A DNA stretch of 64,000 bases from an uncultured Planctomycetota bacterium (GTDB taxonomy: Bacteria; Planctomycetota; Planctomycetia; Isosphaerales; Isosphaeraceae). Shown here one piece after another: positions 1 through 64,000 of this stretch (positions are counted from its first letter, which is position 1; the number at the start of each line of letters is the position of its first letter). The translations under genes and the position numbers were made by a program. The notes beneath the pieces were generated by a model. It made no database searches. It worked only from the letters and a program-made list of their open reading frames with translations, and had not been told where the DNA came from. The stretch spans positions 1,760,001 through 1,824,000 of the forward strand of contig CAWGMQ010000004.1 of NCBI GenBank assembly GCA_963823665.1. Reading direction: 5' to 3'.

Positions 1-2374
1 ATTTACGTTCGCCCGGAGACGCTGACGCTGTTTTACCTGTCGGTGTTCCTCGCGGTCATTCTCTGGTGGGATCGTTTTCCGTTCCTTGCTTTCTTGCTGC
101 CGGTGGTGCAGGTGGCGTGGGTCAACTCGCACGGACTCTTCGTTCTGGGACCGGTGATCCTCGGCTTCGCGCTCGTCGACGCCGCACTTCGCCTCGGGCT
201 CTTCGCCCCGGAACGAAGACGATGGTGGAAGCTGATTTTGATTGCGAGCGCGGCGACGGGTGTGGCGTGCTTGATCAATCCTTATGGCTTGCACGGGGCA
301 CTTTATCCGATCGAGCTCGCGGGGACGATGAGCAACCCTGTCTTCTCGCGCAATGTTGCCGAGCTTACTTCGATTCCGGACTTCATCAGAAGCCCGAAAA
401 GCGACGGCTTCAAGAACCTCTCGCTACAGCTTCATTTGCTCACGATGCTGATCGGAGCGCTCAGTTTCGTGATTCCTCTTTTCTCGCGTTTTACGGCTTC
501 CCGGCGAGCAGGCGAAGAACCCGTGGTCCCGGCCCTGCCCGGACCACCCGGCGGCGCGGCTCTAGAGAACGCCCGTCCAAGCAAACAGAAACGATCGCGA
601 TCGAAGACTGCCGGCAAGAAGACTGCCAGGGCCGGCCCGACCGCGAATCCGAGCACCGCGCCGACGGCGGTCTGGCGGCTCAGCCTGTTTCGACTCCTGC
701 TCTTTGCGGCCTTTAGCTGGCTGAGCTTGCAGGCGACGCGCAACAGCCACCAGTTTGCGGCCGTGGTCGGGGCGGTTACCGCGTGGAATTTCGGCGAATG
801 GGCCGCGGCCATCCGCAACCGCAGGCAGACGCAGGGAACCATCGCGCGTTCGCGATGGTCCCTGCCGGCGCGCCCGATTGCGTTCGGCACGGTCGCACTC
901 TTGATTCTCTGGGTCGGGAGCGGCCAGTTCTTTCGGATGACGGGCGAGGGCAGGACGATCGGGCTAGGTGAGGACCGGCTGTGGTTTCCGCACGAGGCAG
1001 TGAAGTTTGCGGGCAAAGCGGGAATGCCGGACCGTTTCCTCTCTTTTCACAACGGTCACGCCGCGCTTTACGAGTACTACTACGGCCCGGAGCGCAAGGT
1101 ATACATTGACCCGAGGCTGGAAGTCGCCGGCGCCGATCTGTTCCGCCGCTACAATGCGCTGGGGAAGCGGATCGAGGCGAACGAGCCCGGCTGGGAAGCC
1201 GAGCTCACCGAGATGCGGCGACCGGTCATCCTTTCGGACCATTTCTACAATTCCGAGATCGGCGCCACGTTGCTTCAAAGCGATCACTGGCGGTGCATGT
1301 GGTTCGATGCCATCGCGGCGGTATTCGTGCACGACTCATCCGGCGCGGCGGTGCGCGGACACCGTCGATTTCGCCGATCGTCATTTCCGGCCCGATCCGG
1401 GGAGGCAGCCGCGCGATCAAGCCGAGCTTCTCGCCTCGAGCCGAGCGATCGCCAAGTACATGATTCACCTCGGCCCCGCTGCCGGCGAGAAAACGCGTTC
1501 ACTGGCCTGGGTCGGGCTGGACGACACGCGGACGCTCTTGCGGAAGGAACCAGATTCGATCGATGGCTGGATCAATCTGGGGGTCATCGAGCTTTGTCGC
1601 GAGCCACCGTTCAAGCCTGTCGCGAGATTCCGCGCTGCGCTGGACCCGGTTCACGACCTGTCGATCGTGCGCGCCACTGCGGCGCTTCGGCATGCTCTTG
1701 ATCTCGAGCCTGCCAACCCTTTGGCGGCAAGCACGCTGATCGGCGCTTACAACTTGCGGCTCATGCACGAGCCGGCGGTTGGCCTTCTTCATCTCATCAA
1801 GCAGAATAGCAAGGCGCCCTTGCGCACAGATCACGAGCGCAAGATGGGGCCGGCTCCGTCGACGAAGTGGCAAAACTTGAGTGATCTCGATCAGGCGGTG
1901 ACGGCTTTGCTTGCGTCAGGTCGTGCGAAAAGTGCAGTCGTTCTGCTGGAAGAAGCCCACGCCGCGGAGCGTGCGCCGTGGGATATGGCCGATCGGATCG
2001 CAACCCTGCGGCTGCATCTCGGCGAGCCGGCCCGGGCGCGGGCGGCGTGGGAGAATGCGGTTGCAGTGCCTGAGCCTGCCGTCCGCGAAGCGCGAATCGG
2101 GATGACTTATCTGGCGGAAAACAACTTCGAATCCGCGCGGAAGCATTACCGCCTGGCGCTGGATGCCAAGCCGGACCTGTTCGAGGCGCTTTACGGCCTG
2201 GCTGTGCTCGAAGCAGACTCAGGCGATGCGGCCACGGCCCTGGCGCTGGCCAAGAAGGCGGTTGCGGCGGCTCCGGACGAAACGTCACGCACGGCGGCCC
2301 GGTTGCTCGCGGCGCGAGTCGCTCGGTTTGCCCGGGCGGTGATGGAGCTAGCCCACCGCGATGATTCACCCTGA
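1..2374 (+). CDS. Multi-pass membrane protein with C-terminal TPR repeats; 5' end lies outside the window; apparent 1-nt frameshift near 1350
   Basis: Hydrophobic helices and WVNSHG motif in frame 43..1701 up to 'FDAIAAVFVH'; continues in frame 1007..2374 ('DTVDFADRHF...') with TPR-like helices (ARKHYRLALDAKPDLFEALYGLAVL). Confidence 0.65.
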
Positions 2375-2399
2375 ACGGGAGCTTGCTCGGGCCGATCTT

Positions 2400-2774
2400 T
2401 TACGTGGAGCTGCCGGCGCGCACTGGCTTGGCGCGGGCTTTCTTCCAGTCCTCGTGGAGGGACTTGAGCTCCTCAAGAGTGACGCCGCCGTGGTCTTCAC
2501 CCGAATTCCATCGGGCCATGAGCGCCTTATGCCGGTCGCGAAGCGGACCCCTCGGCAGGAACTTGCCGTAGAACTTCTTGAGCACCTTGAGGCGCAGGTC
2601 GGCCGGGGGCCGCGGGGCAGGCTTGGGCTTTTCGGCTGGAGCTTCTTTCGCCTTCGCGTCGGCGGCCTCGGGTGCTGCCGCCTTTACTTTCTTCGGTTTG
2701 GCCGCTGCTTCGCCTTCAGGTTTGGGTTTGGCCGATTTGGCGGGCTTCTCTTTATCAGCCGGTTGCTTCGCCAT
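2400..2774 (-). CDS. Small basic Lys/Ala/Pro-rich hypothetical protein
   Basis: Coherent ORF from ATG 2774 with a low-complexity N-terminus and a compact C-terminal domain (DLRLKVLKKF...LPRGPLRDRH). Confidence 0.65.
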   Translation of the reverse strand: MAKQPADKEKPAKSAKPKPEGEAAAKPKKVKAAAPEAADAKAKEAPAEKPKPAPRPPADLRLKVLKKFYGKFLPRGPLRDRHKALMARWNSGEDHGGVTLEELKSLHEDWKKARAKPVRAGSST

Positions 2775-2936
2775 CGCGCTCACTTGCTCTTTCTCGAAAA
2801 GAACCAAGACATTTGCCAGGAGTGAGGAAATAATCTACTCGAAGCGTGAGCAGGCTGACAAGTCTCGGTCAGTTGGCAGCGGCTTCTTGAAGACCGGCGG
2901 GATCTCGGCGGGGCGCCGCGATGTAGGCGGAGCTTA

Positions 2937-4037
2937 TCAGCCGACCGAGCCCAGGTTCTGGCGGGTCTTGACGCGCCAGGCGTGGGGCCCGCGGAGGACT
3001 GAAGCAGCCTCTGCCGGGAGGGTAGGGGATTCGCCGTTCCAGCGGTGAAGCTCCAGGCTGCTGAGCACCTGGTCGGCGAGCCTGACGGCTCGCAGCGCGT
3101 CTTCGCCGCTGACTTTCGGGCGTGAGATGCCGCGCGCGGCGTTCACGAAGTCGGAGAGCTCGAGCGCGAGTGGCTCGAGGGGCTCCGGCTCGACCTTGTC
3201 GACTCGGAGGACCTTACCGAAGAGATGCTCGCGAACGGCAGCCGGCTGGCTCAGGTCCACGCCGTCCAGATCGAGCTTGCCGCGCTTGAGGCCTTCGGAG
3301 GGGCGCACGACCGTGGCCTTCTTGCTGGCGAAATCAAGCGAGGCGTATCCCTCTGCGCCCCAGATGCGCATCTTGCGGGCCGGAGTGTAGCTGGCGCGGC
3401 TGGCCGTCACGTTGGCGATGCTGCCGTCTTCGAATTCGATCCGGGCGTTGGCAACGTCCTCGTGTTCGCCGAAGAGGCTGACGCCGACCGCCTCCACCGA
3501 GTGCACGGGGGAGTTGATGAGCGCGAGCAGCAGATCCAGGTCATGAATCATGAGGTCCAGGACCACACCAATATCGGTCGATCGGAATGTGTAGGTGGAA
3601 AGCCGTTCGGCATTGACGAACTTGGGGCGGATTGGCATTTCCTCGAGCGCGCGCAGAGCCGGGTTGAATCGCTCGATGTGGCCAACCTGGAGCACGGCGC
3701 CACCGGCGTGGGCGTCCTCGACGAGTCGCGCGGACTCGGCGGCGGAGGCGGCCATCGGTTTCTCCACAAGTGTGGCGATGCCGCGCGACAGGAAGGGACC
3801 GGCGGCTTCCCGATGGAGGACGGTGGGAACCGCGATCGTGACTGCGTCAACCAGGTCGACCATCGCGCGATAGTCATCGAGCGCGATTGTGCCACACCTG
3901 GATGCCACCGCGTGAGCCTGGTCGGGTCGGGAGTCTGCAACGGCGACCAGCTCGACGCCCGGCATCGCCGCAAGAATCCGCGCGTGGTGCTGGCCCAGAT
4001 GCCCGACGCCCACGACTCCAACACGGAGCGGCCTCAT
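2937..4037 (-). CDS. Gfo/Idh/MocA NAD-dependent oxidoreductase (GnnA-like)
   Basis: GVGHLG Rossmann motif, EKP, GHIERFNPA and DLMIHD motifs; overlaps the lpxA stop codon. Confidence 0.85.
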   Translation of the reverse strand: MRPLRVGVVGVGHLGQHHARILAAMPGVELVAVADSRPDQAHAVASRCGTIALDDYRAMVDLVDAVTIAVPTVLHREAAGPFLSRGIATLVEKPMAASAAESARLVEDAHAGGAVLQVGHIERFNPALRALEEMPIRPKFVNAERLSTYTFRSTDIGVVLDLMIHDLDLLLALINSPVHSVEAVGVSLFGEHEDVANARIEFEDGSIANVTASRASYTPARKMRIWGAEGYASLDFASKKATVVRPSEGLKRGKLDLDGVDLSQPAAVREHLFGKVLRVDKVEPEPLEPLALELSDFVNAARGISRPKVSGEDALRAVRLADQVLSSLELHRWNGESPTLPAEAASVLRGPHAWRVKTRQNLGSVG

Positions 4038-4840
4038 CTTGACCTCCCGCGATCCCTGGCCCGCCCATGCTTGCCATGGTGTTGGCCTTCAACAAAAGCA
4101 AGAAGGCTTTGCACCTCGGGGCCATAGTGATTGTTCGATCGCAGAAGCTCCAAGGCATGTTCGGTTGTCATGTGGGCGCGATAGAGAAGCCGGTGGGCCT
4201 CGTGGAGGCTGGCGATCGCCTCGGGGGTCAATCCATTGCGTTTGAGCCCCACCAGGTTCAAACAGCGCACCTTGGAGGGATTGCCATCGACCATCATGAA
4301 TCGAGGTACGTCGTGGTAGATGCGGGACAGCCCGCCGACATAGCTGTACGACCCGATGGTGACGAACGGATGGACGGCGACTCCGCCCGAGATCGTCACC
4401 AGGGACTCGACATGAACGTGACCGCCCAGAATCGTGTTGTTGGTGATGACCAGCTTATTGCCCAGGACGCAGTCGTGAGCCACATGCACGTTGACCATGA
4501 GGAGATTATGCGAGCCGACGCGGGTGACGCCTTCCTCCTTTTCACTCCCACGGTGAATGGTGACACCCTCGCGTATGGTGTTATCATCGCCAATTTCGAC
4601 GCGAGTGGGGTTGCCGCGGAAGGATAGATCCTGGGGCTCGCCGCCGATCGAGACGAACGGGTAGATGGTGTTGTCTTCACCTATGGTCGTGATGCCATCG
4701 ATGAACACGTGTGCGATCAATCGGGTGCCACGGCCGATGGTCACGTCGCGACCGATGACACAATACGGACCAATCTCAACGTCGTCGGCGATTCGCGCGC
4801 GGGCGTCGATGCACGCGGTATCAGCAATCAAGGTCGCCAT
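4034..4840 (-). CDS. lpxA: Acyl-ACP--UDP-N-acetylglucosamine O-acyltransferase
   Basis: Hexapeptide repeats, GGEPQDL, IREGVTIHRG, HVAHDC catalytic His, LNLVGLKR. Confidence 0.95.
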   Translation of the reverse strand: MATLIADTACIDARARIADDVEIGPYCVIGRDVTIGRGTRLIAHVFIDGITTIGEDNTIYPFVSIGGEPQDLSFRGNPTRVEIGDDNTIREGVTIHRGSEKEEGVTRVGSHNLLMVNVHVAHDCVLGNKLVITNNTILGGHVHVESLVTISGGVAVHPFVTIGSYSYVGGLSRIYHDVPRFMMVDGNPSKVRCLNLVGLKRNGLTPEAIASLHEAHRLLYRAHMTTEHALELLRSNNHYGPEVQSLLAFVEGQHHGKHGRARDRGRSR

Positions 4841-4927
4841 GGCCCAGTCATCCTTTCGACCGATGGTTGCGGGAAGATTCGCTCATCCTCCCACCGTGTA
4901 GATGGAAGCGTGGCCGGGATGGAAATC

Positions 4928-6295
4928 TCATGACCTGCAGTCGCCGTCGACCGGCGCGGAGGCGCGATCGGCGTCGATGATGACAAAGCGAAACTCTGCC
5001 TCGGCTGCCAGAGATTCGCCGATCATGGCCTGGCCCCGTATGCACGCCGAACTGCGTTTGATCCGTTGGCTCTGAACCTCGATTCGAAGCTGGTCGCCCG
5101 GCACGACTTTCCGCCGCAGCTTGACCCGATCGATCGATGCGATCATCGCGAGTTTTGTGTGTGGATTGTCGATACTGGCACCGATCAATATACCGGCCGC
5201 CTGAGCCACCGCCTCCAAGATGAGCACACCGGGCATGATCGGCTGCCCGGGCCAATGACCGCTGAAGAACGGTTCGTTGATGCTCACGTTCTTGACGGCC
5301 AGCGCGCGGGTGGGCGGCTCGAGCTCGAGAACTCGATCGACCATCAGGAACGGGTAGCGGTGAGGCAAGATGCTCATGATGCCTTGAATGTCGAGACTGC
5401 CGCTGCGCTCGGGTGCAACGCCTTCTGTCGATCGACCGGTTCTGCTTCTGGCCAGGTCGAAAAGCTGCCGAGCCAGAGCGTGGTTCGTCTGGTGACCGGA
5501 GCGATGGGCGACGACAAGACCCTCAAGGTCAAACCCCGTCAGCGCGAGATCTCCGAGCAGGTCGAGCAGCTTGTGGCGCGCACACTCGTCCGGAAAGCGC
5601 AACGAGTTTCCGATCGGGCCTTCACGACCGAAGATCAAGAGATCTGCCGCGGTCGTCCTGCGGCCGATGCCCGATTCACGAAGAGCATCCGCCTCGCTCT
5701 CGGTGACGAAGGTCCGGCTGGAAGCGATCTCCCGCTTGAATGTCTCCGGAGAAAGTCCCACACAGTAACTGTGAGCGGAGATCGGGGCATCCGGGCCATA
5801 ATCGAGATGATATGCCAGAGTGAGAGTCCCGCGCGTCCCGGGATTGGCGGCGAGCGAGGCTTCTCCCTCGCGGACGACGACAGAGCTCTCGAGCTCGAGC
5901 ACCGCACGCATCCGGTCCTGCTCGACGATGCCGGCTTCTTCAATGGCTTCGACAAAGGCCCGGCTCGAGCCGTCACAACCCGGGCACTCCGGCGCGTCGA
6001 TCTCGACAATGCAGTTGTCGACGTGGGTCCCGGCCAAGGCGGCGAGCACGTGTTCGGTCATTTCCACGGTGGCGTCGCCCAGCCTGAGCGTGGTCCGGCG
6101 TGCCGTCGGGACGACCCGATCGATCCGTGCCGGTATGAGCGGACGATCGCGCAGGTCGACCCGTTCGAAGACGACGCCCGTGCCCGGCCCGGCCGGCCGG
6201 AAGCGCAGGGTGACGTCGGACCCGTTGAAGAACCCGTGCCCGCTCACCTTTGCGGAACTGGCAAGCGTGCGCTCTCGGCGCTTGGCTTTCAGCAT
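4928..6295 (-). CDS. lpxC-fabZ: Bifunctional LpxC deacetylase / FabZ dehydratase fusion
   Basis: TEHVLAAL and HKLLDLLGD zinc motifs of LpxC, followed by LPHRYPFLMVDR, FFSGHWPG and MPGVLILEA of FabZ. Confidence 0.95.
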   Translation of the reverse strand: MLKAKRRERTLASSAKVSGHGFFNGSDVTLRFRPAGPGTGVVFERVDLRDRPLIPARIDRVVPTARRTTLRLGDATVEMTEHVLAALAGTHVDNCIVEIDAPECPGCDGSSRAFVEAIEEAGIVEQDRMRAVLELESSVVVREGEASLAANPGTRGTLTLAYHLDYGPDAPISAHSYCVGLSPETFKREIASSRTFVTESEADALRESGIGRRTTAADLLIFGREGPIGNSLRFPDECARHKLLDLLGDLALTGFDLEGLVVAHRSGHQTNHALARQLFDLARSRTGRSTEGVAPERSGSLDIQGIMSILPHRYPFLMVDRVLELEPPTRALAVKNVSINEPFFSGHWPGQPIMPGVLILEAVAQAAGILIGASIDNPHTKLAMIASIDRVKLRRKVVPGDQLRIEVQSQRIKRSSACIRGQAMIGESLAAEAEFRFVIIDADRASAPVDGDCRS

Positions 6296-6341
6296 TCCCT
6301 ACCCCATCATCATCAAAGCGACTTGGAGAAGAGAAGGGGCC

Positions 6342-7070
6342 TCAGTTCTGGTCGGTGCGGGCACCGTTAACAGGCTGGCCGGCCGCTGGCGGGGCTGCGT
6401 TGTTTCCGGCTGCGGCCGGGTTCGCGACAGCCTTGTAACGGCGGTTGAGGTTGAAGATCACGTCGTTCGTGATGTCGTTCCGCGGGTCGAAGTAGACCAT
6501 GGTGTTCTGGAAGGCGGCCATCACCGAGTTGGGATCGGCTCCGTTGGGGGCCTGATTTGTCACTCGCACGACGTAATTGAACTTGCGCCAGTTGGCGATC
6601 GCCGTCACCATCAATTGAACTTCCTTGTAGATCGTGGCGAGGTTTTCAGATTCTCGGGCCTGAAACTCGCGCTGGGCTTGCTCGCGGCCGGCGGCGAAGC
6701 GTGCCTTGAGCTCGGTCACCCGGTCTTCGTGCTTCTTGAAGTCGGCGGTGCCGGGAGTGAGCTTCGAGAGCATCTGAGCTTCGTCCTCGGCGTCGCTCTT
6801 GATCTTCATCAGCTCGTTCTGCCTGCCCAGCACGGCAGTCTGAAATTCCTTGCTGGTAAATTTGAACTTCTCGTATCCCTTGAAGACGGCATCCATATCG
6901 ACGGTGCCGATCATCGGCGGCACCGGAGCCGACGGAGTCGCAGCGCCGCCGTTGGGGTTCGCAGCCTTGCGAACTGCTGGATCCTGCTGAGCAAGGGTCG
7001 GTCCCACCAGAAAGGAGAGCCCGACGATGCCCAGCCCAATCGCCAAGATTCCACGTGTCGAGAGAACCAT
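6342..7070 (-). CDS. skp: OmpH/Skp family outer-membrane chaperone
   Basis: Signal peptide, IGTVDMDAVF, coiled-coil body, DITNDVI C-terminal motif; AAGGAG RBS before ATG 7070; upstream of lpxC. Confidence 0.8.
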   Translation of the reverse strand: MVLSTRGILAIGLGIVGLSFLVGPTLAQQDPAVRKAANPNGGAATPSAPVPPMIGTVDMDAVFKGYEKFKFTSKEFQTAVLGRQNELMKIKSDAEDEAQMLSKLTPGTADFKKHEDRVTELKARFAAGREQAQREFQARESENLATIYKEVQLMVTAIANWRKFNYVVRVTNQAPNGADPNSVMAAFQNTMVYFDPRNDITNDVIFNLNRRYKAVANPAAAGNNAAPPAAGQPVNGARTDQN

Positions 7071-7467
7071 CGGTACAACTCCTTTTCTACCGTGGCGGTC
7101 CATTGCGGGGCCGTGCAGGGGCCTTGAGCCGGCCCATGCGGCGTCGAAGGGAAATCCAGGATCGACCGGTCCAGCCGGCCTGGCTGCACGTCGATCACGC
7201 TGCGCGAGCGGCGCGAAGCCGCCGCACAGCATTTCTCACGCCCAAGTCGGGCTATTTTCCGGGATGGAATCCGATCGTCCCGGCTAAATTCCCCGGCGGC
7301 GGACGCTAACGCGGGGCATTCTGTACCGAAGGTGGAGATGGGTCAAGGCGAACCGCGAACTTTGTGATTCGCGGGCTCGCTCGACCGCCCGCCCGCCCGC
7401 GCAGGACCGGCGTTCGTTGTCTCTTCGATAAAGCGCCCTGCGAAGACGCCCTCGAGTGGGGCAACTC

Positions 7468-7881
7468 TCACTCTCCCGAATACGAAAGCACAAAGTCGTG
7501 GAAACGGTATTTCTTGTTGCGGGGAACCTCGCCGGCCGCGGAGAAGAGCGAGAGCAGCAGCTCACCGAAGTGATCGGTGCGCACGCAGTAGAAATTGTGC
7601 TTCCCTTCCCGGCGCGACTCGATGAGACCCGAGACGCGAAGGAGTGCCAGGTGGTGACTCACGGCGGGTTGGCTTTGACCCAGCCGGTGGCACAGGTCAG
7701 TGACATGAAGCTCGCCATCGGGCGAAAGGGCCAGGTAGAACAGAATGCGCAGGCGGGTCTCGTCACTCAAGAGCTTGAACACCTGCGCCAACTCGCGAAC
7801 CGATTGATCGGAGACTTCCGGAGCAGAATGAGCGAGCTGACCGTTGCCAACGCTTGTCCGCCGAGTTTCTTTGCGTGCCAT
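7468..7881 (-). CDS. ArsR/SmtB family transcriptional regulator
   Basis: FKLLSDETRLRIL, SQPAVSHHLALLR, RREGKHNFY; GAGG RBS. Confidence 0.9.
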   Translation of the reverse strand: MARKETRRTSVGNGQLAHSAPEVSDQSVRELAQVFKLLSDETRLRILFYLALSPDGELHVTDLCHRLGQSQPAVSHHLALLRVSGLIESRREGKHNFYCVRTDHFGELLLSLFSAAGEVPRNKKYRFHDFVLSYSGE

Positions 7882-8044
7882 GGTGGAATTTCCTCAAAGG
7901 ATGAAAAGAGAACCCAATGCCGGGGGAACCCGGCCTCTCCCAAGTCAGATTGCCTGCACTGCGCATGCCAGCAGAGCTCGATCGACGACCCGCTGTGAAG
8001 CAGGCACGCGATCGGATTAGCCCGTCGGCACGCTCTTTTAGACG

Positions 8045-8092
8045 AAACCCGTATGAAGCGCGTACGCGCAAACCCGTATTAAGCGCGTTCGC
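8045..8092. repeat. Two 23-bp direct repeats (25-bp period) upstream of the ArsR gene
   Basis: AAACCCGTATGAAGCGCGTACGC (8045-8067) vs AAACCCGTATTAAGCGCGTTCGC (8070-8092), 21/23 identical. Confidence 0.75.
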
Positions 8093-8207
8093 ACCGCTCT
8101 AGCCTACAGTTCGCTACGCGTATGTACTCATTTTCAGGCAGGTCGCGATAACAAATCTTAGCAATTATTAAAAGATTAATGTGTAACACTCAATACTTAT
8201 ATGGCGG

Positions 8208-9107
8208 CTATGCATGCGGAGTCAAGAGGCCGTAGGTTCTGATGCTTTTCGTCAGCGATTCCCGCGCTCGCTCGTCCAGCGGGCAGAGTGGGAGCCGCAT
8301 TTCTCCGTTGCCCCTGCCGAGGATGGCCAAGGCGGTCTTGACAGGTATGGGGTTTGGGGCCAGCGCAAGCAGATCACGACAGAGGGGAAAGAGCCGCTTG
8401 TGCGCTTCGCGAGCCTCTTCGAGCCGACCGTCCTTGAATGCCTCGATGAGGCCCATCACGTCACGGGGAACAAGGTTGGCGACCACCGAGACCACACCTT
8501 CCCCGCCGATTGCCAGCATGGGCAGAGTCAAGCTGTCGTCACCGGACAAGATCGTCAGGTTCGTGCGCGCGATCAACTCGCTCGCCTGGTCGAGCGAGCC
8601 CGACGCTTCTTTGACGGCGACAATCGGACCGATCGCCGCGAGCCGCTCGATCGTCTCGGGCTCGATGTTGCGACCGGTCCGAGACGGTACGTTGTACAAC
8701 ACCAGCGGTAAGTCGGAGCATTCGGCGATCGCCGCAAAGTGGCGATACAAGCCTTCCTGATTGGGTCGGTTGTAATACGGAGCCACCTGTAGCGAGCCGT
8801 CCACTCCCGCACGCGCGGCGAAACGAGTCAGACGAATCGCTTCCGCTGTTGAGTTCGAGCCCGTCCCGGCCATGACCTTGGCACGACCGGCGGCCGTCTC
8901 AACAACAATCGCGATCACTCGCTCGTGTTCCTGGTGGGTAAGCGTCGGTGACTCGCCCGTCGTGCCTACCGGCGACAGGACCGGCGTTCCTTGCGCAATG
9001 TGCCACTCCACGAGCCGCCGCAGACCGGCTTCGTCAACTTCCCCGTCTCGAAAGGGAGTAACCAGCGCAACCGTGCAGCCCGCGAAGTACCGTCCCTTGG
9101 TTGGCAT
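8208..9107 (-). CDS. dapA: 4-hydroxy-tetrahydrodipicolinate synthase
   Basis: ALVTPF, GTTGESPTL, PYYN, YNVPSRTG, VKEASG, SGDD, NPIPVK motifs. Confidence 0.95.
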   Translation of the reverse strand: MPTKGRYFAGCTVALVTPFRDGEVDEAGLRRLVEWHIAQGTPVLSPVGTTGESPTLTHQEHERVIAIVVETAAGRAKVMAGTGSNSTAEAIRLTRFAARAGVDGSLQVAPYYNRPNQEGLYRHFAAIAECSDLPLVLYNVPSRTGRNIEPETIERLAAIGPIVAVKEASGSLDQASELIARTNLTILSGDDSLTLPMLAIGGEGVVSVVANLVPRDVMGLIEAFKDGRLEEAREAHKRLFPLCRDLLALAPNPIPVKTALAILGRGNGEMRLPLCPLDERARESLTKSIRTYGLLTPHA

Positions 9108-9425
9108 GCCTTCTCCCGGCCAACGCCTGGCGACCAGATAAAGTTTTGCTTGAGGAACCCACCGAGGCGTGCGAGCGACCAACTCTTGACGGGCATTCAA
9201 CCAACCGAGACAACCACCATGCACGACACGACGATTGCACCGCCATGAGTTAAAGCATAACGAATCTTATAGTACTCCGATGCCAAAGGGAAGCGGCAAC
9301 CTCGCCACGTCGAGCGAATTTGCCGAAATCGCGCCGAGATCGCCTCTTAGGCGTGCAGGCGCAAAGATCCAGGCATTCATGATGGCGGCCATGGACAGAC
9401 GCTTGATCATGTCCAGGACTTCGAC

Positions 9426-10172
9426 TCATTCGTGGGTCGCCATTGGATTCGAAATCGCCGCTAAAATGCACGACTTCATCTCGAAGACGGCCTGCCTGAA
9501 GCCCACGAACACGCTGCGGCTGACGATGCTGTGGCCGATATTGAGCTCCTCCATTCTCCGAACGCGCGCCACCGGGCCCACATTCTGGTAATTGAGACCG
9601 TGGCCGGCGTGCAGCTCCAATCCAGCCGCAACGGTCACAGCCGCGGCCGCTCTCAGAGAACGAAGCTCGCGCTCCCGACCGGCATCCCCTTGGGCGTCGG
9701 CGTATCGTCCGGTGTGAAACTCGACGGCGTTTGCGCCCAGCTCGACTGCGGCGTTTACCTGCGCCGGATCGGGGTCGATGAACAGCGCGACATCGATTCC
9801 CGCATCACGGCAGCGCGCAAGCGCGTGAGCAACCCGCGATTTTTCGCCGACGACGTCGAGCCCCCCTTCGGTCGTCAGCTCGGCGCGTCGCTCAGGTACC
9901 AACGTCACTTGATGCGGTTTGATCTCCAGGGCGATCGCGACGATCGACGGATCAAGTGCCATCTCCAGATTGAGCCGCACCTGCACGGTCTCGCGGAGGA
10001 GCCGCACGTCCCGATCCTGGATGTGGCGGCGGTCTTCGCGCAGGTGGACCGTGATCACGTCGGCCCCGCCTAATTCAGCCTGTACGGCAGCCCACACCGG
10101 GTCGGGTTCACGCGCGTTCCGCGCCTGGCGCAGGGTCGCGACATGATCGATATTCACACCCAGGCGTGGCAT
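9426..10172 (-). CDS. pdxJ: Pyridoxine 5'-phosphate synthase
   Basis: [37 protein letters not shown] motifs. Confidence 0.95.
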
Positions 10173-10219
10173 ATTGCGGATTCTCCAAGTCAAGCAGAAA
10201 GGTGGCGGCTTTTTGTTCG

Positions 10220-12502
10220 CTAAGGCGAGTGCTCGCCGCCGGCGGCCTTGCCCACGGATCGCAGCGGAGCTTGCGCCAGGATGAATGTTCGCGGCGGGCC
10301 GACGGCGAACGCGACTCGCCCCTTACGGCCGGAGCCCTCGCCCTCAATCGCGACGATCCGCCCGAGCCCGTACATGGGATGGGCCACAGTCTGGCCCACC
10401 CGAAACAGAGCGGGATCCGCCAGCCCTGCGCCTCCGGCGGAGACAAACCCGCTCGGGCCGCCGGCCAGTTGAGCGGCGGTCGTCAACCGGAACTCCGGAG
10501 GCGCTTGCGCTGCTCGAGGTTCGCGCGGAAACGGCGGCCGCGAGCCGTGGTCCTGCCACGGACCGGAATAGGCCGAGCCAACTCCCGAAAAATCGCGCAC
10601 CACGATATGCCCCTCGGGAAGCTCACGCAGAAACGCCGAAGGCTCCGTCGATTTCACCTGTCCGCGGAACGAACGCACGCGACAACGGCTCAGGTAGAGC
10701 TCGCGCCGGGCGCGGGTGATCCCCACAAAGAACAGTCGCCGCTCTTCCTCGATGTCGTTGCCGTCGTCGCGAACCCGCGAATGGGGCAAGATTCCCTCTT
10801 CCAGACCGACGATGAAGACCACCGGAAACTCGAGCCCCTTGGCCGCGTGCAACGTCATCAGCGTGACTGCACCCGTATTCTCGTCCCAGCGGTCGATCGG
10901 CGAGGCCAACGTGACCTCGGCCAGGAATTCCTGGATCCCCGCGCCCGGATGCGCCTCGTCAAATTCGTGGGCGGCGGTGATCAACTCGTCGAGATTGGCA
11001 ATTCGATCTTCGCCCTTGTTCTTGGAATCGGCCGAGAGGTGCTCGCGGTATCCTGTGCGGGAAAGAAGCTTGAGGATTCCCTGCTCAACCGATCCGTCCC
11101 GCAGAGACGATAGCTCGTCGACCAACCGTGCCAGATCCTCGAACGCTCGGCCCGCCTTGTCGCGCAGACTGGAAATCGTCGTGGCCTTCCCCGCCATTTC
11201 CAGGAGCGGAACTCCGCGCTCCCGCGCGGCGGCGACCAGATGCTCGAGCGACGTCTTCCCCAAGCCACGCGGCGGAACGTTGACGATCCGCGCAAATGCA
11301 AGGTCGTCCTTGCGATTGACGAGCAAGCTCAGGTACGCGACGACGTCCTTCACCTCCTGCCGTTCGTAGAAGGCCACTCCGCCGACGATCTGATGCGGAA
11401 TCTTGAGCGCGCGGAAGGCTTGCTCGAGCGGACGAGTGAGCGCCGTCACCCGGCAGAAGACCGCGATATCGCCAAGCCCATGCTCGCCCTGCCGAACCAT
11501 CCCTACGATCCGCGCGGCGATCGACTCCGCCTCGTCGGTTTCGCGCGCGTAAAGTGTGAGCTCCACCGGATCACCCGACGGGTTTTCCGTTCTGAGCGAT
11601 TTCGGCTTCCGCCTCCGATTGAACCGGATCAAGTGGTCGGCAACGCCGATGATGTTCTTGGTGCTGCGGTAGTTCCGCTCGAGCGTCACCACGCGGCAGC
11701 CCGGGAATTCGCGCTCGAAATTGAGGATGTTCGACAGATTGGCGCCGCGCCATCCATAAATCGACTGGTCCGGGTCGCCGGTCACACAGAGGTTCGGAAA
11801 CTCAGCCGACATGGCAAGGACGATCGCGTATTGAGCCAGATTGGTGTCTTGATATTCATCCACCAGCACATACTTGAACCGGCGATCGAGCTCGAGGCGA
11901 ACGTCGCGGTGCTCCTTGAGAATCGCCACCATGTGCACCAGCAAGTCGTCGAAATCAACGGCCGAGGTCATCTTGAGTCGAGCTTCGTAGAGCTCGTAAA
12001 CCTGGGCAACCCTTCTGCCGTAATGGTCTCGGGCGCGGTGATTCATGGCCACCGGGCTCACCAGCTCATTCTTCGCCCGGCTGATCGCCGCCTCCACCCG
12101 CTCGGGTGTCCAGCCATCCTCTTCCCAGCCGAGCACTTCCATCACGCTTTTCACCACGCGCAGCCGGTCGGCCTGGTCGTAGATCGAAAAACTGGTGTCG
12201 ATCCCGACCAGCGGCGAGTAGCGGCGCAGCATCCGCGCACAAAATCCGTGAAAGGTACCGACCCAGACCGCCGATCGCGGCGCCAGGTCTTCGATCCGCG
12301 CACGCATTTCACCGGCCGCCTTGTTGGTGAAGGTCAAGGCCAGAATCTGCTCGGAGGGAATCCCCTGCGCGAGCAGCCACGCGACTCGCCGTGTGATGAC
12401 ACGCGTCTTGCCCGAGCCGGCACCGGCCAGCACCAGGAGCGGACCCGTCGTGTGCGTGACTGCCTCGCGCTGAGGATCCGTCAGATCAGCAAGCAAATCC
12501 AT
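10220..12502 (-). CDS. pcrA: UvrD/PcrA ATP-dependent DNA helicase
   Basis: [45 protein letters not shown]-terminal Tudor-like HPMYGLGRI. Confidence 0.9.
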
Positions 12503-12503
12503 T

Positions 12504-13343
12504 TCAAGGCTTCACTTTCTCGAGGACCTGCAACATCCGCCCGCTCTTGGCCTTGGCCTCGAACTCGGTCGGTCTGGGTTTTCCCGGCGCCGCCCAGCAG
12601 ATCTTCTGGGTATCGCCGTCAAGCTCATAGATTCCTTTGAGCGAATTGTCCTTGCCCGGCCCGTCGGTGATCGTGATGTCGATCGTCTTGGGCTTCGCGC
12701 TCGGGTCAATCTTGAACGTGCCGTGCACGGTGTTTCCCTGCACCGTGGAAGTCGATTGCTTTCCCTTCAAGACCAACCGGTCATCTTCAAACTTGTCGGC
12801 GGGAACTGCGTTTCCTTCGACCTCGATCGAGACAAACTTCCAGGTCGCCTCGAACCGCTTGAGCTCGTCCTGCACGGCCTGGAGCCGCTCCCGCCCGACC
12901 GTCTTCGACCGTTTCCACACCACCAGCACGAGATCAGAATCGGCCGGTGCCGCGAATTGCTCCGGCCGCGCGGTCTCGGGGCTCAAGCCGCGACAGATCG
13001 TCAGGTCGTCACCTTCGATTTTGTAAATGCCCTTGAATGTCTTTCCTTTGGAGAAACCGCTGGTGAACGTGAAATCAATCGTCTTGGGGCTCTGGGTCGC
13101 GTCGATCTTGAACGTCGACGCCTCCGCGGTCGCACCCAGCTTGGAACGGTAGACGTCATCCAGAACGACCAGCTCGCCCCCCTTGGTCTCTTCGGCGGGC
13201 GTTTCCTCGCCGCTGGCCAGGAGCATAACCATGTGCCACCCTCCCTGGAGCTGTTCCGCCGGATCTTTCACTTCCGGCTGCTTGGGCTGGCCCGCACCCA
13301 GCAAAAGCCCGACCGCGACCATCGCCAAACCAGCCCCGCGCAT
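12504..13343 (-). CDS. Secreted protein with two TIGR03067-like domains (planctomycete family)
   Basis: Signal peptide then two repeats of LQGxW...FKIDxxxxPKTID...KGIYxxxGDxxxIC...RPxxF; GGAGG RBS. Confidence 0.85.
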   Translation of the reverse strand: MRGAGLAMVAVGLLLGAGQPKQPEVKDPAEQLQGGWHMVMLLASGEETPAEETKGGELVVLDDVYRSKLGATAEASTFKIDATQSPKTIDFTFTSGFSKGKTFKGIYKIEGDDLTICRGLSPETARPEQFAAPADSDLVLVVWKRSKTVGRERLQAVQDELKRFEATWKFVSIEVEGNAVPADKFEDDRLVLKGKQSTSTVQGNTVHGTFKIDPSAKPKTIDITITDGPGKDNSLKGIYELDGDTQKICWAAPGKPRPTEFEAKAKSGRMLQVLEKVKP

Positions 13344-13402
13344 GTTATTCCTCCGGAGGGAAATCCCCAAAACTCGATACTGTGCTACCAATGCCGGTCC
13401 AG

Positions 13403-14814
13403 TCAAGCGCCAGGGCTCTCCATCGCGAGCATCCTCGCGACGTTCATGAGCGCTCGCGCGGTATGATAATTCGCCTTCCATTGATTGGCCTTCGAGCCGT
13501 CACCGAGCAGCTTGCCCTCTCGCGTCGTCTCGCTATACCAGCCACCGTGAATCCCGTCCAGGAGGTGTTTCTCGATGAAATCCCACTGCTTCAAGAAGGC
13601 TTTCCAGTAGCGATCGGTGCGATCGCCAAACTTCCGGTGCATGAGCAAAAGCGCATTCAATCCCTCGGCCGCCGTCCACCACACCTTCTTCCGGTCGAAA
13701 GCCGCTCCCGCGAACGACTCTCCCTTGTCGTAGAAGCCGCCCGAGTCGTCGTCCCAGCCCCAATCCAGAGCATGGTCCAAAAGCGCCCGCGCGACCCGCC
13801 AGGTCTTCTCGTCATCGGGCATCGCGAGCGCATGAGCGGCCTCGACCAGCAGGAAGGCCGTCTCCACGTCGTGCCCGAACGAGTCGTGCGCGGGAATCGC
13901 CCGCCAGTCAGCCGTCAAGTAAAGATTGAGCGCCCCGGCTCGACCGCGATTCGATCACGCACGATCGAGAATACCTCCCCGAGTCGCTCCTTCACGACCG
14001 GCCCCTCGTCAATCTTCCTGAGCTCGGCAAGAGCCTCAAGTAAATGAATATGTGAATTCATCGACTTGAAACCGTAATACACGCCCAGCCGGTCGACCCG
14101 CTTCTCCAAGGGTGCCAGGGCGTTCCAGGAGAGGATCGGCGTCCCGTCCCGGCGCGTTGCCTCGAAGTATCCGCCGTTTTTAGAATCGTGAGCGTGCCGT
14201 TCCAGCCAGTCGAACGCATCACGGGCGACCTTTCTGGCGAGTGGGTCGCCGGTCACTTGAAAAGCCTTGCTGGCGGCATAGATCACGAATGATGTGCCGT
14301 AAACGTGTTTCTCGTCACCCTCTTTCGGGTCAACATGTCCCTCGCGGTCGAGAACCCAGTGAAAACCGCCAAATTCCTGGTCGCGAAGGACCCTGTCAAG
14401 AAACGCGATCCCGTGCCGCGCGTATCCCACGAATTGATCGCGGTCCTCAGGCGAATATTCCGCAAAGGCGGCGGCAGTCCAGGTCATGCGAGCCTGGTAG
14501 ACAAGAAAGACGTTTGAATCCTGGCCGGGCAACCAGTCGCGGCCCATCGATTGGTGAAATCCCCCGCGAACCCGATTCACAGCGTGCGGATACCAGTGGC
14601 TCTTCAGCTCATCGCGCAGCAGGTCTTCAATCCGGCGGCGGAGCTTCTGCCGCTCGCCGTCGAGAGGTGATTTCGCAACCCGCTGTGCCCCCGCCCGCTC
14701 GGGTTGCCCAACCCCAACCGGCTCTTCTATCCCTGCCGCCGCCTTGAGTGTGCCCGAGCCCGGCAGAAAGAGGAACGGGCATGAGAGCAAGAAGATAATC
14801 GGCTCCCAGGTCAT
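13403..14814 (-). CDS. AGE family (cellobiose/N-acylglucosamine 2-epimerase-like) protein; apparent frameshift near 13935
   Basis: YQARMTW, KSMNSHIHLLEA in one frame; SFGHDVE, KVWWTAAEGLNA, WKANYH in the next; one more G in the GGGG run restores EPGALNLY. Confidence 0.85.
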
Positions 14815-15112
14815 GAAAAGGACCCCCGAAAAAGCACTGGCCGATCCCCCCGTAGCGCTCATCCCGCGCGGAGCCGCCGTTCGGGCTGGACCCGGGCCGC
14901 TTTGCTTCGTCCCAGGAAACTCACACGTTTGAATCATATCGCAAACGAGTCTCCAAAGGGCGTCGGCGCCCTGTCTTTCTCGGCCCGCGTCTGCGATCAT
15001 CGCTTGCCGGGCCAGCCCGGCGAACGGTTGATCACGAGCGGGCGGGTCGTTCGTTCCCTTGCGCGGGGGCAACACCCCGCGCAAACCGTGCCCAGTGCAC
15101 CGAGGATCACCC

Positions 15113-15610
15113 ATGATCATCGATCCAACCGCGTACATCGCTCACGGAGCCGTCGTGCTCGGCGACGTACAGATCGGCAAGGATTCAAGCGTCTGGTTTA
15201 ACTCCGTGGTGCGAGGCGACACCGACACGATCACAATCGGTGAATCCACCAACATCCAGGACCTGTCAATGATCCACGCTGACCCCGGAATCCCTTGCTT
15301 GATCGGCAACCGGGTCACCGTCGGGCACCGAGCCATTCTCCATGGCTGCACCGTCGAGGATGATTGTCTGGTCGGAATGGGAGCGGTCCTGCTCAACGGC
15401 GCACGGATCGGACGCGGCTCCGTGATCGGTGCCGGGGCCCTCGTGCTCGAAGGCACGGTCATACCCCCGGAATCGCTCGTGCTCGGCTTCCCCGCGAAAG
15501 TGATCAGGCAGGTGGATGAAACAACCCGTGCACGCATCGAGCACGCATGGAAACACTATGTTGAGAAGGCCTGCAGCCACCGGGCTGGAACTTACCCCAC
15601 GCTGAAGTGA
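15113..15610 (+). CDS. Gamma carbonic anhydrase family protein
   Basis: SSVWFNSVVRGD, NIQD, IHAD, TVGHRAILHGC; hexapeptide repeats. Confidence 0.92.
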   Translation: MIIDPTAYIAHGAVVLGDVQIGKDSSVWFNSVVRGDTDTITIGESTNIQDLSMIHADPGIPCLIGNRVTVGHRAILHGCTVEDDCLVGMGAVLLNGARIGRGSVIGAGALVLEGTVIPPESLVLGFPAKVIRQVDETTRARIEHAWKHYVEKACSHRAGTYPTLK

Positions 15611-16187
15611 AAATCGGCAGAGATGCCCCTGAGCCGGCCCGAGCAGCTCGGAGAGTGAGCATGCAAAGGCCGCGCCCCGGTTTGAATAGCGCGCAAGGAA
15701 CGAAGACACTGCTCGCCGGACCCGAATTCCGCCATCATACTTACGCAAGCACGGATCTTTTCTCTATTTCTACTTCTTCTAGCGTGCGAATTACTCTAAC
15801 TAACGAACGACTTTAGGAGGTCTGCCGGTGTGCCATCAACCTTCACTAGACGGCCAACCGGGCGATCGGATCGGCGAACAGTGTCCGCTCTAACATTCGC
15901 TGCGCCTGTTGCCGTCGCCGGACATGTCCGCACATCGTGGCCACGGGTCAGCCACTTTCGCGTTTGCCCTGCGACGGCTTCAATGGCGAATACGACTTTC
16001 ACACGCGAAATCTTACACCGGTAACCTTGGAATTCGCGCGAATTCTGTCCGCGAGGCCTCTCCGGAAGCTCGTTGCGTTGCAATTCCGCCGCATCTGCCT
16101 CTTGAAGCGTCGTGTACTGGGAGCCGGCTGCCATTTGCGATATAGTGGTAAGTTCTTTGTTCGCCTCCGATTCAGCTTGCCACGATC

Positions 16188-16804
16188 ATGATGAGGGGAG
16201 AGGGCCAGGTGTCAGTTCTCAGCGATTCGCAGACCTCGTTGACCTTGATGGAACGGCTGCGCCAGTTCCCCAGGAACGCCGAGGCCTGGGAGCGCTTCGT
16301 CGAGCTCTACCGCCCCAAGATTTACGGTTGGTGCCGTGTGTGGGGTCTCCAGGAGGCGGACGCGGAAGATGTCGCACAGGATGTCATCGCCAAGCTCACC
16401 CAGAAGATGACGCATTTCGACTACGACCGGACACGCTGTTTTCGTGCCTGGCTCAAGACCATCACCCAGCATGCCCTGAGCGACCTCCTCGCCAGCCGCT
16501 GCCGTGCGCTCGGCGACGGTCCGGCCCCGATTCACAGCAGTATCGAAGTCGCGCGGACCTGGAAAAACGCATCGAAGAGCTCTTTGACCGCGAACTGCTC
16601 GACCTGGCGATCGCACGCGTGCGGGAACGTGTTGCCCCGGCAACCTGGGACGCATTCCGCTTGATGACCTTCGACGAATACTCCGGAGCCGAAACGTCGA
16701 AATTACTGGGAATCCCCGTTGCGTCCGTGTTCGTGGCCAAACACCGGGTTCAGAAGATTCTCAAGGAGGAGCTCGCCAAGCTGGATGACGGCCGGGACGA
16801 ATGA
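16188..16804 (+). CDS. ECF sigma-70 factor (planctomycete type); apparent frameshift near 16550
   Basis: TSLTLMERLR...AWERFVELYRP...DAEDVAQD...FRAWLKTIT (sigma2), then in a shifted frame TWDAFRL...SVFVAKHRVQKIL (sigma4). Confidence 0.85.
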
Positions 16805-18217
16805 ATCGCCCGCCCCCGTAGTGGGTGCCTCGCCGCCGCTTTGCGGACCTTCCGACCTCAAATCCTGCTCAGGCAGCGAAGCCGCCGGCACGATCGCCCC
16901 GCGCCACTCCAGCCGCCAGGCGGCCGCAGCGCGCGGTTCCTCCCGCTCGCTCGCGCTGAACGTTTCGGCCGAAAGCCCCCTGTGCACCTCGGCATAACTC
17001 CGGTCGAACGCCCGATCCAGACCCATCACAAAGACCTTCCAGGACGAGGTCGAAGGCTCTACGTCGACGTGCCCCTTTGCCTCGGCAGTGCCGGTTCTCC
17101 CCGGCTCCGGACCGGTTTGAATTCGCGCCGGCGTGGACCACAAGGTCGCCGCGAGTGCCAATGACATCGAGCCCGCGAGGGGGCTTAATTCGGCGATGTG
17201 TTCGTGATCGAAGGGACCACTCGCCACATCAGGCGCCCTCCCGCTCAGAAGTCCCCTCCACGGCGCAGTCCCCGCGGCGATCGAGTCCTCGCGCGCATCA
17301 ATTCTGAGCGGAAGACGAGGGCCCCCAGGCTGGATGTCGCCCGGTTCAAGCGATTCAAACGAACTCACACGCCATCCGGCGAAGGAGCGATAATCCGATG
17401 GACGTCCAATGACGATATCGTCCGGCCGGCCCATCAATGTCGACGGACCCGCAGCCCCCGCCCCCACGATCAGCAGCAGCGGATCCTCGCCATTGAACGA
17501 CTCGGCGCCGTCGTCAAAAGGTTGCTCGTCAGCAACCGTCCACGCCAGCGGATCCAGCAAACCCGGGTTGACCTGATCTTCCGCGCCGTTTGTTTGAAAA
17601 ATCTGGCCTGTCGGATCCGTTGGCGTCGGGCCGGCTGATTGCCCCTGCGAATCCGGAGGAGTACTCGTCCCGCCGCTGGAGCCGCCTTGCGACGAAGTTG
17701 TGCTCCCGTCCGGGTTCGACTGGCCGCCATCGACCGTGCCTGGATCCGTGACGGGGATCGGACCATCGACGCCGGCCACCGCAGTAAACGCGTCAGTGTG
17801 CGCCGCCGGGAACACCGCATTCGCGTCCTTCGACGACGAGCTTTTCACATCCGCTGCGGCAAACGACGAATCGGCATGCTCCGCCCGGAACCACGAGCCC
17901 ACGTGCGCTACTGGAACGGACGAATCGAGATGCGCTGCGGCAACAACCAGCGTGCCGGTGCCGGCGCTGCCAGCCGCCGCCGGCTGCGGGCTCGCCTGCG
18001 AAGCGTCGTCTCGTTCAATCGCATCATGGACCCACCACGGCGACGCAACTGCCGAACCGATTTCCGCCGGCACGCTGGCCACACTCAGATCCAGCCCGCC
18101 CGCAAGAGCCGTTCGGTTCTCGAGCGGCTCCAGGGCCAATCGTCGCGCGAGCCGGAACTGACGAGACCGTCGCACCCGCAATCGAATCCAGGGATCGACG
18201 ATCCGTGAAACGGACAT
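16703..18217 (-). CDS. Hypothetical secreted protein with planctomycete-type 'LEPLENR' signal
   Basis: Arg-rich N-terminus followed by LALEPLENRTALAG; low-complexity Ser/Gly/Pro body; the 3' end overlaps the ECF gene, so the stop is uncertain. Confidence 0.6.
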   Translation of the reverse strand: MSVSRIVDPWIRLRVRRSRQFRLARRLALEPLENRTALAGGLDLSVASVPAEIGSAVASPWWVHDAIERDDASQASPQPAAAGSAGTGTLVVAAAHLDSSVPVAHVGSWFRAEHADSSFAAADVKSSSSKDANAVFPAAHTDAFTAVAGVDGPIPVTDPGTVDGGQSNPDGSTTSSQGGSSGGTSTPPDSQGQSAGPTPTDPTGQIFQTNGAEDQVNPGLLDPLAWTVADEQPFDDGAESFNGEDPLLLIVGAGAAGPSTLMGRPDDIVIGRPSDYRSFAGWRVSSFESLEPGDIQPGGPRLPLRIDAREDSIAAGTAPWRGLLSGRAPDVASGPFDHEHIAELSPLAGSMSLALAATLWSTPARIQTGPEPGRTGTAEAKGHVDVEPSTSSWKVFVMGLDRAFDRSYAEVHRGLSAETFSASEREEPRAAAAWRLEWRGAIVPAASLPEQDLRSEGPQSGGEAPTTGAGDSFVPAVIQLGELLLENLLNPVFGHEHGRNGDSQ

Positions 18218-18248
18218 CAAGGGCGTCTCTCTGTCGGAAGCTGCCGTT

Positions 18249-21200
18249 TCAGCGGCCGGTTGGGCGGTTCGCCTCGGCCATTCGAGTGTATTCGGATAGC
18301 CGGCGTATGCTATCGAAAGCGGGGTCGGTCTCAACAATCTCGTGCCAGAAGGTATTCCGCGTCTCACGGGGCGTCTGTTCAATAACCCGGCGCAGAAACT
18401 CTAAGGCGCGAACCTGATAGGCGCGGATGGCATCCATATCGGGCTTGCCACGAGGCCGCGGCTCCTGGACGAGCCCTCCAGCGGCCTGCGCCATCGTGCG
18501 GGATGCAGTATACACAAGATGCGCCTCGACGTCGCCATGGCGGAGCGATTCTTCCGCGTCGCGCGCGGCTTCCCGGTACTGACCCAAGGCCGCCAGGCTC
18601 GACCCGCGCCCGGCGTACGCTTCACCACTGCCCGGCTCCAGACGAACGGCTTCGTCAAAATCGCGCCGGGCAAGCTCATTCGCCCCCGTCACCAGGTAAG
18701 TCCAGCCTCGGCGCAAGTGCAGCACGCTGTCGTCGGGCCGTCCGTCCAGCGCCACCGTGAAATCGTCGATCGCGCCCCTGAAATCGCGTCGCTTCGATTT
18801 GGCCAACCCACGTAAACCCAGAAGTTCGGGTGATTTGTGGCCGGCGCTCACATACGCCTCGCACGTGGCGAGAGCCTCGTCATATCGTTTCAGTTCCAGT
18901 AGCGCCACGATCTTCGTGCGCTGCACCTCGGAATTCTTGGGGTTGATTCGTAGCGAGGCGTCGCTTTCGCACAGTGCCTCCTCGAGCCGCTTGTCGTCCA
19001 GCAGCAGCCGGGCAACCAGGGCACGCAGGTCGCCGGTCACCGCGTTCTCCTGCCCCTCCCGCTTGATCGCTTCCCGCAAGTCCCCTAGCGCCGCAGCGCG
19101 CACTTGGGGCGTGACTTCGCGCCGCTCCAGGTTCCACCGCGCGCGCATTCGGTAAAGCGCCGCTTGATCGGGGCTAAGAGCGATCGCTTGCCCCAGCCGC
19201 TCGATTGCCAGGTCGAGATTCTGGTCTCGCCGGTGAACCTGCGCCAGAGTGACGTATGCGTTCACCTGCCGAGGCGCCAGCGCGATGGCTTCCGTCAAAT
19301 CGGCGATCGCGTCGGCTGAATTCCTGCGCTCGAAGTGAAGCAGCCCGCGGTTGACCAGCACCGCGTACCGGTATCTGCCGCCCGGATCGCACAGGGCGGC
19401 CTGGCGATAATCAGCAAGCGCGGCCTTGAAATGGGCCTCCGCCTCGACTGGATCCGTCGCCCCTGCACCCGACTGGCCGTACGCAAATCCTCGCAGCACG
19501 TAGAGCCAGGGAAGATCGGGGTGGTCCTCCAGGCACGCGGTCAAATACATCCTCGCTTCGCCCGCATTCGGCGGCCTCGAATTCAAGCCGCAGATCGCCA
19601 TCAGGCACTTCCCCCAGAAATGGTTCGGCTTGGCCCGCAGGGCCGCCTCGAAGTGCAGCTTGGCTTCTAGAAGCAACCCTTGCTTGTACCGCTCCAGTCC
19701 GCTCAAGAAATGGTCGAGCGCACCGTCGGGCTCGATGCCTGATGCCGTCGATTTCGCGCGCTTTGCCCCCTCCAGGTCGCCACAGCGCTCCAGGCACGCA
19801 GCCCGCCGGAGCCAGATCGCGTGCGTCGGCTGGGGGAAGAGCATGGCCGCGCGATCAAGTATCCGGATCGCCCGCCGGGCCTGCCGGTCGGCGACCTCGC
19901 CGGGCAAGGGCAGAGCGACTGCCTCGGCCAGCACGATCAGCATCTCGTAGCAGCCCAGGACAATGTCCTTGCGCTCCAGCTCGAAAAGGCCCTCCAGCGG
20001 TGCAATCGCCCATTCGTCGACATCACGCCCGGGAGCGGCGTAAATCTCGAGCGCCTCCATGCTCGCCTTGCGGATCGCCACCCGGTTTTCAACCGCGTTG
20101 AGCGACGTGAGCTCGGTATTCTGGAACAACGCGTCCTCATGCCGCCGGAAAAACTCGCGGTACTGCGCCAGCGCAGACACCCGTGCGCGGAATTCTGCCA
20201 GCAAGCCGCCCACCTCGGCGTGCACGTCGGCCAACCTGGGCTCCAGGCTGATCTTCCCGTCCAGGCGTGACAGGCTTTCCATGGCCGTGGCGCCCTCGAT
20301 CTTGTGCGCACGCACGAGGCCCAGTACCCGCTCGCTCTCCTGTCGAAGTCCGGCAACCCGTTGTTCCTCCTCGAGTGTTTTGCCCCGCGAGATCACGTGA
20401 AGACGGATCCCGGCGACCACCAAGATTGACGCGATCAGGCAGGCAACCGCGAGCAAGCTCGCAGCCGTTGGACGCCGCCGCACCAGCTTGAGCACCCGCT
20501 CCCAGTACGGCGTCCGCCGCGCCCGCACCGGCTGCCCCGCCCGGAACCGATCCAGGTCGTCCGCCAGCGCCGCCGCAGTCGCATACCGCCTGTGCGGCGC
20601 CTTCGCCAGGCACTTCAAACAGATCGTTTCGAGATCGCGCGACAGGTGCGACTCTAGTCGCGACGGAGCCTCTGGATCCTCGTGCAGCACCTTGTGCAAC
20701 GTCTCCATCGCCGTTACGCCTTTGAACGGCGGCCGCCCCGTCAACATCTCATACAGAATCGCCCCCAGCGCATAAACATCCGTCTCCGGACTCGCCTCCT
20801 TGGCCCTTCCCTCGGCCTGCTCCGGAGGGATGTAGCTCGGCGATCCTAGCACCTGCCCGGTCGCCGTCTGGCCATCCTCCTCCAACCGCTTCGCCAGCCC
20901 GAAATCCGTGATCTTCGGAGTCCCGTCATCCGAGAACAACACATTCGATGGCTTGAGGTCCCGATGAATCACCCCGGCCTGATGCGCGACATCAATCGCC
21001 CGCGCAAGCGTCGCCAGCAACTCCGCCGACTGCGCCTCCGGATGCGGCTCGCCCGCAAGCACCCCCTCGAGGCTCCCCCCCTCCAGAAGCTCAAACGTGA
21101 CAAACGGAAGCCCCCCAGTCTCCCCGATATCAAAAATCTGGATGATGTTGACATGCCGCAGGTTTGCGACCGTCTCGGCTTCATTGCGAAATCTTGCTAA

Positions 21201-21635
21201 ATCCTCGGGCTTGGCTAAACTTCCAGCCCGAAGCATTTTGACGGCGACCATGCGGCTCAGGCGGTGCTGGCGCGCCTTGTAAACGACGCCCATTCCGCCG
21301 TGTCCCAGCTTGGCGAGGAACTCGTACCCTTCAATGGCGGGAAATCCTGCCTCGCCTCCCCTCGCGCGAGCATGGGCTTCCCGCGCCGATCTCAGTGTCT
21401 GGTCGAGGCCCGGGAAGGCATTGTCGCATAGGCTGGACTCCATCCACGGCGTCAACCCATCCTCTCCGAAGTACCCCCATTCCATGAAGTGGCACGATTC
21501 GCTGGTCAATTGCTTGAGCCGCTCCTGACACGCGATGCAGGTTTCCACGTGCTCGATCATCGAAGCAGCTTGATCGTGATCCAACTGCTCGTCGAGAAGC
21601 TGGGTGAGCAATTCATCGCGGGTGCAGCAATCCAT
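18249..21635 (-). CDS. Ser/Thr protein kinase with N-terminal zinc-binding anti-sigma-like motif, TM helix and many TPRs
   Basis: HVETCIAC (HxxxCxxC), GHGGMGVVYKA, VAVK, HRDLKPSN, DFGLAK, SPSYIPPE; hydrophobic helix; TPR-rich C-terminus. Confidence 0.92.
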   Translation of the reverse strand: MDCCTRDELLTQLLDEQLDHDQAASMIEHVETCIACQERLKQLTSESCHFMEWGYFGEDGLTPWMESSLCDNAFPGLDQTLRSAREAHARARGGEAGFPAIEGYEFLAKLGHGGMGVVYKARQHRLSRMVAVKMLRAGSLAKPEDLARFRNEAETVANLRHVNIIQIFDIGETGGLPFVTFELLEGGSLEGVLAGEPHPEAQSAELLATLARAIDVAHQAGVIHRDLKPSNVLFSDDGTPKITDFGLAKRLEEDGQTATGQVLGSPSYIPPEQAEGRAKEASPETDVYALGAILYEMLTGRPPFKGVTAMETLHKVLHEDPEAPSRLESHLSRDLETICLKCLAKAPHRRYATAAALADDLDRFRAGQPVRARRTPYWERVLKLVRRRPTAASLLAVACLIASILVVAGIRLHVISRGKTLEEEQRVAGLRQESERVLGLVRAHKIEGATAMESLSRLDGKISLEPRLADVHAEVGGLLAEFRARVSALAQYREFFRRHEDALFQNTELTSLNAVENRVAIRKASMEALEIYAAPGRDVDEWAIAPLEGLFELERKDIVLGCYEMLIVLAEAVALPLPGEVADRQARRAIRILDRAAMLFPQPTHAIWLRRAACLERCGDLEGAKRAKSTASGIEPDGALDHFLSGLERYKQGLLLEAKLHFEAALRAKPNHFWGKCLMAICGLNSRPPNAGEARMYLTACLEDHPDLPWLYVLRGFAYGQSGAGATDPVEAEAHFKAALADYRQAALCDPGGRYRYAVLVNRGLLHFERRNSADAIADLTEAIALAPRQVNAYVTLAQVHRRDQNLDLAIERLGQAIALSPDQAALYRMRARWNLERREVTPQVRAAALGDLREAIKREGQENAVTGDLRALVARLLLDDKRLEEALCESDASLRINPKNSEVQRTKIVALLELKRYDEALATCEAYVSAGHKSPELLGLRGLAKSKRRDFRGAIDDFTVALDGRPDDSVLHLRRGWTYLVTGANELARRDFDEAVRLEPGSGEAYAGRGSSLAALGQYREAARDAEESLRHGDVEAHLVYTASRTMAQAAGGLVQEPRPRGKPDMDAIRAYQVRALEFLRRVIEQTPRETRNTFWHEIVETDPAFDSIRRLSEYTRMAEANRPTGR

Positions 21636-21642
21636 CGTCTTG

Positions 21643-21861
21643 CTACATCACGTCGCACGCGAGCCTGATCATGGTCAGCTCGCCTGCCTGGCTGTAGTAG
21701 AACCGCCGGCTCACGACCTTCACGTAAGCGTACACACCCGAATCTTTTTCGTCGGGGACATAGACCAGGTCGCCCACCGAGGGAACCGTGCACTGCTCGC
21801 GCACGGTAATGTTGGCGACCACGCGATCCGCTTTTTCGTTCCAGAACTCGAGTTGCGTCAT
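21643..21861 (-). CDS. Small hypothetical protein (72 aa)
   Basis: Protein-like beta-rich composition (PSVGDLVYV...VVSRRFYY); ends 7 bp upstream of the kinase start. Confidence 0.55.
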   Translation of the reverse strand: MTQLEFWNEKADRVVANITVREQCTVPSVGDLVYVPDEKDSGVYAYVKVVSRRFYYSQAGELTMIRLACDVM

Positions 21862-22106
21862 TTTTGCACCGTGCGGCGAGTCTCGGAGACAGCGAAGCCA
21901 ACGTTTGATGCCAACGATATCTTAAACGTTCGGCGCGCCGGTGTGTGACCAAATTTTGGCCATTCTCCAGGCGTCTGAACATCCGTTCGGACCTCCCGCT
22001 GGCAGGGCGACGGAGACACCCTGCGCAACGGCAAGGCCTGCCTGGCTTTCGGAGTGAGTGTCAGCCTCTTTACCCATTGCACCTCCGCCCTCCGTCCTTC
22101 CCGGCC

Positions 22107-24212
22107 TCACCCCTCCACGACAGCCACGAAATCTCGTTTCAAAACATGCCGTGCCCCGTCCGTATCCGCCAGGCGCTCCGCCAGCATCTGGGTCCCCAAT
22201 TCAACCGGCAAGCACGCCGAGAATTTCAGGCCGTCAAGCGCGGTCTCGTCGATCGACGGCCGAAGCGCCTCCACCGCAATGCTCCTCAGCTCCCGGATCG
22301 CTTGTTCGGCATCTTCCAGGCTCAACGATCCATCAAATCTCAGCGCATAATTGTTCGGTCGAATCGGGCACCGAGCAGACTCCGCAAGTTTCGGAACGAG
22401 CGTCAAGTTCGCTCGAAACCCACCGAACGTCCACCACGTCAGAGTGTCATCCGGGCTCTGAACGAGCGCCGTCCGTTCAAGGTCGATCCAGGGAAAGCCA
22501 CCCCGCAGTTGCTCCATCTGCATTCCCGCCCGGCCCGACCAGGCCTGCATCGCATCGCCCGATGCCAGCACCGCCTTGATGGATTGCATCATCCTGTAGG
22601 ACAGCGGCTGAACGTCTCCCTTCCATCGCGACCGCCCTTGGTCCTCCGTGGCCTCCACAAACGCGACCCGGCGCTGCCAATCCACGTGGGTCACCCGCCA
22701 CGCTCGCCCTCCCAGCAACAGCACCCTGGGTCCCTTCGTGGTTCCCATGAACGTCATCTGGTCCACGTACCCCAATTCCTGGCGGCCATGGAGAACCGAA
22801 ATGACCGGCGGTGAGAGAAACACCGACATGATCTCGAGAAAGTGCTTCCGGCCGTACTTCGCCTCGCCCTTCTTCCCGAACCACAGGATGCCCGAATCAT
22901 CGAAAAGGATGTCTTCCCCCAGCATCCACTCGACGAGCGCCGATCGCTCGGCATCCGAGGTCTGCTGGAACCCTCGTACTCCCGAGATCCACCGAAACCA
23001 GTCGGTCCGGCCGATTCCCCTTTCCTGAAGAGCCAGCGCCATGATCTGCTGAGCCATGATGTGCATCGGCCGCGGTGGAGGCTCGATTGGCTCGACGTAG
23101 CCGGTTTCCCAGAGCGCCACAATCCCCGTCGCTTTCATCAGCGCCTCGTCATCCGTCGCGAGGAACAGGCAGTTTCGTTTGGCCCCCTCCCGGCGCCCCG
23201 TCCTTCCCATCCGCTGGAGAAAACTCGAAACCGTCGTCGGCGCATCGATCTGGATCACCCGGTCCAGATCGCCGACATCGATCCCCAGCTCGAGCACGCT
23301 CGTCGCCACGATCACGCAGTCATCGCGGTTGGCAAACGCATCCTCTGCCTGTCTCCGCGCGTCCACGCTCAACGAGCTATGCGTGACGAACGTGGTAGTG
23401 CCAAGCTGCCTCAGCTCGCTGCCCAACTGCTCAGCCTTGGCCCGGCTGTCAACAAAGACCAGCCGTTTCTCTCCTCGCCCGATGCGAGAGATCACCACGG
23501 CAGCATTAGCAATCGACGCGACGTAGTCGATCGTCACTTCGGCCGCTTGTCCTCCGCTTGCCGGAGGAAGTGCGACACCTTTGGCTCCCACACACGAGCC
23601 GGCCAGCCATTGCGCGAGCGCTTCGGGATTACCCACGGTCGCAGAAAGCCCGATCCTCTGAATCTCACGATCTGCCAGATGTGTCACGCGCTCGAGCACC
23701 GACAGCAGATGCCACCCTCGGTCGTCGCCGGCAAACGCATGAATTTCATCGACGATCACCGCGCGAACGTTCCCCAGCAGATTTCGCGAATCGACGTTCG
23801 GCGAGACCAGCATGACTTCGAGCGACTCGGGCGTGGTCAGCACGCAGTCGGGCGGTTCGCGCTGAATCCGCCTCCTCGCCCCGGCCCCGACGTCGCCGTG
23901 CCAGAGGGCCGCTCGCCTGCCGACAAGGCCGCAATACCGAGCAAGTCGAAACTCCAGGTTGTTGAGCAGCGCCTTGATCGGGCAGAGATAAAGAACGCTC
24001 AGCCCCTGCCAATCTTCCGAAAGCATCCGCGACAAAACCGGAAAAAACGCGGCTTCGGTCTTGCCCCCAGCCGTGGGCGCCAGGACGACGAGATGTTCTC
24101 CCGCCAGGATCCGCGGAATGACCGCATCTTGAAACGGCCGAAGCGAGCGCCAGCCCAGGCTATTGACAATATGGTGCTGAAGGGCAGGGTGTAGCGAATC
24201 GAAATGGCTCAC
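22107..24212 (-). CDS. brxHI: Lhr-like DEAD/DEAH helicase, BREX-2 BrxHI
   Basis: APTAGGKT, DEIH, SAT, LELGIDVGD, QRMGRTGR; last gene of the BREX-2 operon. Confidence 0.88.
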   Translation of the reverse strand: MSHFDSLHPALQHHIVNSLGWRSLRPFQDAVIPRILAGEHLVVLAPTAGGKTEAAFFPVLSRMLSEDWQGLSVLYLCPIKALLNNLEFRLARYCGLVGRRAALWHGDVGAGARRRIQREPPDCVLTTPESLEVMLVSPNVDSRNLLGNVRAVIVDEIHAFAGDDRGWHLLSVLERVTHLADREIQRIGLSATVGNPEALAQWLAGSCVGAKGVALPPASGGQAAEVTIDYVASIANAAVVISRIGRGEKRLVFVDSRAKAEQLGSELRQLGTTTFVTHSSLSVDARRQAEDAFANRDDCVIVATSVLELGIDVGDLDRVIQIDAPTTVSSFLQRMGRTGRREGAKRNCLFLATDDEALMKATGIVALWETGYVEPIEPPPRPMHIMAQQIMALALQERGIGRTDWFRWISGVRGFQQTSDAERSALVEWMLGEDILFDDSGILWFGKKGEAKYGRKHFLEIMSVFLSPPVISVLHGRQELGYVDQMTFMGTTKGPRVLLLGGRAWRVTHVDWQRRVAFVEATEDQGRSRWKGDVQPLSYRMMQSIKAVLASGDAMQAWSGRAGMQMEQLRGGFPWIDLERTALVQSPDDTLTWWTFGGFRANLTLVPKLAESARCPIRPNNYALRFDGSLSLEDAEQAIRELRSIAVEALRPSIDETALDGLKFSACLPVELGTQMLAERLADTDGARHVLKRDFVAVVEG

Positions 24213-25531
24213 AATTCCAGCTCGATTTCATCGACGTTCGAAGCCCCCGCCGCCTGCCGTTCGACCGGTAGAAGCTCCGCTTCGCTGATCGTCAGCGCGT
24301 AGTGCGCTCGCGGGTCGAAGTCTTCGAACTGGTCGATCCGGTCCAGGACGTCGGAGACCAGTTTCTTGAGGAAGATTCGGGGCGACACGCCAACTTTTCC
24401 GCCTAACTTGCCTGCCACCGCACTCGCTAGCTCGGAGACGTACTTGTCGCCGCACACATCCTTGACGCGCACCGGCGATCGGGCATGCTGACTGTAGATA
24501 TCACGAATCTTGGAGCCGACCAGACAGAGCCGCTCGAGCGTGAACGCTGGGAGTCGGATCTGCACGGCCCTCGGGTTGTCGAATCGGAAGTCGGTCTTGA
24601 AGTCAACGTGCAGCCGTTGCGCCAGCGGCTCCAGCCGCTGAACGCCCTGCGGCCCTTCAAAAAATGCAGTTGTCCCGGTAATCATCAGGTACAAGCCGGG
24701 AAATCGACCGGAGTCAATCTCGTCGATGAGCTGCCGCAGCGCGTTGAGGCTCTTGTCGCGCACGTCGCTCCGCACCCGTTGAATCGTCTCGACCTCGTCC
24801 AGGACGATCAGCATCCCGACGTGGCCCGAATCGCGAAGAATCGCCAGAATTCCTTGCAGGAAATTGAGCGCACCGAAATGATCGATGTCCCCTTTCAATC
24901 CGGCGAATCGCTTGGCTTCCGCCGCCACGTTGGGCCCGCCCGAGAGCCAGGCGAGCAGCCCCTCGGCGATGTCTTGCCGGCCGTCGATCTGAGCCTGCCG
25001 ATACCCGCGCAAGGCCGCGCTGAAAGTCGGCGCGGTGCGGGCCACGGCCGCCAGCCTACGCTCGAGCAATTCGTTGCTGCTCTTGAGTAATACCTGCGCA
25101 TCGTTCGGGTCAACCGAGCCGCCGGCGAGCACATCTTCTTCGAGCGTGAAGATCCAGCTATCGACGATGTTCCGCAGTGCCCCCTGCGGTGTATCTTTCG
25201 TCGCGAGCCGTTCATTCAACCGGCGGTAGACGGTCTCCAGACGGTGCAGGGGGGTCTCGGCCTCGGAAATCTGCACCTCGGAGGACGCAAATCCCATTCT
25301 CCGGGCGCGATCGGCCAGCCAGCGAGCGAAGAACGTCTTGCCGCAGCCGTATTCACCTCGAACCGCCTTGAATACGCTGCCGCCGGATGCGACCTTCTTC
25401 AGCTCGTCGTCGAGCGCAGCTTCAAAACGGTCGAGGCCCACCGCAAAGGCGTCGAGGCTGCTCTGCGGGACCGTGCCCCGCCGCAGGGCGTCGACAATCT
25501 GTTCTCGCCTTTCCGGGCTGATCGTGGGCAC
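24209..25531 (-). CDS. brxD: BREX ATP-binding protein BrxD
   Basis: DALRRGTVP, GEYGCGKT Walker A, LDEVE Walker B, DNPRAVQIRL; downstream of pglZ. Confidence 0.9.
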   Translation of the reverse strand: MPTISPERREQIVDALRRGTVPQSSLDAFAVGLDRFEAALDDELKKVASGGSVFKAVRGEYGCGKTFFARWLADRARRMGFASSEVQISEAETPLHRLETVYRRLNERLATKDTPQGALRNIVDSWIFTLEEDVLAGGSVDPNDAQVLLKSSNELLERRLAAVARTAPTFSAALRGYRQAQIDGRQDIAEGLLAWLSGGPNVAAEAKRFAGLKGDIDHFGALNFLQGILAILRDSGHVGMLIVLDEVETIQRVRSDVRDKSLNALRQLIDEIDSGRFPGLYLMITGTTAFFEGPQGVQRLEPLAQRLHVDFKTDFRFDNPRAVQIRLPAFTLERLCLVGSKIRDIYSQHARSPVRVKDVCGDKYVSELASAVAGKLGGKVGVSPRIFLKKLVSDVLDRIDQFEDFDPRAHYALTISEAELLPVERQAAGASNVDEIELEL

Positions 25532-25537
25532 TACTTG

Positions 25538-28237
25538 TCACCTCAGCTCAAACTGCCGCTTCAGAAGCTCTCGGTTCAGCTCGACGGTGTCGGAGGCATC
25601 GTCTCTCGTCAGGACCGCGAACCCGTCAATGTTCAGAACGCGCTGCATCACGGCCAGGAGCCCGCGCAGCCGCATGGGTGGATAATTGACCGACCGTGCC
25701 AGCGCCGACGACGTCAATTTTCCGCCGCGCCCGTCCAGGACCGTGAGCACGTCTCGCAAGACCCCTTCGGGCGGCAGGAATCGGCCCGAGAGACTCTTCT
25801 GCTCCTGGAAGATCGGAGACTCGAAGAGCTTCGCCACCAGCTCGGACCCGGCCGCCCCACCGCCGGTCGGTCCTCGAGCGCCGCGAATCTGCTCGGGTCC
25901 GTCGAAAAGCGGCATCGATTCCTTCGGCTTGGCCGGCTTCGGCCGGGGTCTGCTGCTGACCGGCCTTGCCACGACGTTCCCATCTTCGTCCCACCAGGAC
26001 GGCATGTCCACCGCGACTTCGGCCCAGCCGTCGGGAATGGGCTCAGCCGGGGAAAACACGGCGATCGGCACCACCATTTCCTGGGGAGAGACGCCCCCGT
26101 GATAGCCGTTTTTCTTGATCCCATACCGGATGTTCTCGGACCAGGGCGCGAGCAAGCATTTCGACTCGGGTATGACCACCCGAAGCCCGCTCACACGCAG
26201 CTCGCCCTGGCCGGGGGATGCATCCGTGGCAACCCGCCAGCGCTCTCCTCCCTCACCCGCGGTGAATACCGAGCCCGAGTCGAGCACGTGGCCGTGGTCG
26301 CTTGTGATCACGACCAGACGTTTCCAGTACTTGGCTTCATGAAGAAGCGCCGGAAGCACCGGGATCGTGCCGCGAGACCAGGCGGTGTCGAGCTGTTCCC
26401 CCTTCAGCAAGTTATCGTCAACGGCATTGATGACCACGCCCACGATCCGCCGATCCGGGGATGCGATCGCCTCGCGGACGTCCCCGGCGAGAACCGAACC
26501 CGCCTCATCGCGCAGCGCCGACTTGTGAAAAAGAACCGGCGGAGGCCCGCCCTTGCAGCAGGCCAGAAGCGCGGGGTGCGTCTCGAAGCCAGCCTGCTCA
26601 TCGGCCGACGATCCTTGCCGCAGCCGCCCGCAGAAAAGGCTGGTGCGCGAAACCTCGGTCACGGAAGGTATCGTCGCGAGCCCCGCCGAAACCAGCGTCT
26701 CTTTTCCAGCTCGATTGAGCGGAATCCAATCCTGGCCCAGCAGGTCTGGTAGGAGCTCGCGGCCGACGGCCACGCTCAGGGCATCGATGATGATCAGCAA
26801 GACCGGGCCGTGCGCGGCAAGGGGCGCGACGACCTCATCCAGGAGCCGCTCGACCGGAAGCAGCCCCTGGTGCGGCGAATTCAAGCCCGTCGACGTGCGG
26901 AGCAGCTCCGCGAATTTCTGCGACCGAGCTTCTTGCACTTCGGTGACCCGCGCGAAGAGCTTTGCATAGGCCTCGGAGAGCTCGCGGACCGGGTCGCCCG
27001 TGCGGAGCGTGAGCCTCGCCCGATCGACAAACCCCCCGTCAGCCAGATAACCATCCGATGCCTCGACCAGCGAGCGCGGCTCACCACGACCGTTTGTGTC
27101 TGCTTGAGACAGCCACCGCACCAGCCGGACGGCCATGTCGACACGTTCGAGTCGCCTGCGCTCTCCCTTCGCCAGCTCATGATCGGCGATCTCCGCCCGG
27201 GCTTCCATCAAGTCCGTAACCGCGGCGCCCCCCTTGGCATCGAGAGCGCGTGTCAGAGTTGTTCCGAACCGCTCCAGCCGCTGCGCGAAACCCAGCGGCG
27301 AGGTCGAGCTTAGATACGCGAACGCACCGGCATCAAGCGAGAGTAAGATCTCGTCGGCCCGATGGACCAGAGCACCCTTCGATCTGGCGTCGCTGAGCTG
27401 CAGGCGAACGACCTCCGTCGCAACCGCATTCCAGCGCTCGATCGTGGCCTGATCAGGAGTCGATCGACCGAGGTATCGCTCTTCCATCCTGCCCGCGGCC
27501 TTCTCCAGCTTCCCCTTCGCCTTTGCGCTATGGATCACTCCGGCCGCGAGCCCGATCGGTACGGCATCGGGCTTTTGATTGGCCGCGATGCACTGGAAAA
27601 CCGCGGTGGCCGTTTGGCCGGCGGTCTCGGCGAGCCACGCGATTGCCGCGTCGCGGAACTCTTGCGAGGCGCCCTGGTAGCGGGCGACCGCGGAGGCGTC
27701 GATCGACCACCGGAGGATCGCCGCCAGATCGGGCCGCTCGCCGCCGAGTTCGATCACTCGCTCGAGCAGGATCGGCCAGACGGTCTCCGCGTCCAGAAAG
27801 CCGCCCGCGACGGCCGGATAACCCCCTTCGGGATTCAGCTCCATCAAGGAGTCAGCAATCCACGGATGCCGCGTGAGCCGAGGGTCAACCGCGTGGGCCT
27901 GAAACAGCGACTTGACGATCTGCCACGAGTCGACCGGGAACAACCGCCGCTTGGTGAGCCTGACGAGAATGTCGTCGCTGAGCTGACTATCCTCCAGGCT
28001 CGTGATCAAGACTTTAGTTGCCGTCAGCGAGTCCTCGGCCTTGAGAGCAATTCGCAGCGCCAGCGGCGAATCGCATTGCTCGATTACATAGACATCATCA
28101 CCATGCTGCTTGATACGTGCACCCGTCCACCGCCCCGGCGCACGGATGCCAATCACTCGCGCCTCCGGAACTTTCTTCCGGATGGCCGCCACCTGGGCCC
28201 GGATCTGACTGAATGTGGGGGCGGTTGCTACGCTCAC
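25538..28237 (-). CDS. pglZ: BREX-2 PglZ (alkaline-phosphatase-fold phosphodiesterase)
   Basis: LIIIDALS, PSVTEVSRTSL, VINAVDD, TSDHGH, GYHGG motifs. Confidence 0.92.
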   Translation of the reverse strand: MSVATAPTFSQIRAQVAAIRKKVPEARVIGIRAPGRWTGARIKQHGDDVYVIEQCDSPLALRIALKAEDSLTATKVLITSLEDSQLSDDILVRLTKRRLFPVDSWQIVKSLFQAHAVDPRLTRHPWIADSLMELNPEGGYPAVAGGFLDAETVWPILLERVIELGGERPDLAAILRWSIDASAVARYQGASQEFRDAAIAWLAETAGQTATAVFQCIAANQKPDAVPIGLAAGVIHSAKAKGKLEKAAGRMEERYLGRSTPDQATIERWNAVATEVVRLQLSDARSKGALVHRADEILLSLDAGAFAYLSSTSPLGFAQRLERFGTTLTRALDAKGGAAVTDLMEARAEIADHELAKGERRRLERVDMAVRLVRWLSQADTNGRGEPRSLVEASDGYLADGGFVDRARLTLRTGDPVRELSEAYAKLFARVTEVQEARSQKFAELLRTSTGLNSPHQGLLPVERLLDEVVAPLAAHGPVLLIIIDALSVAVGRELLPDLLGQDWIPLNRAGKETLVSAGLATIPSVTEVSRTSLFCGRLRQGSSADEQAGFETHPALLACCKGGPPPVLFHKSALRDEAGSVLAGDVREAIASPDRRIVGVVINAVDDNLLKGEQLDTAWSRGTIPVLPALLHEAKYWKRLVVITSDHGHVLDSGSVFTAGEGGERWRVATDASPGQGELRVSGLRVVIPESKCLLAPWSENIRYGIKKNGYHGGVSPQEMVVPIAVFSPAEPIPDGWAEVAVDMPSWWDEDGNVVARPVSSRPRPKPAKPKESMPLFDGPEQIRGARGPTGGGAAGSELVAKLFESPIFQEQKSLSGRFLPPEGVLRDVLTVLDGRGGKLTSSALARSVNYPPMRLRGLLAVMQRVLNIDGFAVLTRDDASDTVELNRELLKRQFELR

Positions 28238-31200
28238 GACTTTGTTTCTTCTTCAATTCGCCACGAGATTGTCAGCTTCACGCGCCGCCGCTCATCCATC
28301 TGCTTCGCCAACTCGTCGAGCTTCGCTCGCGCAGCAGGTACCTTTTGCAACTCCGCAGTTCCCTCGTCAATTAATCTCCAGCCGGGCGGGGGCGGGGGGG
28401 GCGGGGGAGGGGGTGGCAGAGGTGGAGGCACCGTCAAAAGCCGCACCGCCTTCGACTGCGCCGCCTTGAGCGCCGTGGCGAGCCCTTTCACATGCTCATC
28501 GCAACGAAGGCCCTCGGTAACTGCAGTGCGAATCTCGTTCGCGGCAGTCTTCCGTGAGTCAGTGAGTCCCGCAATCGCTTCGAAGATCTCCCAGTTCGTT
28601 CCTTCAATCGTCCCAACGAGCGCCTGCGCACTCGTCCGGCACTCGCCCATGGCCGATTCGCTGGTAGCAACCTCGGCCGAAGCCAGCGCACCCACGACCG
28701 AGCCGTCTGCGGACTGATTCAGCTTCTCGAGAAGCTGCATCGTCGCGGTGGCCGTCTTGAGACGATCCGATTCGGCGTCGGGTATCCCGAGCTTTGCCAC
28801 GCGTTCCCGGAGTTTCTGGCAAAACGTCTGGCAATGTTGCCGCCCATCGCTTGCCTTGCTCTTGACCTGAGTGACAAGCGACGCGACGTTGCTCGCGCTC
28901 AGGTGCGGCGAGACCGCCAAGCCGAAGATCGAGGCCGCGCGATCAATCGCGCGCTTCCACAGATCGGGAGGTGGCAATTCTACGGGCTGAAGAATGCACA
29001 GGTCCGGCAGGTTCCCGATTGATGCCTCGAAGGCGGCCCCGTGCAGGAAGAATGAAAGGGTCGCCTGGAGCGCATGGGTCAGAATGACGAGATTCTCCGC
29101 CTCTTTCGGCAGCCCCATGGGCTTGGGCTCGTTCATCCACCGGCGCAGATCGCGGACATCGGGCGCTCCCCCTTTCTCGGCGATTTTCCTCGTGAAGTGG
29201 TGCTTCCAGTGCTGGCCGATCACGAAATGCGTCTTATCCAGACCCATTTCACCCAGCTTGAGCGGATTGGCGATCGCGCGAATGAGCGGCCGAAGCGTCT
29301 TGTCGACCGGGGCCCGGTCGTCCGAGGCCTGCGCCGCGACGCCCGTGACCTCGAACACCTTCTTCAAATGGCTGCTCTTGATCTCGGCCTCGAACATCGG
29401 GGCCGCCGGGTAGTCGTGCTCGAGGGCCTGGCTCAACAGGTTGATCATCGCCCCGCCCAGGCTCGCGGCAACCGGCGGCCTTAGCTCGAAGCCCGGCCAG
29501 AGTGAGACAAATCGCTCGGAGGGCTCCAGCTCGTGCACGGTATCAAGTGAGCCGGGCACCAGCGGGTCCAGCCCGTACGCCGCATCCACGTGACTTTTGA
29601 CCCGCTCGCGCAACACGCTGCGCTGATTTTCCAGCAGTGACTTCGCCGACAGCCGGTCCTGCGCCGAGAGATTGCTCGCATACTGGCCGAACCGCTCCCC
29701 GGTCAGGATGTGCTCGATCACGACCAGCAGGCCGAGGTCTTTCCGCGCGTCGTTACTGAAAAACGCGGGCACCCAGCAAATCGTCCTGGCCCCCTTGGCA
29801 TGCGAGTCCTTGAACGCCTGCAGCTTGCTCAGATCGTCCCTGGGCCCGTGGCCGGCCTCGTCGAACGGAAAGTCGATTACCAGCTTCCACGCCTCGCCTG
29901 TGTTCTCAAGCGACGAATCGGGCAGGTCGCGGATGTTCTTGAATAGCACTGTGCAAAACCGCTCGGTGTTCCGCCACCGCAGGTCGTACGACTGCTCGAG
30001 CTGACCCTCGCGCTGCACCACGCCGGCCTGCTCGAAAAGCATCTGCCGCACCCGCTGCACCCGGTTTCCCAGCCGGTCTTCGCCCTCGGCCTGCTTGATG
30101 ATGCTCTCGGTGTCTACCCCCGAAAGCTGGATCGAGATCGTCGGATTCGTCTCTTCCCCGATCCGGATCTCGCCCACGCTCGCCGCCCATGCGCGGCAGC
30201 GCCCGAGCACTTCCTGACCCTCTTTGCCCTCGATCGGTGTTTTGATCGTGCCGTGATTGAGGGCCGCCAGCCGTTCCGCCGTCAGCGACCGCAGCGATTC
30301 GACCTCCGGCACCAGCGCCGAAAGCAACAGCGTCTTGATCAGCCGGTCGTTGGTGCGGAAGTCTCTTCGCCTTTGATCGCGCTCGGCCAGACCTTCGATC
30401 TCCTCCCGGCGCCCGTGCTTTTTTTCCAGGAGCGGAAGCAGCTTCTGGTGATAGAGCCGCTTGGCGTTGTCGAAGTGGATGGCCATTTCCTGGCTGAAGG
30501 CCTCGTCGGCCCCGGCGATCACGTCGTAGAGGTCACCCACCGGAACGATATCACCGACCTTGAGCGTCTCGCGCCCGTCGACCAGAAGCTGCATCATCAC
30601 CTTGAGCGCAGTCCGCTCGCGCTGGAGCACGCTCGAGACCGCGATCAGCGTCTGCACGAGTGCCGGGCTGAACGGGTACACCTTGCGAAACATCGCCCGG
30701 TCACCCTCGTGTGTGAGCAGGATGTTCATCACCGCTTCGCGGATTTGCTTCGTCTGATCGAAGGCCGCATCAAGCTCGTGGCGGGCGCCCTCGGTCTTGA
30801 CCTTGAGCACACGCTTCTCGGCAATGGCCGGCAGATTGCGGTCTTCAAGCGTGATCTTGTGGAACCGGCCCTCCCAATGCTTGAGCGCGTCGCTGAAATT
30901 CAGCCGGTCTGCTCCTGGCACGGCATCGCCGATCAGCTCGCTCAAGTCTCGCTGGCGAGCGACGAAGCTGATGACGGGAATCGGCCGGTCGGGTGTTTGC
31001 GCCTCGACGAGCTTCGCCAGTTTCTGCCCTTCCTGATGCACAAATCGCAGGTCGGCCGCGCGGCTGGCGAGCCAGAGCACCAGCTCGTCAAGGAAGAGAA
31101 TCAAGGCATCATAGCCCAGCCCCGCCGCGTGTTTGCTAAGAACGGAGAGCCCCTTGTCGAGCGAGAGAAACGCCTCGCCGTGGGCGCCGGCTTGCGTGTC

Positions 31201-31884
31201 ATACGAGCCGAAGAATTTGCCGATCAGTGTGCTGATGAGCTGCGAGCGCTCCTCGGAGCCGGGCAGGGCGACCGTCGCGGTCTCGAAGCGCTCCGCATCC
31301 CACGCCCGATCGACGTCGCCGAACTCGCTGTCAACGGACGCTCCTTCGCCAAGAGCCTCGAAGAACCGCTCGTCCCCCATTTGCTTGCGCAGGTTCTCAG
31401 CGTCGCGGAACAACCCTTCGGCGAGATAAACGCCAGGAATCGGGGCATCGGGATGCGTGCGGCGGATGAAGTCGACGTACCCGCCCAGGATGCCCGACTC
31501 CATGTCGTGCGACCCGATCATGTGATAGGGCACAAGCAGGAACTTCTTGCCGGTGATCCAGTCGTTGTGCCGGGTGATGACCGAGGCCAGCTCGGGAATC
31601 CCTCGCGCCGCGATGTTGCCTCCGAGGATGAGGTGCAGCACCGCCATGAAATGGCTCTTGCCGCTGCCGAAACTGCCGTGCAGGTAGCTCGCCTTGCTCG
31701 TCTTGGACTGGAGAGCCCCTTTGATGAAGCTCAAGGCATCGTCGTAGCAGCCCTTCAGCTCGGGCGTGACCACATATTCGCGCAGTGTCTCTTCGGGCCG
31801 GGTGACACCTTCCGCCAGCCGAAGCACAAAGCTCCCCTGTTCGACGTGCTCGGGAATCTCGATGAGGTCTTTGAGAAGGGTCAT
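28234..31884 (-). CDS. pglY: BREX-2 ATPase PglY
   Basis: TLLKDLIEIPE, YLHGSFGSGKSHFMAVL, LFLDELVLWL, YPFSPALV, LAALNHG. Confidence 0.92.
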   Translation of the reverse strand: MTLLKDLIEIPEHVEQGSFVLRLAEGVTRPEETLREYVVTPELKGCYDDALSFIKGALQSKTSKASYLHGSFGSGKSHFMAVLHLILGGNIAARGIPELASVITRHNDWITGKKFLLVPYHMIGSHDMESGILGGYVDFIRRTHPDAPIPGVYLAEGLFRDAENLRKQMGDERFFEALGEGASVDSEFGDVDRAWDAERFETATVALPGSEERSQLISTLIGKFFGSYDTQAGAHGEAFLSLDKGLSVLSKHAAGLGYDALILFLDELVLWLASRAADLRFVHQEGQKLAKLVEAQTPDRPIPVISFVARQRDLSELIGDAVPGADRLNFSDALKHWEGRFHKITLEDRNLPAIAEKRVLKVKTEGARHELDAAFDQTKQIREAVMNILLTHEGDRAMFRKVYPFSPALVQTLIAVSSVLQRERTALKVMMQLLVDGRETLKVGDIVPVGDLYDVIAGADEAFSQEMAIHFDNAKRLYHQKLLPLLEKKHGRREEIEGLAERDQRRRDFRTNDRLIKTLLLSALVPEVESLRSLTAERLAALNHGTIKTPIEGKEGQEVLGRCRAWAASVGEIRIGEETNPTISIQLSGVDTESIIKQAEGEDRLGNRVQRVRQMLFEQAGVVQREGQLEQSYDLRWRNTERFCTVLFKNIRDLPDSSLENTGEAWKLVIDFPFDEAGHGPRDDLSKLQAFKDSHAKGARTICWVPAFFSNDARKDLGLLVVIEHILTGERFGQYASNLSAQDRLSAKSLLENQRSVLRERVKSHVDAAYGLDPLVPGSLDTVHELEPSERFVSLWPGFELRPPVAASLGGAMINLLSQALEHDYPAAPMFEAEIKSSHLKKVFEVTGVAAQASDDRAPVDKTLRPLIRAIANPLKLGEMGLDKTHFVIGQHWKHHFTRKIAEKGGAPDVRDLRRWMNEPKPMGLPKEAENLVILTHALQATLSFFLHGAAFEASIGNLPDLCILQPVELPPPDLWKRAIDRAASIFGLAVSPHLSASNVASLVTQVKSKASDGRQHCQTFCQKLRERVAKLGIPDAESDRLKTATATMQLLEKLNQSADGSVVGALASAEVATSESAMGECRTSAQALVGTIEGTNWEIFEAIAGLTDSRKTAANEIRTAVTEGLRCDEHVKGLATALKAAQSKAVRLLTVPPPLPPPPPPPPPPPGWRLIDEGTAELQKVPAARAKLDELAKQMDERRRVKLTISWRIEEETKS

Positions 31885-32114
31885 GTGGGAGACCGCGAAG
31901 AGAGATTTAGGTTAACTCAAAATCATACATGTAGGACAGTCGCCCCGGGCTGCCATCTCTCGGAGGTCCAATCAGGGACCGCTTGCCACCGATCCGGTTT
32001 AACGGCGTACCTTGGTATCAGGCTTCGATGGTCACCATTGTACGATGATACGCGAATGCGTTGGCGGAAGCACGGGGCACGGGGTGCATTTCTTCTGGAA
32101 TCCAGCCGTGCGGC

Positions 32115-33011
32115 TCACGCCCCGCGAGATCGTGTTGATTTTGTTCCCAAGAGCTTCACGCAAGCCTCGGCGATTTCTTCGGCACGGGCTTGGTCGGTGC
32201 GGTACAGCCGCTCGAACGATCGCAAGCAGTTCGTAAATGGGGCGTGGGGAGACGTGAGCGCTTCGATCGCCTTCCCGTGTTTCTCGCGTCGATGAACCGT
32301 CTTCGCTGTGGCGTGTCCCTCGAGCTCGAGGAACAACAACCGCACCAGTGCTGCACGCTCCTTGAACAGCGGCTTCCGACCCGAACTGTCGTCGAGGCGG
32401 AACAGTTCAATGGTGACCAGCGCACGGCGATGCTTGAAACCGCTCGCCGATCTCGGCACGGGGGACAACGCTTCGAACTCGATGAGCTCCTCAGGGTCCA
32501 CGTCAGTCACCCCGATCGGGTAGATCAGCAGCGATTTCTCGCCGTCCATCTGGGCCGGATCCGTCGCCGCCGTATCGCGCGTACCCTCGATGGGGAAGTA
32601 GTTCTTCTTCAAGGTCGAGTTGCAGGTCTTGCAGGACATCGCGTAGTTGAACGGCGAATAGGCCAACTGTGAATAGCCTGGCTCGGATGAGCCGTCGGCC
32701 GGCTGTTGAACCGTGACTCCTTCGGCCAAAAGCTGTGACGGAACGGTCCAGGGCTTCACTTCGGCTTTCGGGCGGAAGTGCTCGACGTCTTGCTCGATCT
32801 TTCCCTCGAGCGGCTTCTCGCAGAAGCAGCACTTCGAGTTCTGCATCTCGATATAAATGCCCTTGATCTTGCTCCAGAGCGGTTTGAAATCCGAGCTCTC
32901 CGGCGGGCTCGGAAGTCTGGCGATCACAGCAGCCGTGTTGGTAAACCATTTCTTATCCACCTCAGTGATTGCAGAGCGTAGCTCCGCTTCAGAAACAGCG
33001 TACCGAATCAC
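32115..33011 (-). CDS. HNH endonuclease (Septu PtuB-like)
   Basis: KCCFCE...VEHFRPK...LAY...NYAMSCKTCN...K.NYFP...LLIYP; start overlaps the ATPase stop. Confidence 0.82.
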   Translation of the reverse strand: MIRYAVSEAELRSAITEVDKKWFTNTAAVIARLPSPPESSDFKPLWSKIKGIYIEMQNSKCCFCEKPLEGKIEQDVEHFRPKAEVKPWTVPSQLLAEGVTVQQPADGSSEPGYSQLAYSPFNYAMSCKTCNSTLKKNYFPIEGTRDTAATDPAQMDGEKSLLIYPIGVTDVDPEELIEFEALSPVPRSASGFKHRRALVTIELFRLDDSSGRKPLFKERAALVRLLFLELEGHATAKTVHRREKHGKAIEALTSPHAPFTNCLRSFERLYRTDQARAEEIAEACVKLLGTKSTRSRGA

Positions 33012-34315
33012 TCCTCGACCTCCGTACCGCTACTCATCTCGCGGATCAACTGCAGAGGCGCGTTCTTGTCGCCCGATCGAATCCGCCCGGTGATGCTGTG
33101 GAGTTGGCGACGCTTCGCCTCGGCCATGGTGCTCTTCAAGCCGAAGAAGTCACTGAGCAGGATCTGATCGGCGTCCAGGCCGTGGATGCTCTGCTTCAGC
33201 CGTTTCACGACCGTCCGATTGGTTTTTGTCCCCACCTTCAGCGTGATGATGTTCATCCACTCGAGGCTCCCAGCCACGAGAGGACTATGGGAGGTGAAAA
33301 TAAACTGCATCCGCGGGAGCGCCTTCGCGACGGTTTTGATGACCTTCATTTGCCACTTTGGGTGAAGCAACAAATCGATCTCGTCAACCATGACCACGCC
33401 CGGCACGTCGACGAGAAATTGACCGGAATGACACGCAGTCGAGAGATGATACAGCAGGTCACCGACCCAACCGATGAATCCGCGGTAACCATCGGAAAGC
33501 GAGGGAAATGGCACCCTGGTTTCGCCCCGCCTGAACTCGTACTCACGACCCGTGATGTTTTCTGTAAGCTGGAAATGCCCTGGTCCGATCATGCGCTCCA
33601 TGAGTCCCAGAACTTCCCGATAGCGACCGGGGTTGCTCTTCTTTAGCCGGGGAAGCCAGTTAGTTAACCGATAGACCAAGAATCCATCTTGAAAGGCGCT
33701 GAGAACGCGTTGGGCACGCCCGAATGGATTCCTTTCGTGGAACGCCATCGCGGGAGAATCAACCGACTCGACTCGACGGTTCGAACCATAGGCCACGCAA
33801 AAGAACGCCGAATTGTGCGACTCGTAAACCGGCGCCCAGATCCGATCGTTATCGATCCCGGCGAACTCCATGGTGTCGATCTCGCCGAGCCGCTTGAATT
33901 CCTGCATCGATGCAAATGACTCTCCATCGTCGGCCGATAACCGTGCCTCTTTCCCAGCACGCTCCGACTCGTGCCGGAACAACGTGGCGAGAATGTAAGC
34001 GATGTTTCCGCCGACGTTCTTCATTGCGTGCTCGCCGTTCGACGAAAATCGCACCAGCCGTCGCAGCGGAAGCTGAGCGCCACCCGCGGCCGGCCCCAAC
34101 GCAGCGAGCGCAATCGCCTGCAGAACAGTGGTCTTTCCTGTGGCATTCTCGCCCAAGAGCAGATTGACGTTCGGCAGCCTGGGCTTCGGCAACAGCTTCC
34201 TGGCCTTGGGATCGCTTGCGCCTTGGGTGCGAAAAACCATATCAGGATGAACGAACTGCATCTCGGTGCGAGCGAAAGTCCGAATGTTCTCCATAACCAG
34301 TTTCTCGACGTACAT
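33008..34315 (-). CDS. ABC-type AAA ATPase (Septu PtuA-like)
   Basis: GENATGKTT, YGSNR, LSDGY signature, VDEIDLLLHPKWQ, FIFTSHSP. Confidence 0.85.
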   Translation of the reverse strand: MYVEKLVMENIRTFARTEMQFVHPDMVFRTQGASDPKARKLLPKPRLPNVNLLLGENATGKTTVLQAIALAALGPAAGGAQLPLRRLVRFSSNGEHAMKNVGGNIAYILATLFRHESERAGKEARLSADDGESFASMQEFKRLGEIDTMEFAGIDNDRIWAPVYESHNSAFFCVAYGSNRRVESVDSPAMAFHERNPFGRAQRVLSAFQDGFLVYRLTNWLPRLKKSNPGRYREVLGLMERMIGPGHFQLTENITGREYEFRRGETRVPFPSLSDGYRGFIGWVGDLLYHLSTACHSGQFLVDVPGVVMVDEIDLLLHPKWQMKVIKTVAKALPRMQFIFTSHSPLVAGSLEWMNIITLKVGTKTNRTVVKRLKQSIHGLDADQILLSDFFGLKSTMAEAKRRQLHSITGRIRSGDKNAPLQLIREMSSGTEVEE

Positions 34316-34607
34316 TCTTCAGTCTCCATTCCCCCGCTGCTTCTTCCTCGGCACGCTCCGCGAAACACACGCTTAGCCTTTGCCATCCACTCCTTCCATG
34401 GCGTCATCCCGGCCGCCCTTGCATTCGAAGATATCCGCTATTCTCACCTGGAATTGGACAGTTCGGAAGTCACATCCGCAACATTGCCCAGGCGCGCGTC
34501 CACCGCTTGGGCTCGCAGCTCGTACGCCGCCAGCCGAAAAGATCTCGTCCGCGGCGCCAGCACCTCACGGCGTCGAGCGTCTCTCGCCCTCGGACCCTTC
34601 CTGAGCA

Positions 34608-35321
34608 TCACGACGCCGGATTTGGAAAATCGAGTCCATTTAACTCTTCCAGCGCACGGTCGATGTCGGCGAACTTCGGGTCTGCCTCGAGAGCGAAAAG
34701 TTCCGCGCGGAGCAATGCAGCGCGGCGGCCGACCAACTGCTGGAACCACGAAACACCCAGCGTGCGCATCTTGTCGATGACGACAGAATCTCGGCCGCGT
34801 CGAGCCAGCACCAGCCCCAGAACAGCGTTGAGAGCGACAGCCCCATGCTGCGCGCGCGCCAGAAAGCGAGGCCGCGTGTAGTCGTCAATCAGCTCCTCCA
34901 GGCGGATCGCCAGCTCGCAGTACCGTTCACGTTGGGCGGGGAGGTTCGCGGTCAGCTTCCGCACCACCATCTTGGTGGTTTCGACCTCGAGTTCGATTGG
35001 TAGCGCGTGCCTCCCATCCACCCTCAAGAGGCTCGCGGCGCCTTCGAGGGCCTCGTCGGTGGGCGCAACAGCGACGTAATTCCGGATCGCAGATCCCACG
35101 GCGACGAGGCCGGCCGGGACATTCGACCCGCGGAACTCCTCGATGAACCGCCTGAGCAATGGAAGGAGCGCGGTGGCTTGCTCGACGTCAAAGGGCAGCG
35201 CCTCTGCTTCGATGATCAGCTTCCGTCGCTCCTCATGCCCCAGACCGAGGCGCTGAAGACACTCGAGGATTGACGTACTCGCTGATTCAGGGAACTCGAT
35301 CACGTCGTCGATGGGTGCCAT
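34608..35321 (-). CDS. Hypothetical helical protein
   Basis: 237-aa ORF, GGAAGGA RBS, co-oriented with the locus; no recognised motif. Confidence 0.7.
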   Translation of the reverse strand: MAPIDDVIEFPESASTSILECLQRLGLGHEERRKLIIEAEALPFDVEQATALLPLLRRFIEEFRGSNVPAGLVAVGSAIRNYVAVAPTDEALEGAASLLRVDGRHALPIELEVETTKMVVRKLTANLPAQRERYCELAIRLEELIDDYTRPRFLARAQHGAVALNAVLGLVLARRGRDSVVIDKMRTLGVSWFQQLVGRRAALLRAELFALEADPKFADIDRALEELNGLDFPNPAS

Positions 35322-35467
35322 GGGCGTTCCTTCCAGACCTTCCGCTGTCTCTCAACGCCGCGACAGTTTCTGAACACGTTAGACGCGTAACTGCTCGACC
35401 GGTTTTTCTCAGGCTACATTCGCAATGACTCGCAAATTGTCCGCTGGCACACCGTCAGGAAGCATGT

Positions 35468-36241
35468 TCAAGGTAAGTCTAATAGACCCATCAGGAATTC
35501 CTGCACCGCGCGAACGCGCGGCAGCGCCAGCGCCGTGCCGCGTAGCCACCGGTTGTCCTGAATGGAATTCTGCACGGCCCTCCCCGGCCGAAGTATGCTC
35601 GCCATCGAGACGACAATTGCCTTGTTCCGCCCGGCGGACTTCGCGAGCTCTTGAAGATCCTCAGGCAAGAGGCTCGGATCCCCGCTCACAGAATCGACGT
35701 GCGTCGTGGCGCTTGCGAGCAAACCCGCGTAAACATGCTGGGCGCAGTCGAGGAGAACGTCCTCGAGAGTTCCCGCGCTCGTGTTATCAGGCAGTACAAA
35801 TGCCCCAAGTCGCGGTGGACCGGCGCTCACATCGCCGGCACGATCGGGAAAGCCGTATCCTTTTGCTCGAAGGCCGTCACGTATCGGCGCATATCGGTCG
35901 CCTGGCGCCACAGACGAGTCTGAATCGAGAACGACGCCGATTGCCGTTAACTTCGCCGTGTCCACCAGCACCGCGTTCTCCTCGATGGTCAGAATCAGCC
36001 GCGTGTCACCGATCGCGCTGTGGACGGCCACCGAATGGGTCGCACTCTGCAAGAAAAGTGAGACCGGAACGCGCTTCTGAAGGTCGTCGTCCGGGGGAAA
36101 GGACCGAGGGACAAGTCGTCCGAAGTATGGGTCCAGGTCGGCCAAAAACCGTACCCGCTTCAGACCGTGCGGCCTCAGAAGCCCGTACACGAGCTCGACG
36201 TCCTGTGGCCCTTCAACAACCTGGTATCCGTATTTCGGCAT
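35468..36241 (-). CDS. DUF3226-like TOPRIM-fold protein
   Basis: VVEGPQD, IGVVLDSD, FVLPDN..GTLEDVLL, NKA motifs; starts 3 bp downstream of the ATPase. Confidence 0.75.
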   Translation of the reverse strand: MPKYGYQVVEGPQDVELVYGLLRPHGLKRVRFLADLDPYFGRLVPRSFPPDDDLQKRVPVSLFLQSATHSVAVHSAIGDTRLILTIEENAVLVDTAKLTAIGVVLDSDSSVAPGDRYAPIRDGLRAKGYGFPDRAGDVSAGPPRLGAFVLPDNTSAGTLEDVLLDCAQHVYAGLLASATTHVDSVSGDPSLLPEDLQELAKSAGRNKAIVVSMASILRPGRAVQNSIQDNRWLRGTALALPRVRAVQEFLMGLLDLP

Positions 36242-36244
36242 GGC

Positions 36245-37420
36245 TCACCGAACATCCAGCGCGCGCTCGCGGCGCAGCCGCGACAGTAAATCCGCGTCGA
36301 TCCGCTTCACCGTGGTTCGTTCATCGGTTTGATCCAGATGAAACGTGACTAGATCCGGAGCCGTGTCCTGAGTCGCCAGCGCGATGGCATCGACAGCTTC
36401 CAGGCTATGCGTCGTGGCGACAACCTGCACGTGCAGATCACGGGCGACTTTCGCGAGCCAACCCAGAACTCGGCTTAGCTTCGAAGCGTGAATGCCCGTC
36501 TCGATCTCGTCGATCAGGAGCACTCCCCCGTCCTGGAGCGCCGGAATCGTGCCGGCGAGCAAGACCGCCCTGCGCAGCGCGTCTCCAAAGATGGAGAGTG
36601 GTGCCTGGCCCAGGCGCTGGTGATCAAGGTAGATTGCGGGCCTCCCTCCCTGGAACGAAGCGAGGTTAATGTCGATGATTTGCGGATCGAACTCTCGGAC
36701 AAGATCGAGGACCCTGTTCTTTTTAGGGCCGAGCAGGTGGTGCGAGAACGACCGTGCTTGGATGCGGTTGATCTGGTACGAGTAGGGGGGTGAGGGTCTC
36801 GGTCGGCGCAGGCTGCGCTGTCGAGCAACGCGTCCCACCGGTTCGACATCGTCCTCCCAAACGCGAATCGAGACGGGTTGTGGTACCGACATGCCCGATC
36901 GCAGAAGGGAGCCGTCTGATTCCACGAAGTGCTTGATTAGGGCACCACGTCTGGGTCCGAGATCGAGATCAGGCCCATCGATGAGGGGACCGAGGCCCTG
37001 CTGCTCGACGAGGGAGTGCTCCTTTTCGAGCCGATCAAACGGACTCAGCTCGCGTGACCCTTCGATTTCCTCGCAGGTCACTCTGAGTTTCCTCAGAGGA
37101 AATCGTCCGTCGCACGTCATGCTGCACTCCCCCCCGAACATCGAGTCGGCATCGGGGGCCGGCACGCTCTGGCGGAAGCACCACCGTACAGATTGGACGC
37201 GAGTCTCATCCAGCCCGCCGAAGTCCCGCCGGCACACCATCCAGATCCACTCGCTGGGGTCGGCTGCGTTGCACAGTATGGACAGAGCTTCGAGAACGCT
37301 CGTCTTGCCGCAATTGTTTGGTCCGACGAGGATATTAATAAGACCGAGACGGTCAAGACGAAGATTCCTCAGTCCGCGGAAGCCGTCGACGGTCACGCTT
37401 TCCAGAGAATAACCAGGCAT
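36245..37420 (-). CDS. ABC-type (AAA_15/AAA_21-like) ATPase
   Basis: GFRGL, GPNNCGKTSVLEAL, FGDALRR, LLIDEIETGIH, QVVATTHSLE. Confidence 0.85.
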   Translation of the reverse strand: MPGYSLESVTVDGFRGLRNLRLDRLGLINILVGPNNCGKTSVLEALSILCNAADPSEWIWMVCRRDFGGLDETRVQSVRWCFRQSVPAPDADSMFGGECSMTCDGRFPLRKLRVTCEEIEGSRELSPFDRLEKEHSLVEQQGLGPLIDGPDLDLGPRRGALIKHFVESDGSLLRSGMSVPQPVSIRVWEDDVEPVGRVARQRSLRRPRPSPPYSYQINRIQARSFSHHLLGPKKNRVLDLVREFDPQIIDINLASFQGGRPAIYLDHQRLGQAPLSIFGDALRRAVLLAGTIPALQDGGVLLIDEIETGIHASKLSRVLGWLAKVARDLHVQVVATTHSLEAVDAIALATQDTAPDLVTFHLDQTDERTTVKRIDADLLSRLRRERALDVR

Positions 37421-37457
37421 GTATCAGACCCCCAAGGCGGTGTAATCAGACAAGAGA

Positions 37458-41226
<3,769 letters not shown>

Positions 41227-41360
41227 TTTAGTTTGGCTGTCAGTTGTTTGAAGCGGAATTGGCCACAAATTGCGATGCACTAACACTCTACAGCCAATTC
41301 CAGAAGCCGGAAATGGACACAAATGGGACAAGAATCGGACAATAATTAGCCAATCGTCTC

Positions 41361-41995
41361 ATTCGTGGGATTCGTAAGATTCGTGGTTCCTCTTCTCTTC
41401 GCCGCGCCACACAAGCAGATTCGACCACGAATCGCACGAATTACACGAATCAGAAATTACTGGAAGGATGATCGCATTGCGCGCTCCAAGCGCCGATGAT
41501 CGCTTACACCTCGTCCTTGAGTGGGCTCTACACCGTTGCTCGCTTCTTCCTCCCCTTATTCGTGAGATTCGTCCGATTCGTGGTTCCTCTTCTCTTCGCC
41601 GCGCCACACAAGCAGATTCGACCACGAATCGCACGAATTACACGAATCAGAAATTACTGGAAGGATGATCGCATTGCGCGCTCCAAGCGCCGATGATCGC
41701 TTACACCTCGTCCTTGAGTGGGCTCTACACCGTTGCTCGCTTCTTCCTCCCCTTATTCGTGAGATTCGTCCGATTCGTGGTTCCTCTTCTCTTCGCCGCG
41801 CCACACAAGCAGATTCGACCACGAATCGCACGAATTACACGAATCAGAAATTACTGGAAGGATGATCGCATTGCGCGCTCCAAGCGCCGATGATCGCTTA
41901 CACCTCGTCCTTGAGTGGGCTCTACACCGTTGCTCGCTTCTTCCTCCCCTTATTCGTGAGATTCGTCCGATTCGTGGTTCCTCTTCTCTTCGCCG
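41361..41995. repeat. Tandem array with 197-bp period: three identical 161-bp IR-bounded units separated by 36-bp linkers
   Basis: Units ACCACGAAT...ATTCGTGGT at 41424-41584, 41621-41781 and 41818-41978; GATTCGTGGTTCC recurs at 41378, 41575, 41772 and 41969; orphan right end at 41361-41387. Confidence 0.95.
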
Positions 41996-42049
41996 TGGCG
42001 CGGACCAGCGCCGACCACGAATTAACCGATTCGGACGTCGCCAGAACGA

Positions 42050-42424
42050 TCATCGTACGATGCGATCGTATACAAGCTCACCATGTGCGCCGAAGTTCAC
42101 CAGCAGACCGAGACGATATCCGGTTGCTTTCAGGTAGTTATGAACCTGCGACCGGTGCTCGTCGGTCAACTCTGAGACAGCCTTGATCTCCACGATGACC
42201 TTATCGAAACACATAACGTCGGGTTCATATTTCTTCTTCAGCGTGCGGTCCTTGTACCTCAGCTTGAGCTCCGCCTGGGAGACGAACGGTATGCCCCGCA
42301 ATTCAAGCTCGATCTCGAGACATTCCTGATAGACGGGCTCGAGAAACCCACATCCCATGTGGTTGTACACCTCAAAGCACGCCCCGACGATCGCGTACGC
42401 CTCTTCTTTGAGCAGGATCTCCAT
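42050..42424 (-). CDS. GxxExxY protein (PD-(D/E)xK nuclease fold)
   Basis: GFLEPVY, PDVMCFDKVIVEIK, NYLKATG, GLLVNFG; purine-rich RBS-like stretch before ATG 42424. Confidence 0.93.
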   Translation of the reverse strand: MEILLKEEAYAIVGACFEVYNHMGCGFLEPVYQECLEIELELRGIPFVSQAELKLRYKDRTLKKKYEPDVMCFDKVIVEIKAVSELTDEHRSQVHNYLKATGYRLGLLVNFGAHGELVYDRIVR

Positions 42425-42535
42425 CGTTGCAGCCCTTTCTCTTCGCTCATTCGTGGTTCCGCTTACCCGCGCCGTGCCACACGAGCGCCAGCGCCCCGAT
42501 CGCAAACTCGGTCGTGTGAATATACCGGAGACTCG

Positions 42536-42767
42536 ACCACGAATCTCACGAATCTCACGAATCTCACGAATCAGAGATTATTGCAAAGATCATCGCATAT
42601 CGCGTTCGACGCGCCGATGCTCGCTTACGCCTCGTCGTTGGGCAGGATCTACAGCGTTGTTCTCGTCTTCGTTCCTTTATTCGTGAGATTCGTCAGATTC
42701 GTGGTCCAACTCCCCCTGGCCTTTCGCCGAACAGGCTCGACCACGAACTTCACGGATCTTACGAATC
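42536..42767. repeat. Diverged fourth IR-bounded unit (42536-42705) plus orphan left end (42740-42767)
   Basis: ACCACGAATCTCACGAATCTCACGAATCTCACGAATC ... ATTCGTGAGATTCGTCAGATTCGTGGT, with an interior homologous to the units of the 197-bp array. Confidence 0.9.
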
Positions 42768-42869
42768 AGCCGTTGCGGGCGCGATCGTCGAATAGGCCGC
42801 TCCCCGCGCCGAGATTCCCGGCAGGCCTTTCCTCTGCACCAGAGCCTCTCGTCCTTTCTTGGGGCGGGC

Positions 42870-42896
42870 AATTGTGCCGCAGGCTGCGGCACAATT
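42870..42896. repeat. Perfect 13-bp inverted repeat downstream of pglW
   Basis: AATTGTGCCGCAG-G-CTGCGGCACAATT. Confidence 0.8.
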
Positions 42897-42931
42897 CTCC
42901 CTGGGGTAGGTAGCTGGCTCGTGGTGGTTGT

Positions 42932-45900
42932 TCACTCATCCCCGCTCCTTTCAGAGGAGCCACCCCCATTCGCCCGATGCTTGTTCCGCAGCCAGCTCTC
43001 AGGTATCCGCACGCGCTGCCCCGGGCTAAGCGTCGGCACCACTTTCCCATCCAGCAGTGCCTGATGATCGCCCGCAACAAGCACCCACAGCCCAGCAATC
43101 CCATCGCGCCGCCCAATCTTGTCCCGCAAACTCTCGAGCAGCCCCATCTGCCCATAACGCGCCAAGAGCCCCGCATAAATCATGAGCATCGGCTTCTTCA
43201 CCGCATGAAGTCGCGCCTCAACAATCGGCATCGCGCGCTTCACCAGCACCATCAACCGATCCCACTTCCCATCCCCAGGATTCGCATCCGCGCTCACGAC
43301 CGCATCCCACTTCGCCCCAGCCTTGTCAACAACTTGGCGCAGCGCATCGAGAAACAAAGCTTCAAAGTCAACCAATTCGACCGGAAACCGCCGCGCAAGC
43401 TCCTGATAAGCACACTGGTAGCACTTCGGATTCACCAGCAGGACGGTGAACGACCCCTCCTTGATCCCGTGCTTCAGCCGGTCCTCAAACTGCCGCGCAT
43501 CCGCAATCTCCGGAGTGACCTCGATCTGGGTATCCTCGCCAGTCGCCATTCCCGTCGACTCGCGCACCGCCGATGCACTCGCACTCGAATACGTAAACGA
43601 CTCGGTCAACCGGCTCTTGTAACCGCCAACACCCCGCAAGGCAGGGTCCCACTCAAAATCAAACCCAGCATCGCGCAGCAACACATCCAGCTCAGGCGGC
43701 CCCGGCAGCTCGGCCGCTTCCGGGTACCGACTCTTCACGCGCTCACGAATCTCCTGCACCGTGAGCGAAGCCACCCCATAAATCGCCCCCTGCGAGAGCT
43801 TGAGCGCCCGCGCCGCCTCCATTCCCCTGGGATAAAACTCATGCCTGCTCGAAAGCGCCGAATGACACGACGCCAGCGCCGCCAGCCGCACCAGCCGTGA
43901 GTCGGCAATCAGCGGCGAGCCGTCCGGCGCAGAAAGGTCGCGCAGTCGCTCAAGCGCGCGCTGCGGCGGCACCAGCGGGTCTTCCCCCGCCAGCTTGTCG
44001 CCAATTTCCCCCAGTCGCAGCGCAAAAGCCGCCAGCTCCGGACTGAGCGCCACCAGCACCCGGGCACCCTCTCGCCGCACGTGAAACCGCGGCTCGCGCA
44101 TCGACCGCTCAACTTCGACCGCCGCCCGAACAACAGCCCGGGCAAGCGCCGTTCGCCGCGGCTCATCCTCGACCGACCCCCGCGCAACCACCAGCGCCTC
44201 GGCCAGCTCCGGCACGAGCATCACGCCACCAGCCGACCCCATAATCCCGGAGACATCCGTGCGCAGCCGCGTGATCGCGGGCTCCTTGGCCCAGCGAGCT
44301 TGATAAGTGCCCACAACCTGGCTCAGACGTCCTCGACTGAACTTGCACAACTGCGCCACTTCAGCCTGGCTCGGCCACGGCTTTCCGGTCTCACCGCCCA
44401 GACACAGAAGCACGCTCATCACGCCGGCCGCTGGATCAGGCCCGTCCGTCCGTGCCTTGGGCAGCAAGCGCCCGGCCAGCAAGTCAATACTCAGGCTCGC
44501 CGTATCAGCCTCTTCTCCTGGCGCAGGTGCTTCATCCACCACCGGCGGTCCGCTCGACGCGGAACCAGCAGGCGAGCCAAGCCGTTCGCGCAGAATCCGG
44601 ACCGCGGTCACAATCTCGCGCCGCGTCTTGTTCCCCACGCCGCGCAGCCGCGCGAGCCGGCGAATCGGCACCGTGAGCAAATCTTCGACCGTCAGCAGGT
44701 TCGCACGATCGAGTGCGTTCGTCGCCCGCGTGCCCAGGCCCAGCTCGTGCACCTGGGTATCAAACGTCGCCCCCGCAAGCAGCGACCGCAACGTCTCCTC
44801 GTCGACGTGGTCCGAGAGCGTGCCGGGTTGTTCGATGTTCTCAAAACAGTGCCGCCACTCGGTGAGCATCTCCTCGGCGTTATCGAACCGCTGCGCGACA
44901 TTGCGCCGAAACGCCTTGCGAAAAAACCCGGTCAGCCGCTCGCGAAGACTCGCGTCAAACAGCTCGGCGTCAATGGTGATCTCACAAGTCATGTGGCTTG
45001 GGTCCGTAGTGCCATCGCCCCATCGCGGCAGGGTCCCTGTAGCGAGCTCGTGCAGCGTCGCGGCCGCGGCATAGCGCTCCGCATGAAGGTCCCAGCGCGG
45101 AGGCTTGCGCAAAGGGAGCAGGGGGTCGAGGTAGCCCGTGGTCCCCGCTCGAATGTTCTCGTTGGGCATCCGCGCCAGCGAGAAATCAAAGAGCATGAGA
45201 TGAAGCGTATCGCTCCGTCCGACCATTCCTACGGCAATGTTATCCGGCTTGATGTCGCGATGAGCGATACCCTGCTCCTGGAGGTAATTCAGAACATCGA
45301 GCAGGTCCACCCCGAACCGCTGGAGGTGGTCGATATGCAACCGTCCCTCCTTGCGCAGCCGCTGCCCCAGAGTCTCGACCCGTTTCTCATTCTTGTCGAC
45401 AAGGACCGGCCGCATCAGAAAGCCCGCGTGCTCGCCGATCGGAGCCTTGTCGCAGAATTCGACAATATGCTGATGCCGCAGTTTCTGGAGCACCTCGGCT
45501 TCATTCTGAATGCGATCGTTCTGCTCGGGGTCGTTCGCCGCCTTGAGCACATAATCCTGCCCACCGCGTTCGACGAGCAGCGCAATGGAGCAGGCACCAT
45601 GCCCCAACCGCCTGATCACCGTCAACCCGCCCGGGAGCAGATCGCCTTTCTGAGCTTGTTCAGGATCGACGACGTACTGATGTTCGGGTGCGGTCAGCTC
45701 GTCCTCGACGCCCTCGAGCAGCTCCAGAAAATCCGCGACCGAATCAATCCGGCTCGTGATCTCCGGATGCGTCGCAAACCGGACCAGGTCCTGAAGATTC
45801 TGACCGGCGCCGTTCATGACCGAGCTGATTTGCAATCCCTTGGTTTCACGAAGCTTGTTGGAAAGCTCAAGCCCGCTCGCCGCGGGCGGCTCGGCCGAGA

Positions 45901-47191
45901 ACACGTGATAGGCGATCGCACCCAGCGAGAAAACGTCGAGGTGCTCGCCCACGCTATTCTCGTCGGCGATGGCCTCCGGCGCCATGTACGCGGTCGTGGC
46001 ATCCTCGACCAGCCTGTCTACGTGCGATGTCGCCGCAATCGCGCCAGAGACCTTCGATGTCGACGTGCCTTCCCGATATCCCACCTGCCAGTTCAGGATC
46101 TTGATTTTTGGATGAGACGTCGACGGATCACGTACCAGAATGCTCTGGGGGCAGAGCCCTCGATGAACGACTTTTTTATCGTGTGCGAAACGGACGACTT
46201 CCGCGATCTGCCTCATCAGGTCGAGGCGTGCGCCGACGTTCAAGGAATCTCGCTGCTGAGATAAGAAGTGGTCAAGCCGAAGTGCCTGCGGATCATGCTC
46301 GAAGATGAGCGCAGGTCCCAGCTCGTGTTCGGAGAAACCATAAATTCGCAGGATCGCCGGATGCTGAAGTGATTCCAGCAACTGGAATTCTCGCAATGCC
46401 GCACGTTCGAGCTTGCCCCGGTCCTCCTTGCTTGACTCGGTTCGCACGTGGTACACCCGCACGCGGCGTTTGATGTCCTCCAGTCGCACGTGGGTCGCGA
46501 GCCAGTCCTGGTAGCCCGGTCCCTCGCCGAGAATTCGTTCGAGAAGATAGTCGCTGACTTTTCGATGGCGCTGGCATGGGCGGATCCCCGCTTGATCCAT
46601 CGCCTGGCTGACCATCTTGGCCGTCGGCTGGTTGTGCGTCCCTTTCAGATACCGCTCGAGCCCCGGGCATTCCCGGTTCTTGATCGCTGCGAGGATGCCG
46701 GGGCGACGCTCAACATCGCCGGCCCGTTCCCGATCGCGCAGGCAAACCCGGTAAGCCGCCGTGCCCTTGAGGTCGAGCTGCAACCCAGGCGCCGAGCAAA
46801 AGACCAGATGCTCGATGAACGGAACGGTTCCCTTGTTCTTGCAAGCTCGCTGGCGCTGAAGCAGCGCACGCAGCTTCTTCGCCTTCGCGTTGGCGGCGAG
46901 CACGGGATTGTCCGAGGTGATCAACCGGCCCTCGGTCTCCCACGACCAGGTCCCCGCGTCGCCAAAGAGCCGCCCCGGCCTGCTCTTGATCTCAACGAGA
47001 AAGAACCCTTCCGGCGTGAATGCCAGAAAGTCAACCTCATTGACACTTCCGTCATCGGCGATGAACTCGAAGTTGCTCCAAGCCTGGTAGGGTTCATGAG
47101 CCGGGAAGCCCGCCCGGACAAACTCGAGCGCTTCTCGTTCCCACGGAAACCCAGACTCCGCGACCTTGATCCAGTTCTGCCCGGCTGCCAT
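42932..47191 (-). CDS. pglW: BREX-2 PglW (NERD nuclease-like + two kinase domains + RNAP alpha-CTD-like domain)
   Basis: AWSNFEF...EVD...LVEIKS (NERD); degenerate VHRGLCPQSI kinase; HRDIKPDN/DFSLA kinase; LGTRATNALDR...RGVGNKTRREI. Confidence 0.93.
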   Translation of the reverse strand: MAAGQNWIKVAESGFPWEREALEFVRAGFPAHEPYQAWSNFEFIADDGSVNEVDFLAFTPEGFFLVEIKSRPGRLFGDAGTWSWETEGRLITSDNPVLAANAKAKKLRALLQRQRACKNKGTVPFIEHLVFCSAPGLQLDLKGTAAYRVCLRDRERAGDVERRPGILAAIKNRECPGLERYLKGTHNQPTAKMVSQAMDQAGIRPCQRHRKVSDYLLERILGEGPGYQDWLATHVRLEDIKRRVRVYHVRTESSKEDRGKLERAALREFQLLESLQHPAILRIYGFSEHELGPALIFEHDPQALRLDHFLSQQRDSLNVGARLDLMRQIAEVVRFAHDKKVVHRGLCPQSILVRDPSTSHPKIKILNWQVGYREGTSTSKVSGAIAATSHVDRLVEDATTAYMAPEAIADENSVGEHLDVFSLGAIAYHVFSAEPPAASGLELSNKLRETKGLQISSVMNGAGQNLQDLVRFATHPEITSRIDSVADFLELLEGVEDELTAPEHQYVVDPEQAQKGDLLPGGLTVIRRLGHGACSIALLVERGGQDYVLKAANDPEQNDRIQNEAEVLQKLRHQHIVEFCDKAPIGEHAGFLMRPVLVDKNEKRVETLGQRLRKEGRLHIDHLQRFGVDLLDVLNYLQEQGIAHRDIKPDNIAVGMVGRSDTLHLMLFDFSLARMPNENIRAGTTGYLDPLLPLRKPPRWDLHAERYAAAATLHELATGTLPRWGDGTTDPSHMTCEITIDAELFDASLRERLTGFFRKAFRRNVAQRFDNAEEMLTEWRHCFENIEQPGTLSDHVDEETLRSLLAGATFDTQVHELGLGTRATNALDRANLLTVEDLLTVPIRRLARLRGVGNKTRREIVTAVRILRERLGSPAGSASSGPPVVDEAPAPGEEADTASLSIDLLAGRLLPKARTDGPDPAAGVMSVLLCLGGETGKPWPSQAEVAQLCKFSRGRLSQVVGTYQARWAKEPAITRLRTDVSGIMGSAGGVMLVPELAEALVVARGSVEDEPRRTALARAVVRAAVEVERSMREPRFHVRREGARVLVALSPELAAFALRLGEIGDKLAGEDPLVPPQRALERLRDLSAPDGSPLIADSRLVRLAALASCHSALSSRHEFYPRGMEAARALKLSQGAIYGVASLTVQEIRERVKSRYPEAAELPGPPELDVLLRDAGFDFEWDPALRGVGGYKSRLTESFTYSSASASAVRESTGMATGEDTQIEVTPEIADARQFEDRLKHGIKEGSFTVLLVNPKCYQCAYQELARRFPVELVDFEALFLDALRQVVDKAGAKWDAVVSADANPGDGKWDRLMVLVKRAMPIVEARLHAVKKPMLMIYAGLLARYGQMGLLESLRDKIGRRDGIAGLWVLVAGDHQALLDGKVVPTLSPGQRVRIPESWLRNKHRANGGGSSERSGDE

Positions 47192-47304
47192 ATCTTGACT
47201 ACATCACAGATGCGACGAGCATTCAAAGTTGTGATCAACCTTACCAAAGCCATCCTGGTATGCTAGCAGGTGGTGTTTACATCCGTCACCAAAAGAACTA
47301 CGCC

Positions 47305-48071
47305 ATGACCCCCCGAATCCGCCCACTATCGCGCCAGGAACTCCGCCAGCTAGACTCCCAGGCCGCCGGGCAGCTCGGCCTACCCACAGGGTTCCTGATG
47401 GAGAACGCCGGGCGAGGCGCCGCCGCCTGGCTCGCCGAGCTCTGCGGCGCAATCCCACCAACCGCCGGCGGCCGCCCTCTTTCACCAGATCCATCAAGGC
47501 ACACACCCGACATCCCCCGCGGCCCGGCCCATCTGCCCAGAGTGCTGGTCCTCTCCGGCCCCGGCAACAACGGCGGTGACGGCGCCGTGCTCGCCAGGCA
47601 TCTCGATGGCTGGCGATTCCCCGTCCAGGTCCTGTGGCTCACCCAGAGCAAACTCCTCTCCGGAGATCCAGCCCTGCACTGGGCAGTCCTTCAGAAATCC
47701 GGGATCAACCAGTCAGCATGGCTCGATGATCAGCCAGACGACGCTGCTCTGCCCCCGATCCTCTCGAGGGCAGACTGGATCGTCGACGGCCTCCTGGGCA
47801 CAGGATTATCGCGCCCCGTCGAGGGCCTCCTGCGCACGGCGATCGATGCCATCAATGCCGCCGGCAAGCCGATCCTGGCTCTCGATCTTCCGTCAGGACT
47901 CGACGCCGATACGGGCGCCCCGCTGGCGCAGCCGTTCGAGCCAGCGCCACCGCGACCTTTGCCGCCCCCAAGCTCGGCTTCAGCGCCAAAGGCGCCGCGG
48001 CCTACACCGGCGAAATCGCCGTGATCGACATCGGCCTACCCCGATGCTTGCTCGAGCCGTACTACGTCTGA
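47305..48071 (+). CDS. nnrE: NAD(P)H-hydrate epimerase (YjeF N-terminal); apparent frameshift near 47925
   Basis: [33 protein letters not shown]; shifted frame gives [11 protein letters not shown]...IDIGLP to TGA 48071. Confidence 0.88.
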
Positions 48072-49195
48072 CTGACCCTCCGCCGGCGTCGCCAGAATTC
48101 GCGATCCGCCCATCGCCGCTCCATCGAATAATACTCACCCTGCTCCCGCAGATAATCCGCAAACGCAATCTCCAAAACCTCGGCATACCGGCGAATACCA
48201 TCTGCGTCCCCGCCCAGGCAAGTATCCACCGCCTCGCCGCAGCGCGTTCCGGTCCACAGCGCCGTCAAGATGCCGCGTGATGACAGAGGATCCAGCGCCA
48301 TCGCCGCATCCCCGGCCGCCGCCCAGCCGTCACCGGCCGCCAGATCAAGCCGCGCCGTCCGCGCTGAGCCCGCCTTCGGAGGATGCTGAAGCCTGTAGCC
48401 AAACGCCTGGAAATACGGCCCGATGCACGCGGTCTGATCGAGCAGCGAGCGAAACACGCTCGCCCCGCGCGTGATCCCCTGCGGCGCCAGGTCCGCGTCC
48501 GTCAGATAAATGAAAACCCGGCGCCCGCCAGGCACGAGCGAGGTATACCACCATCCGTCGGGCGCGGCTTCCACCAGCGTGTGCTGCTCGATATCCGGTC
48601 GCTCGCTGGGTCCAACCACCGCCGTGAACGCGGCCAGTCGGTCGCTGGCGCGCAGCTTGGCCCCCAGCCGCCGCGCAATCGCGGCCGGCCGGCCGCTGGC
48701 GTCGATCACCCAACGACAGCCGATCTCCCGCTCGCCAGACCGCGGGTCATCAATCCCGACACACCACCGCCCTGATTCCTCTCGGGAAACGCGCCTCAAA
48801 TAACCGCTCCGCACATCGGCTCCTGCGGCTCGTCCCGCCTCAACGAGCGCGGCGTCAAACGCAGCTCGGTCGAGAATCCAGCCCTGACCGTTGGGGTCGA
48901 AGAGAAAGTCGACGCACTGAACGTCGGGGCTGCCCCACACCGAGAGATTCCCGAGGCACGCGAGGTGCCCGTCCTTGCTAACCTGATCCAGCGCACCGAT
49001 CGCGCGCAAAAGCGGCCGAGCAGCCGGCGGCAGCGACTCACCAGCAGGACCGGTCACGCGATCGGCATTCCCAACCAGCAGCACCCGACGCCCCGCCCGC
49101 GCCAGAACCACAGCAGCAGCAGCCCCCGCCGGCCCCGCACCCACGACAACGACATCAGAATTGCAATTCGCAGACATGCTCTCAGACCGAGCCAT
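48062..49195 (-). CDS. LodB/GoxB-like FAD-dependent oxidoreductase
   Basis: [45 protein letters not shown]; directly downstream of the LodA-like gene. Confidence 0.85.
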
Positions 49196-49205
49196 CCCCT
49201 CGAGG

Positions 49206-51100
49206 TCAGTTTCCTTGCTTGAAGCGGTGCACTTTTCCGATCAGCGGCAGCGCCGCCTCGCCCCCCTCAGGCAAAGAGACTCCCATCGCTCGCGCCGCTT
49301 CCGGCAGCTCGGGCCGTGATTCCACCATGATCACCGGCGGAAACGCCTCATCGCCATCGCCTTTGACCCCGGGCCGGGCCTCGACCACGCCCAGTTTTCC
49401 GAAATCCGCAACCATGTTGTTGATCGCCTGGTAGTACTGCGCAAGCGTATCGACCGGCCCCAGGCCACGCAGCCAGAGCGCACGCCGCTGAAACGCCGCC
49501 TCGCGCTCAGCGGCAGACTTCGACGGGTCGATCACGATCAAGTAATCGTGCAGCGTGAGCACATCATTCGGCAGCGCGCAGGCCAGAACGTGGGCAAGTG
49601 CATGTCGTATCGCTTGTCATAACCAGCCCGGCAGCTCGCCGTGTCGGTCTGCCACGGCACCGCCATCCACCGCGAGAGCCCGCCAGGTGCCTGAGCATAA
49701 AGGGGTCCGCCCACGGTCACGACGTTTTCCGGAGTGAGCTTTGGCCCAAGCGGTGGCTCCGGATCGCTCGCCCGTCGATGGCGAATGCGGAAGGGCGCGG
49801 AATACATGGTGGGATGGCGAACCGGCCAGGTCATTTCACAACCGGGGTGAAACGCGTCGGCCAGGCAGAACTCGAGCGCGGACCGGTCGAGCATTGCGGG
49901 TTGTGCCGCGACCGGCACTTCTTCAAGGGTTCGCGGCGGCTGCGCGGCCGGATCGAAGTCCTCGTCAAAGGTCCCATCGGCCCACTTCGCCAGCAGCCGC
50001 ATCTGCGTCGCGGTCAGCTCGATCTGTTGCCGCACTGACACCGCGGGGATATTCATCGCGTCGCCGTAGATCCACGGCCAGGGGACCGGAGACATGCCGT
50101 CGCGGTTGATATTGCGGAACGCGTTAAAGATTTCACGACGGAGCTCGGCATACTGGGAACCGGTACTCGCCAGCCGTGTGAGGTATTCCGGCGTCAGAAA
50201 GTCATTCGGCGCGCCCCAGCCGAACTGCGCGGCAAACCCGTGGTTCACCCACTGGAGACGAGTGAGCCGCCGCAGAATTGGATAAACGTCCCGCGTGAAC
50301 GACGCCCGCGCCGGGGGCTCGAGCGACCCCGCCTGGATATACACGTCGGTGAGCAGATCATACATCGTTCGCAGGCCGTGCAGGTCCGGCGCGTAGTTCG
50401 GCGGCCCAACCAGCACCCACGCGGGCTCGACCGGAATCGGTTGTCCGCCAATCTGAACCACGGCCGTGACCGGACCGTCCGAAACGTCATCATGCCAGCC
50501 ATCGTTGTTGGCGAAGTCCTTGGCGGGTGTGCCTGCGGCTGAAGCCGAAACCCCACGGCCGCCGAGGAACAACAACCGGCCCTTCTCGTCCGTGCGAATC
50601 TCTCCCAAGTAGACAGGAGTGTCCAGAAACTTCCCGTCGTCAAACCAGTACTTTCGCCCCGACTTCTTCGCCCCTGTGATCGACCGCGCCTTGGGCGTGA
50701 TGGCCAGCTTCGATCGGTCGGCTTCTTGAGCGTTGCGCAGATTCGACGGATCCGCAGAAGACGCCTCCGGAATATCGAGCGCGAGCTGGAACTGATACCA
50801 CGCGGCCTTGTTGTTGGCGACTTGCACCGTCCACTCAATGTCGGCGTTGTCCGCGGTCAGCTCCACGACGGCCTCGCCCGCGGCGTTGTAGCCGTACGCG
50901 CGAAAACGAGCTGCCTGGCGCTTGAGTGCTCCGGTTGCATCCTTGGCGAACCCGGGCTTGACCGGCTCCGGGTCGGTCACCTCCGGTCCGATGAAGAACC
51001 CCGTCTCGCTGTTGCCCACCCGGGCAATGCCGAGCGCCGGGTGGATCGCCGCGCGCACGACCTTGCTACGTGTGTCACGCGCCGTCTTGACTCGTCCCAT
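49206..51100 (-). CDS. LodA/GoxA family CTQ-dependent oxidase; apparent frameshift near 49575
   Basis: IHPALGIARVGNS, LKRQAARFR, NNDGWHDDVSDGPV, FHPGCE, PWQTDTASC, FWPAR(VPNDVL); GGAGG RBS before ATG 51100. Confidence 0.9.
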
Positions 51101-51294
51101 CGCGAGCACCTCCCGCCAGGCCCAGGCACCGGTCACCCCACGCCAAGTTGTAACGACCGAAAAGCGCACCAACAAGCCATCACCCACCATGGCCTGAGCG
51201 CCCAGGCCGCCCCTTGCAGCCCCCAAAGCGGCAAGCCCAAAATCAAGGCGAGTCAAGTGCTCCTTCGTAACTGAAGTGATGCGAGGACATCATC

Positions 51295-52887
51295 GTGAAA
51301 TCATATTTGGCGAAAGCCTTGCTCGCGGCAACCGCGTTCTGTTCGAGCGCACCCGCTCCCATCAAAGCCCAGCAAGATTCCCCCACCAACCAGGCGATCC
51401 GTGCGGTCAATCAGGGCAACGTCGAAGGCGCGATTGACCTCTTGAACAAGCACCTGGAGAAAGACGCCAAGGACGTCCAGGCCCGCGTGGTGCTGGGTCA
51501 GATCCTCGATTTCGACGGCCGTCCCGATGAAGCCGTCAAGCTGTGGGAACGCGCTCTCACGGGCGCGGAGACAGATTTTACTCTGCTCATGTCCATCGGC
51601 GAGATTCGTCAACGCCAGGGCCGCGATGGGCCGACGATCAGCAATCGCCGCGGCATGCTGCAAGTCAAGCCCAGTACGAACAAGGTGGAGGAAGCTGCCT
51701 TCAAGAAGGCAAAGCTCGCTCTGGCAGAAGCGGCCTATGCAACGGCCCGCGCGCTCCAGCCCGCCGAGGAAGACGCCGCGGCGGCTCTGGCAGCGGTCTA
51801 TTCGCTCGAGGAGAAACACGACGCGGCGGCTCAGGTCTGGAAATCCCTGATCGAGCGGGAGCCCAAGAATGCCGGCTACCAGTTGCAGCTCGCCCTGGCA
51901 ACCCGGCAAGCCGGCCGTTCGGACGAAGCCGCGCGCTACCTGGAACGCGCCATCGCGATTAATCCCCGCCTCGCCGAGGCCCACAAGGCCCTCGCCGAAT
52001 ACCAGAAAGCGAAAGGCCGCACCGCCGAAGCGGCGCAAAGCCAGAGCCGCGCCGATTTCTACGACCGACTGCCTGCCTTCTGCACGCTCGAGTATTCGAC
52101 AGACAACCAGAAGACGCTGGATCATCTGGAAGATCCGGAGACCGTCCGCAAGCTGGTTGCTGATCCCTCGAAGACCGCCGCGGAATTCCTGGCCGTGCTG
52201 TGCTGGACCCATCCGCACAACGATCTCGAGACAACCGCATTCGACGCCCTGGAATCGCGCGGCGCCGCAACCACGGCGATTTTGCAGGAGCTCTTCAAAG
52301 AAGCCCGAAGCACATGCACCGTGAGGAGCACGGCGCACATCCTCGCCCGGAGAAAAACCGACGGGCTCCTTGACGAGTTGTTGAAGAGGCTGCCGGGCGA
52401 TCTTCGCGGTTTCGGCATGGAAATGGACATCGCCGGCTCGCTCGACGACCTTGGCGACGCACGTGCCGTTGCGCCTTTGATCGAGATTCTCAACCCGGAA
52501 AAGGCCGATCGATCGCAGGACGGCCTTCTGACCGACCGAACGACTGCGCGCGGCCGGGCCGCGCTGGCTCTGGGAGCATTCGACACCCCCGAATCTCGCC
52601 GCGCCCTCGAACAAGGCACGCACAGTCCGCAGGTAAAGGCTCATTGTCTGGCCGCGCTCTATCGCCTGACTCGCGATCAAAAACACCTCGACGCACTGGA
52701 AGCGGCCATTTCCCAGAACGAGGGTTTCGCGACCTACGCCATAGGTAACTATTTGCGCAAGAAGGTCCCCACTGAAGCCGCCAACGCTCTGGCCCAGAGG
52801 TGGCAGCGCGAGCGCGAAGCCGGGCAAGCCGCCACCAAGGCTCAATCCGAAAAACCCGCGCCACCCAAACCCAACAAAAAGCAGTAA
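51295..52887 (+). CDS. Secreted TPR + HEAT-repeat protein
   Basis: Signal peptide, TPR helices, HEAT-like LGDARAVAPLI / AALALG; GAGGA RBS. Confidence 0.8.
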   Translation: MKSYLAKALLAATAFCSSAPAPIKAQQDSPTNQAIRAVNQGNVEGAIDLLNKHLEKDAKDVQARVVLGQILDFDGRPDEAVKLWERALTGAETDFTLLMSIGEIRQRQGRDGPTISNRRGMLQVKPSTNKVEEAAFKKAKLALAEAAYATARALQPAEEDAAAALAAVYSLEEKHDAAAQVWKSLIEREPKNAGYQLQLALATRQAGRSDEAARYLERAIAINPRLAEAHKALAEYQKAKGRTAEAAQSQSRADFYDRLPAFCTLEYSTDNQKTLDHLEDPETVRKLVADPSKTAAEFLAVLCWTHPHNDLETTAFDALESRGAATTAILQELFKEARSTCTVRSTAHILARRKTDGLLDELLKRLPGDLRGFGMEMDIAGSLDDLGDARAVAPLIEILNPEKADRSQDGLLTDRTTARGRAALALGAFDTPESRRALEQGTHSPQVKAHCLAALYRLTRDQKHLDALEAAISQNEGFATYAIGNYLRKKVPTEAANALAQRWQREREAGQAATKAQSEKPAPPKPNKKQ

Positions 52888-53022
52888 ACACCTCGTTCCA
52901 ACGCTCAGCGCGGGAACACCCTCCCCGACGCTTCGCGTCTCATCCACCAGCACCTGGGTGCCCCCCCCGGGCCGAACCTCCTGCCGCCTCATAACGTATG
53001 ACCTGATAGATCAAGCCGGCTC

Positions 53023-53430
53023 ATGGCTGAGCCAGCTCAGTACAAGAAAGGGACAAGGATGTACCTCACTTCAAGACGCAAACGGATGACGGCCGTCCTG
53101 GTCGTCTTGTTTTTAATCTCCTCAAGCGCCGCCCAGGCGTATGCCCACGGCGGCGGGCACGGCGGCAGCGGGGGCGGTCACGGCGGAGGCGGTGGGCACG
53201 CGGGCGGCTGGGGCGGTGGTGGTCACCCCGCCAGCGGATCCTTCGGCGGTGGCTCCCATTCGCTCTGGTCATCGGATTCCAGCCTCTGGCCTTCCGGCAG
53301 CGGTACCAGTCCGAACCCTTTCGTCGACTACTCGCCCAGTTACCCCGACGACCTCCCCTCGGCACGCATCCATCGCTTCCTGGAAGACCACCTACCACAC
53401 CCTCACTGGGTGCATTGGTTCCACGGTTGA
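53023..53430 (+). CDS. Gly/His-rich small exported hypothetical protein (start may be 53059)
   Basis: Hydrophobic signal-like segment, AYAHGGGHGG low-complexity region. Confidence 0.55.
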   Translation: MAEPAQYKKGTRMYLTSRRKRMTAVLVVLFLISSSAAQAYAHGGGHGGSGGGHGGGGGHAGGWGGGGHPASGSFGGGSHSLWSSDSSLWPSGSGTSPNPFVDYSPSYPDDLPSARIHRFLEDHLPHPHWVHWFHG

Positions 53431-53582
53431 GCGGGGGGACGCCTCTCACCATAACGCCCGTGCCTTTCCGGCGGCAACTTCGGATAATCCATGTCGATGT
53501 CCGAAAACGGCCAGACTCGCGACTGGGCCGCGTATAAACTTCTCCAAGCTCAGTGACCGTACTCAAGGCGCACCGAGCTCCA

Positions 53583-53615
53583 CTGACAACCGACAACCAA
53601 CAATTGACATCTGAC
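53583..53615. repeat. Imperfect 7-bp tandem repeat
   Basis: CTGACAA-CCGACAA-CCAACAA-TTGACAT-CTGAC directly upstream of the alkA start. Confidence 0.65.
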
Positions 53616-53624
53616 GACCCAAAA

Positions 53625-55091
53625 ATGCCCCCCGACGACGAGATTCGCTACCGAGCTCTGGCTGCACGTGACGCGCGGTTTGATGGCATCTTCTTCGTCG
53701 GCGTCACGTCGACCCGGATCTATTGCCGGCCGATCTGCACGGCTCGATGTCCCGGCCGCAACCGCTGCCGGTTCTACGCAAACCGGGCGCTGGCCGAGCG
53801 CGACGGCTTTCGTCCGTGCCTGCGCTGCCGGCCCGAGCTGGCACCCGGGCATGCGCCGGTCGACGTGGTGCGCCGTACCGCCCAGGCCGCGGCGGGCCGG
53901 ATCGAGGCGGGTGCCTTGAATGACGGTGGCAGCCTGGACGAGCTGGCCGCCGACCTCGGCCTGAGCGCCCGCCAGCTCAGGCGCGCCGTCAAGCAGGAGT
54001 TCGGCGTTTCCCCGATCGAGCTGGCCCAGACGCAGCGTCTGCTCCTGGCCAAGCAGTTGCTCTCCGAATCGAGCCTGCCGATTATTCAGGTTGCCTTCGC
54101 CAGCGGCTTCGAGAGCGTCCGCCGTTTCAATGCCTTGTTTCGCGCGCATTACCGGCTCACACCGAGCGACCTCCGCCGCCTGGCCAGGCCCTGCACCGGC
54201 GACCTCGTGCGGCTCACGCTCGCCTATCGCCCGCCGCTCAACTGGAGTTCGCTGCTGCGATTCTTGAACGGCCGGGCGACCGCAGGCGTCGAGCAAGTCG
54301 TCGGTCAGGCCTATATCCGTACCGCGGCGGTAGGAAAATACCAGGGCTGGTTAAAAGTCGAGCCGGTCGCCCGCCGCGATGCGCTCTCCGTCGAGATCGC
54401 CACATCGCTGATGCCGGCTTTGCCCGAGATCATGTCACGGCTGAAGAACCTGTTTGACTTGAGCGCCAGACCGGACGTGATTGCCTCGCATCTCTCGGCC
54501 GACGAGCGGTTCGCGGCCCTGGTGCCGTGCTGCGCGGGCTTGCGGGTTCCTGGAGCATTCGACAGTTTCGAGCTGACGGTGCGGGCCATCCTCGGTCAGC
54601 GCGTTTCGGTGCGGGCCGCCACCACGCTGGCGGGCCGTCTCGCAGCCCACTATGGCGTGCTCATCGAAACGCCTTTCCGAGGGCTGGACCGCCTCAGTCC
54701 CGCAGCTTCGCGGCTTGCCGAGGCCCCCGCGGCCGAGATTGCCTCACTCGGCATCGCGGCCCCGCGTGCGGCAACCATTCGCTCGATCGCCCAGGCCGTC
54801 GTCAGCCAACAGCTCGATCTCCAGCCTGGTGCCGACCCCGTCGCAACGACCCTCGCGTTGCAGGCGTTCCCGGGAATCGGCGACTGGACTGCTCAATACA
54901 TCGCGATGCGAGCGCCTCGCTGGCCCGACGCCTTCCCTGCCGGCGATCTGGTTTTGCTCAGGGCCGCATCCACGAAATCACCGCAGCAACTTCGCGACCG
55001 CGCCGAAGCCTGGCGCCCCTGGCGGGCTTACGCAGCCATGTATCTTTGGGAATCCCAGCACCTTCAAGAACAGGAGAGCCTCGATGTCTGA
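53625..55091 (+). CDS. alkA: Ada Zn-binding/AraC regulator fused to AlkA DNA-3-methyladenine glycosylase
   Basis: [22 protein letters not shown], Ara[31 protein letters not shown]. Confidence 0.92.
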
Positions 55092-55656
55092 ATCGAACAC
55101 CCAGGTTTATTACAGCATTTATCTGAGCCCGGTGGGCGAGCTGTTGCTCACCTCCGAGCGCGGCATGTTGAGCGGGCTGAACATGGCCTTGCAGCAAGGA
55201 AAGCCCGCCCCGAGCCCGAAGCCGCAGTGGCGCCGCGACGACAAGGCACTGCATGACGTACGCCGGGAGCTTGACGCCTACTTCGAGGGCGACCTGCAAA
55301 CCTTCGATCTGCCTCTCCATATGGCCGGCACGCCATTTCAAAAGCAGGTCTGGCAGGGATTGCTGAAGATTTCGTACGGAACGACCATCAGCTACGCCGA
55401 GCTGGCCCGGCGCATCGGCCGCTCCGGCGCCTCGCGCGCCGTGGGCGCCGCCAACGGCCGAAACCCGATTGGAATCATCGTCCCTTGCCATCGCGTCATC
55501 GGCGCCAACGGCACCTTGACCGGCTACGGCGGCGGGCTGGACCGCAAGGAATGGCTGATCTCCCACGAGGCCGCCGCCGTCGCAGGGTGCGATCAGGGAA
55601 AATTGCAGCAGGGAAATTTGCATCCGCGCAAACGCATGCCTACACTAGCAAGGTAG
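55084..55656 (+). CDS. ogt: Methylated-DNA--protein-cysteine methyltransferase
   Basis: [29 protein letters not shown]. Confidence 0.95.
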
Positions 55657-55701
55657 ATCCACACCCCAAGAAGCGGCAAAACTCCAAGGTCGGACGGTCC
55701 C

Positions 55702-56880
55702 ATGATCAATCGTCGAGACGCGCTGAAATCGCTCGTCGGCGCCGGAGTTCTCTCGTACGCCGGCACGGCCTCCGCACAGACTCCCTCCAAGCGCTCAACG
55801 AAAAAGAAAAAGAGCGCGTCCCCCGCCACAAGCGAGAAATCGCTAAAAAGCGACTCCAGGGTGGAAGACTTGCTCGGCCCGATTCGCGACGAGCATCATC
55901 TCCCGGGTTTGGTCGGCGGCATCGCGTTCGGCGGGAAATTGGCGGCCTTGGGTGCCCTCGGCATCCGCAAGATCGGTTCGTCCCAGCCGATCCAGGTGAC
56001 CGATCAGATGCACCTGGGCTCGTGCACCAAGGCGATGACGGCAACGATGATCGGCTCGCTGGTCGAAACCGGCAAGCTCTCGTGGCGATCGACCTTCAAG
56101 GACATCTTTCCCGAGAGTGCGGACCAGTTTCATCCCCAGTTTCAGACGGCGACGCTTTCGCATTTGCTCACGCACCGCGCCGGCCTGCCGCACGACGGAC
56201 CATGGTGGAGCCTGCCCGGCCAGACCACAACCCAGGCGCGGCACGCTCTCATGACCAGCATGCTGCAGGAAGCACCTCTCTCCAAGCCAGGGTCGAGTTA
56301 CGCTTACTCGAACGTCGGCTACGCGCTGGCTGCCCTCATGGCCGAACAGGTGAGCGGCGAATCCTGGGAGAGCTTGATGCAAACGCGGCTTTTTGAGCCG
56401 CTGGGAATGTCATCGGCAGGGTTCGGCACGCCCGGGCGAGCGGGCGCCGTGACCGAGCCCTGGGGCCACCGCCTCGACGGCCGTGACGTGAAGCCCACCC
56501 AGCAAGACAACGCCCCGAGTCTGGGCCCGGCGGGCACCGTCCACTGCTCGCTTCCCGATTGGGCCAAGTTTGCCGCGCTCCATCTGGCAGGCGAGCATGA
56601 TAGCTCCAAGCTCTTGAAACCGGCGACGCTCAAAACGTTGCACACCCCCCCGCCATCTTGCGAATACGCCGGAGGCTGGATTGTGCTCGAGCGGTCCTGG
56701 GCCGGCGGTACGGCGCTCAACCACGCCGGCAGCAATACAAGCTGGTACGCGGTCATCTGGCTGGCGCCGGCCCGGAATTTCGCAGTCCTGGTCGCAACCA
56801 ACCAGGGCGATAAACCAGCGGAACAGGCTACCGACCAGGCCGCCAGCACGTTGATCCGCGCCCTGCGTTCGTTCCAGTGA
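55702..56880 (+). CDS. Serine hydrolase (beta-lactamase-related) with Tat-like signal
   Basis: NRRDALK, SCTK (SxxK), LLTHRAG, YSN, HAGS. Confidence 0.88.
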   Translation: MINRRDALKSLVGAGVLSYAGTASAQTPSKRSTKKKKSASPATSEKSLKSDSRVEDLLGPIRDEHHLPGLVGGIAFGGKLAALGALGIRKIGSSQPIQVTDQMHLGSCTKAMTATMIGSLVETGKLSWRSTFKDIFPESADQFHPQFQTATLSHLLTHRAGLPHDGPWWSLPGQTTTQARHALMTSMLQEAPLSKPGSSYAYSNVGYALAALMAEQVSGESWESLMQTRLFEPLGMSSAGFGTPGRAGAVTEPWGHRLDGRDVKPTQQDNAPSLGPAGTVHCSLPDWAKFAALHLAGEHDSSKLLKPATLKTLHTPPPSCEYAGGWIVLERSWAGGTALNHAGSNTSWYAVIWLAPARNFAVLVATNQGDKPAEQATDQAASTLIRALRSFQ

Positions 56881-58053
56881 GGTCCTTCACAAGACCTCAA
56901 CCCGGTGGCTTCTTCCCCACGATCCGCCGAAACTTGGCGCGGTCGCGAACGGCGACAGCAATCCGACGGCGCTTCTCGCAAAGCGCGGTGCCACCATCAC
57001 ATCCGTAATTTCCACCGCGGCCGATGCTCGGCCCGCGCTGGAACCGGCAGCGGTTGATGCTGTCCTCGAGCGGAATCATCGTCTCCTCTAGAGAACATGT
57101 TCTACGTTTGCGAGACGGTCACTTCCCGCCGCCGAATGACGTGGCGCCGAAATACTGTACGTATGAATCTAAGGAGTTCTACCAGGGGTTTAATTAGGTA
57201 CTAGACCTTGTTCGTAAAAGCCAACATGCGTCCTATCATGTCTAGAGAAGTGCGTGCTAGGTTGCGTAATATCCCCGCATTTACTGTACGCACGCTACAA
57301 GAGTGCGGAGGGTTGTTGTGCGGCACTAGACGCCAGATCTCGCGATTCGCTCAGAGCGGAAAGAACATGGTCCATTCCTATTTCGGCGGAGTGTGTGCTT
57401 GCACGCAATGCTCGCGCAGCATCGACGGCGTGCTGCCGACTCGGTCTCTATGCAGCCTGCGTGCGGATCGGGGAGCCTGTAATCCAAGGGAGTCTGGACG
57501 GGCCACGACCCTGAGCAAGCCGGCCCTCGTCGACGACGGCCACAACATGCATGCATGTAATCATACAAAGAATTTTATTTCCGATATGAGTCACCAACTG
57601 ATGGATGCCAAGTATCTAATTATGGCAAACACGCAAGCACCCGTCGAGATCTGGAACTGTGACGGGCGAGCGGCAGTGTTCGCACTCAATTAATCAACGA
57701 GGATGATGGGGAATCCATCCGGACGCAACGAAATCAATGATTGATTTTCTCATGATCAAGGATCTGGCGCGTCGCAGGCCCGCCGCCTGAACCAAACAGG
57801 CTGTCGTACACTCAATAAAAGGGTTTACTCAGCCTGCGCGATCTTCTGACCGTTGCCGTTCGGAATGCGCACCGCTAGAGCCGCGCCCTGGCTTTGCCCC
57901 GGGCACGGTCCTCCAGAAAACTCTTGCCGAACGTTCTCGCACGAGCGTTTCCCACCGCGATTGTCCATCCCTGCTCCCTTGTGACCGCGAAGAGGCTTCG
58001 CTCTCCGCGTCTGCCGCGGTCCGCGCTCACGGATTACTACGGAGTACGATGCC

Positions 58054-58218
58054 ATGATCGTCGTCACCTTATCTGCCGAGCTGCTGGGCCACCTGCGCGG
58101 CCTCGCCACGTCGCTCGAAGTCCCCTTCGAGTGGCTGGTCGCCGGAATCGTCTGCGACACGATCGAAACGACACCCCAGAAGAGCCCGGCGTCGCCGCGT
58201 CGCCTGCGGGCGAGGTAG
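58054..58218 (+). CDS. Small hypothetical protein (54 aa), below the ORF-track cutoff
   Basis: GGAG upstream of [41 protein letters not shown]..., TAG at 58216-58218. Confidence 0.55.
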
Positions 58219-58291
58219 AAGCGCATTCTGCTCTCATCGTACGTCGAACACAGGATCGAACAGGTTCACATGCATTTTCTTGGAGGTCATC

Positions 58292-58624
58292 ATGCAAGCT
58301 GCACAACGCATCGCTGCCGGTACCGCCCTTCCCCAGTTGCCGCCATCAGCCACGAACGATCGCGAAGCCGATCGTCCCTGGACCAGCCCCGCGCGAGTCG
58401 CCCAGTCGATCCGGGCGACCACCGCGCGGAACCAGAGCGGTCGTCGACGGCTCATCGACCCGACCACTTGCGATCGCGATTATTCCGCTGCGGAGATGGA
58501 ATTCATGCAGGCGATTCAGACTTACAAGCAGAACAGCGGCCGGATGTTTCCCACGTGGAGCGAGGTCCTGGAAGTTCTGCGCGGGCTCGGCTACCAGAAA
58601 GATGTCACCACCGAGGTCGCGTGA
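58292..58624 (+). CDS. Planctomycete-type hypothetical protein
   Basis: [22 protein letters not shown]...EFMQA...[16 protein letters not shown] motif. Confidence 0.8.
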
Positions 58625-58724
58625 AGTTGACATTACTCGCGCGGCCTCCGACAATACCCAAAAGACGTGAGGCTCTCTGCCGGGAAGCGACCTTCACTCG
58701 AAGAAGAACGGGAGTCGTTGCGGA

Positions 58725-58983
58725 ATGCCGCTCTACGAATATCATTGCCAACCGTGCGAGCTGACCTTCGAGAACCCTGATCCGCACACCCAGCGACCAA
58801 CCATCTTGCCCGCGCTGCAGCTCGAGCGATGTGACCAAGCAGCTCAGCGTGCCCGCCATGGCCCACACGAGTTCGGGCCGCGCCGGTGCGTTGCCCATAA
58901 GTTCGGGACCAAGCGGTGGCTCGCCGTCGTTTGGATGCGGCCGGCCCCAGTGCGGCGGGGGCGTTTGTGCCGGACTGGATTAG
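58725..58983 (+). CDS. FmdB-family zinc-ribbon protein; apparent 1-nt insertion near 58772
   Basis: MPLYEYHCQPC..FE then shifted frame ..CPRCSS..KQLS...GCGRPQCGGGVC to TAG 58983. Confidence 0.8.
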
Positions 58984-59041
58984 CGGGCACGGCTCTCAGG
59001 AACGGGCCGGGAATAACTTCACGCAAGGCCGCCTTTCCCGA

Positions 59042-59100
59042 GTAGTAGGCACACTCCGTGTGCCGTAACTGGTGAACGGCACACGGAGTGTGCCTACTAC
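59042..59100. repeat. REP-like doublet (REPIN): perfect 25-bp inverted repeat with 9-nt loop
   Basis: GTAGTAGGCACACTCCGTGTGCCGT-AACTGGTGA-ACGGCACACGGAGTGTGCCTACTAC; each arm has a GTAG end and an internal GGCACAC/GTGTGCC palindrome; lies between convergent genes. Confidence 0.85.
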
Positions 59101-59149
59101 GGAGACTCGACCGCGATGTCAAACCGGGAAGGTATTCCCGGCCTGTTCT

Positions 59150-59803
59150 TTACTCATCCGCCTCGATCAAGTGGTTGCGGATGGCGTAGCGCACAAGGTG
59201 CGCGACATCGTGGATGTCGAGCCGTTCCATCAATTGAGAGCGGTGCACATCCACTGTCTTGGCGCTGATCGACAGCCGCTTGGCAATGGCCTTCGTCGGC
59301 AATCCCTCGGCGATGAGCTGCAGCACCTCTCGCTGGCGCGGTGTCAGCGACACGACCGACTGTTCCTCCGCCTGCGCCAGCCGGGTGTACTCCGCAACCA
59401 GATGGGCGGAAACGGCCGGACTCAAATAGCTCTCGCCGCGGAAAACCGCGCGCACGGCCGCCTCGCATTCCCCCGCGCCGGCGTCCTTGAGCAGATACCC
59501 CTTGGCGCCGGAGGCCAGCGCTTTCGTCGCGTACTCTTTCTGTTTGTGAATCGACAGGATGAGCACCTTTGTGTCGGGAAACTCGAGCACGACGCGCCTG
59601 GTGAGCTCGAAGCCGGTGATCCCCGGCATCTCGATGTCGGTCACCAGCACATCGGGCCGGTGCGCCGCGACCAGCTCAATTGCTCTCTCCCCGTCAGCCG
59701 CCTCGGCGACGACCTCGATGTCGCCGGCTTCCTCGAGCCACGCTCGCACGCCCCGGCGCACGAGCGCATGGTCGTCAGCGAGGACCACCCGGATTGTGCT
59801 CAC
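59150..59803 (-). CDS. NarL/FixJ family response regulator
   Basis: LADDH, TDIEMP, GYLLK, LTPRQREVL...KTVDVHR LuxR HTH; GGAGG before GTG 59803. Confidence 0.92.
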   Translation of the reverse strand: MSTIRVVLADDHALVRRGVRAWLEEAGDIEVVAEAADGERAIELVAAHRPDVLVTDIEMPGITGFELTRRVVLEFPDTKVLILSIHKQKEYATKALASGAKGYLLKDAGAGECEAAVRAVFRGESYLSPAVSAHLVAEYTRLAQAEEQSVVSLTPRQREVLQLIAEGLPTKAIAKRLSISAKTVDVHRSQLMERLDIHDVAHLVRYAIRNHLIEADE

Positions 59804-59941
59804 CAAGAGCCCTCCAAACCGAAGATAGGGCCCGATTCGAGGCCCTACGGCGAAATGCCGCGCCTTGCGGACGACCGTCAGGACGGACGGCCAGTCGCGG
59901 AACTGGCTCCGTTCCGTCTGGATAGGCACGCTCTCCGTCCG

Positions 59942-60436
59942 TCATGCTGCTGGCACCGAGTATAAACCACGCTCCGTCTGGTTTCTACTTCCCCGGCCGA
60001 ATGCGGACGCTGCCGTCCTTTTGCCGCTCCGCCTCCAAAGCTGGGTTGGGACGAATGGCACGCATCGAAACCAATTGCTCGCCGCGGAAAAAGAAGTCCC
60101 AGCCGAATCATTCCGCACGCGTTCCGTGAGCTCGTTCCATTCGACTTCAATGTGCGGGCCCCTCGCCGAGGAGCAAAAAACCGCGATTTCGTCGATGGGA
60201 ACGACGCGACTGGCTTCGGCTCTCCGCCGCCTGAAACGGTCGAGTGCCCGTCGAACCGCGAGCCAACGAAGGAACGCGGGCCAGCTCAAGATTGTCTCAG
60301 GCGGCGGACGCGCGATGACCTCGGCAAAGACATCCTGCAGACAGTCGAGCGCCTCGGCGTGGTCCCGGAGGATCCGGTACACCGTTCGCCAGACGAGCGG
60401 ACCGTGCTGTTCACGAATCTCTGGCCAATCGTGCAT
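59942..60436 (-). pseudogene. Truncated ECF sigma factor (sigma2 only)
   Basis: HGPLVWRTVYRIL...DCLQDVF...FLRWLAVRRALDRFRRR; similarity ends after ELTERVR and I see no sigma4. Confidence 0.7.
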
Positions 60437-60717
60437 CCCGGCGTTCCCGATTGGAATCGGAGCAAAGTCATCTAATCTACTGACGAAACACCTGCCGTGA
60501 ACATTACGCGCAAAATCTGCGACCTGAGCATTCTGGTCGATTCTCCAGGCGGCTCTCAGCCGCCGCGGTTGGACGGCACATCATGCGGTTCGAGCCGCAG
60601 CGAACCAGCAGACCTGCCCGATCTTTCGCGTCAGCGATTGCCGAGTGTGCGACAGTTGTCATAATGGTCTGAAACGACCCTGCCACCTGTCTGTCTCTAC
60701 GAAAGTCGCGTCCCCAT

Positions 60718-61248
60718 ATGCCGCTTCCATCCGAATCGACCGGGCCCAGGCGGCACTCACTCGCCTGGGCAATGGTTGTGATCGCGGTCATCGCCGCCGA
60801 TCTTGCTGCCGTGCGCCCCGTGCTCCCAATTGGCATATCCCCGCTCATGGTGAACGCGCTGCGTGCGAGCCTGCCGCTTGATTTTCCCAACATCGGCCTC
60901 GGCGTGATGATCCTCCTGCTGGAGGTAGGGCTCTTCAGGCTGGTCTCGAATCGGGGAGCAGGAAGGGCGTTCTGGCTGGGCTTTGAGATCGCGGGTTTGG
61001 CTTATGTGATCGTGTGCATGGTCTTCGCCGGGGCCGCTTGGGGCCTCGCCCGCACATTGTTCGAGAAATACGTGCTCGGGGGTCAGATCAGTTTCCGTTC
61101 CGGGTTGGGCCGATTCGTCCTCTTCGCGTGCGGTTTCCATCTGGCGATCGCACTGACCGTCGCCCTCCTCGCCGGTATTCTTGGATGCTGGGCGTGGCGT
61201 CTCTGGGGTCCAGCGAATCAACGGCGTCCAGTCGCAGGTGTGGCCTGA
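60718..61248 (+). CDS. Hypothetical membrane protein
   Basis: About four hydrophobic helices; SLAWAMVVIAVIA and RAFWLGFEIAG planctomycete-style motifs. Confidence 0.7.
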   Translation: MPLPSESTGPRRHSLAWAMVVIAVIAADLAAVRPVLPIGISPLMVNALRASLPLDFPNIGLGVMILLLEVGLFRLVSNRGAGRAFWLGFEIAGLAYVIVCMVFAGAAWGLARTLFEKYVLGGQISFRSGLGRFVLFACGFHLAIALTVALLAGILGCWAWRLWGPANQRRPVAGVA

Positions 61249-61292
61249 AATTTATCTTGCGCGAGCTGGAACGACTCGCCTTGAGGCATGAA

Positions 61293-62126
61293 ATGCGAAC
61301 TCGGCAAGCCACACTCCGGACCTGGATGGCGATTATCTTCGCCTCTGGTCTGCTTTTCGCCTGGATCCGCTCGCAAGGTTCGTTGCACTATGCACTCATC
61401 GTCGCCGCGAATTCGTACTTTGCGTGGGCTCTGTGTTTCCTCGTCACACGCACTTGCGCCCGACGGTTTGGCCCGATTGTTCGCCACTCATCGGTAAGAG
61501 CGATGCTTTCGATGCTCAGCGCACTGATTATAGCGGCTGCTGTGTACGTGGCGTGGTCCTATTGGCGTGCGACCTACGTAGTAATGGGACTCAACGAACG
61601 CTTGCCCTATCCCGATCCCGCACTCGTCGCGCTCGATCTCTGGTTCGAAGCCCGACACCCTCTGTCTCCGGGGTCGACATCGATTAAACTGTGTGGCGAG
61701 TGGGATCGCGTCAGGTTCGTCTTGGGGCTAGCGTGCATGGCCTTGGCCGCTCTGAGCGGTCTGCTACTCGGTGTCCTTTCGAATCGACTGAAGGCGCAAG
61801 ACATGTCCGTCGCACGCTTGTTCAGTCTCGTCTTGGCGGTTAGCGGGTTAGTTTTGTTGGCGCCGCTGATGCTCATCATCGCGATGGGAATTCGCTTGAG
61901 CTCGCTGGGGCACCCCCTCGTTCGTGCGACCGGACGGCGCGACGATGGTACGCATTTCTCGTTCGTGGAATTTCGAACGAACGCCCCAAATTCCGATCGG
62001 CCGACAGAGTTCTGGCGCTTCGTCCGAAAACATTCTCTCCATCGACTGCCCGCGCTCGTGTCCCTTCTGTTGGGAGAAATCTCGTTGAAGGATTTCTGGC
62101 AAGTCAGTCACGACCCGACCGCTTGA
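61293..62126 (+). CDS. Membrane protein with degenerate bacterial sugar-transferase-like C-terminus
   Basis: MRTRQATLRTWMAII N-terminus; C-terminal LLAPLMLIIAMGIRL...EFRT...RKHSLHRLPALVSLLLGEISL. Confidence 0.6.
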   Translation: MRTRQATLRTWMAIIFASGLLFAWIRSQGSLHYALIVAANSYFAWALCFLVTRTCARRFGPIVRHSSVRAMLSMLSALIIAAAVYVAWSYWRATYVVMGLNERLPYPDPALVALDLWFEARHPLSPGSTSIKLCGEWDRVRFVLGLACMALAALSGLLLGVLSNRLKAQDMSVARLFSLVLAVSGLVLLAPLMLIIAMGIRLSSLGHPLVRATGRRDDGTHFSFVEFRTNAPNSDRPTEFWRFVRKHSLHRLPALVSLLLGEISLKDFWQVSHDPTA

Positions 62127-64000
62127 TCAACCAAACCTCCGAAACCTGACACCCCCGTCCGTTTCCGCCGCGGCCTTTCTCGCAATGCCACGTCAAATCG
62201 AGTGATCCGGAGCCGGTCGCCGCGTGCGGCAAGTCAAACTCCAGCGGCTTCATGTCACGCGGTTTGAGCAGCACGGGATGAACCTCGAGCGACTCACCGG
62301 CGACAAGCCGCACCTTGGCCTGAAACATATCGCCCGTGTACACAATCCGCACCTTATACGAAGCCTCGGGGTCGAGACCCGCGTAGTGCATGCGAAGCGT
62401 CTCGTCGACGAGAGCGCCGGCGTGCCGGCACCACGATCGCCGCCACGCCGGTTCCCAGTCGAAGCCTGTCTGTGGCGCGTGCAGGAACGCGGGATCCTTG
62501 GCATACTCTGATCCCATCACCAGATGCGGACGTCGCAGCGGATTTCCCAGATCGTCGTAGAATCCGCCCGGGCCCGGGTTGGTCCAGTTCACGATCGCGT
62601 CGATTTCTCCTTGCCGCGCCGCTTCGTTTTCGAGCTTGCGGATCGCCACGAATCGCCCGATCAGCCACTCGCGGTTGTTGAGTGCGACATCGAGCGTGTC
62701 CAGCGTCGCGCCGCGGCCCACCGAGATCGCCTTATAGCGGCTCACGCTGAGCTGCATTCGCACGCTTTGAAAAAGCGCCTCGGCCAACGCAAAGATCCTC
62801 GCCCGCAAGTCCGCGGCAACAGGATGCGTCAGCGATCGTTCAAGAATCGCCTCCGCCTCATCCATTGCCGTCAGAGAGCCAATCTCCCGAGCGACTCGCA
62901 AGCGGGCCAATGCCTGTTGCTCGAGATCGGTCTCGTACCCCAGGCGGCTGCGCACGTACGCATCGTAGTAGGCCCGGTAGAGCGCCTGCTGGAATCGCCA
63001 GTTGAGCAAAACGTCGGGCGCGGCGCGGCGTTCCAGATCGCGAAACTGCGCAAGCGTCGTATCGACTGACTCATTGACGAGCAGGGGCCCCCGCCAGTTC
63101 TGTTCGAGAGCGAGCAGCCCCTCGGCGAACCCGTCGACGTCGCCGGTTCCTTCACCCAGGAAGCACCGGCTAAATTGCCGCAAGGTGTCACGGACGTCTG
63201 CGCCCGGATCCCAGCCCAGCGAGCTCCAGACGAACTTGTTCACGTCGTCGTTGCAGCCTTCGGAATAGGTGATGAAGCCAATCGTTTGATCGGCAAACGC
63301 GTGAAAGATCGTCGTCTCGTCGCGCGGGCGAGGGTTGATCACCTCCCGGCCTTCGGTCAGAGAATAGGCGACGTCCCAGTCGGGAACGGCGTATTGACAG
63401 CGCATGCTGTGGGTGATGTCCGGGTAGTCGCGGATCGGGTAGCGCGAAGGAACCGCCTTTCGCAGCTCGGACAGGCTCACGCGAACTTGCGGGCCATAGA
63501 CCACGCCGCTGAGCCACGCGGGCTCTGAGCGCAAGATTACCAGGAACTCATCGAGCCATGCCTGCGAGAAGCTCTGGGGCGAGACCCACAGCTTGGCATT
63601 TGGATGGAATCGTTTGAGGTTGGCTGTCTGCTTCTCCAGGAGGGCCATGAGTGGACCGGGGCGGGTGTGCCCCGGGTCGCCTCCGGGCACGAACACCGCG
63701 TCGATTCGCGGCAGCTTCTGGAAAACCTCTGCCCATTCGGCCAGGGCATGCTCGACGGTCCGGGGATTGCTGTAATCGGCATCCATGGCCGGGTACCAGA
63801 TCCAGACGTCGAGCCCGTAATCGGCGGCGATTTGAGACATCTTCGTCATCATTTCCAGGGGAGGCAGCGGGAAGTGCGGGCTGTCGGCATCGTCGTCGGA
63901 GCGAGGCGGGATCAGCTCGATCGCGTTCGTGCCGAAGATGGCCAGGTCGCGGATGTATCGCTCCCACTGAGCGGCGTCCCACGCGTCGTAGGAATTGGTC
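62104..64000 (-). CDS. Large hypothetical protein (possibly carbohydrate-active); 5' end lies outside the window
   Basis: The open frame continues to the window edge (RDLAIFGTNAIELIPP); VFVPGGDPG, YPDITH, YSEGCNDDVNK motifs. Confidence 0.75.
   Translation of the reverse strand, partial: TNSYDAWDAAQWERYIRDLAIFGTNAIELIPPRSDDDADSPHFPLPPLEMMTKMSQIAADYGLDVWIWYPAMDADYSNPRTVEHALAEWAEVFQKLPRIDAVFVPGGDPGHTRPGPLMALLEKQTANLKRFHPNAKLWVSPQSFSQAWLDEFLVILRSEPAWLSGVVYGPQVRVSLSELRKAVPSRYPIRDYPDITHSMRCQYAVPDWDVAYSLTEGREVINPRPRDETTIFHAFADQTIGFITYSEGCNDDVNKFVWSSLGWDPGADVRDTLRQFSRCFLGEGTGDVDGFAEGLLALEQNWRGPLLVNESVDTTLAQFRDLERRAAPDVLLNWRFQQALYRAYYDAYVRSRLGYETDLEQQALARLRVAREIGSLTAMDEAEAILERSLTHPVAADLRARIFALAEALFQSVRMQLSVSRYKAISVGRGATLDTLDVALNNREWLIGRFVAIRKLENEAARQGEIDAIVNWTNPGPGGFYDDLGNPLRRPHLVMGSEYAKDPAFLHAPQTGFDWEPAWRRSWCRHAGALVDETLRMHYAGLDPEASYKVRIVYTGDMFQAKVRLVAGESLEVHPVLLKPRDMKPLEFDLPHAATGSGSLDLTWHCEKGRGGNGRGCQVSEVWLIKRSGRD

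What the first reader, a model, noticed from the sequence alone, without database searches (positions are those of the whole stretch)
41361..42767. GxxExxY nuclease cassette embedded in an array of its own deletion derivatives: candidate undescribed autonomous/non-autonomous mobile system
Seen: the GxxExxY gene is bounded by ACCACGAAT (42014) and ATTCGTGGT (42449-42457). The same termini bound four gene-less units (41424-41584, 41621-41781, 41818-41978, 42536-42705). Each unit's interior matches the 5' end of the gene (38/49 nt by manual alignment; relic GTG TAG AGC CCA CTC AAG GAC GAG GTG TAA GCG ATC ATC GGC GCT vs gene ATG GAG ATC CTG CTC AAA GAA GAG GCG TAC GCG ATC GTC GGG GCG). This is joined to a weaker match to the gene's 3' end (16-17/24; the 42.6-kb copy keeps ...CGA TGA). 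Established: GxxExxY proteins have a PD-(D/E)xK nuclease fold and no function known to me. Inference: this resembles a transposase plus MITE, or RAYT plus REPIN, arrangement, with a small PD-(D/E)xK nuclease as candidate mobiliser or processing enzyme.
Basis: partly seen in the sequence, partly recalled or inferred. Interest (0 to 1): 0.88.

Follow-up and report, generated by a model that had tools for sequence, protein, structure and literature searches.

The report
Nuclease gene amid its miniature copies
A small nuclease gene of unknown function sits among shortened, dead copies of itself, all bracketed by the same short mirror-image repeats, and relatives show that these repeats travel with this gene family and mark places where DNA is flipped, cut out or duplicated, which points to a kind of selfish DNA not found in the papers searched.

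Summary
The 124-aa GxxExxY gene (42050-42424, minus strand) lies among four gene-less units. Each is the gene cassette minus one 310-bp internal deletion (5' match beats 2000 of 2000 shuffles; arm-anchored 3' match P about 0.001). The array splits the pglW-pglX junction of a BREX-2 locus. The same relic-gene-relic array stands at two unrelated sites in a same-genus genome, and arms are dispersed in this genome (42 matches, 1 control). Arms flank 140 of 158 GxxExxY loci, and the repeat word follows the protein clade. Relics with other junctions arose independently in other lineages. The transposase-plus-MITE reading fits only partly: no target duplication, arm orientation around the gene varies, the gene is nearly absent from plasmids and phages, and in one genus it stays single-copy at one locus while arms scatter. 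Near-identical genomes differ by an inversion and an excision that cross over in arms. Best reading: a REPIN/RAYT-like repeat system served by a Cas4/RecB-type nuclease; enzyme action is inferred, not shown. My literature searches found no description. This scan noted GxxExxY-with-repeats before on other DNA (17 findings).

The parts
41308..41356 (.). Tail beyond the last arm, shared with the end of the array at L061; probably part of the transferred unit
41357..41387 (.). Outer arm (three 9-nt-period words)
41378..41995 (.). Exact tandem of period 197 (relic unit plus 36-nt spacer), 3.1 copies: recent local amplification
41424..41584 (-). Relic U1: left arm, leader, first ~47 nt of gene (start codon lost, stops), last ~18 nt of gene, trailer, right arm
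41621..41781 (-). Relic U2, identical to U1
41818..41978 (-). Relic U3, identical to U1
42014..42457 (-). Gene-bearing cassette; both gene-proximal arms are decayed to about one clean word
42050..42424 (-). GxxExxY gene, 124 aa, PD-(D/E)xK fold; D69, E79, K81 invariant and Q93/Y97 nearly invariant in 55 homologues
42458..42535 (.). Long (80-nt) spacer between arms, homologous at L061 and L005
42536..42705 (-). Relic U4, same deletion junction, interior 77% identical to U1, keeps the gene's stop codon
42740..42767 (.). Outer arm at the pglW side
42932..47191 (-). Host context: BREX-2 kinase PglW, upstream of the array
   Evidence: NF033442, 1615 bits
37458..41226 (-). Host context: BREX-2 methyltransferase PglX, downstream of the array, read in three frames
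   Evidence: NF033451 on three ORFs

Best explanation
A repeat-plus-nuclease system that works like REPIN-RAYT but uses a different enzyme. SHOWN: GxxExxY genes sit in arrays of alternating arms, each arm two or three words C-R-C-R-R-A-n spaced 9 nt apart. The word travels with the protein clade. Gene-less arm pairs and internally deleted cassettes are dispersed or amplified in tandem. Crossovers inside arms invert, remove or duplicate the DNA between them. The window array is one gene slot plus four copies of a single old deletion derivative, three of them a recent tandem triplication, and the whole array has come to lie at three unrelated sites in two genomes of this genus. INFERRED: the protein, a minimal Cas4/RecB-type nuclease, binds the triple words and nicks or cuts at the arm ends; host repair joins the strands; this makes arms recombinogenic, seeds arms at new intergenic sites without target duplication and now and then moves the gene-bearing array. 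The relic interiors are neutral passengers kept because they carry arms.
For: Arms within 250 nt at 140 of 158 loci; with long flanks 112 of 128 near versus 10 of 128 at 1 kb. Word changes on the protein tree 24 versus shuffled mean 53, minimum 44 of 1000; divergent set 19 versus 29.8, minimum 23. The GAA word dominates the close clade across seven named phyla, and single genomes hold genes with different words. Triple word in 7 of 8 genomes with a close-clade gene versus 6 of 33 without. Genus g36: gene in 11 of 22 genomes, one copy, one locus; arms in 22 of 22. G456 versus G460 (96.5% flanks): 859-bp array absent, ends within 2-5 nt of the outer arms, no duplication. G132 versus G037: interior between arms inverted, and a 3.1-kb block between direct arms reduced to one arm. 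Partner arms co-vary, flanks inverted rather than direct. Catalytic residues invariant, gene under purifying selection.
Against: No biochemical or RNA evidence. A PD-(D/E)xK fold cuts but is not known to join strands (own knowledge). Tree clustering shows linkage, not recognition. Arms persist in 11 g36 genomes where the gene was not found and in G022, G040. 4 of 10 breakpoints between G132 and G037 touch no arm, and the regions were chosen for holding arms. Host recombination between inverted repeats can invert elements (PMC3004938, listing only). Unlike RAYTs the gene has entered the pglW-pglX junction repeatedly and stands at three sites in genus g1. One clade in this genome (L024, L027) has a different word that my C-R-C-R-R-A detector misses.
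Confidence: 0.55

Rival explanations
1. Autonomous terminal-inverted-repeat transposon plus MITEs: arm-gene-arm is the transposon, the 161-bp units are its non-autonomous derivatives and jump on their own.
For: Units are clean internal deletions with both ends kept; one solo relic elsewhere in this genome (C3:907206-907376); independent junctions in L094, L131, L024, L173; inward-facing arms are the commonest layout, 32 of 80; GxxExxY of 32-65% identity at 5 of 23 other pglW-pglX junctions, 8 of 23 abutting; G456/G460 indel bounded by inward-facing arms.
Against: 3-nt direct repeats outside the arms in 1 of 52 gene cassettes versus inverted matches in 20 of 52; 16 of 80 loci outward-facing, 15 of 80 direct; no DDE, HUH or recombinase fold; 8 plasmids, 0 phages; spacers between units are homologous, so they are part of the unit and not target DNA; only 1 full relic outside the window in this genome.
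Confidence: 0.2
2. Passive repeats: the arms are binding, RNA-folding or processing sites of a host-useful nuclease gene (for instance a defence accessory), and all rearrangement is ordinary slippage and homologous recombination between repeats.
For: Repeated presence inside BREX-2 operons, always co-oriented (6 of 6); arm pairs fold strongly (z -5 to -6); the G344 gene is a mosaic (5' half near-identical to G460, 3' half divergent), as homologous recombination would give.
Against: Does not explain tens of dispersed gene-less arms per genome in a clade-specific word; no strand bias in mispairs (G.T 57, A.C 50); no convincing defence-library match (best E 0.009); most loci lie outside BREX.
Confidence: 0.15
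3. The arms are mobilised in trans by another enzyme (RAYT or an IS transposase) and GxxExxY is a frequent passenger.
For: Arms persist where the gene is missing; REP-like palindromes and other repeat families are nested in or next to arms.
Against: Tight clade-word link and arms within 250 nt of 140 of 158 genes; no other gene recurs in the arm slots among the 15 arm loci read by eye.
Confidence: 0.1

Closest known systems
REPIN-RAYT systems, REPtrons and TIRtrons (10.1101/2021.07.10.451892 and PMC3733652, passages read)
   Same: Low-copy nuclease gene flanked by cognate inverted repeats; dispersed gene-less inverted pairs with variable spacer; repeat-specific enzyme clades; fixed locus within a genus; near absence from plasmids.
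   Different: Enzyme is PD-(D/E)xK, not HUH-Y1; arms are non-palindromic 9-nt-period triple words, not short GTAG/CGTC-tagged palindromes; gene moves between phyla and sites; relics of the gene itself are amplified.
Insertion sequences with terminal inverted repeats and their MITEs (definition from PMC3733652 passages)
   Same: Gene-less internal-deletion derivatives that keep both ends; 160-bp size.
   Different: No target duplication, no DDE transposase, unfixed arm orientation, tandem arrays with conserved spacers.
Integron gene cassettes and attC sites (recalled)
   Same: Promoterless, co-oriented gene between imperfect inverted repeats; blocks gained or lost at repeat sites.
   Different: No tyrosine integrase; no strand bias of mispairs; slots next to the gene hold its own relics.
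Cas4/RecB-family nucleases (SSO0001, 4ic1)
   Same: Fold: Foldseek E 2.8e-4, TM 0.61; catalytic D-E-x-K and QxxxY positions.

Membership tests
GxxExxY / PDDEXK_3 protein family | Profile score above curated cut-off | tested here: met
   PF13366 143 bits vs 22; TIGR04256 140.8 vs 35
PD-(D/E)xK nuclease superfamily | Fold and catalytic D...E-x-K | tested here: met
   Model pLDDT 96.9; top fold matches are restriction-like nucleases; D69, E79, K81 invariant in 55 rows
PD-(D/E)xK nuclease superfamily | Nuclease activity | not testable with these tools
   Needs purified protein
REPIN-RAYT | HUH-Y1 transposase next to the repeats | tested here: not met
   Only PF13366 hits the gene; fold is PD-(D/E)xK
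REPIN-RAYT | Each arm a short palindrome, GTAG- or CGTC-tagged | tested here: not met
   Arms are direct 9-nt-period words
REPIN-RAYT | Dispersed extragenic inverted pairs with variable spacer | tested here: met
   83 gene-less pairs near genes
REPIN-RAYT | Single-copy, vertically kept enzyme gene, absent from plasmids | tested here: inconclusive
   Met in genus g36 and nearly on plasmids; not in genus g1 (three sites) or at pglW-pglX
IS with TIRs plus MITE | Target-site duplication | tested here: not met
   1 of 52 at 3 nt; none at a near-isogenic indel
IS with TIRs plus MITE | DDE or other known transposase | tested here: not met
   gene is PF13366 only
IS with TIRs plus MITE | Fixed inward-facing terminal repeats around the gene | tested here: inconclusive
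   32 of 80 inward, 16 outward, 15 direct, 17 one-sided or none; decayed proximal arms bias the count down
IS with TIRs plus MITE | Gene-less derivative keeps both ends of the full element | tested here: met
   one 310-bp deletion; four further independent junctions
Integron cassette array | Tyrosine integrase and strand-specific attC hairpin | tested here: inconclusive
   No strand bias of mispairs; genome not searched for IntI
Structured RNA family / type III antitoxin array | Match to a curated RNA family | tested here: inconclusive
   No Rfam match near a gathering score; interiors diverge like neutral DNA

The most novel reading that the evidence does not exclude
GxxExxY is a 124-aa sequence-specific nuclease that drives a widespread, undescribed class of selfish repeats: it cuts at its own triple-word arms and, with host repair, inverts, excises, amplifies and moves whatever lies between arms, including itself, its deletion relics and unrelated host genes (integron-like shuffling without an integrase).
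Probability: 0.4. Interest if true: 0.9.

Novelty: categorically new. Interest (0 to 1): 0.74.

Why it matters
PF13366 is listed as function unknown with many transfers (PMC3424549, table row). Here it gains a candidate substrate whose sequence can be read from its own flanks, clade by clade, so a cross-specificity assay is straightforward. If true, it is a third enzyme chemistry behind dispersed bacterial repeats besides HUH and DDE, and a source of operon-level rearrangement in Planctomycetota and other phyla, including inside BREX defence loci. Within this scan the gene-repeat link is not new; what this locus adds is the relic anatomy, array-level transfer and arm-centred crossovers.

Tried and rejected
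Assembly artefact: unlikely, with the caveat that the run may be the source sample. Free 3' alignment: not significant; replaced by the anchored test. Clean empty sites in genus g1: not found; the flanks of L061 lie 9.5 kb apart in this genome and the L005 site holds other cargo in G001. Genus of G015: no second genome held. Homodimer prediction: no answer, no evidence either way. No solved structure by sequence. No RNA holder listed. Strand-specific hairpin selection: none seen. The careful tree did not finish; a quick LG+G4 tree on 124 columns was used, with 71 of 153 forks open; 9 loci with stops in the gene were left out. In the relic screen L104 was dropped as a mis-called gene end. The whole own genome could not be scanned by script, so own-genome counts rest. 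Absence of a family from the fold lists is not exclusion.

Full report
1. What is there. The gene runs 42424 to 42050 on the minus strand, 124 aa, PF13366 and TIGR04256. It lies co-oriented between pglW (ends 42932) and pglX (starts 41226) of a BREX-2 locus. Read along the gene, the 1.46-kb insert is: right arm, spacer, relic U4, long spacer, gene cassette, spacer, then U3, U2, U1 each with a spacer, a last left arm and a 50-nt tail. An arm is two or three CACGAAT words at a 9-nt period. U1-U3 are identical, period 197. GC is 54% against 62% for the window. The closest protein hits are mostly Planctomycetota records.

2. The units are deletion derivatives. The 5' match (35/46, 37/45) beats all 2000 shuffles; the free 3' match does not (P 0.13-0.18), but the arm-anchored one does (15-16/30, P about 0.001). 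Global alignment gives one 310-bp deletion that joins gene base ~47 to the last ~18 bases. Seven copies from two genomes have the same 103-nt interior and are 64-91% identical, while three gene copies are 94% identical with 13-14 synonymous against 5-7 non-synonymous codon differences. So the relic arose once, long ago, and drifts about neutrally; copies with small indels exist at L170 and L176.

3. Dispersal and transfer. In this genome the triple word has 42 matches (up to 2 mismatches) against 1 for the control; 12 lie in the window, 30 on 7 contigs. One is a full relic that keeps the ATG (C3:907206-907376); others are solo arm-spacer-arm doublets or single arms with leader remnants. A same-genus genome holds the relic-gene-relic array at two unrelated sites (L060, L061; 91% to each other, 82-86% to the window), without the BREX flanks, plus gene-less relic arrays and a second, longer deletion class (L170, L173). 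No clean empty site was found for these.

4. Across genomes. Among the 80 best loci of 492 confirmed, arms lie within 200 nt at 55 of 57 loci with long flanks versus 2 of 57 control windows. Adding divergent clades, 140 of 158 loci have arms of the general form C-R-C-R-R-A. The word follows the protein tree (24 changes; shuffles 44 or more), spans phyla within a clade and differs between genes of one genome. Kin share labels, so this shows that arms travel with the gene, not that the protein reads them. Gene fragments beside the gene occur at 11 of 80 loci after dropping L104, two of the 11 being L060 and L061. Clean two-ended deletions with other junctions are at L094 (291 bp), L131 (318 bp) and, in another clade of this genome, L024. 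Relic formation is therefore recurrent.

5. Empty site. Of 27 other pglW loci, 23 show pglX downstream: 8 abut within -3 to +4 nt, 5 carry a GxxExxY gene (32-65% identical to ours, different words, all co-oriented), 4 carry gene-less arms, 6 carry other inserts. The junction was entered several times; it is also a general insertion hot spot.

6. Against a plain transposon. Arm orientation next to the gene is inward in 32, outward in 16, direct in 15 and one-sided or absent in 17 of 80. Bases outside partner arms match as inverted, not direct, repeats (3 nt: 20 versus 1 of 52), and variable positions co-vary between partners (0.94 versus 0.50 at word position 7). The protein is on 8 of 72,556 plasmids and 0 of 50,697 phages. 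In genus g36 the gene is in 11 of 22 genomes, one copy, always before the same downstream gene, while arms number 4-67 in all 22. That locus is filled, reduced to one arm pair, or empty; G456 lacks exactly the 859-bp array of G460, without duplication; the direction of that change is unknown. This is the REPIN-RAYT pattern as described in 10.1101/2021.07.10.451892.

7. Arms as crossover sites. Between G132 and G037 (92-96% identical in these regions) a 320-bp interior is inverted with crossovers in the arms, and a 3.1-kb gene block between direct arms is reduced to one arm. Of 10 breakpoint events in four compared regions, 6 touch or lie within about 70 nt of an arm and 4 do not; the regions were picked for arms, so this is no enrichment test. 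Such crossovers would explain the mixed orientations and the triplication in the window.

9. Literature. Searches: GxxExxY (3 papers, 2 listed), PF13366, TIGR04256, PDDEXK_3, and term sets. None of the listings describes these repeats. Seen: passages of 10.1101/2021.01.26.428298 (one incidental mention), PMC3424549 (table row 'Unknown'), PMC3733652, 10.1101/2021.07.10.451892; listing and abstract start only for 10.1101/119735, PMC3004938, PMC12085832, PMC9756366. Subscription papers and supplements were not searched. This scan has 17 earlier notes on GxxExxY with inverted repeats and notes on deleted copies and gene-less hairpins; my REPIN-like reading was stated before seeing them, and they are not independent support.

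10. Verdict. Real feature; real deletion derivatives; robust gene-repeat system that fails the defining tests of REPIN-RAYT and IS-MITE while working most like the former. The enzyme's role is inferred. Interest 0.74.

Noticed in passing
window 37458-41226 (-): pglX is read in three frames (NF033451 hits on three ORFs); pseudogene or long-read indel errors.
   Followed up: no
window 32115-37420 (-): Two AAA_21 ATPase genes, one with a DUF3226 neighbour, lie between pglX and pglY in the BREX-2 locus.
   Followed up: no
L023 (G000:C3:560871-561500): Second close-clade GxxExxY gene, frameshifted, with CACGAAA arms and a gene-less arm pair downstream.
   Followed up: partly
L024, L027, L029 (G000:C5, C10): A divergent GxxExxY clade with a different arm word (GAACAGGAG type) and its own deletion derivative; several near-identical copies in this genome.
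   Followed up: partly
L323, after pglW: A small ORF that looks like a four-helix-bundle (IVS-type) protein (label recalled, no call) sits in the same junction between arrays of a different short word.
   Followed up: no
L338, L343, L344: The left arm lies inside the pglW reading frame and encodes its C-terminus (TTKDTKHTK); L343 keeps the arm but lacks the gene.
   Followed up: partly
L170/L171 (G001:C4): A 3-kb block with relic tandem (period 200) and a second tandem (period 152) bounded by arms occurs twice at 98.8% identity.
   Followed up: no
L007, L009, L010, L015, L016, L017: A larger dispersed repeat in this genome carries one left arm plus the relic leader at its end.
   Followed up: no
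L051 (G000:C8:1407600-1408500): Tandem array of ~216-bp units that each carry CACGAAT arms and CGCAGA-type words together.
   Followed up: no
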